Below are positions 1-64,000 of a stretch of 64,000 nt of DNA, in pieces. The stretch's first letter is position 1. The number at the start of each line of letters is the position of its first letter. The translations under genes were made by a program, and so were the position numbers. A model generated the notes under the pieces. It did no database searches. It had not been told where the DNA came from and saw only the letters and a list, made by a program, of their open reading frames with translations. Source of the DNA: Rebecca billardiae RCC1528 (taxonomy: Eukaryota > Protista > Haptophyta); assembly GCA_965240325.2 (NCBI GenBank), contig OZ251248.1:992001-1056000 (forward strand), read 5' to 3'.

Positions 1-564
1 GCTCGATCGTGCCAGTTTTGACGGCTGTGTGACCCGTGCAGATGCGCATGCCAGGCAGCGTACTGCGACGAGCGATGACGCGTGCACAAACTACCTGGGC
101 GTTGCCCAGTGCAACCAAGTGCCGGACGCCGACGCCGCTGCTCGCGGCACGCGTGCAGTCAGCTGAGGAATGCACACGACTTCCTTGTTGTTGCGGCGCA
201 CGCGATGGCCTGAGGCGCGGCGGATGCAGTGACTCCGAACGGCGCGCGGCGGAACGACGCAAATGGCTGCTTTTCAGCCGCGCTCAACCACGCGCACCGC
301 CTTCGCTGTCACGCAGCTACCGCAGGAGTGCGCGCAGTCGGCGCCCGTATCGCCCTCCGGCGCCGCCCAGCGCGCTTCAGCGCAGCCGCCAGCGGCAGAG
401 GTTGGTGGTGCTCTGACGGCATCACCAACATATTCGGAAAAGAAAATCCCCACCCGAAATTCCTGCGCCCAGTGGGTCCGCTCACGAAATCGATGCTCTA
501 GGAACGAGTTCTTCGCGTGCGACCGGAGGCGGGAGCCCTCGCGGGTGCGAGCACCGATTTCTGA

Positions 565-1600
565 CCCGCCGGCCTGCGGCCGGGCGGCGGCGAGTGCGAT
601 GCGGGCCAGGGCGCTGCGGGCGCGGATGTGCTCGCGGAGCCGGCGTGCGTGGACGGGCTGTTGCGGGAGAGTATCTGCCGCCATCCTGCGCCGCGCGTCT
701 TGCGCCACGCCTCTTTCGCCTCGGCTCAGGGCAGCGCGCACGGCGCGCGCCGCCTCAACTGGCCAGCCTTGCCTGCGCCGCAGCCGACCGCGCGCGCGCC
801 GTGCGCGGCGTGGTCGGGAAGGAACGGGCGCGGCTGCCGGGCGAGATGACGACATCATGTGCGCACGCCATGCCGCCCCGCCACGCCTTGCCGAGCGTGT
901 CGCCGGTCCGTTTGCACGCCTCTTCGAGTTGTCACAAATGGTGTGCGGCACGGCCTCGCGGTCGTGACCCTTGTCGGGACGATCATTGAGACACAGAACA
1001 GTGCCAGACGGGCAAGCGGGATACTCTTCCATGAATGTTCATCACCGCGTGGTCATGTAGAAGTGCTGGGTGCGACGCTTCCTCGCGCGGATGCACTTTC
1101 ATCATCTTCTTCGAGCTCAGGTCTGGCTTCAGGCACGACTGAAGAAATCAGCACTCGTCAACAGCTGTGCGGATCCGTTATCGTGCCCTTTCGCGGCGCC
1201 GCGGGGCGGCATAGCGTGCGCACATGATGTCGTCATCTCGCCCGGCAGCACCCCCCGTTCCTTTCCGACCACGCCGCGCACGGCGCGCGCGCGGTTGGCT
1301 GCCGGCGCGGCTGTGCTGGCCTCGAGGCGGCGCGCGCGTGCGCGCTGCCCTGAGCCGCGGCGAAAAGAGGCGTGGCGCGAGACGCGCGGCACAGGAGGGC
1401 GCCAGATACTCTCCCGCGACAGCCTGTCCACGCAAGCCGGCTCCGCGAGCACATCCGCGCCCGCAGCGCCGTGCCCCGGGCGCGCCCCGCCAACGGCGCT
1501 CGGCCGCCTTCGCCGCTGCCGCCTGCCGCCGAGGGCAAAAGGTCAAGATTTGGTCGGCCCTCGCCTGCCGAGCCGCCACCGGGGGCTCCCTGCCCTCTAT
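565..1600. mobile_element. Degenerate foldback (long-TIR) non-autonomous DNA transposon, relative of 3718-4826
   Basis: About 600-887 is an imperfect reverse complement of about 1195-1480. The spacer (GTCGTGACCCTTGTCGGGACGATCATTGAGACACAGAACAGTGCCAGACGG...) is homologous to the spacer of 3718-4826 in the same orientation. Outer ends are eroded, so boundaries are approximate. Confidence 0.8.
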
Positions 1601-1764
1601 CTCGTTGCGGCTCAATTTTGGGATTGCGAGACCAGCTCATCGATTGACGCACATCCGCACCCGCGAGACCTGAAAATCTTATTCGCGGGTAGCGACGGGT
1701 GCGTCCTCCGGCTGTTTTTCTTGTATGTCCAAACCGCGGATTCCCAGTGCAGGGGGAACGACCT

Positions 1765-1769
<5 letters not shown>

Positions 1770-1850
<81 letters not shown>
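1770..1850. repeat. (TA)n microsatellite
   Basis: Uninterrupted TA run of about 80 bp. Confidence 0.98.
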
Positions 1851-1851
<1 letters not shown>

Positions 1852-2041
1852 TAATTCTATGATTTAAAGACACAGGCACGCTCGTCTGTACTGCGCGCGC
1901 TCGCCACGTTTGTTCGACCACCAAACCGGGATCGATATTCCGGGACGGACGGTGATCCGGATGATGCGTGACCGGTCGTGACGATGATGCGTCGTGCGCG
2001 CGCACCGGGTCCGCGAGCACCCGCTCGTCAGCTCGAGCCGC

Positions 2042-3277
2042 TCAGTCCCACTCGATGAGCCAGCCCATGTCCAGCCCCGCCAGACTCTCCGGCTCGGAGA
2101 GGAGCGGCTGGCCCCGGGGCCCACTCTCGCAGTGGCAGCGCTGCGCTGCCGCGCTCGGCGCGCGGCCGGCGCGCGGCCGCGCGGCTGCGCAGTCTCCGCG
2201 CGCGCAGGAGGATGCGTCCTCCCCGCCCTTCGTCCCGGGCGAGGCGGCGCCCGCGCCGCCCGCGCGCAGCACGCTACTCTCGCTCGTGCCCCCGGCCCCT
2301 TCGGAGGAGAGCAGCGACGCCTCCGACGCGTGGTCCGGGCCCGCCGTCGCCGCCGACACCGCCGCGCCGCCGGCCGCCTCCTCTGGAAAAGCGAGCAGGT
2401 CGAGGAATTCAAACGCAGCCGCCGCGTCGACGGTGGCGGTGCCGTCGGCGGCGGCGCGCGGCGCGTCGGCGGCGGGCGTGGGTGGTGGCCGAACGGGGGC
2501 GCCGCCGACCGCCATCGCCACCACGGTCGCCGCGCCCTCCGCCGACGCCGAGCCCAAAGTGGCGGCAGAGCCGGCGGCGCTCGCGGCGGCGGACGCCGGA
2601 GGCACGCCGGCGCCGGCCGCGACCAGCGCGGACGGCGAGAGCGGCGCGCACGCGGGCGTGAGCGGGACGCCGACAACGGGGATGATGGGCACGACGCTCG
2701 CCGCGGGGACCGCCGCCGCCGCCGCCGGGGCCGCCGCGCCCGCGGTCGCGGCGATCAGCTTCTCCCAGCCCGCAGGCAGAGTCGTCAGGTCGACGACGGC
2801 GGACGCGGCGCCGGCAAGCGCCGTCGGCGGGTCGCCGCAAAAGTCGATGGTCTTGGTCGAGAGCTGGAGCGAGCGCGACTGCTCGAGCGCGAGGTAGTCC
2901 TTGCGCCACCGCTGCCGCCGGTTCTGGAACCACACCTGCACCTGCCGCGGCTTCACGCCGAGCATCGTCGAGACCTGGTGAATGGCGCCCTTGCTCGGCC
3001 GCGGCGACGAGGTGAAGACGGCCTCGAGCAGGCTGTTGTCCTGGGCGGTGACGCGCCAGCGCGTGCGCCCGCTCGCGCCTGGCGCCCGCGGCCCACGCCC
3101 GCCGCCCGTCTCCGACGGCGCATCATCCGCGTCCGCGGCGGCGTCGTTCGCGTCGCCGTCTGCGAGCGTCTCATCCTCCACGTCGTCCGCGGGCGCCGGC
3201 AGGAGCGGCGCGGGCGCCGCGGCCGGGCTGGGCTCGGGCGAGAGGGCGAGCGGGGCGTGTGCTGTGGCCGATGCCAT
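2042..3277 (-). CDS. Homeodomain transcription factor (non-TALE, Q50 class), single exon
   Basis: The ORF contains GRTRWRVTAQDNSLLEAVFTSSPRPSKGAIHQVSTMLGVKPRQVQVWFQNRRQRWRK, with R5, L16, F20 and the WFQNRR helix 3. First in-frame ATG is at 3277 (MASATAHAP). Confidence 0.9.
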   Translation of the reverse strand: MASATAHAPLALSPEPSPAAAPAPLLPAPADDVEDETLADGDANDAAADADDAPSETGGGRGPRAPGASGRTRWRVTAQDNSLLEAVFTSSPRPSKGAIHQVSTMLGVKPRQVQVWFQNRRQRWRKDYLALEQSRSLQLSTKTIDFCGDPPTALAGAASAVVDLTTLPAGWEKLIAATAGAAAPAAAAAVPAASVVPIIPVVGVPLTPACAPLSPSALVAAGAGVPPASAAASAAGSAATLGSASAEGAATVVAMAVGGAPVRPPPTPAADAPRAAADGTATVDAAAAFEFLDLLAFPEEAAGGAAVSAATAGPDHASEASLLSSEGAGGTSESSVLRAGGAGAASPGTKGGEDASSCARGDCAAARPRAGRAPSAAAQRCHCESGPRGQPLLSEPESLAGLDMGWLIEWD

Positions 3278-3717
3278 GCGGACGGCGAGCGCTGTCGGCG
3301 GCGTCGAGGGCGTCGCGTGGGGCGGAGCCCGTGGCGGAGGCTCGCGGTCGAGCTCGGGGTTCGAAGGTCGGCCCCGACGGCGACGATGAATGAAGGTCGC
3401 GAAGGGCCAGCCCCGGCGACGGGGCAACCAAGGGGGGGGGGGGGGGTTCTCTGGTCGGTTCTTTGCGAAGTGCGCCTAGAATTCCCTCCCGATTCCGCAC
3501 CCGCGCGACCGATGCGCGAGCGGCACGGTCACTTGATGAGGTTTTGGGTACACGATGTTGTCCGCTTTTCTAAAGCGCTGATCCTGTGATCCTGGTGTTT
3601 TACCCAATTACTTGCATAGCTCGTATCACTTCGCTCAGAGCCCATATCATCATAGCAGATTCATTAGGCAAGAGCGAACGACGTCGCTCCCAAACCCACG
3701 AGAGCAGAGGGATCAGG

Positions 3718-4826
3718 CAAGGGAGTCAAGGGTGCCCGCGCCCCAGTGGCGCGCTCGGCGGATGTTGGGATACACCTTTTTGCCCGCGGCCTGCGGCGGG
3801 CGGCGGCGAGGGCGTGCTCCGCTGGCGGGGCGAGCGCACGGGGCACGGCGCTGCGGGCGCGGATGTGCCCGCGAAGCCGGCGCGTGCGGACGGGCTGCTG
3901 CGGGAGAGCATCCGGCGCCCTCCTGCGCCGCGCGACTTGCGCCACGCCTCTTTCGCCTCGGCTCAGAGCAGCGCGCACGCACGTGCCGCCTCAAGGCCAG
4001 CCTTGCCGCGCCGCAGCCGGCCGCGCGCGCGCCGTGCGCGGCGCGGTCGGGAAGGAACGGGCGCTGCTGCCGGGCGAGATAGCGAAGGCATGTGCGCACG
4101 CCATGCCGCCCCGCGGCGCCTTGATGAGCGTGTCGTCGGTCTGTTTGCATGCCTCTTCGACTTGTTACCAATGGGGTGCACGACCTCGCGGTCGTGACCC
4201 TTGTCGGGACGATCATTGAGACACAGAACAGTGCCAGACGGCCACGCGGGCTACTCTTGCATGGATGTTCATCACTGCGTGGTCATGCAGAAGTGATGGC
4301 TGCGAGGCTTTCCTCGCGCTGATGCTCTTTCATCATCTTCTGCGAGCTCAGGTCTGGCTTCGTGCACGACAAGTGATCAGCACTCGTCAACAGCTGTGCG
4401 GATCCGTTCTCGTGCTCTTTCGCGGCGCCGCGGGGCGGCATGGCGTGCGCACATGCCTTCGCTATCTCGCCCGGCAGCAGCGCCCGTTCCTTCACGACCG
4501 CGCCGCGCACGGCGCGCGCGCGGCCGGCTGCGGCGCGGCAAGGCTGGCCTTGAGGCGGCACGTGCGTGCGCGCTGCTCTGAGCCGAGGCGAAAGAGGCGT
4601 GGCGCAAGTCGCGCGGCGCAGGAGGGCGCCGGATGCTCTCCCGCAGCAGCCCGTCCGCACGCGCCGGCTTCGCGGGCACATCCGCGCCCGCAGCGCCGTG
4701 CCCCGTGCGCTCGCCCCGCCAGCGGAGCACGCCCTCGCCGCCGCCCGCCGCAGGCCGCGGGCAAAAAGGTGTATCCCAACATCCGCCGAGCGCGCCACTG
4801 GGGCGCGGGCACCCTTGACTCCCTTG
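3718..4826. mobile_element. Non-autonomous foldback DNA transposon with 403-bp TIRs and 7-bp TSD (P/Galileo-like)
   Basis: 3718-4120 is a near-perfect reverse complement of 4424-4826. Termini are CAAGGGAGTCAAGGG...CCCTTGACTCCCTTG. GATCAGG is duplicated at 3711-3717 and 4827-4833. The spacer is 303 bp with no transposase. Confidence 0.92.
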
Positions 4827-6820
4827 GATCAGGTCTATGATCTCCGCAGTCCAAGCTTTGGGGTGGGTTCGCCGAAAGTTAACAGTTTGAACTTCGAGCT
4901 GGTAATTAGCTAGTAAAGTGGGAAGCCTGTTTGACGAGGCTCCGCGCCGACGACGCCGCTTCGATTATTGAACGACGAATACGGTGATGCAGCCGAGGGG
5001 CGATGCATCGCATCTGAATCGGCGGATTACCGGATTCACCATATTCGGCACCATTACAGGTAGTACTCATCCACTACTCACTCTTGCATGCAGTCGCGAT
5101 CTACCCTATGAGTTGGGAAGTGTGCCCCACCGCGCTTGGCCGCGCCGCGGAGCGTGTGATGACGCAAGCATCGCGTGTAGTCAGCCAGCGCGTAGTACTC
5201 TACTACTAGTAACGGTGCCAACGGCACGACCGTTTTTGACCACCACGGTTGTTCTAAGACACATCTGACTGAAGTCGGTTCCGCGTGGCAGCAGCGAGCC
5301 AAGAGCCGCCTAGCTCTTGGCGTCCTGTCGGTGAGGTGATGCCAGCCAGCTAACCTCGGTGATGTGTGCTTTCCTTCTGGTCGACCGGCCTGAGAGGTTG
5401 ACTACGTAAGGCGCCAACCAATCAATAGTCGCTGAGCCTGAGCACTGATCAGTTGCGGACCTGCGGTAGTGCCAGCGCGGCGCCCAGCAGCGGCCATCAC
5501 TCAGCACGACTTCGCGGGTAGTCGGCACCGGCCTAGCTTCGGGCACGTCGACTCGTCATTTCCGCTCAGGTGCACAGGTCTGCCAAGGCGCCAAGCTGCC
5601 AACCGGGCTGTGGTGCGGGGTGCCTGTACCCGGGATGTCCTGACTTGATCGGACGCCCTGGCCCGAGGCCCCCGAGGTGTGTGTGCCACGCAGCGGCAGA
5701 GAATGGAAGCAGTGCGCGCATGCGCTAAGACCGTTGCAGAGCCCATACGCGTTGGAGTGGCGGGCGGGCGACCCACCGCGCCGTAGTAAGCGCGCTACAA
5801 CCACCGATGTTGCCACCCGGGTGCCCAGACCTTGGTGCAGCGTTGCACGGTTCTCAGGGCCGTTCACCGCGCGCATTAGGCGTGCACTGCCCGTCATATA
5901 TCTTGCGCGTGATTTACTCCGATGATTTGCATCAGCCTGGACGGCGAGTCTGTGGATGCCTACGTGTACAGTATGGCCTGCGAGCACGTGCGCCAACCGG
6001 TCGGCACGGGGCACTACTAGACCCACAGGGGCCGCCGCCTCCGGCAGTTCGCCACTGGCTCGGACTCACGGATGCACAGAATAAGAACTCCGGAAGTGAA
6101 AAGTCCATATCATCATAATAATCCAAATCGCCGGACGGATTGGACGGCGGCTGGCGGCGGCCGGATGGCGCTGGCCTGGGTGCACTGCTGCTGCTGCCAC
6201 ACGCGCACGTGCTTGGACGGCCAACGAGCTCGGCCTGCTGGGCCTTTCAACTTCAAGGCACTAGGCAGCAGCTGCTCCAATTGCCACAGTCACCTCTGAC
6301 GCGGCTCTGGCTCCGGTTGACCCCTGCCAGTCCGGTCATAGAAACCGGGCGTACCGAAAATGATCTTCGCATTCCTGCGGCCGAATGAACGCCCGAAGTG
6401 TCCCACAGGGCCCCAAGTAGGGTTGCTATGGATGGCCAATAAGTGCACGCAAGGGTGTGATGAAACTCAGTTTGTGACTACTTCAGACTCTATTTTTCAT
6501 AGCTGTTTACCCAGTCCGGTGACATATTTCCAATAGCTACGGGTGCATCCGGATCGCTCCCGGACCGTGTTCTGACCAGAGTCTGAAATGGGTAAATACA
6601 TATAATACAAACACTGTGCCCTGGCGGGCGGGGGGGTCGGCGGGCCGTGCCAGTGCTGTCGCAATATTTCCCCAGCGGGTTCGCGTCTTTTAGTGGTTTT
6701 ACCGGCATAGGATGACGAATATAATAACGCGACATACAGATGATGGTGAGCTAGCTCACTGACGAATAATAACGCGACAGATGACTCTGGTGAGAGCTCA
6801 CTGACAGTGTGATTGCGCGT

Positions 6821-7408
6821 CTATTCGTGCATCACCCACTGCGCTATTTCCTCCTGCCGCCTGAGCTGAGATCGTTCGTGTGTCGCGAGGATTCCGATGT
6901 CCGCTCCGGGCACGATGGGCTCGGCGAAGATCGCGTTGGCGTCGTTCACGGCCGCCACGCTGCGCAACAGCGGGTCCAGGTCCAAGCGCTCGTCGGCGCT
7001 CGCCGCTCCGCGCGACAGGTCCGGCACCCGCACGTTCGGCGGTATCAGGAGCTGTCGGTGGTGCGCGCGCGCGCAGTGCGAGAGCGTGTGCCACTCGCGA
7101 TCGAGGGTGGGCACGCGCTGCTCGAGCAGGCACAGGAAGCGCAGCGCATGCGTCACCGGCTTCACGACGTCGGCCTCGTCCCGCAGCGCCCGTGCCATGG
7201 TGGAGGATGGGGCGGCGATCTTGCACGCGCGACGTTTCATCTCGTCGCGGATGCGCATCTGGGATCGGTGATAGCGCGCTGTCGCCTCAGTCGCCGACTC
7301 GCCAAGACGCGATTCCGGCCACGGCGGCAGAACCGGCAGGTGCGTGCGGTGCGCGTCGTACGCCGCTTCGCGCTGCGCCTCCGTCGCATTGGTCACCGTC
7401 GACGCCAT
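6821..7408 (-). CDS. Hypothetical 195-aa protein carried by repeat family F
   Basis: ATG at 7408 (MASTVTNATEAQREAAYDAHRTHLP...). The N-terminal ~116 codons are colinear and free of indels in the second copy at 16975-17327. No recognised domain. Confidence 0.45.
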   Translation of the reverse strand: MASTVTNATEAQREAAYDAHRTHLPVLPPWPESRLGESATEATARYHRSQMRIRDEMKRRACKIAAPSSTMARALRDEADVVKPVTHALRFLCLLEQRVPTLDREWHTLSHCARAHHRQLLIPPNVRVPDLSRGAASADERLDLDPLLRSVAAVNDANAIFAEPIVPGADIGILATHERSQLRRQEEIAQWVMHE

Positions 7409-7855
7409 GCAGGCCGGACGTGGGCCCTCAATTGATCGCTCGCTCTGGAACACCAACGATCGTAGCAAACGGATTTGCATGCGCCCGACATTGCCAACCG
7501 GGGCACGCGACAGTCCGGTGCGCGGATTCCGGCGATCGAGTTCAGAAGGCCGCGCCAAATCTTGCGTCGCTTGCGATGGAGCTTCCCGCCCGCGAGACAC
7601 CTCGTGATGAGGGCCTTTCCGCACCGAGCCCGACGCGCGGCGGTGGATCGCGCGAGGCGGCCATCGTGCGCAGCGCCTGATGTTATGGCCGGTGCGAGCG
7701 TTCGACGTGCACGTCGGGCGAGGATCGCCCCAAGTCGCACGATCGTGTCGACGCGCCGAGCGTACCGCATCAAACGGGTCGATTTCGCCCCCGTTCGACC
7801 TGCACGCGAGACGACGAGGGCAGCAAACGCGAATCGGGCGAAAACACGTCTCGGG

Positions 7856-8054
7856 CAAGGCAATGGCGTTCCCGGGATCATGCCACACGCTCCTGAAAGC
7901 AATGCCCCCCCCTGGGGGGGGCATTGCTACCGGCCCTGGCGCGGGCCATAATCAAATGTACCCGCTTTAAATAGAGGAAGCAAATTTCAATATTCTGAAC
8001 GCGGTTCGATTTGCCGTATGACCAGTGCGGGGAACGCCCCTGGAGTGTCCCTTG
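7856..8054. mobile_element. 199-bp MITE with CAAGG..CCTTG ends and 7-bp TSD
   Basis: TCTCGGG is duplicated at 7849-7855 and 8055-8061. The element is absent from the homologous site in copy 2 (single TCTAGGG near 17812). Internal perfect palindrome at 7898-7928. Confidence 0.88.
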
Positions 8055-10514
8055 TCTCGGGAATCCCCGCGCGATGTCCGCGCCGGCGTTGGATTTGGCG
8101 CGCGCGGCCCACGCGCTCCGCGCCACCCGGTACTGTGTTTTCGGCCGAGCGTCCCCAGTCAGTGGGAGAGCCGCTGCGAGGGCGCCCGGTAGTGAGCGAA
8201 GCGATTTTCTTTTCTTGGCAAGGCGATTTTACACCTTACAATGCTACGAACTTCCGAGTTTTTGAGAATTTCTCAAAGAAGCGCAGATCGGATATGTGAT
8301 CACAACAGATCGTGCGAGATTGCGTGCAGCAGCCAATGAACAACCTCAGGCAATGCACTCGTAAGAACTAATGACAACTTAATGGTCATTAAAAACGCAG
8401 AATTCTCACAAGAACAACTATAGCTGTAATCCACACAGTCTTCGCGCCACCGCTTCTTCTTAATCACCATATGCAACATGTATGCAAGTTAGAAAACAGC
8501 GCACATATATAATATCAATACAACTCATCAATCAGGGACGATGGGGCTGCACAGATATTGTAAGGTATAGGAAGAATCTAAGCAATCAGCAGCCTTGTAA
8601 TGCATTAACTATTAAGAAAAACGGGTGTTACTACGTCCGAACACCTAGTATCAGCAGTATCATACCTGGCGGAACAACACGCTCCTCGCGAATCTTCCGA
8701 GGGTCCACTTGTTAATGACAGATTCACGTGAACCCTCTCGCCCTCATCAAACCATTCACCATAAACCGATTCACAGCTACACTTATCAACTAACGCTGAG
8801 GAGCAGGTTCGGTAGGCCACGACAGGTTGCACGGGAAACTGACCTTGGTGTTACATTCCGGCCCTCATAGAATTAGTAGACGAGATTAGTACCCGCCCAG
8901 TACCGTCCTACAGTATCGTACTCGTGATCACCTCCCAGTGGGAGGGAGGTGATCACGAGTCCGAGTTCGGCCGTGCTCACTCGAGCTGCGAGGGCGCCCG
9001 GTAGTGAGCGAAGCGATTTTCTTTTCTTGGCAAGGCGATTTTATTTTATTTTTCGTCTTTTTCTTATCTTTTTCCCGGGCACTACAAGGGGCGGACCTAC
9101 GGCCCGCCACTACAACGTACAAGGGGCGGACCTACGGCCCGCCATAGAGTCTTGAGGAAGTGCTTGTCGGCCCAATATCGCTCTTGAAGTCATCGGCATT
9201 AATCTAGGCATCATCCTAATTGAGGTCCTCCTGTGCAGTTTTCACGAGTGACTTCATGAAGGAGCTCGTCACAGTGCCCGTCTCTGGCACGGGGGTCAAC
9301 CGAAGCCAGAGCCACGCAGCAGCAGCGGCGGCAGCAGCAGCAGCAGCAGCAACAGCAGTCGGACGCGCCATGCGGCTGCGGTGCGGGACCTTGCCGGCCC
9401 CAATCAATGATGAGAAGCAGCAGTGGCGCACCGCGCCGCAGCACGGCCTGACGCTGCCGCTCCGGGCGGGCGGCCCTGAGGCTACGCCTAGTCAGTCAAG
9501 TGACCGTCACGTGAGGCTACGCCTTCGTCACTGGTACTGCCAGTGTGGCAGCGCGAGTGCGCGACCACTCACCACTGATTCGCGGGCCAGGCGTACGTTG
9601 CCGAACGCTGCGCTGCTCAGTGAGCGTGACGCGGCGGCTCCGGCGGCGCCAGGCGCCGCCAGTGAGCCAGTGACGCGCTGACCTGCCCGGCAGCCGGCAA
9701 GCGAGGCCAAGTCCGTACTAGTTAGTATCGAACCGTACTAGCTAGGAGTAGACACTACGTAGCGCCCGGCGGTACGTCGTGTCGGCTACCGTGACTCGGC
9801 TCCGTCCTTGCCGCGCCGAGCGCGGAGCGGGCGGTCATGCGGCGATGCGCCATGCGCCATGAGTGAGCTTGGCGCACGGTGACTCGCCTCCGAGGTCACT
9901 CGGACCGGGTCACGAGTCCCAAGGTAGTGCTGGTCCACGGTAGTCTCTGACCGTAGAGGCACCCTTGCCCCTCCCTGCAATGGCCGAGTCAGTGTGCCAT
10001 CCCGCAGCGCTGGCGTTGACGCCAACCTGCCCAGGCCGGTCGTCGCGCGCCCGCGTGATCGTGACACGCCACATCCGCAAAGCGGCCGTAGACGGTACGG
10101 TTAGATGCACGGGGCGGCCGTGATGTGGGCTCGACGGCGACTACACTACACGCGGCAACACGCTGCTCCCAGCCTGGCTGTATTCGTGCACTCTGAATGG
10201 CGCCGCGCTGTCGCCACGCAGATGGCCCGTGTGAGAGCATGGAACATTGGAACCGTAGAGTGGAACGGACAGCAGGTGGCACACGCAAGTAACAGCATCC
10301 ACGCCCGCATTTTCGGATGCGCCGTGTGCTGTGGTCTCAGGGAAGCTCTAAGGCATGCCTCTGCCCTGAGCAACCCGGTGGACTAAGAGGTGGGGGCCGT
10401 GGTGAGAGGACAACCTCCCCTGCACCGCCGGCTACAAGCGTGAGCGGCGATTCCGCGCCCACCTCCAGGGTTGGGGAGCAGTCCGGACAACGGCCTTGAT
10501 CCGGAAGCGGGGTA

Positions 10515-11119
10515 TGGAGCGCTCGTTGGAACTTGACGCCGGTTTGGCGCCCGCGCGGCGAGGGCGACGACGGGCGTACACGGGGCCCGCGGCGGCGGGA
10601 AGCGCGCGGGCGCGGCCGAGAACGGCACGGTCCGGACGCCTCTCGCCAGCCGCGGACGCGCACCGCGCCTCCTCCTCGCACGCTGCTAACTTGATCCGGG
10701 TTGAACGGTGGTTTTGCTGCCGACCAGCTCAAGTTCCACGGCTGGTCAAGGTTCGGCTTGCGACCTCGCCGCTGGTGCTTGCAAGAAGGTACACGAGTTG
10801 GTCGAACTCCCACGCACCCGCTCTGCGCTCGTCGACGCCCTCTGAAGGTGACTCGGGGTGCATGCCGGGCAGTGGAATGCAGTGGTTCGGCGTTGCCTCT
10901 CAGTCGTCCAGCGCGTAGGCCATGTAGCGCGGGTGTGGTGCGCGCATGGCCCGGTAATTCGGTCGCGGCATGTCTGTCTGGGCTGCCCAAGGCCTGCCGC
11001 ACCGCAAAGCGAGCGCTCAGGAGCGTGTGCCGACCGTGCCAGCCCCGCCGAGATGGGGCACTTCGCTGGGAAATGCGGTGTCAAGTTCCAAGCCCCGCCA
11101 AGTTCCAACGAGCGCTCCA
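10515..11119. mobile_element. MITE with 21-bp TIRs and probable TA TSD (Tc1/mariner-like)
   Basis: TA|TGGAGCGCTCGTTGGAACTTG at 10513 and CAAGTTCCAACGAGCGCTCCA|TA at 11099-11121. Additional internal CAAGTTCCA copies near 10730 and 11082. Confidence 0.7.
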
Positions 11120-13204
11120 TAGATGCATAAAGCACCACCTGCCACTTGCCAGGCTCTTATTATTATATGGGTTGGCGCTGCGCGTCAACTTGGGCTGGAA
11201 ACCTGTTTCTGAAACGCATGATGGCTCGCCGGCCGGTAGCCCGAGCTCGGAATTCCGACGCTGCCATGGGCATGGGCGCGACAGGGGCGCAGCGGCGGGG
11301 CTGACGACGCGCACGCCTGTGCATGTCTGACCACGGCGTGCGCGCTGCAATGACTGGCCCGTCTGCAGCAACACGCCGAGCGCTGTGAGTGAGAGTGTGG
11401 CCCGCGCCCAAGCGAGAACGCGGGCCGGGCGGCACTCCACCGACCTCGCCGGCCGCCGACCAGCCTGCGGCCGCCTGCTGCAGCTCGTGGGACACGCAGT
11501 CGCGGGCTCGCGCGTGGAGGGCGGACCTGCGCGTATGCGCCCACCGGGCTTGCCGCTTCATCCGCTGGCACCGCAGGCGAGCCGCTCGTCGCGCGCGGTG
11601 CAGGTCGAGCCCTCCGCCGCCACCGAGCCGGCGCCACGCCTCGCGCTCGTGCTCGAGCTGAGGCGGCGCGTGTCGCCCGAGCCGGCGGGTTCGCGCGCGT
11701 GCGCGTGGTGGGCAGCCTCGCGCGTGCGCCCGCCGCGCGCCCCGCGTCGCTCGCTTGGCGCCGTACGCGACGTCAAGGGCGACCCTTGGAATGGCGTGGG
11801 CTCTCGCCTCTCGTCCTTCACGGGACGTCGTCGACGCGAGGCCGCGCGAGGTTGCTCCGATGCTCGTAGTCCAATGCAAGATGATACCCGCGTGCCACTA
11901 TCAGCGCGCCCTTTCCCTCGTGAAATGTCTAGCGAGAAAGTGACGGTTCGTGCGAATGTGAAGTGTGAACTGTGAACTCGCGACACGACGAATATTGGGC
12001 CGATGCGATTCGCGCGAATGTGAGTACGCAAAGCGCCGAACGACGAGCGGTTTTTGACAGAACGACGAGCGGCTTTTGTCCTATGGGGCGCATAAGCGGG
12101 TACGCGAATTGCGCTTATGTGACCCCGTGCGTGCGTGGGCGGGGAGAAGGGGCGTCAAAAAAAGGGGTGCGACGGGCTGGTCCCCAGCGTGAAGTCGTGC
12201 CTTTGTTCTCGTGGGTTTCCAGAATCCGGAGCACGCATTATTATATCGTCATCACGAGCCCAATATGATGAGCCATGCGGCGAACGAAACCCAAATTCTC
12301 CGAATTGAGAATATTCCATTCATCACGCTTGAATCGTGAGATTTTCAGTTTCGTCGTCTTTTATGGAATCCGCGCCGCATCGGTCCAGTCTCGTCGAACC
12401 ACGTACCGGGGCTGGATGGCTGGACCCCCGCAAAATTCGGACCACGTGCGTCGATCCCGAGTGGGTTCGTCACAGGACGGAGCGGTTGATGACGGCCTTC
12501 GCGAATCGGCCCGTTATCTGATACTTGAGCTGCCGCAACCAATTAGTCGGCTCGAAGGAGAAGTTTTGTTGAGTGGACATTCCTTAACACCTATATAAGG
12601 GGTCCACGGTCGGTCCGTCGCGGTAGCGGTGTGATGTTACGACACGTATACCTCGGGAGATGTGCTCTGTGCTCGGGGAGATCGAGTGAAACCTCCTGAA
12701 AAAGGACGCCCGAATACGACGCCGCAGACAAGGTACGGCACTTGCATCCGCCGGTCCACTCCCTCTTGAAACGTCACAAATGCGTCTGCCCAAACACGAT
12801 TTCATGATTGCTATGATTGTTTGAAAGATCCACACACTCGCTGCAAGCTGATTTGAGATTGTCGATTATATACGGCGTGATTGAGTTCCGCGCCCGAGAG
12901 GAGTACTCCAGCACCATCGGCACGATTCGTTACCCACCACCGTAGTTGTGGGCCACGGTACCGGAGTGCCCCCCCCTGAAGATTCGGGCGGCCAAATTAA
13001 GCGCCCCGGCCGAGGTGCGTGGAATGTCCGCCGAGCCGGGCGGTGCGGTTCCGTGCCAGGTTCCGCCCGAGCGAGCGTCCCTCGGCTTGGGTCGGGGGCA
13101 GTTCGGAGGCTTGGTGCACACCTCGCCCCTCACTCCCCCTCCTCCACCTCGCCCCGCTCTCGCCGAGGCGCAGCCGCGCGCCCACCCAGCCACTCCACAG
13201 CCCG

Positions 13205-14653
13205 ATGTCGCACGGCGGCGGTCCTGGCAGCCCCCAGGTCAAGCAGCGCATGGTGTGGACGGCGGAGCTCCACGCCAAGTTCGAAGAGGCCGTCGAGGAG
13301 CTCGGCGGCATCGAGACGGCCAAGCCCGCGGCGATCCTCGCGCTCATGTCGGTGACGTGGCTGACGCGGGACCAGGTGAAGAGCCACCTGCAGAAGTACA
13401 GCGCGGTGCGCAAGCGCCGCGCCGCAGTCGACGACGACGACTCCGGCGCCGCCGGCAGCGACGACGGCGGCGGCAACGGCGGCGGCGGCGGCGGCGGCGG
13501 CTCGCGCGGCCGCGGCTCCGAGCGCGGCGACGACGGGCCGGGCTCTTCGCGCAAGCGCGCGCGCAACAAGGGGCGCGGCTCGGACCGCCGCGACGGCGAG
13601 AGCAACGCGTACAACGGCTCCGCCTCGCAGTGGCCCGAGCAGCAGCCGTGGCCGATGCAGCCCCAGGCCATGTACCCGCAGCAGCCGCAGCAGCAGGGCG
13701 GCGGCTACGGCCCTCCGCCCGGCGGCGGCGGGTACGGCCCGCCGCCGGGCGGCGGCTGGATGGATCCGAACGGCATGGGCATGCCGCCGCCGCAGCACGG
13801 CCCGCCGTCGGGCCCGCCCTCGCAGATGTGGCAGGGCTACGGCCCGCCGCCGCCGCAGCAGCAGCAGCAAGGCTACGGGCCGCCGCAGCAGATGCCGCCG
13901 CCGCCGCCGCCGCACGACAACGGCGGCATGCCCTACGACCAGCAGCCGCACTGGCAGCAGGGCCCGCCGCCGGCGCAGCAGCAGCAGCAGCAGATGCCGC
14001 CGCAGCAGCACTACCCGCACAACCAAGGCCCCTACGCGCAGCCGCCGCCGCACGCACAGCAGCCGTACGGCGGCGGCGGCATGATGATGGGCGGCGGCGG
14101 CCACGAGCAGATGGGCGGCGGGCCGGCGCCGCACAACATGGGTGGCTCGTCGGGGTCGTACCGGCCGTGGCCGCCGCAGAACCAGCAGCAGGGCCCGCCG
14201 CAGCACCCGCAGCAGGGCCCCGGCAACTGGATGCCCCCGCCCCCGCAGCAGCACCACCACAGCGGCGGCGGCGGCGGCCACGGCGGCTCGCACAGCCACG
14301 GCGGCCCGCCCGGCCCGCCGCACGGGCCGGGCGGCGGCGGCGGCGGCGAGGGCGCGTACCCGCACCCGCCGGTGTCGTCGAACGGCGCCGCGCCGCCGAG
14401 CCACGCCAAGAAGCCCGACACCGCCGAGGCCTTCGACGAGGAGGAGTCGTGGCGCGAGCAGCGGCGGCTGCAGCAGGAGGTCTCGGACGCGCTCGACAAG
14501 CACATCAGCGCGACGCGCGTCAAGAAGGAGGCGGGCACGCTCGTGGTGAACGACGGCACGCGGCGCTCGGTGCGCAACCTGCGGTACGGCATCCTCGCGC
14601 TGACGGGCAAGTACGCGCAGCTCGTCGCGATGCTCGTCGGGCCGCAGGGCTGA
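13205..14653 (+). CDS. GARP/MYB-related (SHAQKY class) transcription factor with long P/Q/G-rich region, single exon
   Basis: KQRMVWTAELHAKFEEAVEELGGIETAKPAAILALMSVTWLTRDQVKSHLQKY matches the GARP B-motif. ATG at 13205. Confidence 0.93.
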   Translation: MSHGGGPGSPQVKQRMVWTAELHAKFEEAVEELGGIETAKPAAILALMSVTWLTRDQVKSHLQKYSAVRKRRAAVDDDDSGAAGSDDGGGNGGGGGGGGSRGRGSERGDDGPGSSRKRARNKGRGSDRRDGESNAYNGSASQWPEQQPWPMQPQAMYPQQPQQQGGGYGPPPGGGGYGPPPGGGWMDPNGMGMPPPQHGPPSGPPSQMWQGYGPPPPQQQQQGYGPPQQMPPPPPPHDNGGMPYDQQPHWQQGPPPAQQQQQQMPPQQHYPHNQGPYAQPPPHAQQPYGGGGMMMGGGGHEQMGGGPAPHNMGGSSGSYRPWPPQNQQQGPPQHPQQGPGNWMPPPPQQHHHSGGGGGHGGSHSHGGPPGPPHGPGGGGGGEGAYPHPPVSSNGAAPPSHAKKPDTAEAFDEEESWREQRRLQQEVSDALDKHISATRVKKEAGTLVVNDGTRRSVRNLRYGILALTGKYAQLVAMLVGPQG

Positions 14654-16561
14654 GCCCCGCCCGCGCGCGCCGGCCCACCCCAAGCCGGCCGCGCACGCCG
14701 CCCTCCAAGCATTCCGAGCAAGAAGGAACTGCCGAGGTGGCCTCCGCGCCGCCGACGCGCACGCCGACACCACACGGAGCAGCAGGACTGGCATTCGACT
14801 CGACTGACGGCGGACGGGCCGCGGGCGCGCCGCCCGCGCCGCGCTCTCGCGGCCCGCCCCCTCGCTGGATTGCGCGAACGGGACCGTACTTTCTGAATTC
14901 TGGCACAGCGCCGCAGCATAACGGGCTGCGTCACAGCCTCGCGCGCGCAGTGCCGCTGCCGCCTGAACGTGTAGCAGCGTGGAGTGTACTCAGACTGTGT
15001 ACTCAGCGCTGACTGACACCTGTGACGCTGCGCCCTGCGCGCGTGTCTCGCGCGGCACGACGACTCGCACGGGCCCTTATTAGTGATTCGTCCGCCATTG
15101 TGTGACAGGCCTGTTTTATTTCTACGAGAGCCCAACGACTACCCCATAAAACGGCGACATTCCCACATCATTCAGCACCAAAACGCGGTAATAAATCAAA
15201 TGGCGGCTTGCCCGCTGGTGGTGGGTGCCGGCGCGATTGCGGAGTAGTGATGGCACGTCGTTGGCGCATTCTCGTGCTAGCGCGCTGACCTGTAGCAAAA
15301 GATGTTGCCATGGCATGCTGCTTAGCCTTGCCTGGTGCTTCGCCATGACACAGAGGTCACTCGCAGCGCACGGCGGTGTGACGATCGCCGCGCCGCGGCG
15401 GCAAACCGCAGTTGCGGGCGCGCTGCGAGCTGCAAGCACTCTGCCTTGGCTGCGTCGCGCCCGTGTCAGTTGGTGAACCAGGATTGTTGAACGACCGATG
15501 GGCTGCAAACGATACCAGCTACACTCGCTCCGCCGCCACTTCCTTGTCGAGCGTGAGATGCTTCCGTTGCGTGCGCTCGCATGCAGCTTGCCGCGCCTGC
15601 ATTTGAACGTGGTCACGGCAGGTTGGTGGGCTGGTTGCTCAGGCCTCCTCGGCGTAGATGACGACAGGGTGCGTGCCACGCATATCCATGACGCGCGGAA
15701 AGGCGTGCACACGCGTCCTCGCGCATCTGGCAGGCTGCAGTCTTGGCCAAGATGATGAGAACAAGGCCTGCCAGTGCCCTGCCGCGCGGGCGCGAGTGCG
15801 CAGAGAGATCTGGCTTCTGACCCGTGCTCTTCAGTGTACCTCGTGTGCGACGACGACGAGGCGGACGAGCGCCGCAACTGGATTCCTGCACTCACCGGTC
15901 ACCGAGGAGTGCAGGAATCGCGTTCCTCGCGCACGCCGGGGCCGCCATCGGCCGTGAGAGGTATCCATACACTGAACGGGGCGTGACACCGATTCCCACC
16001 AGAGGCTGGCAGGCACGGGTTTGTCGCCGTGACATACATAGTTACAAATGGAATCTGGTAGAAATGAAACAGGCCGACAGCACGGCTGATGATGGCGGCG
16101 GCGCGCGCCGCGCCATAAGCCCGGGCCCGCGGCCGGTGCTGAGTCAGCTGTCGGACTTATTCAGCCCGAGTCGGCCGGAGTCCCGCCACGCCCGGCTGCC
16201 AGTGGCAGGCTGGCGGGCACCGTGCCAGTGCCACGGGCCCCACTCTACGGCGGCCCGGCGGCCGGCACCGGCCCGCGACCGGCGGCGGGCCAACTGCTAC
16301 TCACTACGGTATCACTCTGACTCAGGCAGCGGGCTGGCGGGCCGCAACTCGCAATAAGTCAGAGTGACTAAGTCTTGTCTCTTAGTCAGTACGGGCAGAC
16401 TATAATAATAACTGATATGATATGTCTGATGAAGTTCCGGTCGTACTCCGTCCGCGCACTCCGCGCCAGCCTGCGGCGCCAGCCTATGCCCCTATATACG
16501 CAGGCTTCGGCGCGTCTATATAGATTATAGAAGCCCGCCGGCCCGGCTGAATTAAAAACTC

Positions 16562-18069
16562 TGCCCTGGCGGGCGGGGGGGTCGGCGGGCCGTGCCAGTG
16601 CTGTCGCAATATTTCCCCAGCGGGTTCGCGCCTTTTATTTAGCGGTTTGACGGGCGCAGGCCATGACGAATAACAATGCGACTACACACAGATGATGGTG
16701 AGCTACCTGACTCACTGACGAATAATAACGCGACAGATGACTCTGGTGATCTCACCGACAGTGTGATTGCGCGTGTATTCGTGCACCCACTCCGCGCTAC
16801 TCGTCATCCCGGGTGCCGAGCCGTCGACTGCGCGCACGCACTGCCAACTGATTGGCGTGCGACGGGCGGCTTGCTTGTGACGCCTGACGGTGACGGTTCA
16901 ATGTCCTCGGAGCTAAACAGTGGTGGCGGAGTGTGATGTCATGTTTCATTTGTTTAGGTCGTCTGGAAGTGGAAGTGCGGTGCGCGCGCGCGCAGTGCGA
17001 GAGCGTGTGCCACTCGCGATCGAGGGTGGGCACGCGCTGCTCGAGCAGGCACAGGAAGCGCAGCGCATGTGCCACTGGCTTCACGACGTCGGCGTCGTCC
17101 CGCAGCGCTCGTGACATGGTGGAGGATGGGGCGACAATGTTGCACGCTCGGCGTTTCAGCTCGTCGCGGATGCGCCTCTGGGATCGGTCATAGCGCTGTG
17201 CGACGAGGGCCGCCGACTCGCCAAGACGCGGTTCCTTCCACGGCTGCAAACCCGGGAGGTGCGTGCGGTGCGCGTCGTACGCCGCTTTGCGCTGCCCCTC
17301 CGTCGCATTGGTCACCGTCGGCGCCATGCAGGCCGGACGTGGGCCCTCGAGCGCCGAGCGATCTTTGGCCGCGAGCTCGCGAGCGCGAAAGATGATCGCC
17401 CGCGCTCTGGAACACCACCGATCGTAGCAAACGGATTTGCATGCGCCCGACCTTGCCACCGCGGGGCACGCGACAGTCCGGTGTGTGGATTCCGGTTATG
17501 GTGTTCAGAAGGCCGCGCCAAAGCTTGCGTCGCGTGCGATGGCGCTTCCCGCTCGCGAGACGCCTCGTGATGAGGGCCGTTCCGCACCGAGCCCGACGCG
17601 CGACGGTGAATCGAGCGAGGCGGCCATCGTGCGCAGCGCTTGATGCTATGGCCGGTGCGAGCTTTCGACGTGCACGTCGGGCGAGGATCGCCCCAGGTCG
17701 CACGATCGTGTCGACGCGCCGAGCGTACCGCTCCAAACGCGTCGATTTAGCCCCCGTTCGACCTGCACGCGAGACGACGAGGGCAGCAATCGCGAATCGG
17801 GCGAAAACCCGTCTAGGGAATCCTCGCGCGATGTCCGCGCCGGCGTTGGATTCGGCGCGCGCGGCCCACGCGCTCCGCGTCATCCAGGACTCTCTTTCGG
17901 CCGAGCGTCCCCAGTGGGAGCTGCGAGGGCGCCCGGTAGTGAGCGAAGCGACCCGGCAGTGAGCGAGGCGATTTTCTTTTCTTTGCGAGGCGATTTTCTT
18001 TTTTCCTTTTCTTTTTCTTATCTTTTTCCCGGGCACTACTACAAGGGGCGGACGACCTACGGCCCGCCA
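16562..18069 (+). mobile_element. Dispersed repeat family F, copy 2
   Basis: Direct-orientation homolog of 6615-9144 that lacks the two insertions. Ends ...CTACGGCCCGCCA|TATATA. Confidence 0.75.
16797..17327 (-). pseudogene. Second copy of the family-F ORF, C-terminal part replaced
   Basis: MAPTVTNATEGQRKAAYDAHRTHLP...WHTLSHCARAH aligns to 6821-7408, then diverges below about 16975. Confidence 0.45.
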
Positions 18070-18247
18070 TATATAAGTGGACGATGGACCAGTCTATCTG
18101 CAGTGCGCCGAGCATGATGCACGATGCATTAATGCACTATGCAGGCCCGCGAGCGGGACGATAGACGCCCGATAGTGTATTCGGCGGGGCCGGCGGCCCC
18201 GGCGCTCACTCGGCTGAGGCGGCGCGCCGGCCCCCCCGGCGAGCGGG

Positions 18248-20896
18248 TCAGAGCAAGGTATCAAACTTGGCCGCACCGTCAGCCCCGCTCGTCGGCAGCG
18301 GCGCTCCTGTCGGCGGCTCGGCGGCGGGCTGTGGCGGTGCGGGCGCGGGCGGCGCGCCCGGCGGCGGCGGCTCTGCCGCCGCGAGCGCGGCGGCGGGCGG
18401 CTCGGCGCGGCGCGCGGCCGGGGCGTCCGCGGGCGGCTGCTCGGGGCGCGCCTCCTCGTCGTCGTCGACCATGCTGACGTACCCCACCGCGCCGCCCGCC
18501 CCCTGCGCCGCCGAGTGCTCGTCCGCCGCCTTGTCCAGCGCCTTGGCCATCTTGGCGCACTGGCCCTTGCACGCCCACGGCAGCACGGCCAGCAGACACA
18601 TGAGGAGGGCGAACGCGCCGCCGAGGAGGAGGCCGCGGGTGGAGCCGTTGAGCCCGCCGATGCCCGGGCCGTACGGGTAGAGCCCGCCGGCGCGCGGCGG
18701 CACCTCGCCCGCCTCGCACTCGAAGCCGTGCCCCACCGCGCAGTAGAAGCCCTGCAGGAACTGCAGCAGCGGCCGCTCCACCCACTCGCCCTTCTCAGGG
18801 TCGACGCAGCCGGGGCACTGCGCCGGCTGTGGCCACTGCAGCTTAGGGTGGTGCGGGTCATTGGACGTGCCGCCGGTGGCGTTGAGCCGGCGGTTCACCG
18901 CGTTGTGCATCCCCCACATGATCAGCACGCCCGTCTGGTGCGGGATCCCCTCCGCAATCTGCCCGCGCGAGATACGCCGCGAGATCGAGCGCGGCGCCGG
19001 GCGGGGGGTTGGTGTGAAGTCAGTCCGCGCGTCAGTCCGCGCGGCGGCGGCCCGCGGCGCGCGCTCCAGGCGTGCGCCGGCCACACCGACGCGCATCCCC
19101 CGCGCAGTGCGCCGCGCGCGCGGTGTGTGCGCGCGGCGCGCGGTGTGTGCGCCGCGCGGCGCTGCGCGCACCTGGTCCGTCATGTTGCCCGCCATCATTG
19201 CAAAGTGCAGCCGGCACTCGAGGCAGGAGAAGAAGTGGACGGCGTAGCCGTGGATGGCGGTGAGCGTGCGCGCGCTGTCCTCCTGCCGCGTGTTCATCTG
19301 CAGCGTGTGGAACGTCAGCCACAGCGAGCAAGGGAAGCCTCGGAGCCACGGCTGCGAGCCCGCGCATTGACGAAACGCGGCGGTTTCAGATTCGGACTCG
19401 GCCGGCGGCGGCGCGGAGCGCGCGGTGGGCGCGCCGTCGTCGGGCGTGCGCGCGCTGAGCTCGAAGCCGGCGGTGAGGTTGCGCCAGAGCGGGTACGTCA
19501 CGTTCGCGCGGCGCGGCGCCCCGCCACCGCCGCCCTCGCCCTCCTCCTCCGCGCGGCCGAGCGCGCCGAGCAGCCGCGAGCGCAGCCGCCCGACCGCCGC
19601 GCGCCCGCCCTTGGAAGGGAAATAGAAGGCGAGTGCGCGCATCCACTCGAGGAGTGCGGTCTCGAGCTCGGGGATGAGGCCGCCCGGCCCGGCGCCGACG
19701 ATCGCGAAGGGCACCTCGTGCGTGAACGCGTACGTCACCGCCGCGCACAGGTCGTCCAGCGAGACGTGCGACCAACGGTCAATCCCGCCGTTTGGGATCG
19801 GCTCCGCCGCCGCCGCCGCCGCCGAGTCGCTCGCGCCGTCAGCGTCGGCGTCGGCGTCGGCGGGCTCGGAGGCGTTGACGGGCTCCGGCGCGGGGCGCAC
19901 GCGGGCGTCGAGCCACGCCTCCACCGCCGCCACCGAGCTGTACTTCCCCGCGTACCGCTCGTACGGCGGCGGCGGCGGCGGCGGCCGGCCGTCGGCGGTC
20001 GGCGCGCCGTCCGGCGGCCGCGGCCGCTCCGGACGGATCACAACGATGGATGGCGGCGGGCCCGGGGGCGGGCTGGGCGTCGGCGGGTCGCGCGAGCGCG
20101 AGCGGCGGCGGCCCGACGGCGCGGGCGCGGGCGAGGGCGGCGGGCCGCCCAGCGCCGACGCCTCCGGCAGCCCGAGCGCCGAGAGCGCGCCGCGGCCGCC
20201 CGCCGAGTCCGGCTCCGGCACGAGCGCTAGCGCCGCGCGGCCGTGCAAGTCAAACGCGAGGCGCTGCGCGTCGAGCCCGCCGGGCGAGAGCGGCCAGAAG
20301 GCGACGGGGGTGCGGCCGCGCGCGGCCGCGCGCTCGAGGAGCGCGCGCGCGCCGGGCGCGCCCTCCGCCGTGCCGTACAGCGCGGGTATCTTGGGCAGTA
20401 CCCAGGTGAGTACGTCGTCGACCGAATCGAAGCCGCCCACGTGCATGGGCGCGCCGTCCTGCGAGAGTCCGGGGCCGTCGGGCGCGTCGGCCATCGCGAC
20501 GGCGGTGCGGATCACGCTCGGCCCCGCGCTCGCCGCGTCGAAGCTCGACGCGTCCCACACGAACACCGTCGGGAAGCCGGAGACGCCGAGGCCGAGGCAC
20601 GCGTTCATGTAGATGGCGCAGTCGATGCCGCCGACCTGCACGGCGTCGGACCACTCGGAGAGGTTGGCGGCGAGGGCCTGGTAGGTGGGCGCGAACGCCT
20701 GACAGTGCCCGCACCACGACGCGTACGCCTCGAGCACCCACGTCCGCCCGGGCTCCGCGCGGATCGAGTCGAGCTGGTACGGACGCAGCGTCACCACGGG
20801 CGAGTCGGGGCCGTACAGCGCGGCGGTGGCGGCGGACGGTGTGGCGCGGAGGGCGAGGAGGAGGAGGGGCGGGAGGAGGCGCGACGCCGTGCGCAT
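18248..20896 (-). CDS. QSOX: Quiescin sulfhydryl oxidase (signal peptide, thioredoxin domain, ERV/ALR domain, C-terminal TM)
   Basis: Motifs YASWCGHCQAFAP, GFPCSLWLTFHTL, FFSCLECRLHF, WGMHNAVNRRL and KLQWPQPAQCPGC, plus a hydrophobic C-terminal segment. Probable in-frame intron at 18959-19171 (GTGCGC...GGCAG). Confidence 0.93.
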   Translation of the reverse strand: MRTASRLLPPLLLLALRATPSAATAALYGPDSPVVTLRPYQLDSIRAEPGRTWVLEAYASWCGHCQAFAPTYQALAANLSEWSDAVQVGGIDCAIYMNACLGLGVSGFPTVFVWDASSFDAASAGPSVIRTAVAMADAPDGPGLSQDGAPMHVGGFDSVDDVLTWVLPKIPALYGTAEGAPGARALLERAAARGRTPVAFWPLSPGGLDAQRLAFDLHGRAALALVPEPDSAGGRGALSALGLPEASALGGPPPSPAPAPSGRRRSRSRDPPTPSPPPGPPPSIVVIRPERPRPPDGAPTADGRPPPPPPPYERYAGKYSSVAAVEAWLDARVRPAPEPVNASEPADADADADGASDSAAAAAAEPIPNGGIDRWSHVSLDDLCAAVTYAFTHEVPFAIVGAGPGGLIPELETALLEWMRALAFYFPSKGGRAAVGRLRSRLLGALGRAEEEGEGGGGGAPRRANVTYPLWRNLTAGFELSARTPDDGAPTARSAPPPAESESETAAFRQCAGSQPWLRGFPCSLWLTFHTLQMNTRQEDSARTLTAIHGYAVHFFSCLECRLHFAMMAGNMTDQVRAAPRGAHTARRAHTPRARRTARGMRVGVAGARLERAPRAAAARTDARTDFTPTPRPAPRSISRRISRGQIAEGIPHQTGVLIMWGMHNAVNRRLNATGGTSNDPHHPKLQWPQPAQCPGCVDPEKGEWVERPLLQFLQGFYCAVGHGFECEAGEVPPRAGGLYPYGPGIGGLNGSTRGLLLGGAFALLMCLLAVLPWACKGQCAKMAKALDKAADEHSAAQGAGGAVGYVSMVDDDEEARPEQPPADAPAARRAEPPAAALAAAEPPPPGAPPAPAPPQPAAEPPTGAPLPTSGADGAAKFDTLL

Positions 20897-21178
20897 CGCG
20901 GCTGCTGGCGCGCGCGCTGGGCGGGGCGGCGACGGCCCGGCGCTCCGCGGGCGGCGGGCGGCCGTCGTGCTGATGACGATGAGGATGATCCCGGCGCGCG
21001 GGGCAACAGCCTGCGACTCTTGCGAGCCGCAGACGTTTTCGTGCGCGTGGACGCTCGGCTTTTGGTCAGCAGCGGTGCTCACGAGATCCGGGATCGACAG
21101 GCACCGCTTCAACCGCCGCCCGGACACTCCGTGCAGCAGCAGCGGGGGAGGCGGCTCGGCGCGAGAGCCTCCGCCGCC

Positions 21179-21344
21179 ATGTCCACAACAGTGCGGTAAG
21201 GCGCTCGCGGCGCCGCGGCGGCCGGGGGCGGTGCTCGAAGGGGGCGCGCGTGGCGTGGCGCGCGCGCGCGGACAGGGCAGCGCGCCCGCTCGAGACCGCG
21301 GCCGCCGCTCGAGCCGGGCGCGCGCACGCGCGCCCCGCGCTCAC

Positions 21345-21381
<37 letters not shown>

Positions 21382-22045
21382 GCGTCGCGCCGCGCGCAGG
21401 GCGGACGACGACTACGACTACCTGTTCAAGGTGGTGATCATCGGCGACTCGGGCGTGGGCAAGTCCAACCTGCTCAGCCGCTTCACGCGCAACGAGTTCC
21501 ACCTCGACTCGAAGTCGACGATCGGCGTCGAGTTTGCGACGCGCTCGATCCAGCACGACGGCAAGATTATCAAAGCACAGATCTGGGACACGGCGGGGCA
21601 GGAGCGGTACCGCGCGATCACGAGCGCGTACTACCGCGGCGCGGTGGGCGCGCTCCTCGTCTACGACATCTCGAAGCGGCTCACCTTCGACAACGTCGAG
21701 CGCTGGCTCAAGGAGCTGCGCACACACGCCGACCCGTCGATCGAGGTGATGCTTGTGGGAAACAAATCGGACCTGAAGCACCTGCAGGCGGTGCTGACGG
21801 AGGACGCGAAGGCGTTCGCGGAGAAGGAGAAGCTCGCGTTCATCGAGACCTCCGCCCTCGACTCGACCAACGTCGACGTCGCCTTCGAGACCATCTTGAT
21901 TCAGATCTACAAAATCGTCACGAGGAAGAACCTCGAGGGCGCGGACGGCGGCGGCGCACCCAAGCCGGCGGGCGGGCAGGCGCAGACGATCTCGCTGGGC
22001 GAGCAGGGGAAGGGGGCGAAGGAGGGCTCGAAGAAGTGCTGCTAG
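21179..22045 (+). CDS. RAB11: Rab11/RabA small GTPase (exons 21179-21195 and 21400-22045)
   Basis: Spliced N-terminus [34 protein letters not shown]. Also [43 protein letters not shown] and a C-terminal CC prenylation motif. Intron is GTAAG...GCAG. Confidence 0.97.
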
Positions 22046-22633
22046 GCGGGTGGGCGCGCGCGCCGGCTGCGCGGGCCTGCGCCGGGCTGAGCACGACGGC
22101 GGCCCCGGCGGCAGGGACGGCCGACTCGGCGGCGACAGTGCCGCCGCCGCAGCGGCAGTCCGTGGACAGCGTCAGCGTGGGGCACCTTGCGAGAGCTCGC
22201 CGGCTCGGGGTGTGGTCTGGGCGGAGGCGGCGCCGCCCGGTGGCCACGTGCCTCTGAGCGAGGCACGTGTCCTCCGACTGGCCGCCGCACATCGGTCACG
22301 TAGAAGTACGCATGACCCGCGGGACGTCGCCGGCTGTCGACTCCAACTAGCATTAGCCGTAGCACTCCCGTTACCGTAGCATGAAGAGCGGCGGCGCCGC
22401 GCGTCACTAGTACTGGAGAGCTCGCTCACTGCGGTGACTGCGCGGAAAACCGCCCGGACCGGCGTTCGGCCGCCGGACCGCGCAGCCGTGAACTCGCACC
22501 GACCTCGCGGACCGCGCTGGCCACTGGGTGCGCCGCCACCGTGGCGATTGCCCAAAGCCCAGGGAGCCAGCTCTCGGCTGAGCGAGACGCGCAGAGGGCG
22601 GCGCGCGGCCCGTGCGGACGAGCGAGGGGCGCG

Positions 22634-25600
22634 ATGGAGGACGACGAGACATCGTGCCCGCTGTGCATGGAGGACCTCGATGTGACCGACCGCAACTTCC
22701 GCCCGTGCCCGTGCGGCTACCAGGTGCGGCGGACGCGCGGCGCGGCGCGCCGGCCGGCGCGCCGCCGCGCCGCGGCGCGCGCGTGACGCGGGCGGCGCGC
22801 GCGGCGCGGTGCGCGCGCGCCCGGCGCGGCAGGTGTGCCTCTGGTGCTACCACCACATCAAGGAGAACCTCAACGGCCAGTGCCCCGCCTGCCGCCGCCC
22901 GTACGCGGACGCGGAGCTCACGGCCGACCCTGAGGAGCTCGCCAAGCTCGCCGTCGAGAAGAAGCACAAGGACAAGCTGGAGAAGCGGCAGCAGCGCTCG
23001 AAGGAGACGGTGGAGGCGCGGCCGCGCCCCGCGCCGCTCACGCGCGAGCAGCTGCAGAACGTCCGCGTCATCCAGCGCACCCTCGTGTACGCGGTCGGGC
23101 TGTCGCCGCGGATCGCGCGCGAGGAGATGCTCCGCCGGCCCGAGTTCTTCGGGCAGTACGGCCGGATCGTGAAGGTGGCGGTGAACACGGCGCAGGCGTA
23201 CTCGGGCAACGCCTCCTTCGGCCAGTCGCTCTCGTGCTACATCACGTACAGCAACAAGGACGAGGTGCGGGCCGGCGGGCGCGCGCGGGCGCGCGGCCGC
23301 GCGGGCGGGGCGCGCGCGGCGCCGTTGGCGGACGGCGCGCACCGCGGGAGCGGCGGCGGCGGGGGAGTGCGTGCATGCGTGCGTGCTGCGCTGGGGCTCG
23401 CGGCGCCCGTCGGCGCTGCCGCCACGCCGCGGCTGGCCGCCGCCGCCGCGCGCGCCTGGCACTCACGCGGCATCGCCCGCCCGCCCACGCGCGCGACCCG
23501 CCGCCCGCTGCGACCGGCCGCGCGTCGGCGCAGGCGCTGAACGCGATCCTCGCGACGGACGGGATCGTGCTCGACGGGCGCACGCTGCGCGCGCAGTTCG
23601 GCACGACCAAGTACTGCGCGCACTACATCCGGCACAACACGCCGTGCACCAACCCCGAGTGCATGTTCCTGCACGAAATTGGGGACATGGCCGATACCTA
23701 CACCAAGGAGGAAATGGTTGGGAACGGAAATCGATTCCACAACGAGACGCACCCGGCGACCTCGCACCGCGCGATGGCGGTGCACGCCGCGCACGGCGGC
23801 AGGCCGCAGCTCCAGGTCAAGTACCTGCCGCAGCCGCAGCAGGTGAGTAGGGGTAGGGGTAGGGGTGAGGGGTAGGGGTTCGCGCGGCGGGGCCGCCTGC
23901 GCGCGCACACGCACGCGGCGCGGGCTGAACGCCGCGCGCCGCCGCGCCGTGCGCGCGCGCGCCGCAGGCGCTGCTCGACGCGTTCGGCGTGCCGAACACG
24001 GTGGCGCGCGCGCCGCGCGACCGCGCGGCGCCCGGGGGCGGCGCGGGCGGCTCGGCGCAGGCGGGCGGCAGCGGTGGCGGCGGCGGCGGGAGCGGCTGCG
24101 CCGCCGGCGGTCTGTCGCAGACGAGCTCGCCGCTGCTTCAGCCGCAGCAGCCGGCGCAGCCGGCGCAGCAGCCGTCGCCGCAGCAGCAGCAGCAGCAGCT
24201 GCTGCTGCAGCTGCTGCAGCCGCCGCCACACTCGCTGCCGCTCGGCGGCGCGGACGGCGGCGGCGCATACGGCGGCGGCGCGGCTCGGTTGCCAACGTCG
24301 CTGTTGCGAGGCGGCGGCGCGGCGGGCGGCGGCGGCGCGGGCTGGGAGGCGCTGGGAGGCGGCGGCGGTATGCCCACCGCCGCCGACGCGCAGCCGCAGC
24401 CGCAGCCGCAGCCGCAGCCGCAGCCGCAGCAGGAGCTGCACGCGGCCGCAGAGGCTGGCGGGTGCCTCTGGTCTGAGCAACTGGCGGCGGCCGCGGCGGC
24501 GGCGGGCGCGCGCGGCGGCGTGCTGGAGGGCGCAGCGCTCGGCGGCGGCGGCGGCGGCGCGTTTGGCGGCGGCGTGGGCGGCACGGACGGCGGCTTTGTC
24601 GGCGGCCCCTCGCCCGGACTCTCCGGATTTGGCGCGGTCGGGATCCCGGCGTGCTCGCTCGGCGGGCCTTCGCTGCTGCAGCTCGGCGGCGACGAGCCCG
24701 GGGTGTGCGGCGGTGGCGGCGGCGGCGGCGGTTGTGGCGGCGCGTGCGCCGCCGCGGGCGAGGGCGGCGGCGGCAGCTTGCTGCCGCCGCGTGCGGCACA
24801 CGCGGCCGCGCTCGGCGGCGGCCTGCCCCCGCCGCACGCCGCGCCGCCGCCGCCGCACCAGCAGCCGCAGCACGGCGCCGCCGGCCGCCGCTTGGACGGC
24901 CCCGCGCAGGCGGTGCTGAACGGGCTGCTCGACCTCGACCCAAATTGCTTCCCGCCCGGCTCGGACGGTCGCGTGCCGCCTTCGCTGCTCGTGCGCACGG
25001 CGATCGCGATGTTCGCGCTCGCGGCGGGCGGCGGGGTCGAGGGCTTGCGCGAGCTGCTCGAGCGCGACGGCGCGCAGTTCGCCGCCGCCGCGCGCTCGCT
25101 CCTCGAGCGCGCCGACTTTTGGACGCAGCCGCTCCGGGTGCGCGCGGCGTCGGCCACGCGCGGCGGCCACCACGCGCGGCAGCGCCGCCGCGCGCGGGGC
25201 AGCGGGCGGGTGTGGCGCCGGGGCTCCGTTGAGTGCGGCGGTCTTTTTGTTTGCGGCTTTGTGTGTGTGTGTGTGTGTGTGCGTGCGTGCGTGTGTGTGC
25301 GCGCGTCGTCAGGGTTAGGGTAAGGCTTAGGGTTAGGGTGTTGTGCTGGGCGCGTGGGCGTGGCCGTGCGCGGGTGCGAGCGCGGCGCCCCGCCCGCGCC
25401 CGCTCAGCGCCCGCCCGCCCACGCCCACGCGCCGCGCGCCGCGCGCCGCGCGCCGCCCCGCAGGTGGGCGGGATGGACGAGGCTCAGGAGGACGGCGGCG
25501 GCGCGGCCGACGTGGGCAAGGCGTCGTCCGCCGGCACAGCCGAGAGCGCTGGCACAGCCGACAGCGTGCCGAGGGGGTCGCGGCTGCACTACCTGCTGGG

Positions 25601-26174
25601 CGGCGGCGGCGGCGGCGGCGGCGGCGTGTCGATGCTGGGGCGCGGCATGCGCGGCGGCGGCGGCGGCGCCAACGGCCGGCTCGGGCCGAGGGGGGCGGAG
25701 TGCGCACAGCAGGCTGCTGCAGCCGAGCGCTCCTTGCTGACAGCCGACGCGGCCGGCGCGCCGCCGCCGCCGCCCGCCGAGGACGACTGGCACCGCTCCT
25801 TCCGCGCGCTGCTGCCCAACGTCAACGTCTCGTTCCGCCAGACCGCCCCGCCGCCGGTCGGCGCGCCGCCGCCGAGCGCGCACGACTCGGTCGCGGCGCT
25901 GTGGCTCGGCTCGGCGCCGGGCGGTGGCTCGGAGGCGGAGGGCGCGCCGCCGGCGGTGTCGGACGCGGAGCTGGTCGCGCTCGGCCAGAGCCGCGGCGGT
26001 GGCGCCGAGCCGCGGCCGCCGAGCGCGGGCGGCGACGGCGCCGCCGAGCACGATGGCGGCGGCGGCGGTGGCGGCGGCGGCCCGAGCCAGCAGCAGCCGC
26101 ACGCGAGCTCCCAGCAGCACGACGCGCCGGCCGGCTCGCGCGCGTCGCGCTGGTGGTCGTCCACCTCAGCCTGA
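22634..26174 (+). CDS. NOT4: CCR4-NOT subunit 4, RING E3 ligase (multi-exon)
   Basis: C4C4 RING CPLCMEDLDVTDRNFRPCPCGYQ/VCLWCYHHIKENLNGQCPACRRPY, RRM NVRVIQRTLVYAVGL...FFGQYG, and C3H finger GTTKYC...CTNPECMFLH. Introns at about 22724-22832, 23265-23534, 23843-23968 and 25138-25463; later boundaries are approximate. Confidence 0.92.
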
Positions 26175-26721
26175 CGACCCACGGCCACGGCGGGCCCGCC
26201 GCGCCTGACTCACGAGTCACGCACACACGATATTATAATATATATACCGATACGTATATATAGGCATATATATATATATATATATATGTGGCGTTATAAC
26301 GCAGTTATAACCGAATGTGTCGGGAGGCTGGAAGGTGATGCGTCGCAGTGTCGTGACAGCCAAGGCCAAGGGCCTCCATCGTCTACCTGATCCTGCAGGT
26401 AGTTGCTTCGTGCTGGTACGGCGCTCGAGATCATATCCAAGATCATCTGCAGTCATCCGAGTGGCAGCTTTCCAGTTCATCAAGCAACTAACCAGTCGAG
26501 CTCACACAAATCGGCACTTTACGACCTTTCGCGCCGAGCTCACAAGCTGCTCATCAGTTACTGCCAGTCGGCCCCTTGCCTCATCATCAGCAAACGAGGC
26601 CCCATCTCCTTCGCCGTCGCGTGCTTCTTTGCTCGTGCTCGCTCGCTCGTCGCTCAAATCCCCACCTCACACAAGTATATATACACATCGATTGGCGCCG
26701 CTTCAATCTTTGTGCAGGAGG

Positions 26722-26852
<131 letters not shown>

Positions 26853-29108
26853 CTACGATATATAATTTAGTTACTACGATTTTAGATCAGATGCGCCTAC
26901 GACTCGTAGTCGGTCTCGGACTCGGAGTCGGAGTCGCCTCGGTCGGAGTGAAGTGACGCATGCCCGGCGGAGCGACTCGCGGCAGCCTCGGGGCCTAGGG
27001 GGGCCAAAGTGGCACTGTGACGTGACTGACGGCTACGAGCGCTGGTCCTAGCGAGTGTTTAGCGCTGAATTGGGGCTGGATCATATGCCCTCTGGAGGGG
27101 TCTGGGCCAGCCAAGTAAAAAAAGCAGGTGCACATACCCTGAATATAGGGCGTAACGGCTAGCATATTTACTTATTAGAATGAGCCTGAACTTATTGGAA
27201 ACGGCATGTAACGGCTGTCTTATATGTGACATATATACCATGTCGACTTCACTTTGATAGAGCATCTCGGCGAGACTTCGTTCTGAGTCCCCAGCAGCAG
27301 CAGGTCCCAACATGCGATATAAGCTGTGTACTGGCAGGCTGTCAAACACGTAGTTTCCCGGAAGCCACTGGTCGTTACATACCCACCGTGTATATAGACG
27401 CCATGCTGATGAATACAGTCTCGTCTGATCTCGAGCCGCGAGATACGTTTTCAGACTGTGTATACGGCCACGCGTACGGCGTATTGCAGACATAGTAGAC
27501 CCAAAGCACCGGCCCCATGTCCTCAGCCCGGGAGTACTCTCGGTCATAATCAAGGTTTAAAGTCACTCGAGCCAACCGTCACCGCTCCATGGCCGAGACC
27601 TACGAGGCAGGTCAAATCTGTCGTCATCGCAGTGCGGCACAGTGCCGAGCATGCGATTCGGCAGCAAACGCCTGCTCCAGGTGGTGGCTGGCGTCTCTGC
27701 ACCAAACCAGGCCGGATGGGATCGGTCCATATATGTACGCCCTACCCTGTTCCGCGCTATTTCTGGGCGTTGGGGCGGATATTCGGCCTACAGAGGCTGA
27801 TCCGGCGCTGTTCGGCGCTCCTGGCTGGCTGCGCGGAGCCCAATGGCAAGCGCCGGCGTGTGCAAGGTGTCAAGATTGAGACGATCTCTGACGCTCCCGC
27901 CGGTCTTGGGCGCACCACGTGCATGGAGGCCCATCTGCGTCTGCTTCTGCAGGCATGCGCGTCACAGGGGCGCGCTTGTAGGCACGGTCGAGTGCACGTC
28001 GGAGGCCTGTCGAATGAGCCAACCGCTGCCTGCGAGCACGTCCGCAACGTCCTGAGAGGCGAATGGGAGGCGCCCCGACGCCATCTGGGGGCACGCATGA
28101 CCCATACCCAACGTGCTGACCATCGCCAGTGCCACGGCAGGTGCAAACACGGGCCCTACGAGCGGAACATGACAGTTGCGGGCTCCGCGGAGGTGTTGCG
28201 CGCGAGCTCGCGCAGGTCTGCTGACGGCGATTCCGGCGCAGCAGGGCAGGTTAGGCGAGCTGGGCATCCACGGATACACATGAACACTCGGGGCGAGCAT
28301 CGATCTCGCCGGGGCGAGTTGATCTTGAGCCACAAGGAGCGGTAGCGTGACGGGCGTACGCAGCGCACCAATTCAAGCCGGCCGACGCGCGCCGCGCACG
28401 GCGCGAGGTGGCCAAGAACCGGGTGGTGAGCCGCTGGTGGCGCAAAGACAAGGGTCAGAAGCGCCCACCAGCGTCACGCGCGCGCGCTCCCGAGACCATA
28501 TCGGCGTCTCATGGGACGCGAGCGCGCGGCGGTCCACTGCCTCCGGCCGCTCGTGCTCGAGCGGAACCGAGCTCTGAGCGCCCGAACGCGTCGGAGCTCG
28601 ATTTTCGAGCGGGGTCCGAGAAAAAGGCTCCGCGCCACCCTAAAAGGCCGAGGGAGGAGCGAAAATGCGCCGCGGCTTTGATTTTCTTTTTTTAATGAGC
28701 GGTTTGGCCCCCCTACGGCGACTCGGGCTCGGCGCGACGTCTCGGCCGCGACGAGTCACGTACGTCAGACGGTCCGAGGCCGCTACTCACGAGTGCTCTA
28801 TTATAGCTGCTGCCGCGCCCGGGCGATCGCCGCGTCCATCCACGTCGGCGTCGGCGGCACGGCACTCGGCAGGGCCGATCGCGCTGACCGGCCGCCGTCA
28901 GTGCCGCGGCAGTGACAGTACTGGCACACTGACACGGCGGACCGTGCTAACCGTGAGGCGCGCGCGCCGAGTGGGGCTCTGACAGCCGAGGCGGGCGGCG
29001 GCCGCCAGCCAGCTCGCGCTGCGTGCGCCGCGCGCGCGCGCGCGGCTGCGCGCCCGCGCGCGCGCCTCGCCCGCTCCGGGCTCTGCTCTGCTCGGTCCGG
29101 CTCGGCGG

Positions 29109-32100
29109 CTACGCGGGCTTGGCCGCCTGCGCCGCCCGGTGGCACTGGACCTGCGCGCGCGGGCGGACACGGGACAGACGCGCCGCGGCGCGCAGCACGC
29201 GGGCAGCGCAGTAGAGCCGCGTGAGCGTGCGCGGCCGCGTGCGCGCGCGCATCCCGCCCTGCCCCGCCTGCTGCCCGCCCGCTGGCCTCCCGGACTCCTC
29301 CGCGCCCGGACTCCCCCGGGCCCGGACTCCCCGGACTCACTCACCAGGAATTCTTCGTAGGCGAGCATCTGCACGGAGCGCTCCTCGGTGAGGCAGCGAT
29401 GGACGAGCAGCTCCTCGGGCGCGCCCTGCCGGATCACGCGCAGCGGCGAGAGCGCGCCGGGGCGCTCGGCGCGCAGCGCGGCCACGATGGCGTGCACCGT
29501 GCGCGCCGCCTCCGAGTGCGTCGGCGGCGCGAGCGCGAGCTGCCACGGCTCTGCGCTGTCGAGGCTCGGCCTGCGCGCCGGCGGCGGCGGCGGGGGCGGC
29601 GGGTGCGGGTGCGCGCGCGGAGGGGGGGGGGGGCGGGGGTGAGCACGCGAGCGCGGCGAGGCGCGCGAGGCCGATCTGCGGCTGCGGCGCGCGGCGCGCG
29701 CTCGCCGGGCCGCGCGCACAGGCCAAAGACGTCGTGCACGAACGCCGGCGGCACGGCTCGGCCCACCCACAGCAACAGCTGCCGTCCATCCTCGAGGAGG
29801 AAGACGCCCTGCGCGTTGGCGAGGGTGCGCTCGGTGAGCGGCAGCAACGGCGGCAGCGCGACGAAGCCGTGCGGCGGCACCGCCGTCCCGAGCGGCGGGC
29901 GCAGCTCGAGCAGCAGCGGCAGCAGCCGCGGGTGCGCCGCCGCCACGACCGCGTGAGTCGGCAAGTACTCGAGAGACATGAGCGCGGCCGCGCGCTCGTC
30001 TGCGCGGACGTCCGTCTCTGCGCGCGCGGGCCGGGGGGCGCGGAGGAGGGGCGGCGGCGCGTGTGGCGGGGTGTGCTGCCTGGCGGGGGCGCCCGCCGCG
30101 TGGCTGGCCGCTGGCGCGCGCGCTTGCGCACGCGCGACCGCGCGCGCATGGCGCGGGCGCGGCCGCGCGCGGTCGCGGTCGCGGTCGCGCGCCAGCGCTC
30201 ACCCGGCTTGAGGGCGACGTGCTTGAGGAGGCCGAGCGCGTAGAGCGGCAGCAGCCGCAGCTCCTCGGGCAGCAGCACCGCCGCTGAGTGCTTCGCGTCG
30301 GGCGGGCACACGCCGCGGAAGCCGCGCAGCACCTGCGCGGCGGCACAGCGGCGCAGCGGCGGCGGCGGCGGCGGCGCGGCGCGCGGCGGCGGCGCGGCGG
30401 CGCGCGTGAGCGCGCGGCGGGCGCGCGGTCGCGCGCGGCGTGTGTGTGTGTGTGTGTGTGTGTGTGGCCGTGCGGGGCTGGCGGCGGCGGCGGCGCGCGC
30501 GCGCGCACGTCGTTCGTCTTGGCCTGCACCAGCTCGCGCGCCTCCTGCGGCTTTCCCGCCAGCGCCTTCTCCGCCGCGAGCTTGGCGAGCAGCGCCGCGC
30601 ACGCGTCCACGTCCGCATGCCGAAACAGGTCGGTGACGTAACCGACGACAGGGATGGCCTTGGTGTGCACGCGGATGCGGCGCTCGCCGGTGGAGGTGGT
30701 GTAGAGCAGCGCGGCCTGCACGGCGACGTGCGAGGCGGAGAGCGCGTTCTCCTCCAGCCCGAGCGTGATCGAGAACGCCTTGTCCGCGTCCACGTTGGGC
30801 AGCGCCAGCAGGTCGGTGCCGCGCACGAAAAAGTGGCCGTGGAAGGAGTTGATCTTGACGCCTTGCGAGCAGCGCACGCGCATCACCGCCTCCCAGCCCT
30901 GCTCGCGCGTGAGGTTGTGCCGCAGCGCGTCGGCGAGCGCGGGGCCGTCGCGCGGCGCGGAGAACCCCGGCAGGTGGTACACGCTCCCGCCCGTGTGCTT
31001 CGCCAGCTGGCCGAGGGTGACCACGTCCGCGTACGTGGCGGCAAATGCCCACACGTCGGCGCAGATCTGCTGCCGCGAGCACTCGACGGCGAGCTTCTTG
31101 TAGAAGCCCTCCTCGGGGAGGAGGAGGTTGTGCTGCTGCGCGCCCACCGGGCGCGTGGCGCCCTTGCCCGCCGCGCCGCCGCCGCCGCCGCCGCCCCCGC
31201 CGCCCCCGCGCCCGCCGCCGCCGCCCGCGCGCGCGTCCTCGCGGTTGCGCAGCCGCGCCTCGCCAACAGACGGCAGCGTGGTGGAGAAGACATGCAGTTT
31301 GCCTCCGACGTGCTGCATGAGCTGGAAGGCGGCCTTGAGCGCGGGGCCGAGCGCGGCGTCGAGGTTCTGCGAGCCCGCGAACATCGCGGGCAGCCGCTCG
31401 AGCAGCGTCTCCACCAGCACGCGCGACTCCACCAAGTTGACCAGCATGTCGTCGGGCAGCGGCAGGAAGATATCGCCGATGTCTGCGACCGTGATCAGCT
31501 GCGGCTGCGACAGCGTCGGCGCGAGGTTGAAGAAGTGCACGGCGGAGTCGTAGGCGATGATGGAGACCTGCGTGCGCACGTCGCCCGGCAGCGCGTCCAG
31601 CGCCTCGCGCACCGTCTGCGCCACCGTCCCCACCATCCCCGTCGCCACCGCGTGGTACGACACGTCGACCAGAAACACAAACACAGGCGGCTGCGGCGGC
31701 CGAACCATGTAGTCGGCGGACGCGACAAATTCGACCGAGCCGCGCGAGAGCTCGGGGCGCTCGGCGGCGTCGCGCCGGCGGCCGTGCTCGTCGAGCGCGC
31801 AGAAGTAGTCGGCGGGCACCTCGTTCACCAGGTAGCACAGGTTGCACTTCCACCGCCGCCCGCCGTCCAGCCACCCCACGAACGGGTTTATGTACGTGCG
31901 GCAGCGGCGGCAGCGCACGACGCCGCTGCCGCCAAACGCCACGACCGGCACTTCCTCGTCGCCGGGGAGGCGCGGCGGGGCGAGGGGCTGGAGCACGGCG
32001 CCGAGCGGGAGGCCGGCCTTGGCGAGCGTCGACGTCGAGCTCGGCGCCGCGTTCACCGTCAGCCGCAGGAAGCGGCTCGGCGCCTGCTCCGCCGGGCCGT

Positions 32101-32327
32101 TGGCCGCCAGCAGCGCGTCGCAGCCCTCCAGCACGCGCGCCTCGTCGGCGGTCGGGCGCGGCGCGTGCGCGGGGTCGACGGCGCCGCCGCCCTGCCCGCC
32201 GAGGGGGAGCGAGAGGTAGCGCTCGGCCAGCGGCTGGTCGAGCTCCGCCGCGCCGCCCGCCACGCCGGCCAGCGGCGCGGGCGCGCCCTGGTACCCCACG
32301 GGGCGGCCGCCGACGAGCGAGGGCGGC

Positions 32328-32382
<55 letters not shown>

Positions 32383-33508
32383 CCGCGCCGCCGCCCTGCC
32401 CCGGCGGCGCCGAGTACATGACGGGCGGCGCGGGCGCGGGCGGCTGCGGCGGCTGCGCGTGCAGCATGCCGCCCGGGTGCCCCGGCGGCCCGCCGCCGCG
32501 CCCGGGCGGCGGCGGCGGCCCGCCGTACCCGCCGCCGCCCGGCGGGCCGCCCGGCGGCGGCGGGCCGCCGCCGCCGCCGCCGCCGCCACCATACGGCCCG
32601 GCGGGCGGCGGCGGGCCGCCTGCGCCGTACCCGCCGCCGGGCGGCGGCGGGCCGCCGCCGCCGCCGCTGCCCGGCATGGGCGGGCCCTGCGGCGGCCCCT
32701 GCTGCTGCGGCGGCTGCGGCGGCGGCTGCGCCGCCGGCATGGGCGGCCCCTGCTGCGGCTGCGGCGGCCCCTGCTGCTGCCAGCTCGGCGGCGGCGCCGG
32801 TCCGCCGCCGCCGCCCGGCGGCGGCGCGCCGCCGCGCGCGGGCGGCGGCGGGCCGGCGGCGCCGCCGGGCGGCGGCATGCCGTTGCCCTGCGCGGCGTGC
32901 ATCGGCGGCGGCGCGCGCCCCGGCGGCCCGCCCACGCCGCCCGCCGGCGGCGGCCCCACGTTCCCGCTGCCGCCGCCGCTGGGCAAGCGCACCATCTGCG
33001 GCGGCGGCGGGCCGCCGCCGCCGCCGCCGTGCATCTGCGGCGGCGGCGGGCCGCCGCCGGGCGGGCCCGGCGGCGGCGGCTGCGCGCCCGGCGGCGGCGG
33101 CCCGCCCATCATCGGCGGGCGCGCGCCCTGCGCGGGCGGCGGCGGGCCGCCCGCGGCCGGCGGCGGCGGCCCGGCACCGCCCGGCTGCGGCGGCCGCGGC
33201 ACAAAGACGTTGGGCTGTCCGGGCGGCGGCGGGCCGGACTGGGCGCCGGGCGTGGCCATCGGCGGCGCGCCGCAGCCGCAGCCGGGCGGCGGCGGCCCGC
33301 CCGCGTACGCGCCGGGCGGCGGCGGGCCGCCCGCGTACGGCGCGCCGGGCGGCGGCGGCGCGTACTGGCCGGGCGGCGGCGGCGCGCCGCCCGGCTGCGG
33401 CGGGTGCTGCGGCGGCGGGTAGCCGCCGCCGGGCGGGGCGCCCTGCTGCGGCGGCGGCATCATCATCGGCCGCCGCGGGTCGTTCGGGTTGTTGCCGCCG
33501 GGGTGCAT
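29109..33508 (-). CDS. SEC24: COPII coat subunit Sec24 (P/G/Q-rich N-terminus, Zn finger, trunk, beta-sandwich, helical and gelsolin domains; multi-exon)
   Basis: Motifs VVRCRRCRTYINPFV...WKCNLC, RPELSRGSVEFVASADYMVRPP, FVFLVDVSYHAV, GWEAVMRVRCSQG and QAALLYTTSTGERRIRVHT. ATG at 33508. Last exon VQCHRAAQAAKPA* follows intron 29151-29344. Confidence 0.95.
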
Positions 33509-33773
33509 CGTGCGCGGCGCGGCCGAGTGCGCGCGGCGCCTGGCTCTCGCGGGCGAGGGCCGATGGCAGCGCGCCGCTGTGATGCGTCGCGGGCTTTGCA
33601 GCTCTTCTGGCTGCCCGGTCTGGCGGCCACGCCGACGAGCGCTCGGCCGGACCCGAAGCGCTGCGCGTCCGGACGGCACGATGGCGGATTGGCGGGTGTG
33701 CGCTGCAAAGCCCGGACACAGCGCGCGCCCGAGGGGTCGCTCGCCAGAGCCTCGGCGTGTCGCCGCGCAAGCG

Positions 33774-34523
33774 ATGGAGGTCGACGACGACGACGGCAGC
33801 GGCGGCGGCGGCGGCGACGCGGCGGCGGCGGCGGCGGCCCCGCTCATCGTGTGCGAGCAGGCCGCGCGCCTCACCATCGACGCCACCGGACTCCGCGGCG
33901 AGACCGAGCTCGCCGTCCTCCTCCCGCCGGGCGCGCGCGCGCTCACGCTCAACGCGGGGCCTCGGCTGACGATCCTCGGCGCGTCGGTGGACGGGGAGGC
34001 GGCGGAGGTGCTCGAGCACGCGTGCCGCGCGGAGGTGCCGGTGCCGCGCCACGCGCGCGACACGCGCGACCTCCGCTCGTACCGCCGCGCCCTCCGCGCC
34101 GCATGCGCGCGCGACGACGAAGGCGAGCTCATGATCGGGCTGCCGGACGGCGCCGCCGCGCGCGCCGCCGCGGGCGAGGAGGTGACGGTGCGGCTGGCGT
34201 TCGAGGCGGCGGCGCCGTTCGGGTACGGCGCGGCGTGCGCCGACGGCCTCCTCTTCTACACCACGGGCGAGCCCGGCGGCACCCGCCACTGGCTGCCGTG
34301 CGCCGACCGCCCGGCCGCGCTCATTCGACGCGCGCTCACGCTCTCACTGACGGTGCCGGCGGCGTGCACGGCGGTGGCGAGCGGCGAGCTGCAGGAGCGC
34401 GCGCGCGGGCGCGCGGGGGCGGGCGGCGCGGGGGAGCAGCCGGCGGCGGAGGCGCCCGCCGCGCATCCGGCCGGCGCGGCGGAGGCCGGCGCGGCGGGCT
34501 CGGGCGCGGCGGCGGATGCGGGC

Positions 34524-34575
<52 letters not shown>

Positions 34576-34939
34576 AGGCGGAGGAGGCGCGCTGGTGCAC
34601 GTACGTGTACCGCGCGGCGCCGGGCGAGGGCGAGCCGCTGCTCTCCGCCGCGGCGCTCGGGCTGCTCGTCGGCCGGCTGCGCTACACGCCCGTCCCAGGC
34701 ACCGACGGCCGAGTGCTGTGCATGTGGCCGCGCGGCGCGGCGCGCGGCGCGGCGGCGGTCGGCGGCGGCGGCGCGGCGGCGGGCGGCGGCGGCGGCGCGG
34801 CGGCGGGCGGCGACGGGGCGGAGCCGCTCGGGCTCGCGGCGCGGCACACGTGCGCGTTCGCGCCCGCCGCGCTGCGCGCGTGCGCCTCCCTCTTCGGCAG
34901 CGAGCTTCCCTACCGCAGCTTTGCCGTCGCCGTCATTGC

Positions 34940-35035
<96 letters not shown>

Positions 35036-35708
35036 AACAGGCGGCGCAACAGGCGGCGACGCTGATGATGGCGATGGCGGCGGCGGCGCGGCGGACGGCG
35101 ACGACGGCGACGGCGGGTTGGTGGCGGCGGGCGAGAGCGAGCTGGCCGCGCCGGCGGTGCCCTTCGGCAACCTCCTCCTCCTCCGCGCGGACACGGGCGT
35201 GCTGCCGCCACGCTGCGCCTGTCTCGAGCGCGCGCGGCGCGCGGCGGAGGGGCTGGCGCGCGGCCTCGCTGGGAGCTGGGTCGGGCTTGGGTGCGGCGCG
35301 GTGGCGGTGGCGAGCTGGGCGGAGTGGTGGGTGGCGTCGGGCGCGCAGGGCTGGGCCGCGGCGCGCGCGCTCGAGGCGCTCTTCGGCGAGTCCGACGCCG
35401 CGGCGAGCGCGGCCGCGCGCCGCGCCGCGCTCGCGCAGCTCGCGCCCGCGCCGCTGTGGTGGGGTGGCCATGCGCATTCGGCCGAGATTCCGACGGAGGC
35501 GCGGGCGCTCAAGGCGGCGCTGGCGATGGCGGCGCTCGGCGCGCTGGTGGGCGAGGCGGAGCTGGCGCGCGCGCTGCTCGGCGGCGCGCACGCGCGCGCG
35601 GAGGGCGCCGCGGCCGCCGCACACACCGCGCTTGAGGCGGCCGCGGCCGAGGCCGCCGCGGCCGCGGCGGACGCGGCGCGCGCGGCGGGCGCCGACGACG
35701 ACGCGGCC

Positions 35709-35745
<37 letters not shown>

Positions 35746-36715
35746 AGGGCGCGGGCGCGTACGCGGCGCACTACGCGGCGTGCGACTTCCTCGCCGCCGC
35801 GCCGCCGCCGCGCGCCTCCTCCGCCCGTCTCCTCGCCTCCCTCGAGCGACTCGGCGGCGGCGCCGGGCCGCTGGCCGCGCCGTTTTTTGAGAGCGTCGTC
35901 TTCAGCGCGGCGCCGTGCGCGCGGCTGCACTACGGCTTCCGGTGCGTGCGCGGGGGAGGGTGCGGCCGTGCCCTACGCTGTGCCCCTGACCCTATCCCGC
36001 ACCCCGCACCCCGCAGGTACGACCGTCGCAACCACAGCACGCAGCTGTTCACGCTGCAGGCGCTGCCGCCGCTGCGCCGGAGCGCGGCCGAGGGCGGCGG
36101 CGCGGAGGCGGCGGCGGCGGGCGCGGGCGGCGAGGCGGCGGAGGGGTCGGGCTCGGACAACGACGACGGCGAGGAGGAGGAGGACGACGAGGGCGGCGGC
36201 AGCAGCAGCGGCTCCGACTCGGACGCCGCCGCCGACGACGACGCGGCCGCCGCGCTGCGCGAGCGGCGGCGCCAGTTCGGACACGGCCCGCGCGCGCGCA
36301 CGCGGCTCGCGCCGCCGCCGCCCGACTGGGGCGGCGACGAGTGGTCGCGCTTCGCGTGGGAGTGCCCCGTGCTCGTCGCCGAGCCCGCGGGGATCGTCGC
36401 GCACACCGTCGCCATCGCCACCGGCCAGCCCACCCGCGCGCACGTCGAGCCGCTCGACGACGCGGCCGCGGCGCGCCTCGAGCGCGGCGCCAGCGTGCAC
36501 GTCCGCCGCAAGCGCGCGCGCGAATGGCTGCCTGGCACGCTCGTGGGAAGGCGGGGCTCGGCGGCGACGGGGGTCTCGCTCGAGGTGGCCATCTCGACGG
36601 GGGACGTGCTGAGGGCGCCGCCGCGCCGCGTCGCGCGCCGCCACGCGCACGTCGCCGCGCACGCGCTGCCGTGCCGCTCGGCGCGCGGCGGCGCGGCGCG
36701 GCGCGGCGGCGGCGG

Positions 36716-36754
<39 letters not shown>

Positions 36755-38840
36755 AGGCGGCGGCGGCGGCGGCGGCGCCAAGGGGCGGCGGCACGGCGCG
36801 GACGACGCGGTGACGTCGGGCCTGCTCGCCGGCGGCACGTCGCTCGCCGAGTCCACCGCGTGGGGCGAGCTCGAGGTCCCCGTCCGCTTCGCCGTCCTCG
36901 ACGTGAGCGGCGGCGCGGCCGGCGGCGGCGGCGGCGGCGGCTGCGCCGCGCTGGCGACACCGGTGCTATCGTCACGACAGCCGCAGCGCGACGCGGTGCT
37001 GCGCGCCGCGCTCGGCGCGGCGCGCGACCTGCCGACGGTGGCGGCGGACGCGGCGCGCGAGCTCGGCGCGCCCACCGCGTCCGGCGCCACCGTCGCCGCG
37101 CTCGCCGCCGCGCTCGCCGACCCCTCGCTGCACGTGAGCGTGCGCGCGGCCGCGGCGCGCGCGCTCGGCCGCGCCGCGGCGCCCGCCACCGACTTTGCCT
37201 CCGTCAGCGCGCTGCGCGCGTTCGCGCACGCGGCGTTTGTGGACGGGCGCAGCGGCCGGCTGCGCGCCGAGGCGGTGGGCGCGAGCCCCGAGCTGCGCGC
37301 CCTCTGGGCCGCCGTGCTGCACGCGCTGGCCGCCGCGCGCGACGGCGGCGCGGGCGGCGCGTGCGCGCCGCCCGCGTGGCGCGCGGCGCTCGAGCTCGCC
37401 GCGCTCGCGGACGCGGCCGCGCCGTCCGCGCTCGGCGCCGCCGACGGCGACGGCGGCGGCGGCGGCGAGGAGGGCGACGAGGGCGGCGCGGGCGAGCTGC
37501 TCGCCATCGCCATCGCCGCGCTCGCGCGCGCACCGCCGCCGGCCGGCGCGCACGCCGCCGCGCCGCTTGCCGCGCTCGCGCGCCACAGCCTTGCGCTCGA
37601 GTGCTTGCGCGGGCCGGCGCGCGCGCGCGCGCGCGGCGCGCTCGCGGGTGCGTGCGTGCGCGCGCTCGCGGGCCTGCGCGCGCGCGGCGCGCTGCCGCCG
37701 GCTGGCGCGGCGGCGACCGAGCCGGCGGCGGGCCGCTGCGAGGCGGCGCGCTTCGTCTTCGGCCGCCGCGCCGCCGCCTGGCCGGTGGGCGCGCGCACGG
37801 CTGCGGTGCGCGCGCTCGCGGGCCGCGCGCTCGGCGCGCTGCGCGCCGCCGCCGCGCGCGCCGACCGGCTGGGCGGCGGCGGCGGCGAGGCGGAGGAGGA
37901 GGAGGAGGAGGGCGCGGCGCTCGGCGCGGGTCTGCGCGCGCTGCGCGAGCTGCTCGCCGCCCTGCTCGCACCGCCGCCGCCCAGCGCGCGCGCGCGCGCG
38001 GCCGGCGGCGCGGCCGCCGCGCCGCCGCCGCGCGCGCCGCCGCGCGCCGCCGCCGCCGTGCACGGCGGCCGCGCCGCGCGGCTCGCGCTGCTGCGCGCGG
38101 CGCTGGACGAGGTGTCGGCGGGGCCGCACGCGCGCACGGCGCGCGCGGCGCTGCGCGCGCCCAGCCCCGAGGCCGCGCGCACCGCGCACGCGCTCTGGCG
38201 CGCGCTCAACGCGCCCGCCACCGAGCCGCGCGCGCGCGCCGCGCTCGCGGCATTCTGGGCTTGGGCGTGGGGGGAGGCGCGCACCGCGCCGTGCCTCGGC
38301 GGCGGCGGCGCGGCGCTGCGCGCGGAGGAGATCCGCGCGCACCTGCGGTGCAACCCGCGCCCGCGCCTCCCGCGCGCGCCCGCCTTCGTCGGCACGCGCG
38401 AGGCCCTCGCCATCCGCCTCGAGGCCGCGCGCGCGCGCGCGGCCGAGGCGGCCGCGCGGCGGGACGTGATCGTCTCGCTCGACCTTGGCGCGGCCGGCGG
38501 CGGCGGCGGCGGCGGGGTGGGCGGGGAGGGCGAGGGGCTGCGCGGCGGCGGGCTGGGGCGCGCGTACGCGCGCGTGAGCCTGCGCATGGCCGGCGCCGAC
38601 CCGCACGCGCCGCCCACCGACCCGCGCTCCTGGCTCCGCTGGGACGACGCGTGCGCGGCCGAACGCACGCTCGCCGCCATCGACGCGGGCTACGACCAGC
38701 TGTGCGCGCGCACCGGCCGGAGGCTGTGGCTCAGGCGCAGGGCGGAGGGCGAGGAGGGCGAGGAGGCGGACGAGGCGGCCGCCGCCGGCGGCGCGGCCGG
38801 CGCGGGGGCGGCGGCCGACGACGCGGGGGCGGCGTGGTGA
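33774..38840 (+). CDS. TAF2: TFIID subunit 2-like protein (inactive M1 aminopeptidase fold plus HEAT-like C-terminus)
   Basis: Motifs GLRGETELAV, LTLNAG, TRHWLPCADRP and AVASGEL. LARGLAGSWVG...ASWAEWWVASGAQGW occupies the place of HExxH...E, as in TAF2. Probable in-frame intron at about 35942-36017. Confidence 0.7.
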
Positions 38841-40182
38841 CGCCGGGCGACCGCGGAGCAGATAGCAGTCGAGTGATCCATTCAGTGATCGGCGGCGCCA
38901 CGGACTGACGACCCCGCGACCCGTGACGATCGACGGTCGTCGTCGCAGTGACTGATGCTGCCGAGTCACGACGTCGACGCACGACAGCGCATCATCATCA
39001 TCAGCATATGTACATCCGCCACAGCAGACACTGCGCGCGCTATACGCGCGCGATGTATATATATACTACGCTATATATATATACTGAGACTGGGCGGCGG
39101 ATGTCACATATATATACTGATGTATATATTCCGCCACGACTATATTCCACGACGACGCTGACTCTACCGCTACCGCGCGCACGGACGTCGCGAGCCGACG
39201 ACGATGCCAGCCTGATGAAGCCCTGCGATGATCGACGATATAGTACTATAACTACTAGTCATCCCGGACCCGGAGCTGGGCGATAAGACCCAGCTAGAGC
39301 AGTCAGCAGCTGCAGTTGCTTGTGACGACACTGACGACGGACCGGACCGCGCCGTGTAACTCTATGGCGCGCTGCCGTGACCGTCATCACGACTCGCGGC
39401 TGAAATATATTGATGATGAATATATCACGACGACTGCTATTAGTATAACTAATTATTAGTAGCAGCCGCCGGCCGCCGCCGGAGCCGCGCGGGCAGCGGC
39501 TCGGCCGATGAGTGACATCGCCGGTACCGTACTTCACTACTCGACCGCCGCGCGCCCAGCAGTAGCAGTAGCATCATCACGACTACAGTTTATTATTTGC
39601 AGTAGCATGTTTTATAGAACGTGCGTAACTCGGGCTCACGCGGTGGCAGGTTGCCGCGCCATCCTTCATCGCACGACGCTCTCCGAAGAGAGACCTGGAA
39701 ACTGGTTACAGTAGTAGTAGGCTGCTGGCCGTCGTATGGCGACTCCGCATCGGTCCGACCGGCAGACCGCAGACCGACTGACGCGGCGTGGCGGCGGCGT
39801 CGCGCAGCAGGTCGCGGATCGCGGATCGGCGGCGCATCAATCGATGATGGCCCGCGGTGCAGGGCGGAGCGCGTAGCGTGGAGCCCCGCCGGGGGCCCTC
39901 ACTACGTTGTCAAAAAGATCTTTTGATCAAAGAAAAGGGGACGGGGGACGATTTTGAGGGCTGTTGGAGGGTGAGTTTTCGACTTTTTGAGGGGGGTATG
40001 CTGTCCATCACAGCTTAAAAGGCCGCGCCCGCTGCAATTCTTGTATCTACTATGGACGGACGTGGGATCAGATACCCCGGGGGTGAAACAAGTGAGTATT
40101 CCTACCCCTCTTATATGCTGAAGTACGAGTTTGCCGAGCGACGTTTGCTGATTGTTTTGGGTCGAAAACAGCTATGAGGCCA

Positions 40183-40410
40183 GATTCTTTTGAATAGTGC
40201 TTGTTCAAATACGTTACCCGCCTGCCTCGATGGATGAACCGCCTCGTCATATTAAAAGAGATTCTTTTCAATAGCGCCTGTCCAACCAAGTTACCCGTCT
40301 GCCTCGATGGATGAACCTCCTAGTGTCATAATGAAGGGATTGTTTTGAATAGCGCTGAATAAACCAAGTTACCCGCCTGCCTCGATGGATGAACCTCCTT
40401 TGCCATAATA
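40183..40410 (+). repeat. Three tandem ~77-78-bp repeats inside element E (mirrored at 41785-42012)
   Basis: Core GTTACCCG(C/T)CTGCCTCGATGGATGAACC(G/T)CCT occurs three times, with related AT-rich linkers. Confidence 0.9.
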
Positions 40411-42347
40411 TGACCGCGTTCCGCGGTCCTTCCGTAGAACCAACGTAGTTAGGGGCCCGCGGTGCACCCTCCGTCGGCTGCTGTCTCAGTCTGGTCAACA
40501 TGGCGGGCCGATGAGGACTGTCGCCGCGGGCCCGCGCGAAGAAGTACGGACGGCGGCCGGGGCAGCGGCGCGCGCGCGCAGGGCGAGCCTGGGCCTTGAG
40601 GTGCTCGCGCTGCGCCACGCGCTCGACGACGGGCCGCTGGTCGCTCAGCCGGCGCGCCTCGTGCCGGCAGAGCGAGAGCGCGCACCACTCTGCTGGCCCC
40701 ACCCCCAGCGGCCCCAGCCTGAGCTCACGGCGCTGCGCAGCCGCGCACCGAGAGGCGAGACCGACTACCGAGCGGAGCTCGGGGTGGAACGAGGCGAGCG
40801 GCGGGTCGCGCCTGCCGGCCGCGCGTGCGCGCCTGCTCCACCGCGCCACCGTGCTCGCCCGCCGCCTCCTCCGCCGCGTCGGCCTCGAAGCCACGGCGGC
40901 GGCCAGCCAGCCTCCGACCGAGGCGCGGAGCCCGTGCGTGCTCACTCACCCGGCGCGGTGGCGCCCTCGAGTCGACGGCCGTCTACTCCACAGCTGGCTG
41001 CTCGAGCTGCTGCACGGGGCGTCGCGACGAGGGCGCCGCGCGCGCCCAGCGCGTCCGTCGCCGCGTCGCGCAGCGCGTCGAGCTCGGCGCCGCGCTTCGC
41101 CAGCTCGGCGCCCAGCAGCGCCTCCGTGCGCACTCGTGCTCATTCGATTGTCGTCATCGCGCTCGTCGGCTCCGTGGCGAGCCCGCGGGGCGGACGAGCG
41201 GACTACTGCGCGCCGCAGCAGGAGCAGCGCGCGGCGCGCAGCGCTCCGCGCGCAGCAGGGCCGTCTCCTCATCCACCGAGTGCACGGCCTGCGCGGCGGC
41301 GACGGCGGCGCGCGCCCGGCCGCGGGGGGACGCAAGCGCTGCGGGCCGAGATGAGTCCGGCCGCCGAGCCGCGGTGGCGGCGTCGGCGTGCGCGCCGGGC
41401 GAGGTGAGCGAGCTCACGCGGCCCGGGCTCAGCACGCCCGTGCACAGCGCCGGCCGCGGTGGCGAGCGCGCACCGCTCGGCCGCGGTGGCAACCGGCTGA
41501 GCGGTTGATGTTTCGGATTGTTTGAAGCCGCGAGGTCAGCGACGTCTCCGATGACTCGGCCATGATTGTGGTCCTCCTTCGCCCACGGGTGCTTTGTCGA
41601 CCATCCGCTGGAGGCGCGCCAACGTCGGTACGGACAGCGCCTGCTTGAGCGTCGTGATGTGCATCAGCTCGAGCCGGCCGAAGATGGGCCCGCCGACGGC
41701 GATGATCATGATGTGCGCGCTTGCCGCTTGGGCACCCGTCCTCGTCGCGAGACGCTGGCGGGCGGGTAACCCGTTTTTCTTTCATATTATGGCAAAGGAG
41801 GTTCATCCATCGAGGCAGGCGGGTAACTTGGTTTATTCAGCGCTATTCAAAACAATCCCTTCATTATGACACTAGGAGGTTCATCCATCGAGGCAGACGG
41901 GTAACTTGGTTGGACAGGCGCTATTGAAAAGAATCTCTTTTAATATGACGAGGCGGTTCATCCATCGAGGCAGGCGGGTAACGTATTTGAACAAGCACTA
42001 TTCAAAAGAATCTGGCCTCATAGCTGTTTTCGACCCAAAACAATCAGCAAACGTCGCTCGGCAAACTCGTACTTCAGCATACAAGAGGGGTAGGAATACT
42101 CACTTGTTTCACCCCCGGGGTATCTGATCCCACGTCCGTCCATAGTAGATACAAGAATTGCAGCGGGCGCGGCCTTTCAAGCTGTGATGGACAGCATACC
42201 CCCCTCAAAAAGTCGAAAACTCACCCTCCAACAGCCCTCAAAATCGTCCCCCGTCCCCTTTTCTTTGATCAAAAGATCTTTTTGACAACGTAGTGAGGGC
42301 CCCCGGCGGGGCTCCACGCTACGCGCTCCGCCCTGCACCGCGGGCCA
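40411..42347 (-). mobile_element. Element E, inner intact copy (1937 bp), inserted inverted into the outer copy
   Basis: Junctions are CCATAATA|TGACCGCG and CGCGGGCCA|TGAAAG. The intact empty site CTTTCA^TATTATGG is visible inside this copy at 41784/41785. Confidence 0.88.
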
Positions 42348-43720
42348 TGAAAGAAAAACGGGTTACCCGCCCGCCAGCTGTCTCGCGACGAGGACGGGTG
42401 CCCAAGCGGCAAGCGCGCACATCATGATCATCGCCGTCGGCGGGCCCATCTTCGGCCGGCTCGAGCTGATGCACATCACGACGCTCAAGCAGGCGCTGTC
42501 CGTACCGACGTTGGCGCGCCTCCAGCGGATGGTCGACAAAGCACCCGTGGGCGAAGGAGGACCACAATCATGGCCGAGTCATCGGAGACGTCGCTGACCT
42601 CGCGGCTTCAAACAATCCGAAACATCAACCGCTCAGCCGGTTGCCACCGCGGCCGAGCGGTGCGCGCTCGCCACCGCGGCCGGCGCTGTGCACGGGCGTG
42701 CTGAGCCCGGGCCGCGTGAGCTCGCCCACCTCGCCCGGCGCGCACGCCGACGCCGCCACCGCGGCTCGGCGGCCGGACTCATCTCGGCCCGCAGCGCTTG
42801 CGTCCCCCCGCGGCCGGGCGCGCGCCGCCGTCGCCGCCGCGCAGGCCGTGCACTCGGTGGATGAGGAGACGGCCCTGCTGCGCGCGGAGCGCTGCGCGCC
42901 GCGCGCTGCTCCTGCTGCGGCGCGCAGTAGTCCGCTCGTCCGCCCCGCGGGCTCGCCACGGAGCCGACGAGCGCGATGACGACAATCGAATGAGCACGAG
43001 TGCGCACGGAGGCGCTGGGCGCCGACGGCAGTGGCGAAGCGCGGCGCCGAGCTCGACGCGCTGCGCGACGCGGCGACGGACGCGCTGGGCGCGCGCGGCG
43101 CCCTCGTCGCGACGCCCCGTGCAGCAGCTCGAGCAGCCAGCTGTGGAGTAGACGGCCGTCGACTCGAGGGCGCCACCGCGCCGGGTGAGTGAGCACGCAC
43201 GGGCTCCGCCTCGGTCGGAGGCTGGCTGGCCGCCGCCGTGGCTTCGAGGCCGACGCGGCGGAGGAGGCGGCGGGCGAGCACGGTGGCGCGGTGGAGCAGG
43301 CGCGCACGCGCGGCCGGCAGGCGCGACCCGCCGCTCGCCTCGTTCCACCCCGAGCTCCGCTCGGTAGTCGGTCTCGCCTCTCGGTGCGCGGCTGCGCAGC
43401 GCCGTGAGCTCAGGCTGGGGCCGCTGGGGGTGGGGCCAGCAGAGTGGTGCGCGCTCTCGCTCTGCCGGCACGAGGCGCGCCGGCTGAGCGACCAGCGGCC
43501 CGTCGTCGAGCGCGTGGCGCAGCGCGAGCACCTCAAGGCCCAGGCTCGCCCTGCGCGCGCGCGCCGCTGCCCCGGCCGCCGTCCGTACTTCTTCGCGCGG
43601 GCCCGCGGCGACAGTCCTCATCGGCCCGCCATGTTGACCAGACTGAGACAGCAGCCGACGGAGGGTGCACCGCGGGCCCCTAACTACGTTGGTTCTACGG
43701 AAGGACCGCGGAACGCGGTC

Positions 43721-43884
<164 letters not shown>

Positions 43885-44227
43885 TACGACGACTGCGCTA
43901 TATATGTATCGATCGAGACGATCCGGACGCGATGATGACGACCGGAAGTCAGCCGGCCGCGCGGCTCACATGGCGGCGACCGGCGTATATATATCAAATA
44001 TAATATCTGATGAATAAGCACGCAGCTAGCATCACTGCGCTACTGTGCCATGGAGCAGTACGGCATACACCGTTATGCTAGCACGGGTACCGCGGCGCAT
44101 GGCAGCACTCGGCATCGATGCGGGCCGCGAGTGACGGTCCGGTCAGGCCGCGGCCCGGCCGCGCAGCAGTAGATCAGACTCCGTCGTAGGCGTACGCGTC
44201 ATATTGGCGCGTCACCATCAGCCCGAC

Positions 44228-46891
44228 TCAGCCAGACGAGCGCCACGGCTTGCACGGCTGCACCTCGAACTCGAAGCGCTCGGCCGAGTCTGCGCGCGCG
44301 TCGGCGCCGTACGATGGCAGCTCGAGCAGAAGGTCCCCGCGCACAGAGCGCGCGCGCCACGGGCCGGCGCGGCCGACCGCGGCGAAGGCCAGCGCCTGGC
44401 CGTGCGGCGCGAGCGTGCCCATGCCCACCTCCGCGCCGGCGCCGTCGAGCGCGAACAGCTCGACCGGGTGCGGCGTGCGGTTGATGAACGTGAGCGAGTC
44501 GGCGGGGGCGGCGGCGGCGGCGGGTGCGGCGGTGGCGGGCGCGTCGCCGCCCTCCGCGCCGCCGCCGCGCTCGCCCTCGGCGCCGTCGGCGGGCACGGCG
44601 GGCGCGGGCGCGGCGGCGCCGCCGTCGTGGCCGTGCGGCGCGCGCAGCCCCGCCGTCTCCGCCGGGCACGGCGGCAGCGCCTCCGCCTCGGCCGGGTCGC
44701 CGCCGAGCGCGCACACGCCTGGCGCGAGGTCGTCGCAGCAGTCGCCGAACGACGCGCAGTGCTCGCGGCCGCAGCGGCAGCTCGAGCCGTCGGCGAAGAT
44801 GAGCCGCTCGAGCACGGGGAGCGCGGAGCGCCGCGCGGGCAGCACGCCCGGCAGCGCCCCCGCGCCGCCGCGCCGCGCCGCGCCCACGCCCAGCCCGGGC
44901 CCGAACCGGCCGCGCACGCCGGGGTCTTGCTTGCCGATGTCCTGCCCGATGGGGAGCTGCGTGGGCGGCGGCGACTCGCCGCGGAGCTTGCGGCCCATCC
45001 AGTCGTCCCAGCGGTGCAGGATGGCGCTGTCCACTGCGGGCAGGGTGGTGGGGAGGAGGGGGCGGAGGAGGGGACGGGGTCACTCGGCGCTCGGCTCGCG
45101 GGGCTGGCCGACCGGTGTGTGTGTGCGTGCGTGTGCGCGCGTGTGTGTGGCCGCGGGCGCGCTGGCGGTGTGTGCGCGCGGGCGTGCGCAAGCGCGCGCG
45201 GCGGCCCCACGGCCGGAGGCACGCGCCGCCCGCCCCCCGCCCCGCCACGAGCGCCCGCCCAGCCGCGCGCACGCCCCGCCCGCCGCCGCACACGCACCCT
45301 CCGGGTCCACCTTGCGCGCAAACATGAACGGAGAGCCGAACACCGCCTCCGCCTCATCCACGCGCAGCACGCGCGGCCCGCCCACAAAGTTCCAGCCGAC
45401 GGTGGACCAGTAGGAGCCCGGGTCGCCGTGGTAGTGCGGCCAGTCGATCCAGCGCAGGTTGTGGTGGAAGAGCGTGCCGTTGTACGGCGAGTGCATCGCG
45501 AGGGTCTGGAGGAACATCTCATCGCTCAGGACGCGCCGCTCAAAGACGCGCGCCCAGCGCCGGCCTGTTTCGTCGCGGTGAATGAACTCGGCGAGCTTGC
45601 GGTGCAGGATCACCCACTGCGAGCCGGACCAGTACTCCTCGCCCTCGCGGCGCCGCGGCACCTCCACCCCGCCCACGGTATCGTACACCACGGGGCCGGA
45701 GCGGCCGAAGCAGCAGTAGGGCGTGGGCGTGATGTCAAAGACGGCGCCGCTGAGCCCCACAAAGCCGTAACCGCCGCACTCGACCACGGGGTGGCGCTCG
45801 GCGAACTCGAGCGTGCGCTCGACCAGCTCGCCGCGGCCGGCGTGCACCTGCGCCGCGGCGGGCGGGCGGGGACGGCGGCGGGCGCGTGTCTGCGCGCGGA
45901 GGCCGGCTGGCGCGCGGGCGCAAGGCCGTGCCGCCTGCGGTGGCCGGTGGCCGCGCGCGTGCGCGCGCGCGCGCGCGCGCGCGTGCGTGCGTGTGCGCGC
46001 GCGGTCCACGCACACGCACGCACACACAGTTGCTCCACCCCGGCCCGCGCGCACACCTGCATGAAGCTGTAGGTCGTCTCCTTGAACGGGCGCAGCCAGG
46101 CCACCACCTCCGCGTTGGTGCGCAGCGCCAGGTCCGCGTCAGACAGGTTGATCAGAAAGTCAAAGTCGAGCGACATCTGCGCACGCGCAGGCGCGGGGCG
46201 GTGCGTGTCAGGCGCGGCCCGGCGCGCGTCGGGCCCGGCCCGGTGCGCGTCGAGCCCGGTGCGCGTCAGGCGCGGTGCGGCGCGTCGCGCGGCGCGCGGC
46301 GCGGCGCGTCGGCGCGCGGAGACTGGCGGCGGCGCGCGCGCGCAGCGCGGGCGGCGCGCGCACCTCGACGACGGTCTTGATGGCGTCGAGCAGCACGCTC
46401 ACCATCGTGAACGCGCCCCACTGCACCAGCCGCCGGTTGCGCAGCACGTGCACGTTCGCCAGCGGCGCCGCGTACTTTTCGATCTCCGCCTGCGCGGTGC
46501 CGTTCAGCTTGAGGTCGAGGTGAAGGAGGAAAAGGTGCGACGGGTGGTAGAGCGCGTGGATGAGGCGCGAGACGACGAGGTGGGAGTACGGGCGCGAGAG
46601 CATCACGAAGTACACCAGCCGCGGGTCGTGCGACGACGCGCGGTGCGACACGCGCACGCCGTGGAGCGGGTCGCCGTACAGCCGCGGGCCGAGACCGTGC
46701 GCGGACGCGAGCAGCGCCTGCCGCAGCGCGGTGCGGCAGCGCTCGGCGTCGGGCGCGGGGACGGGCGCGCCGGTGAAGTCGGTCAGGTTGAACACCGCGC
46801 CCCCGCCCGCCGCGTCCTCCGCCGCGAGCGTCGCGTCGATCTCGCGCCAGAGCGACTCGTCGTCGCGCGGCGGCGGCGGCGGCACGCCGCC

Positions 46892-46923
<32 letters not shown>

Positions 46924-47074
46924 CGGGGCGCGGCGGCATGGGGCGCGGCGGGTCGGCCGCCGCCGGCGGCGGCGTCGCGCGCCCCACGCACCCCGCCGCG
47001 AGCAGCAGCGCGCCCACCGTCGCCGCGCCGCGGCCGGCGCGCCGCCCGCGAGCAGCGCTCCGCGCCGTCGCCAT
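44228..47074 (-). CDS. GT14 (Core-2/I-branching, protein xylosyltransferase-like) glycosyltransferase with C-terminal Cys-rich and beta-domain extensions (multi-exon)
   Basis: Motifs RLIHALYHPSHLFLLHLDLK, NVHVLRNRRLVQWGAFTMV, FDFLINLSDADLAL, SGSQWVILHRKLAEF, SDEMFLQT, NLRWIDW and FARK. Three probable introns at about 46177-46363, 45848-46056 and 45035-45297. Confidence 0.88.
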
Positions 47075-47242
47075 GCTGCGCTAGCTCACGAACGCCGCGC
47101 TGGCGAGTGCCCGGCGCGCGGGCAGTCCGGGTTGGGGCGAAAGGCTTGGATCCGGGCGCGCGCCGCCGCGGCGTGGCATTTCTTTTGGGCGTGGCCGCCC
47201 GCCTGCCTCTCCGTCGAGGGTTGCCAGCGCCCGACCGAGCAC

Positions 47243-47807
47243 ATGGCTGACGCGGCGGGCGCCGCCGCCGCGCTCGGCGGCGACGAGGGGCTGCTCGACG
47301 CGCCGGGCGGCGCGCACGCGACCTCGCTGCTCGTCGCGTACTGGGCCGCCGCCTCGCTCGTCGCGGGCTGCCTCTTCCTCTGCTGCTACGCGCTGCTGCC
47401 GCCCGTGCGGCAGACGCCCGGCTGGCAGCTGATGCGCTCGTCGGTGTGCGAGCTGTTCGAGTCGGCGCTCTGGGCGGGCGTCGGGCTGGTCGCGCCGCCG
47501 TACGCGCGCACCCTCTGGCCCCCGCTCCTCGCGTGCGACATCGCCGCCAACGGCCTGCGCCTCACGATGTACCTCGACCTGCTCGTGGTCTACCGAGATC
47601 CCTTCTCCCCGCGGCTGTACCGCCCGCTCTACTACGTGGCGGTGGCGGCGTGCGCGCTGGGCGGGACGGTGTCGGCGGTGCTGTGCGGCGCGTCGCCGCA
47701 CGCGCCGCCCTCGCTCCTCCCCGCCGCGCCCCCCGCCTCCGAGCTGCTCGTGTGGGACCTGGTCTACCTGCCGTGTGCGGCGCTGTACACGGTCGGAGGT
47801 GTGTAGC

Positions 47808-47849
<42 letters not shown>

Positions 47850-47893
47850 ACACCTGCCGTGTGCGGCGCTGTACACGGTCGGAGGTGTGTAGC

Positions 47894-47937
<44 letters not shown>

Positions 47938-47981
47938 ACACCTGCCGTGTGCGGCGCTGTACACGGTCGGAGGTGTGTAGC

Positions 47982-48017
<36 letters not shown>

Positions 48018-48061
48018 ACACCTGCCGTGTGCGGCGCTGTACACGGTCGGAGGTGTGTAGC

Positions 48062-48101
<40 letters not shown>

Positions 48102-48146
48102 ACACCTGCCGTGTGCGGCGCTGTACACGGTCGGAGGTGTGTAGCC

Positions 48147-48189
<43 letters not shown>

Positions 48190-48233
48190 ACACCTGCCGT
48201 GTGCGGCGCTGTACACGGTCGGAGGTGTGTAGC

Positions 48234-48281
<48 letters not shown>

Positions 48282-48325
48282 ACACCTGCCGTGTGCGGCG
48301 CTGTACACGGTCGGAGGTGTGTAGC

Positions 48326-48369
<44 letters not shown>

Positions 48370-48413
48370 ACACCTGCCGTGTGCGGCGCTGTACACGGTC
48401 GGAGGTGTGTAGC

Positions 48414-48453
<40 letters not shown>

Positions 48454-48497
48454 ACACCTGCCGTGTGCGGCGCTGTACACGGTCGGAGGTGTGTAGC

Positions 48498-48535
<38 letters not shown>

Positions 48536-48579
48536 ACACCTGCCGTGTGCGGCGCTGTACACGGTCGGAGGTGTGTAGC

Positions 48580-48625
<46 letters not shown>

Positions 48626-48669
48626 ACACCTGCCGTGTGCGGCGCTGTACACGGTCGGAGGTGTGTAGC

Positions 48670-48707
<38 letters not shown>

Positions 48708-48751
48708 ACACCTGCCGTGTGCGGCGCTGTACACGGTCGGAGGTGTGTAGC

Positions 48752-48791
<40 letters not shown>

Positions 48792-50064
48792 ACACCTGCC
48801 GTGTGCGGCGCTGCGCACACTGCGCACACTGCGCACACTGCGCACACTGCGCGTCACCTGCGCGTGCCACGCGTGAGCGGCGTGTGTGCGCGCGCAGGCA
48901 GCCGGCAGGCAGCCCACACGCCTCCCACCCCCCCCACGCCCCCCCCCCCGCGCAGGCGTCCTGTACCTGCTGCTGCGCGTGCTGCTGCTGCAGCGGCACG
49001 ACTCTGCGTTCGCCCATGTCTCCGACCTCGGGCGGCTGCGCGCCGTGCGGCACGCGGGCGCGTACCTGGGGATGTATGGCGCGCTGCTCGGCGCGCTCGT
49101 GCTCGTGTACACGCTCAACGAGCGCGCGGCGGCGGCGGGGTGCGGCCGCGCGGCGGCGGGCGGCGCGGCGGCGGGCGGCGGCGCGGGCGCGGCGGGCGCG
49201 CGCGGCGGCGCGGCGGCCGCGGGCTCGGCGGCGCTCGGCGCGGCGGCGGAGGCGCTCGCGTCCGCGCGCGACGGCGCGGCGGCGCGCGCGGGGTGCGCGC
49301 GGCTGCGGCACGCGCTCGTCGCGCTCACCGCCGGCCGCCCCGCCCTCGCCTTCCTCGGCTGGGCGTACATCAACGCCGTGCCTTGCCTGCTGCTGCGCGG
49401 CTGCGCGGGCGCGCGCGCGCGCGCGCCCGCCGCGCGGGCGGCGGCGCGCTCGCGCTGAGCACGCTGCTGCTGCGCGGCGGCGGCGCGCGGCGCGGCGGCG
49501 CGGGCGCAAAGGGCGGCGGCGCGGGCGGCGGCGCCGCCGACGCCGACGGCTGCGCGGGCGCGGGCGCGGGCGCCTGCGCGGGCGCCGCCGGGCTGCGCCA
49601 GCCGCTGCTGCCGCCGCCGCAGCGCGGCGCGTGCGGCAGCGGCGCCGCCGCCGACTCGGCCGCCGCCGCCGCGCACGCGCCGCCGCCGCACGCGCCGCGC
49701 GCGCCCGTGCCGCCGGCCGAGCTGAGCGCCGCGCCCGCGTTCGGCGGCGTCGACCTCGAGGCCGCCGGCGGCGGCGGCCGCGCCGCCCTGCGCGCGTCGG
49801 TGCCGCAGCTCGCGGCCGCGTGGCCGCCGCGGCCCAACGCGCCGCCGGGCGGCGGCTCGGCGGCGCCGTCGCCGACCGAAGCGCAGACGCCCTCGCCGCC
49901 GCCCACGCCGCTGCGCGAGCCCGCCGCCGCCGGCCCGGCGTCCCCACCCGGCGTGGTGCAGCAGCTGCGGTACGAGCTGGTGTACGAGGCGATGGCGGGG
50001 ATCGGCGACGCGGCCAAGCTCGCGCTCGAGCACGCCAACGCGCGCAGGGGCGGCGGCGGCGCGC

Positions 50065-50096
<32 letters not shown>

Positions 50097-52420
50097 TACA
50101 CGCCGGCGGGCGCGCGCACGCCGCCGCGCGCCGCCGACGCGGGCGGCGCGGACGGCGGCGGCGGGCTGGGCGGCTACCTGGGCTGGGCGCTGCAGGGCGC
50201 GGCCGCGGCGGTGGGCGGCGGGCGCGCGCGCTCGCACTCGGGCGCGGACGAGTGGAGTGGTCGCTGGTCCGACGCGGGCGGCGGCGGCGGCGGCGGCGGC
50301 GGGCCCTGCGCTGCCGACGACGGCGGCGGCGCCGCCGCCGCCGCGGGCGCGGGCGCGGGCGACTCGGCCGCCGCGCCGCCGCGCGGCCGCGTGCGGCACT
50401 ACGCGCGCGCCGATTTCGAGGCGATCCGGCAGGCGTGCCGCATCGACGCGGCCGAGTACGCGCGCGCCTTCCCGCAGGCGCCCGAGGCGCTGCTCGGGCC
50501 GGACTGGCAGCGCAGGCTCGCGGAAAGCGTCTCTGAGGGCGCGAGTGGTGCGCGCCGAGCGCGCGCCGAGCGCACGCGCGCCGAGCGCGGAGCGCGCGCG
50601 CCGCGCGCGCGCCGCGCCGCGCGCGCGCCGAGCGGCACGTGGCGGCGGGTCTGACGCCGCCCCTGCGTGGCTGCGCGCGCGCGACGCGCGCAGGCTGCTT
50701 CTTCTACCGCGTGCGCCACGCCGACGGCTCGGACACCGGCTTCCTCGTCAAGCAGATCACGCCGGCTGAGAAGCGCGCGCTGCTGCGCATGCTGCCGGCA
50801 TACCGGGCGCACGTGTGCGCGCGGATGGGGCGCACGCTGCTGCACTACTACGGGTGCCACTCGGTCAGGCTACGGTGCGTGCGCGCGCGCCGGGGGGCAG
50901 GGGCGCCGCTGCCGCCGCTGCCGCTGCTGCCGCCGCCGGCTGCTGCTGCTGCTGCTGCTGCTGCCGCAGCGCGGTGGGAGCCATCACAACGCGCGCGCGC
51001 AACACACACGCGCGCGCGCACACGCACACGCACACGCACACGCACACGCACACGCACAACGCAAAGGGTGGCGATGGGGTGACTCCTGCGCGCACCCCGC
51101 CGCCCCCCTCGCCCCGCCCCTCGCAGCTGGGTGGCCTCCGTGCGCGTGTACTTCGTCGTGATGCGCAACTTCGTCCCCGTGGCACCGCACCTCGTCTTTG
51201 ACCTCAAGGGCGCCACCGCCAACCGCAGAGCCCTCGCCTCGTCCTCGCTGTTCCGGCTCGACTCGAGCGGCGGAAGGGCGGCCGCCGCGGACGGGGCGGG
51301 CGCGGCGGGCGCGGGCGAGGGGCGCGGCGTGGGCGGGTGCGGCGGCGCGCACGCCGCGCCGCCGGGCGGCTCGGCCGAGCCCTCCGCCCTCCTCGCCTCC
51401 GCCGCGTCTGTCGCGCCCTTCTTCCGAAGGTCGGAGCGAACTCGCATGGGCCGGTCCAAGTACGGCACGCTGCGTGACTGGGAGTGGCTGGACGTGGCGA
51501 TGGCGGCGGAGCTGCCGGCGGAGGAGCAGCTGCGGCTGGCGGAGACGCTCGAGGCGGACTGCGCGATGCTTGCCGGCCAGCGCGCCATCGACTATTCGCT
51601 CCTCGTCGCCGTCGCGCGCGTGGCGGACGCGGCGCGGCCGCGCGCCGCCGCGGCCGGCGCGGCCGGCGGCGGCGGCGGCGGCGGCGCGCTGAGCGGCGCG
51701 CACTACGGGGGCGGCGGCGGCGGGTGCAGCGCGCCGCCGACCATCTCCGCCACGCGCCGCCTCCCCGCCGCGCCCGGCGGCCCCTCCTCCGCCGCCGCCT
51801 CCGCCGCCCTCGACCCCATCGAGAAGGCGCGCGTGCTGCGGCGGCTGCAGGCGGCCGGCGGCATCATTTCGCGCGACCGCCAAAAGGTCTACTTTGTCGG
51901 GATGATCGATGCGCTGAGCACGCACTCGGTGGGCTGGGTGCTGCAGGCGCAGGCGCTGCGCGCGCTGTACACGGCGGCGTGCCGCCCCGCCGCCGCCGAC
52001 GGCATCACCGCCATGGCGCCGCACGCCTACGCGGAGCGGCTCGTCGCCTTTGTCGTCTCAGAGGTGCTCGCGCCCGAGTCGGAGCCGGCGCGCGCGCTGC
52101 GCGCGCGGCACGCGCGCGCGGTCGCGCGCTGGGCGCACCTGTGGGCGCGGCGGCGGCACGGGCTGCTGAGGGAGCGGATCGAGGCGGAGCGCGCCGACCT
52201 GACGATGCGCATCGCCGAGCTCGAGGGACTCATCCTCGAGCGGCTGCACGGCGGCGGCGGCGGCGGCGGCGGGAGCGGCGGCGGCGCGCCGCCGGGCGCG
52301 ATAGCGTCGCTGCACGCGGCGGCGCCGGGCGGCGGCGGCGGCTCGGCGGGCGGCGGCGGGCCGAGCGCGATGGCGCACCACGCGACGCCCGCGCTGCAGC
52401 ACCGCACCGGCTCGGGCTGA
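47243..52420 (+). CDS. GPCR-PIPK: N-terminal multi-TM receptor domain fused to a PIP 4/5-kinase domain (multi-exon; frame break near 49400-49460)
   Basis: Hydrophobic helices in exons 47243-47798 and from 48956. Linker LRYELVYEAMAGI. PIPK motifs SEGASG/CFFY, FLVKQI, YFVVMRN, FDLKGA, TLRDWEW, IDYSLLV, YFVGMIDAL and YAERL. Confidence 0.88.
47767..48813 (+). repeat. Tandem array: 12 full and 1 partial copies of a ~50-bp unit separated by variable (GT)n, in intron 1 of GPCR-PIPK
   Basis: Unit CCTGCCGTGTGCGGCGCTGTACACGGTCGGAGGTGTGTAGCCTCT(GT)nGGACA, period 80-92 bp. Confidence 0.97.
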
Positions 52421-52802
52421 CGGCCGACTCGGGCCCAGACGAGCCACTGGGCGCCGCCGGGCGCGCGCGTGGCTGCTGCTCAGGCTGCAGCGGCGGCGGC
52501 AGCCTCTCGGAAGCCACTACTCAGCAGCAGCGCAGCAGCCGCTCGGGCGGCATCGTCAGCAGTGGCGCGCCGCGGCGGCCGCCTATATATACTGCGCGCG
52601 ACGATGACTGCGCTCTTTCGTTCGCTCTATATCTCGATCTTATCGATCTGCTGCTGCTCAGCATCTGCTCTAGATGCTGCTGATCGTCGCGATGATGATG
52701 ATATCGATATACGCGCGCGTGCTCACTGCTCTAGAGCGCACTACCAGGGATCACCAGCAGTCACTGCAGTCGTCAGCGATATGATATGGAGCGATATCGT
52801 CG

Positions 52803-54350
52803 TCACGGCCGGCCGCGCAGCCCGTTGCCGGCCGCGCGCGCGGCCGCGGGCGTGTGCCCCGCCGCGCCGCCCGCGTCCGCCTGGCCGGCGCGCGCGTTGG
52901 CCGCGCCGAAGGTCACCTCCTTGGCGCGCACCGCCTGCCACTGCCGCGCCTCCGCACCGCCGCGCGCCGGCTCGCGCCGCGGCTGCCCGCGGCTGAGCCC
53001 GGCCGACGAGACGGCACGCACCGCCGCCCGGCCACCGCCGCCGCCCGGCGGCGGCGCGCGCTGCGCCGGCGCGGCCGCGGCGGCCACGGCCTCGAGCTGC
53101 GCGGCGCGCTCGTGCGCGCGCGCGCACGCGGCGCGCACGTCGTCGAGCTCGGCGTCCGCGTCGGCCAGCGCCGCGCGCGCCGCCGCGCCGCTCGCCTGCG
53201 CGGCGCCCAGCTCGGCGCGCAGCGCGGCCGCTTCGGCCGCCCTCCGGCGCAGCGCGCCCTCCGCGCGCGCCCTGCGGCGCGCACACACACACACGCACAC
53301 ACACACACACACATACGCGCGGCGCGGCGCGGCGAGCGGACGGCCGGCGCACGATGGCGGTGGCGCGCGCGCGCACGGGGGGCGTGAGGGCGCGTGCGCG
53401 CGCGGCGCGGCAGGGCGCGCGCGCGGCGCGCGCGCGCACCGCGCCGCCTCCTCCGCCGCCACCGACTCGGCCGCCGCCGCCGCCGCCACCTCCGCCGCCG
53501 CGGCCGCGACCGCGTGCCGCGCCGCCGCCGCGTCGGCCGCGGCGGCCGCGTCGGCGCGCGCGCGCTCGAGCTCGGCGGCGACGGCATCGGCGCGCGCCGC
53601 GGCGGCGCCGAGCTCCTTCGCCGCCTGCGCCGCCTCCGCCTCCGCGCGCGCGCGCTCGCCGTCCAGCGCCGCGCCCGCCTCCGCCGCCGCGCGCCGCGCC
53701 GCGTCCGCGTCCGCGCGCGCGCCGTCCGCGCGCGCGCGCGCGTCCGCGAGCGCGGCGCCGAGGCGCGCGGCGTCGGCGTCGGCGGCGTCGCGCGCGGCGC
53801 ACGCGTCGCCACGCTCCGCGCCCGCGCGCGCCGTCGCCGCGCGCGCCTCGCGCAGCGCCGCGGCCGCACCCTCGGCCGCCGCGGCCGCCGCCGCCTCGGC
53901 CGCGGCCGCGGCCGCGGCCGCCGCGCCGCCGTCCGCGTCGGCGAGCGCGGCGCGCAGCGCGGCCTCGCGCGCGGCCGCGTGGGCGGCGCGCGCGCGCGCG
54001 TCGGCGTCGGCGCGCGACGCTTCGGCGCGCGCCTCGCGCAGCGCCGCCGCCGCCGCCTCCGCCTCCGCGCGGCCGCGCGCGCCCGCCTCCGCCGTGGCCG
54101 CGTCGGCGGCGGCCGCGGCCGCCGCGGCCGCCGCCTCGGCCGCGTCGGCGCGCGCGGCCGCGTCGGCGAGCTGCGCGCGCGCGTCGCGCAGCGCGGCCTC
54201 GTGCGCGCGCGCCGCGCCGGAGGCGTGGTCCGCCGCCGCGCGCGCGCCCTCCGCCGCGCGCGCCTCCGCCGCCGCGGCCGCGGCCGCCGCGCCGCCGTCC
54301 GCGTCGGCGAGCGCGGCGCGCAGCGCGGCCGCGGCCGCGCGCTCGGCGGC

Positions 54351-54382
<32 letters not shown>

Positions 54383-54985
54383 CCGCGTCGCGCGCGCGCG
54401 CGTCCGCGCGCACGTGCGCCGCCTCCGCGCCCTCCGCGCGCGCCGCCTCCTCCGCCGCGCGCGCCAGGGCCGCCTCGGCGCGCGCGGCCGCCGCGGCCGC
54501 GTCCGCGCGCGCCACCGCCTCCGCCGCCGCAGCCTCCGCCGCCGCGGCCGCGCCGCGCGCGTGCGCGTGCGCGCGCGCGCGCTCGGCGCCGAGCTGCGCG
54601 TGTGCCGCCTCGAGCGCGGCCTGGGTGCCGTCGAGCTGCGCGCGCGCCGCCGCCAGCGCCGCTTCGAGCTCGGCGCCGCGCGCGCGCGCCGCGCGCAGCT
54701 CGGCAGCGGCGGCCGCCGCCGACGCGGCCGCCTCGGCCGCGGGCGGCTGCGGCGGCGGCGCGGCGCGCGCGGCCGCGGGCTCGGCGGCGGCGGGCCGGGC
54801 GCGCGGCTCAGCCGCCGCCTCCGCCTCCTCCGCCTCCTCCGCCTCGTCGCCGCCCAGGCTGCTGCTGGGCGGTGAGCTCAGGGTGCGCTCCAGCGCGAGG
54901 GGCGCGCACCCGTCGTCGACGTCGCTGCCGCCGCCCGCGTCGGCGGCGCGCGGCCGCGGCGGCGCGGCGGCGGCGGCGGCGTTGG

Positions 54986-55024
<39 letters not shown>

Positions 55025-55596
55025 CGATGAAGGCAAAGCCGTGCGTGCGCGGGCGTTGCGCGCTCTCGGCCGGGCCGCCGGGCTGCTGCGCGTACCGCAG
55101 GTTGGGCGGCGCGCCACGCGCGCCGCCGCCCGTGCGCACCGCGGGCAGCGGCGGCGGCGGCTGCGGTGCCGGCGGCGGCGGCTGCGGTGCCGGCGGCGGC
55201 GGCGGCGCGGCGCCGTGCGGCGCGGCGGCCGCGGCGGGCGGCGGCGGCGCGGGCGCTGCGCGCGCGCGGCCGTCGGCAGTGTCGCCGCGCGCGTCGAGCA
55301 GCGCGGCCGCGTGCGCGGAGGCCCAGACCCCGCCGCCCTCCGCACCGTCCACGCCGCCGCCGCCGCCCGCCGCGCCGCCGTCCGCGCGCCCGCGCCACTG
55401 CCGCCGCATGAGCGGACCGTCCGAAAGGCGGCGCGGGCGCGGCCGCCACGCGCCGGCGCGCGGCGGCGGGAGCTCGGCGACGACCGAGGCGTTGAGTGCG
55501 TCCGCGTCGGGCGCGTGCTCCTCCGCGCCCTCCGCCGCGCCGCCCGCCCACGCCGCCGCCGCGGCCGATTCGCCGCCGCCGCCCCACGCGTCGCGA

Positions 55597-55660
<64 letters not shown>

Positions 55661-57251
55661 CGGTGGCGTCGCTCGGCCGGCGCGCGCCGTGCACGCGCGG
55701 GTCGTACTCCGCGCGCCACGCGCGCGGCGGCGCCGCCTCGGCGTGTCGCCTCGCCGCGCGCGCGCCGCCGCCACCGCCATCGTCGTCGTCGTCGTCGGCC
55801 GAGCTGCCGCCGTCGGCCGCGGCGGCGGCGGCGGCGGCGCGCGCTCGCTCGCGAGGCGGCGCGCGCGGCTCGGCGAGTAGCGCGCGCGAGTTGTGCGGCC
55901 GCGCGCCGTAGAGGCGCTCCGCCGCCCACGCGGCGAGCTCGGCCTCCGCGTCCTCCCGCCCCGCGCCGCCGCGCCGCCCGTCCGCCGCCGAGTCGGAGCG
56001 CGCGGTGAGCGGCGGCGGCGGCGGCTGCGGCTGCGCCGCGTGCGGCGTGTGGGGCGGCGGCGGCGGCAGTGGCGGCGGCGGCGGCAGTGGCGGCGGCGGC
56101 GGCGGGTCCTTGGCGCGGACCTGCCACTCGGCGGCGCGCTCGGCGCCGCCGGCCACCGCGGCCTGCCGGTCGCGCCGGATCCGCTCGCGCATCGCCGCCG
56201 CCGCCGCCGCCGACGTGCCGCCAGCGCCGCCGCCGGCGGCGCGCGCGGCGGCGGCGGCGGCGCCGCCGCCGCCAGCGCCGGCGGCGCGCGCGCCCGGCGG
56301 CGCGCCGGCCGGCGGCGCGGGCGGCGCCGCGGCGTCGACGGCGGCGCGCGCGTCGGCGAGCGCGCGCGCCGCGGCGGCGCGCACTGCGCTCGACGGGTCC
56401 GCCTGGCGCAGCGCCTGCAGCGCGCCGAGCAGCCTCCCCTGCTGCGCGGCGAGCACGCGCGCGTGACAGACCAGCGCGGTCGCGATCGCCTCCGCCGCCG
56501 CCTTCCGCGTGGTGAAGTCAGCGGCGGCGCACGCGGCGAGGAGCGGCGGGGCGAAGGAGGGCGCGTACGGGCGGGCGGCGGGGCCCGAGGCCTGCAGGAA
56601 CGCGCCGCTCGCGCCGAGCAGCGCGGGCTGCGCGCCCAGCGTGCCGTTGTGCAGCAGACGGACCAGAACTGCATGGAGGCGCGCCGCGACGTCGTCGCCG
56701 AGCGGCCCGCACGCGCGCAGCGCGGCGGCGAGGCACGCGGCGGCGGTGGCCTGCTGCGCCTCGGCCTGCTCGGGGAGCAGCGCGAGCAGCGGCTTGAGGA
56801 AGTGCGCGGCCGACTCGACGTGCGGCAGCAGCGCGCACACGAGCTCGCCGACCGCGCGCGCGCACGCGTCGCGCAGCTCGCGGCCCGCACTCCCGTCGCG
56901 CACGTGCGCGAGGATGGCGGCGATGGCGCGCGGGAGGTGCGGGGCGAGCGCGGCGGGGTGGTGCGCCGCGAGCACGACGAGCAGCCGCACCGAGTCGCGC
57001 CGCGCGAGCTGCGCGTGGTGGCGGTTCGTCTTGGTGAGAACTTCGACAAAGATTCCGAGCTCGTCCGGCGCCGCCGCCTCGGCGAGCGCGGCGAGCTCGG
57101 CGTACGCGACGGGCTGCGTGTCGCGGCCCTCGAGGCGGGAGAGCGCGGCGAGCAGGCGCGGGCGCAGCCCGCCGCCGACGCCGCTGCCGCCGCTCGCCGT
57201 CGACGCCGCCGAGGTGGGGCGCGACCGTTGCGGCGGGCCCGGGATGGCCAT
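52803..57251 (-). CDS. TORTIFOLIA1/SPIRAL2-like HEAT-repeat microtubule-associated protein with long Ala-rich coiled coil
   Basis: N-terminal LRPRLLAALSRLEGRDTQPVAYAELAALA...ARRDSVRLLVVLAAHH...LAPHLPRAIAAILAHVRD...FLKPLL...DFTTRKAAAEAI follows the TOR1/SPR2 HEAT pattern. ATG at 57251. Probable in-frame intron at 53272-53439. Confidence 0.78.
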
Positions 57252-57440
57252 CGTCCCTGCCGCCTGCCGTCGCGACTGCCCAGTGGCGGAAGTTGGAGAG
57301 CTGCGCCGGACCGCTGCCGGGAAAGGAGTCCGGGCGGCACCGGCACGGCTTTCAAACCCGTCCGCTTGGAGCCGAAACGGCGCGCAATACTTCGTCCCAC
57401 CCCGATCCTCCTCGCGAGCAGCCGCGGGCGCGGACGGACG

Positions 57441-59037
57441 ATGGAGTCGAGCTGGGGCTGGACGCCGACGCGCAGGCCGGTGGAGCCGTCGATGAAGGAC
57501 ATCCTCGCCTTCGGCCCGCACGCGCACGCCGCCGCCGCCGACCCCGCCCACCCCGCCGCCGCGTGGCAGACCGAGACGCGCGCGCAATTTGCCTACGTGG
57601 CGGCGGGCGGGGCGCTCGTGCCCGTCGCGTACGCGGTGCCGTACGCGGTGCCGCACGCGGGGGCGTACGCTGGCGGCGTGCGCATGCACGACGGCGGCGC
57701 GTACGCCCACGCCGACTGGGCGGACTGGCAGCAGCAGCAGCAGCAGCAGCAGCGGCAGCAGCAGCAGGCGGCCGCGGCCGGCTCGCTCGACGGCCGCGCG
57801 ACGAGACAGACGTTCGAGGGCGGCGCCGCCGAGGGCGGCGTGGGCACGCCGCGCGGCGGCGGCGCGCGCGCGCGCCCCGGCAGCGCGACCGCCCGCGGCA
57901 CCGACGCGGGAGAGCCGACGCGGACGCCAGTCGCCGCCCTTGCGCGCGCGCACTCGGACCAGGGGATCGCGCCGCGCGGCCGCGGCGGCGGCGGCGGGGG
58001 CGCGGCTCGCGGGCTCGGGCTGGACGGCTCGGGCGCGGCGTCCGAGCCCGAGGCCGACGGGCTGCGCCGCCGGCCGGCGTCCGCGCGCGACCTCACCGCC
58101 GCGCGCGCAGAGGCGGCGCGGCGCGCGCGCGCGTCGAGCGCCGCCTCCGCCGCCTCGCGGCTGAGCAATGCCGAGCGCCCGCCGTGGCGCGTGCCCGGCG
58201 TGGCGTCGAGCTGCCCCAGCGCGCGCCGGCGCGCCGCGCTCGCCGAGCTCGAGAACGTCAAGGTGCGCGCGCGCGCCCGCGCCGGCGCGTGCGCGCCGCC
58301 AGCGCTCACGCGCGCGCGCGCGCCTCCTCCGCCGCCGCCGCGCGCCACCGCGCGCGATGCGATGCGCCGCGCGCCGCACGCAGCTGGCGGCGGAGGAGGC
58401 GCGGCGCGCGTCGGCCAAGCGCGCGCCGCTCTCGCCCGCCAAGCGCGGCGCGCGGTTCGACTACGACTCGGTCGAGACCACCAGCCGCGAGATCGGCATC
58501 TCGCAGCGCGAGCTCGGCGCGAGCTCGCAGCCGCGCGAGATTGCGATCTCGGCGCGCGAGGCAGACGACGCCGCGCGCCGCGCCGCCGCCGCCGCCGGCC
58601 GCGCGACGGAGCGCGAGCGCGAGGGCGGCGCGGCGGCGGCGATGCGCGGTGGCGCGCAGGCGCATGCCGAGCAGCGGCGGGGCGCCGCCGCTGTGGCCGG
58701 CGGCTGGGTGGCGGCGGCGGGCGCCGACGCGGACGGCGCGCGCGCGCGCGGCGGCGCGCGCGCCGCCTGGCCCGCCGCCGCCACCGACGCGGCCGCGGCG
58801 AGTGGCGCCGGCCCGTTCGGCGCGGGCGGCGGCGGCGGCTCGCCGACCTCCGTCGCGTACCGCTACGCGCCCTTCGAGCCGCCGCCGCCGCAGCTCCTCG
58901 ACCCGCGCAGCTACCGCGGCCTGCCGCCGCCCGCGCTGCATCAGATACCGGCAGCGGGCGTGCCCTCGCGCCGGGTGGACAACTTCGCGCCGCCCGACGA
59001 GGGGTGGGGCTGGGAGCACGCGGCGGGCGTGTACTGA
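57441..59037 (+). CDS. Hypothetical protein (two probable exons)
   Basis: ATG at 57441 (MESSWGWTPTRRPVEPSMKDILAFG). Donor AAG|GTGCGC at about 58263, acceptor GCAG at about 58383. Second exon ends WGWEHAAGVY*. Confidence 0.55.
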
Positions 59038-59611
59038 TTCGGCGCGCGGAACCCCCCGTTTCGCCGCCGGACCGGAGCAGCGGGGCATCGGGGGCGGCGG
59101 CGGGCGCGCTGGGCGTGGCTGGCGCTGCGCTGCCGCCCGATCCGGAGCAGGACAGGCGGCGGCGGGGGCGGGCGGGTCCGGAGAACGGACCGTTGTGCCG
59201 GGCGCAGTGGAGCCCTTCGGCTGGACGAGTCGGCACCTGCGCGCGCGCCGTGCACGTGAGCGCGGGCTACGCGCACAGCAGCCGCCCGGCTCGGCCGCTG
59301 GCGGTGGTGGCCGTGGACCGTCTGGGAGTGGCGTGGAACGGGACGCGATGCGGCCCGGATGGGCGGCGGCACTCAGTGCGTCACTCACTCTGTCTCTCGG
59401 GCGTGGGTCCGCGTCGCCACAGAATCGGTCAGTGACTCCGGCGTGTCGCGGGGCCACGGCGTGACGGTGATGACCCACTGACTGACTGAGCCGAGAGCCG
59501 GCTCTACAGCCAGCGAGTATGGTACCGCATGACGTTGGGCACCTGTGTCCGTGCGCATGATTGTGTCATTTGTGTCCGGTGTGTCGTTCACTTTTGAAGT
59601 TGTCGCTGCGG

Positions 59612-61117
59612 ATGGCGGACCCCCCTTGGCCCGACGATGGTGGCGAGGCGCGCCCGGGGGCGCGTCGGCTGCCCGACCTGCCGCCCGAGCTGGTCTCGCG
59701 GCTGTTGCTCCACCTCCACCGCGCGCGCGACCTGGCCGCCGCCAACGCCACGGCGCGCCTCTTCCGCGGCGCGCCCGGCGAGCGCTCGCCGGTCGAGCAC
59801 GCGCTGCGTGAGCTGGCGCGCGCGCGCGGCCACGACCGCGCGCTGCCGCTGGCGCTGCCTGCGGGCGCGTGCACGTGGCGGGAGGAGCTGTTCGCGCGCG
59901 AGCGCGTGCTCGAGCTCGCGCACGCGCACTCGAGCGTCGTGGCTGCCAGCGGGCACGGCGAGGGCGCGTGCTTCAGCGCGTTTGTGGACGCGGAGGGCGG
60001 GCTGCACACGTGCGGCGAGGAGGAGGTGCGGGAGGAGGGCGGCTGGCCGACGGGCGACGTGCAGTCGCACGCGGCGACCAGCTCCGCAGGCCTGCTGCCA
60101 GTCGCAGTGCCGACGCGCGTCGCCTCGCTCTCCGCGGTGCGCGTGGTCGCGGTGGCCGCTGGCCGGGCGCACCTGCTCGCGCTGAGCGACGCCGGCGCCG
60201 TGTACGGCTGCGGCGACAACACCTGCGGCCAGCTGGGGCTGGGCGACAGGGAGGGCCGGCGTGTGCTCTCTCTCGCCGAGCCCCTGCCGCGCGAGATCGC
60301 CATATGCGTTGCCGCCGGCGGCATGCACAGCCTCGCGCTCAGCGCCGCGGGCTGCGCGTACAGCTGGGGCGACAACAGCTACGGCCAGCTCGGCCACGGC
60401 GACACGGCGGAGCGGTGGGCGCCGACGCGCATCGAGGCGCTGGACGGCGTGCGCATCGGCGGCGTGGCTGCGGGCGGTGACCACACGCTCCTGCTCTCCG
60501 CGCATGGCGCCGTCTCCTCGTGCGGTCTCGGCTTCTGGGGCCAGCTCGGCCACGGCGACACGACGCAGCGCCTCACGCCGACGCGCGTCGAGGCGCTCGC
60601 GGCCGTGCGCGCCACGCACGTGAGCGCGGGCAGTACGCACAGCCTGGTGGTGGACGCGGCGGGCGGGGTGCGCTCGTTCGGGCATGCGGGCCACGGGGGG
60701 CTGGGCTACGCGCGCCTGGCCTCGGAGACGCTGCCCGCGCGCATCGAGGCGCTGGCGGGCGTGCGCGCCGTGCGCGCGTGCGCCGGCTCCGCCAGCAGCG
60801 CGGTGCTGGGCGCGGACGGCAGCGCGCACGCGTGCGAGGACAACACGCACGGCCAGCTCGGGCTGGGGGCCGGAGGGACGGGCCACCTCGGCCCGGCACG
60901 CGTGAGCGCCCTCGCCCACGCGCGCGTGCTCGAGTGCGCGCTCTGCACCACCCACGGCCTCTTCGTGACGGCGGACGGCGCGGTGCACGCGTGCGGCCTG
61001 CGGGTGGCCGCGCTCGGCCTGGGCGTGCGCCGCAGCCCGCAGCAAGGAGCGGCGGCGCGCACGACGCTGCGCCGAGTGACGCAGCTACCGCCCGTCTCGT
61101 GCCACACGCCCCGCTGA
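59612..61117 (+). CDS. RCC1-repeat beta-propeller protein with F-box-like N-terminus, single exon
   Basis: LPDLPPELVSRLLLHL (F-box-like). Repeated VAAGxxHxLxLS..G.VY(S/G)xGDNxxGQLG(H/L)GD units. Confidence 0.88.
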   Translation: MADPPWPDDGGEARPGARRLPDLPPELVSRLLLHLHRARDLAAANATARLFRGAPGERSPVEHALRELARARGHDRALPLALPAGACTWREELFARERVLELAHAHSSVVAASGHGEGACFSAFVDAEGGLHTCGEEEVREEGGWPTGDVQSHAATSSAGLLPVAVPTRVASLSAVRVVAVAAGRAHLLALSDAGAVYGCGDNTCGQLGLGDREGRRVLSLAEPLPREIAICVAAGGMHSLALSAAGCAYSWGDNSYGQLGHGDTAERWAPTRIEALDGVRIGGVAAGGDHTLLLSAHGAVSSCGLGFWGQLGHGDTTQRLTPTRVEALAAVRATHVSAGSTHSLVVDAAGGVRSFGHAGHGGLGYARLASETLPARIEALAGVRAVRACAGSASSAVLGADGSAHACEDNTHGQLGLGAGGTGHLGPARVSALAHARVLECALCTTHGLFVTADGAVHACGLRVAALGLGVRRSPQQGAAARTTLRRVTQLPPVSCHTPR

Positions 61118-61645
61118 ATCAGCACGAGCGCGCTGTGCCACCGGTGCGCGCATGCAGCGGAGCGGCGCCTCCAGCCGGCTCGTGATGGCTGCCGTGACGA
61201 TTACTTCATCACGATGACATGCTACTGATATATATATGCGCATGCTGCGCATCGCGTCGCGTAGTCATCATGTACGTACGTGTCGCTCGCTCTGGCGGCT
61301 GGGCCTTCGGCGGCTGGGCCGCCGCCGCCCCGCTCCGAGTGACTGGCGGCGACGGAGCAGAGACAAGTATGTAGCAGCAGAGATCACTGCCGAATCACTG
61401 CGCGGCGCGCCGTCGGCCGCGAGCCATCGTCATATCGCGTCAGTACGCGCGTATACTGACGAGAGTCCGCCGCGTCCGCGGCATCACCGCGTAATGATAG
61501 ATGATGACTGCGCCCTAGCAGGCTATGATGCGCACACATTCGTCTCGATCCGCATCCGTCACTCCGTGGCCGTGCTGCTCGGTGCTGACCGCGCGCTGAT
61601 GAGCGCAGTCTGAAGTCTGAGCGCGCGCGCTGGCCCGCCGCAGCC

Positions 61646-62995
61646 TCACGCGGTGAGCAGCAGCAGCGCGCCCGCGACGAGCAGCGCGCGCCACGCGCCG
61701 CTGTGCGCGCGCGCCGCCGCGGCGCCGCGCTGCGCCGCCAGCCGCCCCTCGTAGCCGCGCGAGCCGCCGCCGTCGGCAGCGGCCGCGCCGCCCGCGCGCC
61801 ACGGCCAGCCCCACGGCGCGGCGGCGGGCGCGCAGCCGCGCGGGAGCGGGTCGGCGCGCTCGGCCGGGTGCGGCCACGGCGGCGCCGGCCCGGTGGCCTC
61901 GCCCGCCGCGCGGCTGCGGCGCCGGTGGGGCGGGGAGGGCGGCCGCGGCTCACGCGGAGCGGCGCGCGCGCTCCGGCGGGCGCGGCGCGGCGCGGCGCGG
62001 CGCGCGCCCGCCCGCACGCCTACCCTTGTGCTGGCAGGGCGGGCGGCGCGCCCACGGCTGCGCCGAGCGCGCCGAGCGCCGCGCCGAGCTGCGCCGCGCC
62101 GTACGCGCGCAGCTCGGGGTACGCCTCGCCGTGCGCCGCGACGAAGCCCGCCGCCGCCGCATGCAGATTCGCGCCGGGCGCCACGTCGAGGGTGCCGATC
62201 GGTCGGCCTGGCCGCGGCGGCGGGCGGCGGGCGGCGGGCGCGGCGCGCGCGGCGGCGTGGGCGGAGGCGTCAGAGGATGGCGCGCGGCGCGGCGAGGCGC
62301 GCGCCGACCGCGCGCGCCCGCCGCCGACCGCGCGCGCCGCGGCGCGCACCGTCCTCCGCCTCGAGCTGCAGCGAGGCGGCGCGCGGCGGCAGCGCGTCCG
62401 CGGCCGGCGGGAGCCGCAGCGTCGCGCGCAGCACGGCGGCGCGCTTGGGCGGCGCGGGCTGCGGCGGCGGCGGGTGCGGCGTGGGCGCGGCGGCGGCGCG
62501 GTCCATCTGGCGCGCGCGCTGGAGCAGGTCGCGCAGCCCGCTCACCACCGTCTCGTACGCGCCGCTCCCGGACTCCAGCCCGTGCTGCTCGCAGAAGCCG
62601 GCGGCGATTTGTTCGAGGTCGTCGCCTTCGCGCGCGCGGACGGACTCGGTGCGCGCCTCGCCGAGCTTGACGTTGAGCTGGACGAGGCTGGGGCCCGGCT
62701 GCGCGCCAGGGGGGGCGCCGTCGCCGTCGCCGTCGCTGTCCGGCGCGCTCAGCACCGCCGCGCGCCCGCCCGCCGCCGCGCTCGGCGCCGCGCCGCGCCG
62801 CGCGGCCGGCTCGAGGAATTCGAGCGCGTCGGGCTCGGCGCGCTCGAGGAGGCCGCGGACGGCGGGGGAGAGGGTGGCGAGCTCGAGCGAGCGCGTGCGC
62901 TCGGGGAGGGCGCCGAGCGCGAGCCCGAGCACCGCGAGCGCGCGCCTCGCTCGGCGCGGGGGCGAGGACGCGAGCGGCGGCCGTCTCGACGCCAT
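61646..62995 (-). CDS. Hypothetical secreted or membrane protein (about three exons)
   Basis: Signal-like RRALAVLGLALGA. Two related modules, REGDDLEQIAAGFCEQHGL and APGANLHAAAAGFVAAHG. Hydrophobic C-terminus WRALLVAGALLLLTA*. Exon structure inferred from GT..AG sites. Confidence 0.5.
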
Positions 62996-63185
62996 CGGGA
63001 GGGGCGCTCACCGGACGCCACGGCGCATCCGGACTGCTTGCTGCCTTTGGCGCCAGCGAGGGCGCGAGGCGCTGTGCACCCACCAGGCGGCAAGCAAGAT
63101 GGCGCCCCGCGCGCCGTCGTCGGCGTGAGCGGTGCGCCTGTGTGTTGCGTGCGCCGAGGGCGTCGGCGGCGGCGGCGTCGGCGCG

Positions 63186-63280
63186 ATGCGGCTTGGCTCG
63201 GGCTTCGTGCTCGGGCTGGGCGCCGGCCTGCTCACCGCGCTGCTCGTCCTCCTCTCCCTCGCCTCGCGCCTCGGCGGCGG

Positions 63281-63313
<33 letters not shown>

Positions 63314-64000
63314 CGGCGGCGGCGGCTCGCTGCTGGGCGCGCGGCTGCTCGCGAGCCGCGCGGCGGGCGGCGGGCTCGGCGAGATGAGCCGGGCGGCGTC
63401 CGAACCGCTGTGCATGAGCGCGCAGGGGCTGCGCGTCGTCGAGCCCGTCTGCGCGGGCTGCCCGCCGCGCGGGCTCGGCGGCGTGCTCAGCGCGGCGCAC
63501 TGCTGCGCGCTCTGCGCCGCGCGGCCCGGCTGCACGAGCTGGTCGTGGCTCGGCGCGCAGCAGGCGTGCACGCTGCACGGCGGCGCGCTGCGCGCGCCGC
63601 CGCAGTTCGAGCTGCTCACCGACGCCAAGGCCGCGCTGCGCGAGGACGCGTACGCCGGCGTGCGGCCTGCTGAGATCCCGCCCGGCGCCGCGCCCGCCGC
63701 GGCGCGGTGCGAGGCGGAGTACGAGCCGCGCGCGTGCCTGCCCGGCAGCTGGGGCGGCGAGGAGGCGGGGTTTGGCGGGTGCGAGCGCGTGCCCGGGCTC
63801 TGCGCCGACCTCGCGCCCATGTTCCGCGCGTGCACGTGGTGGAGCGCCGGGCGGCTCGTGCTGCGGCCGGCGGGCGGCGGCGGCGGCGGCGGCGGCGGCG
63901 CCGAGCCGCGCGGCCCGCCGCCCGCGGCGTGCGCGTACGCGGCGGGCGAGGTGGCGCGGCCGTGCGGCGCGTACTGCTGCTCGCCCACCGGGCTGCTCGG
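63186..64000 (+). CDS. Type II membrane or secreted protein with PAN/apple-like Cys module, truncated by window end
   Basis: MRLGSGFVLGLGAGLLTALLVLLSLAS anchor. SAAHCCALCAARPGCTSWSWLGAQQACTL is a PAN-type pattern. Open to the end of the window. Confidence 0.6.

Follow-up and report, generated by a model that had tools for sequence, protein, structure and literature searches.

A self-nested non-autonomous transposon with Helitron2-type ends and an asymmetric T-N-A^T-A target in a haptophyte genome

A 1937-bp element has inserted, inverted, into another copy of itself in the window analysed here, a 64,000-nt stretch of the Rebecca billardiae RCC1528 genome (contig OZ251248.1, positions 992,001 to 1,056,000). 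This unit is most probably a non-autonomous Helitron2 (HLE2)-type rolling-circle transposon mobilised by RepHel in trans. Judged by its sequence features, its family appears to be a new one within the known Helitron2/HLE2 type and not an undescribed HUH group.

A nested insertion in the window

The outer element consists of two parts on the + strand, 39848-40410 (element positions 1-563; 563 bp), which stops at the insertion point, and 42348-43721 (element positions 564-1937; 1374 bp), together 1937 bp. Between them lies a full 1937-bp copy in inverse orientation, on the - strand (40411-42347; 100% self-match). The first-pass annotation had read this A-B-A'-B' pattern as an element inserted inverted into itself, and the reading is borne out to the base. 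The few differences it had mentioned between the copies amount to 3 SNPs and 5 indels of 1-3 bp. Three 77-78-nt tandem repeats lie within the outer element just before the insertion point (40182-40402, +) and are mirrored in the inner copy at 41796-42016. The 3' end of the outer copy adjoins an AT-rich flank (43722-43886, no strand assigned), whose (TA)n microsatellite, also reported earlier, begins directly after 43721.

The filled site reads ..ttgccataata|TGACCGCG...GGGCCA|tgaaagaaaaac.., and the uninterrupted target, ..ttgccataata^tgaaagaaaaac.., is kept in the inner copy between A 41784 and T 41785 of the + strand. There the unbroken target tttcA^Tatta occupies 41780-41789 (+), with 41784|41785 matching the point at which the outer copy was broken. 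In this nested pair a single insertion can be read cleanly both before and after the event. The expectation that the insertion point could be read directly at this site holds in part: the target is indeed preserved, but at this single site the junction may fall anywhere within 4 nt (TCAT), since its 5' flank, TCA, equals the last three bases of the element. By itself the site would also fit a 3-4-bp duplication, which is excluded only by the family-wide flanks described below.

Repeats of ~2 kb at 99% identity can mislead assemblers, and the A-B-A'-B' arrangement might then be an assembly artefact, or the product of recombination between copies, instead of an insertion. We regard this as extremely improbable. 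The break falls exactly at both element termini and at the consensus target TCA^TA, the inner and outer copies differ at 8 positions, and the arrangement is not a simple fold-back; moreover, the 72 Mb are assembled into 41 contigs, consistent with long reads able to span 3.9 kb.

An abundant, young and non-coding family

Pattern searches with the element ends, a genome-wide step proposed by the first-pass annotation, returned 1,131 left-end and 1,048 right-end matches in the 72-Mb genome of this very GC-rich alga, while reversed control patterns for both ends gave 0 matches. Full-length copies are 89-100% identical. Members have ~140 bp of the left end and 25-80 bp of the right end in common, and the non-coding cargo between them varies. 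No Pfam domain was found in any ORF of the 1937-bp element. The size of the family (~1,100 copies), its 89-100% identity and the domain-free ORFs uphold the earlier view of a real, recently active, non-autonomous element; the enzyme had been placed outside the window, where we likewise found no RepHel gene. The 23-nt left end of the family had no exact match in a metagenome contig collection.

Twelve head-to-tail junctions of family ends occur in the genome. About 12 are expected from insertion into the TCA^TA of an existing right end, and the junctions thus provide no evidence for rolling-circle read-through.

An asymmetric target without duplication

No target duplication is seen in the flanks (36 left ends, 39 right ends), which define an asymmetric, orientation-specific target, T-N-A^T-A. 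On the left side, position -3 is T in 36/36 and position -1 is A in 34/36, two copies having G there; the right flanks have T at +1 (39/39), A at +2 (31/39) and T at +3 (27/39). Against a DNA background of 16% A and 16% T, these position-specific bases indicate that the target is not palindromic and that insertion is orientation-specific, which is also a trait of Rep-mobilised transposons (PMC10288648). The internal empty site and both sets of flanks agree on the A^T insertion without duplication that had been proposed from the nested site. Variable duplications at other copies, named earlier as a finding that would speak against that proposal, were not seen in the 36 and 39 flanks.

Since the 5' flank triplet varies (TTA, TCA, TAA or TGA) and the element end is always TCA, a duplication of 3-4 bp is ruled out. 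On the same observation we rejected a PIF/Harbinger-like 3-bp TNA duplication; a Tc1/mariner-like TA duplication was also discarded, as just 17/36 left flanks end in TA.

The junction is nevertheless phase-ambiguous. A cut-and-paste DNA transposon with GG...TC ends and a strict 2-bp AT target duplication would account equally well for the constant bases on either side of the element, A in front and T behind, and the formal equivalence of this notation, pointed out in the first-pass annotation, still holds. As a biological explanation it seems very unlikely. TIR (DDE) transposons have inverted repeats at their very ends, a symmetric target and a duplication copied from that target. Here the two extreme ends show no inverted-repeat relation to one another, the target lacks symmetry (T at -3 in every left flank, and mostly T rather than A at +3), every copy has one orientation relative to the target, and in the two copies with G at -1 the supposed AT duplication is left unmatched with the terminal base. 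These observations speak against a DDE element with a 2-bp duplication, and ~1,100 near-identical copies fit copy-and-paste better than cut-and-paste.

Architecture of the termini

The first base of the element is T, and the 13-nt repeat GGCCCGCGGTGCA starts at the next base, element position 2, leaving 1 nt to the 5' end. This asymmetric terminal inverted repeat occupies 39849-39861 (+) in the outer copy and 42334-42346 (-) in the inner one. By pairing with downstream bases it would form a left hairpin (39849-39897), which is predicted in both subfamilies of the element. The partner arm differs in sequence between the two subfamilies while pairing is kept; the fold scores z = -3.3 in the second subfamily and z = -0.6 in the subfamily of the window, the latter no better than shuffled GC-rich sequence.

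At the other end, the inverse of the 5' repeat, which had been located roughly 45 bp before the 3' end, lies 43 nt from it as the subterminal repeat TGCACCGCGGGCC (43666-43678, +, outer copy; 40454-40466, -, inner copy). It is absent from a few copies. A spacer of 25 nt separates it from the terminal hairpin GACCGCG-GAA-CGCGGTC, found as previously described at 43704-43720 and followed by the final A (43704-43721, +, in the outer copy; 40411-40428, -, in the inner copy). The hairpin has a 7-bp stem and a GAA loop (z = -3.6, fold versus shuffled sequence), and since it is invariant in ~1,050 genome copies (<=1 mismatch), it offers no usable covariation. The right end of the family reads ...GGACCGCGGAACGCGGTCA.

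A direct repeat, GGGCCC..ACTACGTTG, which had been noticed near both ends, is present at element positions 45-61 and ~28-46 nt from the 3' end. Such repeats recall Replitrons, which are likewise HUH-type copy-and-paste elements of algae with repeats near their ends and include putative members from haptophytes (PMC10288648). Replitrons, however, have short direct repeats located at both termini or within a few nt of them and encode a Y1 Rep without a helicase, whereas the two termini of the present family differ. Its direct repeat is subterminal and follows from the way hairpin and inverted repeats are arranged: one 5' repeat can pair either with the 3' arm of the left hairpin or with the 3' inverted repeat. 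The direct repeat is therefore not Replitron-like.

Relation to known Helitron groups

Helitron2/HLE2 elements are defined by a short inverted repeat (8-16 nt) located 0-2 nt from the 5' end (PMC3627910, PMC11417382) and by a subterminal 3' inverted repeat upstream of a hairpin, ~20-40 nt from the end (20-30 nt in PMC3627910). The family shares with them the 5' T, the short asymmetric 5' repeat that also forms a left hairpin, the subterminal 3' repeat followed by a terminal hairpin, orientation-specific insertion without target duplication, high copy number, and shared ends around variable cargo. It differs in its A^T target (T-N-A^T-A), the usual one being T^T; in its 3' repeat, which at 43 nt lies slightly further from the end than the 20-30 nt of PMC3627910; in the 25-nt spacer that keeps this repeat from directly adjoining the hairpin, which ends 1 nt from the terminus; and in that no RepHel partner with the same ends was found for it.

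The target has a published precedent. After the allowed one-base shift of the junction, T-N-A^T-A reads TNAT^A/T; the other phases are N^A or T^A/T, and the T^T target of the usual HLE2 fits the family in no phase. TNAT^T and TNAT^A targets have been published for FoHeli1 and FoHeli2 of Fusarium oxysporum and for related Helitron2-like elements of Chaetomium globosum (PMC5148889), and represent the same string as T-N-A^T-A/T here with the junction moved by one ambiguous base. These fungal elements also have Helitron2-like ends with asymmetric inverted repeats, although their termini are unrelated (TCAG...ATTTT in FoHeli, TGGCCC...GGTCA here), their hosts are fungi and their RepHel genes are known. 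Canonical Helitrons (Helitron1/HLE1) resemble the family in inserting between A and T without duplication and in having a 3' hairpin. In contrast, they start with 5' TC, end with 3' CTRR, carry the hairpin 10-12 nt from the end and lack terminal inverted repeats, whereas the family is bounded by TGG...GGTCA, has its 3' hairpin 1 nt from the terminus and possesses inverted repeats as well as a left hairpin.

The first-pass assignment to asymmetric ends of the rolling-circle (HUH) type is supported by this match to the Helitron2/HLE2 layout. Its further suggestion of a possibly undescribed HUH-type group is not, as the ends match published Helitron2/HLE2 elements point by point (PMC3627910, PMC11417382) and the target has its precedent in fungi (PMC5148889). 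The end layout, taken together with the published TNAT^A/T target, points to a new family of a known type.

Candidate RepHel partners

Three families of RepHel-type elements occur in the genome, and two of these include copies that are young and intact. None of the three characterised families carries the termini of the 1937-bp family: their left ends begin (T/G)ACGCAC..., (T/G)ACAAATTG... and TGGCGGGCC..., and their right ends, where readable, differ as well. The Rep/Pif1 profile search recommended earlier found RepHel-type families, none of them with these ends.

A young 4-copy family contains a 2,736-2,873-aa open frame with Ulp1-like, DUF6570 and SF1-helicase matches, DUF6570 being a marker of HLE2 (PMC11417382). 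Its ends follow the same design (A|TGGC...), with aaa|TGGCGGGCCGT..., the inverse repeat ACGGCCCGCC and a hairpin. A protein search with a 351-aa piece of this frame found only the four known copies, and a sequence search of the Protein Data Bank with the Ulp1/DUF6570 protein gave no match. The second RepHel element, 12.4 kb in length, has a 3,640-aa open frame with PF14214 and PF05970, empty sites without duplication, and a right end that reads hairpin then TCA|TA, like that of the 1937-bp family. In two further copies of this element, the predicted 3' ends were absent from the stretches read. One long member of the 1937-bp family carries ~840 bp of the 3' subterminal region of the 12.4-kb element. 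A same-strand right end of the 1937-bp family also follows one RepHel gene at a distance of 8.8 kb downstream, with a mosaic of other repeats between. Truncated copies of the C39-type RepHel element were observed on C22 (left end at 151845, +) and C35 (left end at 143984, -), and C39:333876-355124 contains nested elements. An unpaired left end of the 1937-bp family at C3:1505059 (+) neighbours a 4,488-aa open frame with a P-loop match at C3:1511555 (-).

Long copies, which the first-pass annotation had advised looking for, do exist as end pairs more than 3 kb apart, but the eight read on contig 1 are all non-coding relatives sharing only the termini; end pairs were enumerated on contig 1 and ~2 Mb of contig 3. 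Whole-genome profile searches with PF14214, PF05970, PF13604 and PF02902 yielded no fourth multi-copy RepHel candidate. Pif1-like matches on C22 and C14 were set aside as unrelated to RepHel, with no family ends nearby. A whole-genome PF20209 search was blank even at a locus that matches PF20209 in hmmscan and is therefore uninformative.

There is a small chance that the mover, HUH-type or otherwise, belongs to none of the known RepHel families and represents a new group that resembles Helitron2 only in its ends. The three RepHel-type families without matching termini, the A^T rather than T^T target and the four profile searches without a fourth multi-copy candidate favour such an enzyme. However, all structural features tested fit Helitron2/HLE2, the target has its fungal Helitron2 precedent (PMC5148889), and it is common for a family to have no autonomous partner within its own genome (PMC11417382). 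End pairs were listed for contig 1 and part of contig 3 only, and the divergent Ulp1/DUF6570 RepHel was missed by the Rep and Pif1 profiles, so another could be missed too.

Proposed mechanism and significance

Under the favoured Helitron2/HLE2 assignment, the element would be served in trans by a RepHel transposase, which combines an HUH nuclease with a Pif1-like helicase and would nick one strand at A|TGG. The strand would be peeled off 5' to 3' up to a stop at the terminal hairpin, giving the end ...GGTCA. The single strand would then be pasted, probably via a circle joined as GGTCA|TGGCCC, into single-stranded T-N-A^T-A, in one fixed orientation and with no target duplication. One copy entered TCA^TA inside another, presumably by this route, producing the A-B-A'-B' pattern.

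We assign a low probability to the idea that mobilisation of the ~1,100-copy family depends on none of the recognisable RepHel transposases in the genome but on an unrecognised enzyme, or on a RepHel lineage that recognises nothing but a hairpin-TCA right end and follows a new target rule, T-N-A^T-A; if true, the family would stand as a separate branch among the HUH-type transposons of eukaryotes. The nested-copy finding leaves knowledge of how Helitron2-type elements work unchanged. Together with ~75 flanks, the nested copy fixes the ends, the lack of duplication and the asymmetric T-N-A^T-A target of an abundant young family. This is useful for the annotation of this genome, as such elements occupy AT-rich gaps between genes and adjoin (TA)n tracts, and it adds a second, non-fungal case of a TNAT-type target among HLE2 elements.

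A self-nested insertion retains its empty site

The first-pass annotation had read the 1937-bp element as interrupted by an inverted, complete copy of itself, and our analysis bears this out exactly: an outer copy (39848-40410 and 42348-43721; 1937 bp in total) is split by a complete inverted inner copy (40411-42347, 1937 bp). The empty site held to be preserved inside the inner copy is indeed present as an uninterrupted string across 41784|41785 (..ttgccataata^tgaaagaaaaac..), while the filled junctions read ..ttgccataata|TGACCGCG... and ...GGGCCA|tgaaagaaaaac... Compared with each other, the inner and outer copies show 3 substitutions and 5 indels (1-3 bp each), which marks them as distinct young copies, not an assembly duplicate. 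Taken alone, the nested site leaves a 4-nt ambiguity (TCAT), since its 5' flank is by coincidence TCA, identical to the last three bases of the element.

The family inserts with fixed orientation at T-N-A^T-A

Junctions of independent copies were considered family-wide (36 left and 39 right). Against a surrounding base composition of 16% A and 16% T, T occupies position -3 in 36/36 and A position -1 in 34/36 left junctions; on the other side, T is found at +1 in 39/39, A at +2 in 31/39 and T at +3 in 27/39. The target, T-N-A^T-A, is non-palindromic, and all copies face the same way across it. Such oriented insertion is shown by Rep-mobilised transposons (PMC10288648); staggered-cut transposases usually lack it. 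A (TA)n microsatellite of ~140 bp lies directly 3' of the outer copy (window 43722-43886); as (TA)n itself does not contain T-N-A-T-A, copies border these tracts instead of lying within them.

The 5' flank triplet varies (TTA 17, TCA 8, TAA 7, TGA 2 and other 2 among the 36 left junctions) while the element always terminates in TCA, which excludes a 3- or 4-bp target duplication. The junction can be shifted by one base in either direction, and formally the element could have GG..TC ends flanked by a strict 2-bp AT duplication, although G at -1 in two copies does not fit that reading. Together, the nested site and the family-wide junctions uphold the original reading of insertion between A and T with no duplication.

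This target does not fit the T^T that is usual for HLE2. When the first T is counted as flank, which the data allow, it becomes TNAT^A in 31/39 and TNAT^T in 6/39 copies. In Fusarium, FoHeli1/2 integrate between TNAT and a following T; for related Chaetomium elements the following base is A (PMC5148889). Since the shifted reading matches these sites, the target of the 1937-bp family, though unusual, has a precedent among Helitron2-like elements.

The ends follow the Helitron2/HLE2 design

Helitron2 elements are defined by a first base T and asymmetric terminal inverted repeats of 8-15 nt, of which the 5' repeat lies 0-2 nt from the end and forms a left hairpin with downstream bases, while the 3' repeat is subterminal, upstream of a 3' hairpin (Bao and Jurka, PMC3627910). 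HELIANO's description of HLE2 is equivalent (12-16-nt repeats, with a stem-loop after the right repeat; PMC11417382). All these features occur in the 1937-bp element. It starts with T-GGCCCGCGGTGCA, and this 13-mer is predicted to pair with bases ~40-50 nt downstream; in a second subfamily the partner arm differs in sequence with pairing kept, and there the predicted fold reaches significance (z -3.3). On the right, the inverse 13-mer is 43 nt away from the 3' end, and a predicted 3' hairpin (7-bp stem, GAA loop, z -3.6) stops a single nucleotide short of the terminus. The GGGCCC..ACTACGTTG direct repeat noticed earlier near both ends is confirmed and explained by this design: the 5' repeat can pair either with the 3' arm of the left hairpin or with the 3' inverted repeat, and these alternative partners account for the repeat. 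Such an arrangement fits the proposal of Bao and Jurka in which, at termination, the left hairpin and 5'-3' pairing compete (PMC3627910).

The family is abundant and heterogeneous

The source assembly (eukaryotic, very GC-rich, 72 Mb in 41 contigs) contains 1,131 left ends (23-mer, ≤2 mismatches) and 1,048 right ends (19-mer, ≤1 mismatch) of this type, compared with 0 occurrences of the reversed control patterns. At least 14 full-length 1937-bp-type copies are 94-100% identical, and two further copies 89%. End pairs, enumerated on contig 1 and part of contig 3, delimit other members of 1.2 to ~6 kb that have only their outermost sequence in common, ~140 bp on the left and 25-80 bp on the right; their interiors are non-coding and unrelated. 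No element ORF matched Pfam.

Genome-wide, 12 exact ...GGTCA|TGGCCC... junctions join copies head to tail. An existing right end with its flank creates TCA^TA, the family's own target, and TNATA sites occur at ~1.7 per kb in the window. On this rough basis, target choice alone is expected to give a handful to a dozen head-to-tail junctions, so the 12 are not counted as evidence of read-through.

Three RepHel-type families were found in the genome

The enzyme had been placed outside the window, and whole-genome profile searches revealed three element families of the RepHel type (HUH nuclease plus Pif1-like helicase), with no fourth multi-copy helicase or Rep candidate. The TGGCCCGCGG...GGTCA termini are absent from all three.

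Family (a) is a 12.4-kb element whose 3,640-aa open frame includes Helitron_like_N (PF14214) and PIF1 (PF05970); it is present in at least four copies that are 99-100% identical over the compared parts (for example C33:777917-790353, minus strand, L044+L045, with empty sites in L049 and L050). One copy is inserted in a 1.56-kb Helitron2-type repeat; in two uninterrupted copies of that repeat the empty site reads ..gtacagttta^ctaag.., which reveals no duplication on insertion. Its right end, a hairpin (ATCGA-AAAA-TCGAT) followed by CA|TA, is much like that of the 1937-bp family. The left end is (T/G)ACGCACAAC with variable flanks, the preceding base being G in five copies and T in two. A 4.4-kb member of the 1937-bp family carries ~840 bp of the 3' subterminal region of family (a) at 92% identity (L035:1352-2190 = C1:3026453-3027291), which takes in the tandem repeats and stops 17 bp before the family (a) end. 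This shows sequence exchange between the two families and does not prove mobilisation.

Family (b) encodes a RepHel 38% identical to that of family (a) in a 2,606-aa open frame. Its left end, (T/G)ACAAATTGTCC, was read from truncated copies, one each on C22 and C35. Three elements interrupt the one full copy (C39:333876-355124; L046, L039, L047, L063): one of 3.05 kb that is palindromic, its inverted arms measuring 893 bp; one of 6 kb bounded by 794-bp direct repeats; and a high-copy repeat of 1.29 kb. A right end of the 1937-bp type lies at C39:355124, on the strand of the gene and 8.8 kb past its stop, a position with a chance probability of roughly 0.07. Between the gene and this right end lies a patchwork of other repeats with no matching left end, and no such right end occurs near a related left end on contig 1. 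The C39 right end may be regarded as a lead on the partner enzyme.

Family (c) comprises four copies of a 2,736-2,873-aa open frame, which share 99-100% identity over the 351-aa helicase piece used as query: C16:811918-820125 (minus strand, 2,736 aa; in L052+L053, C16:809500-829499), C1:3190254, C10:224826 and C15:1135469. Its protein matches Ulp1 weakly, DUF6570 with a score below Pfam's cut-off, and SF1 helicase; a Rep domain was not detected by Pfam, BLAST or a small profile. In a protein atlas its central part adjoins DUF6570 + Helitron_like_N clusters (score 0.95), a lead and not proof. The ends, aaa|TGGCGGGCCGTAGGTCCGCC... and ...ACGGCCCGCC...GCTGAGTTTT| (in the C16 copy, A|TGGCGGGCCGT... 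and ...ACGGCCCGCC...GAGTTTT), share the Helitron2 design with the 1937-bp family. The 1.56-kb repeat family and the Ulp1-remnant derivatives appear to have family (c) as their autonomous partner. Two window fragments (6845-7435 and 16977-17384, both minus strand) with 75-81% protein identity to the N-terminal Ulp1-like part of its frame are probably decayed derivatives.

Other repeats were seen in these stretches. A 520-bp MITE-like repeat with ~29-bp terminal inverted repeats (L052:531-1052; C16:810030-810551) has more than 40 copies, 94-99% identical. A fold-back element of ~1.0-1.1 kb with 330-400-bp inverted arms (window 602-1529 and 3793-4749; L063:1087-2187) has more than 40 genomic copies, 90-100% identical. 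Separately, a left end of the 1937-bp family at C3:1505059 (plus strand), for which there is no right end in range, is separated by 6.5 kb from an open frame of 4,488 aa on the opposite strand with a weak P-loop match (AAA_30; C3:1511555-1511746, minus strand); this proximity is probably coincidence.

Classification of the family

The earlier suggestion of an undescribed HUH-type group could draw on termini shared with none of the three RepHel-type families and on whole-genome profile searches that gave no fourth multi-copy candidate. We consider it improbable and unsupported, as the end layout fits the Helitron2/HLE2 definition (PMC3627910, PMC11417382) and a TNAT-type target is known in Helitron2-like elements (PMC5148889). 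The 1937-bp element is best filed as a new Helitron2/HLE2-type family that is non-autonomous, abundant and recently active, and whose target is of the TNAT type.
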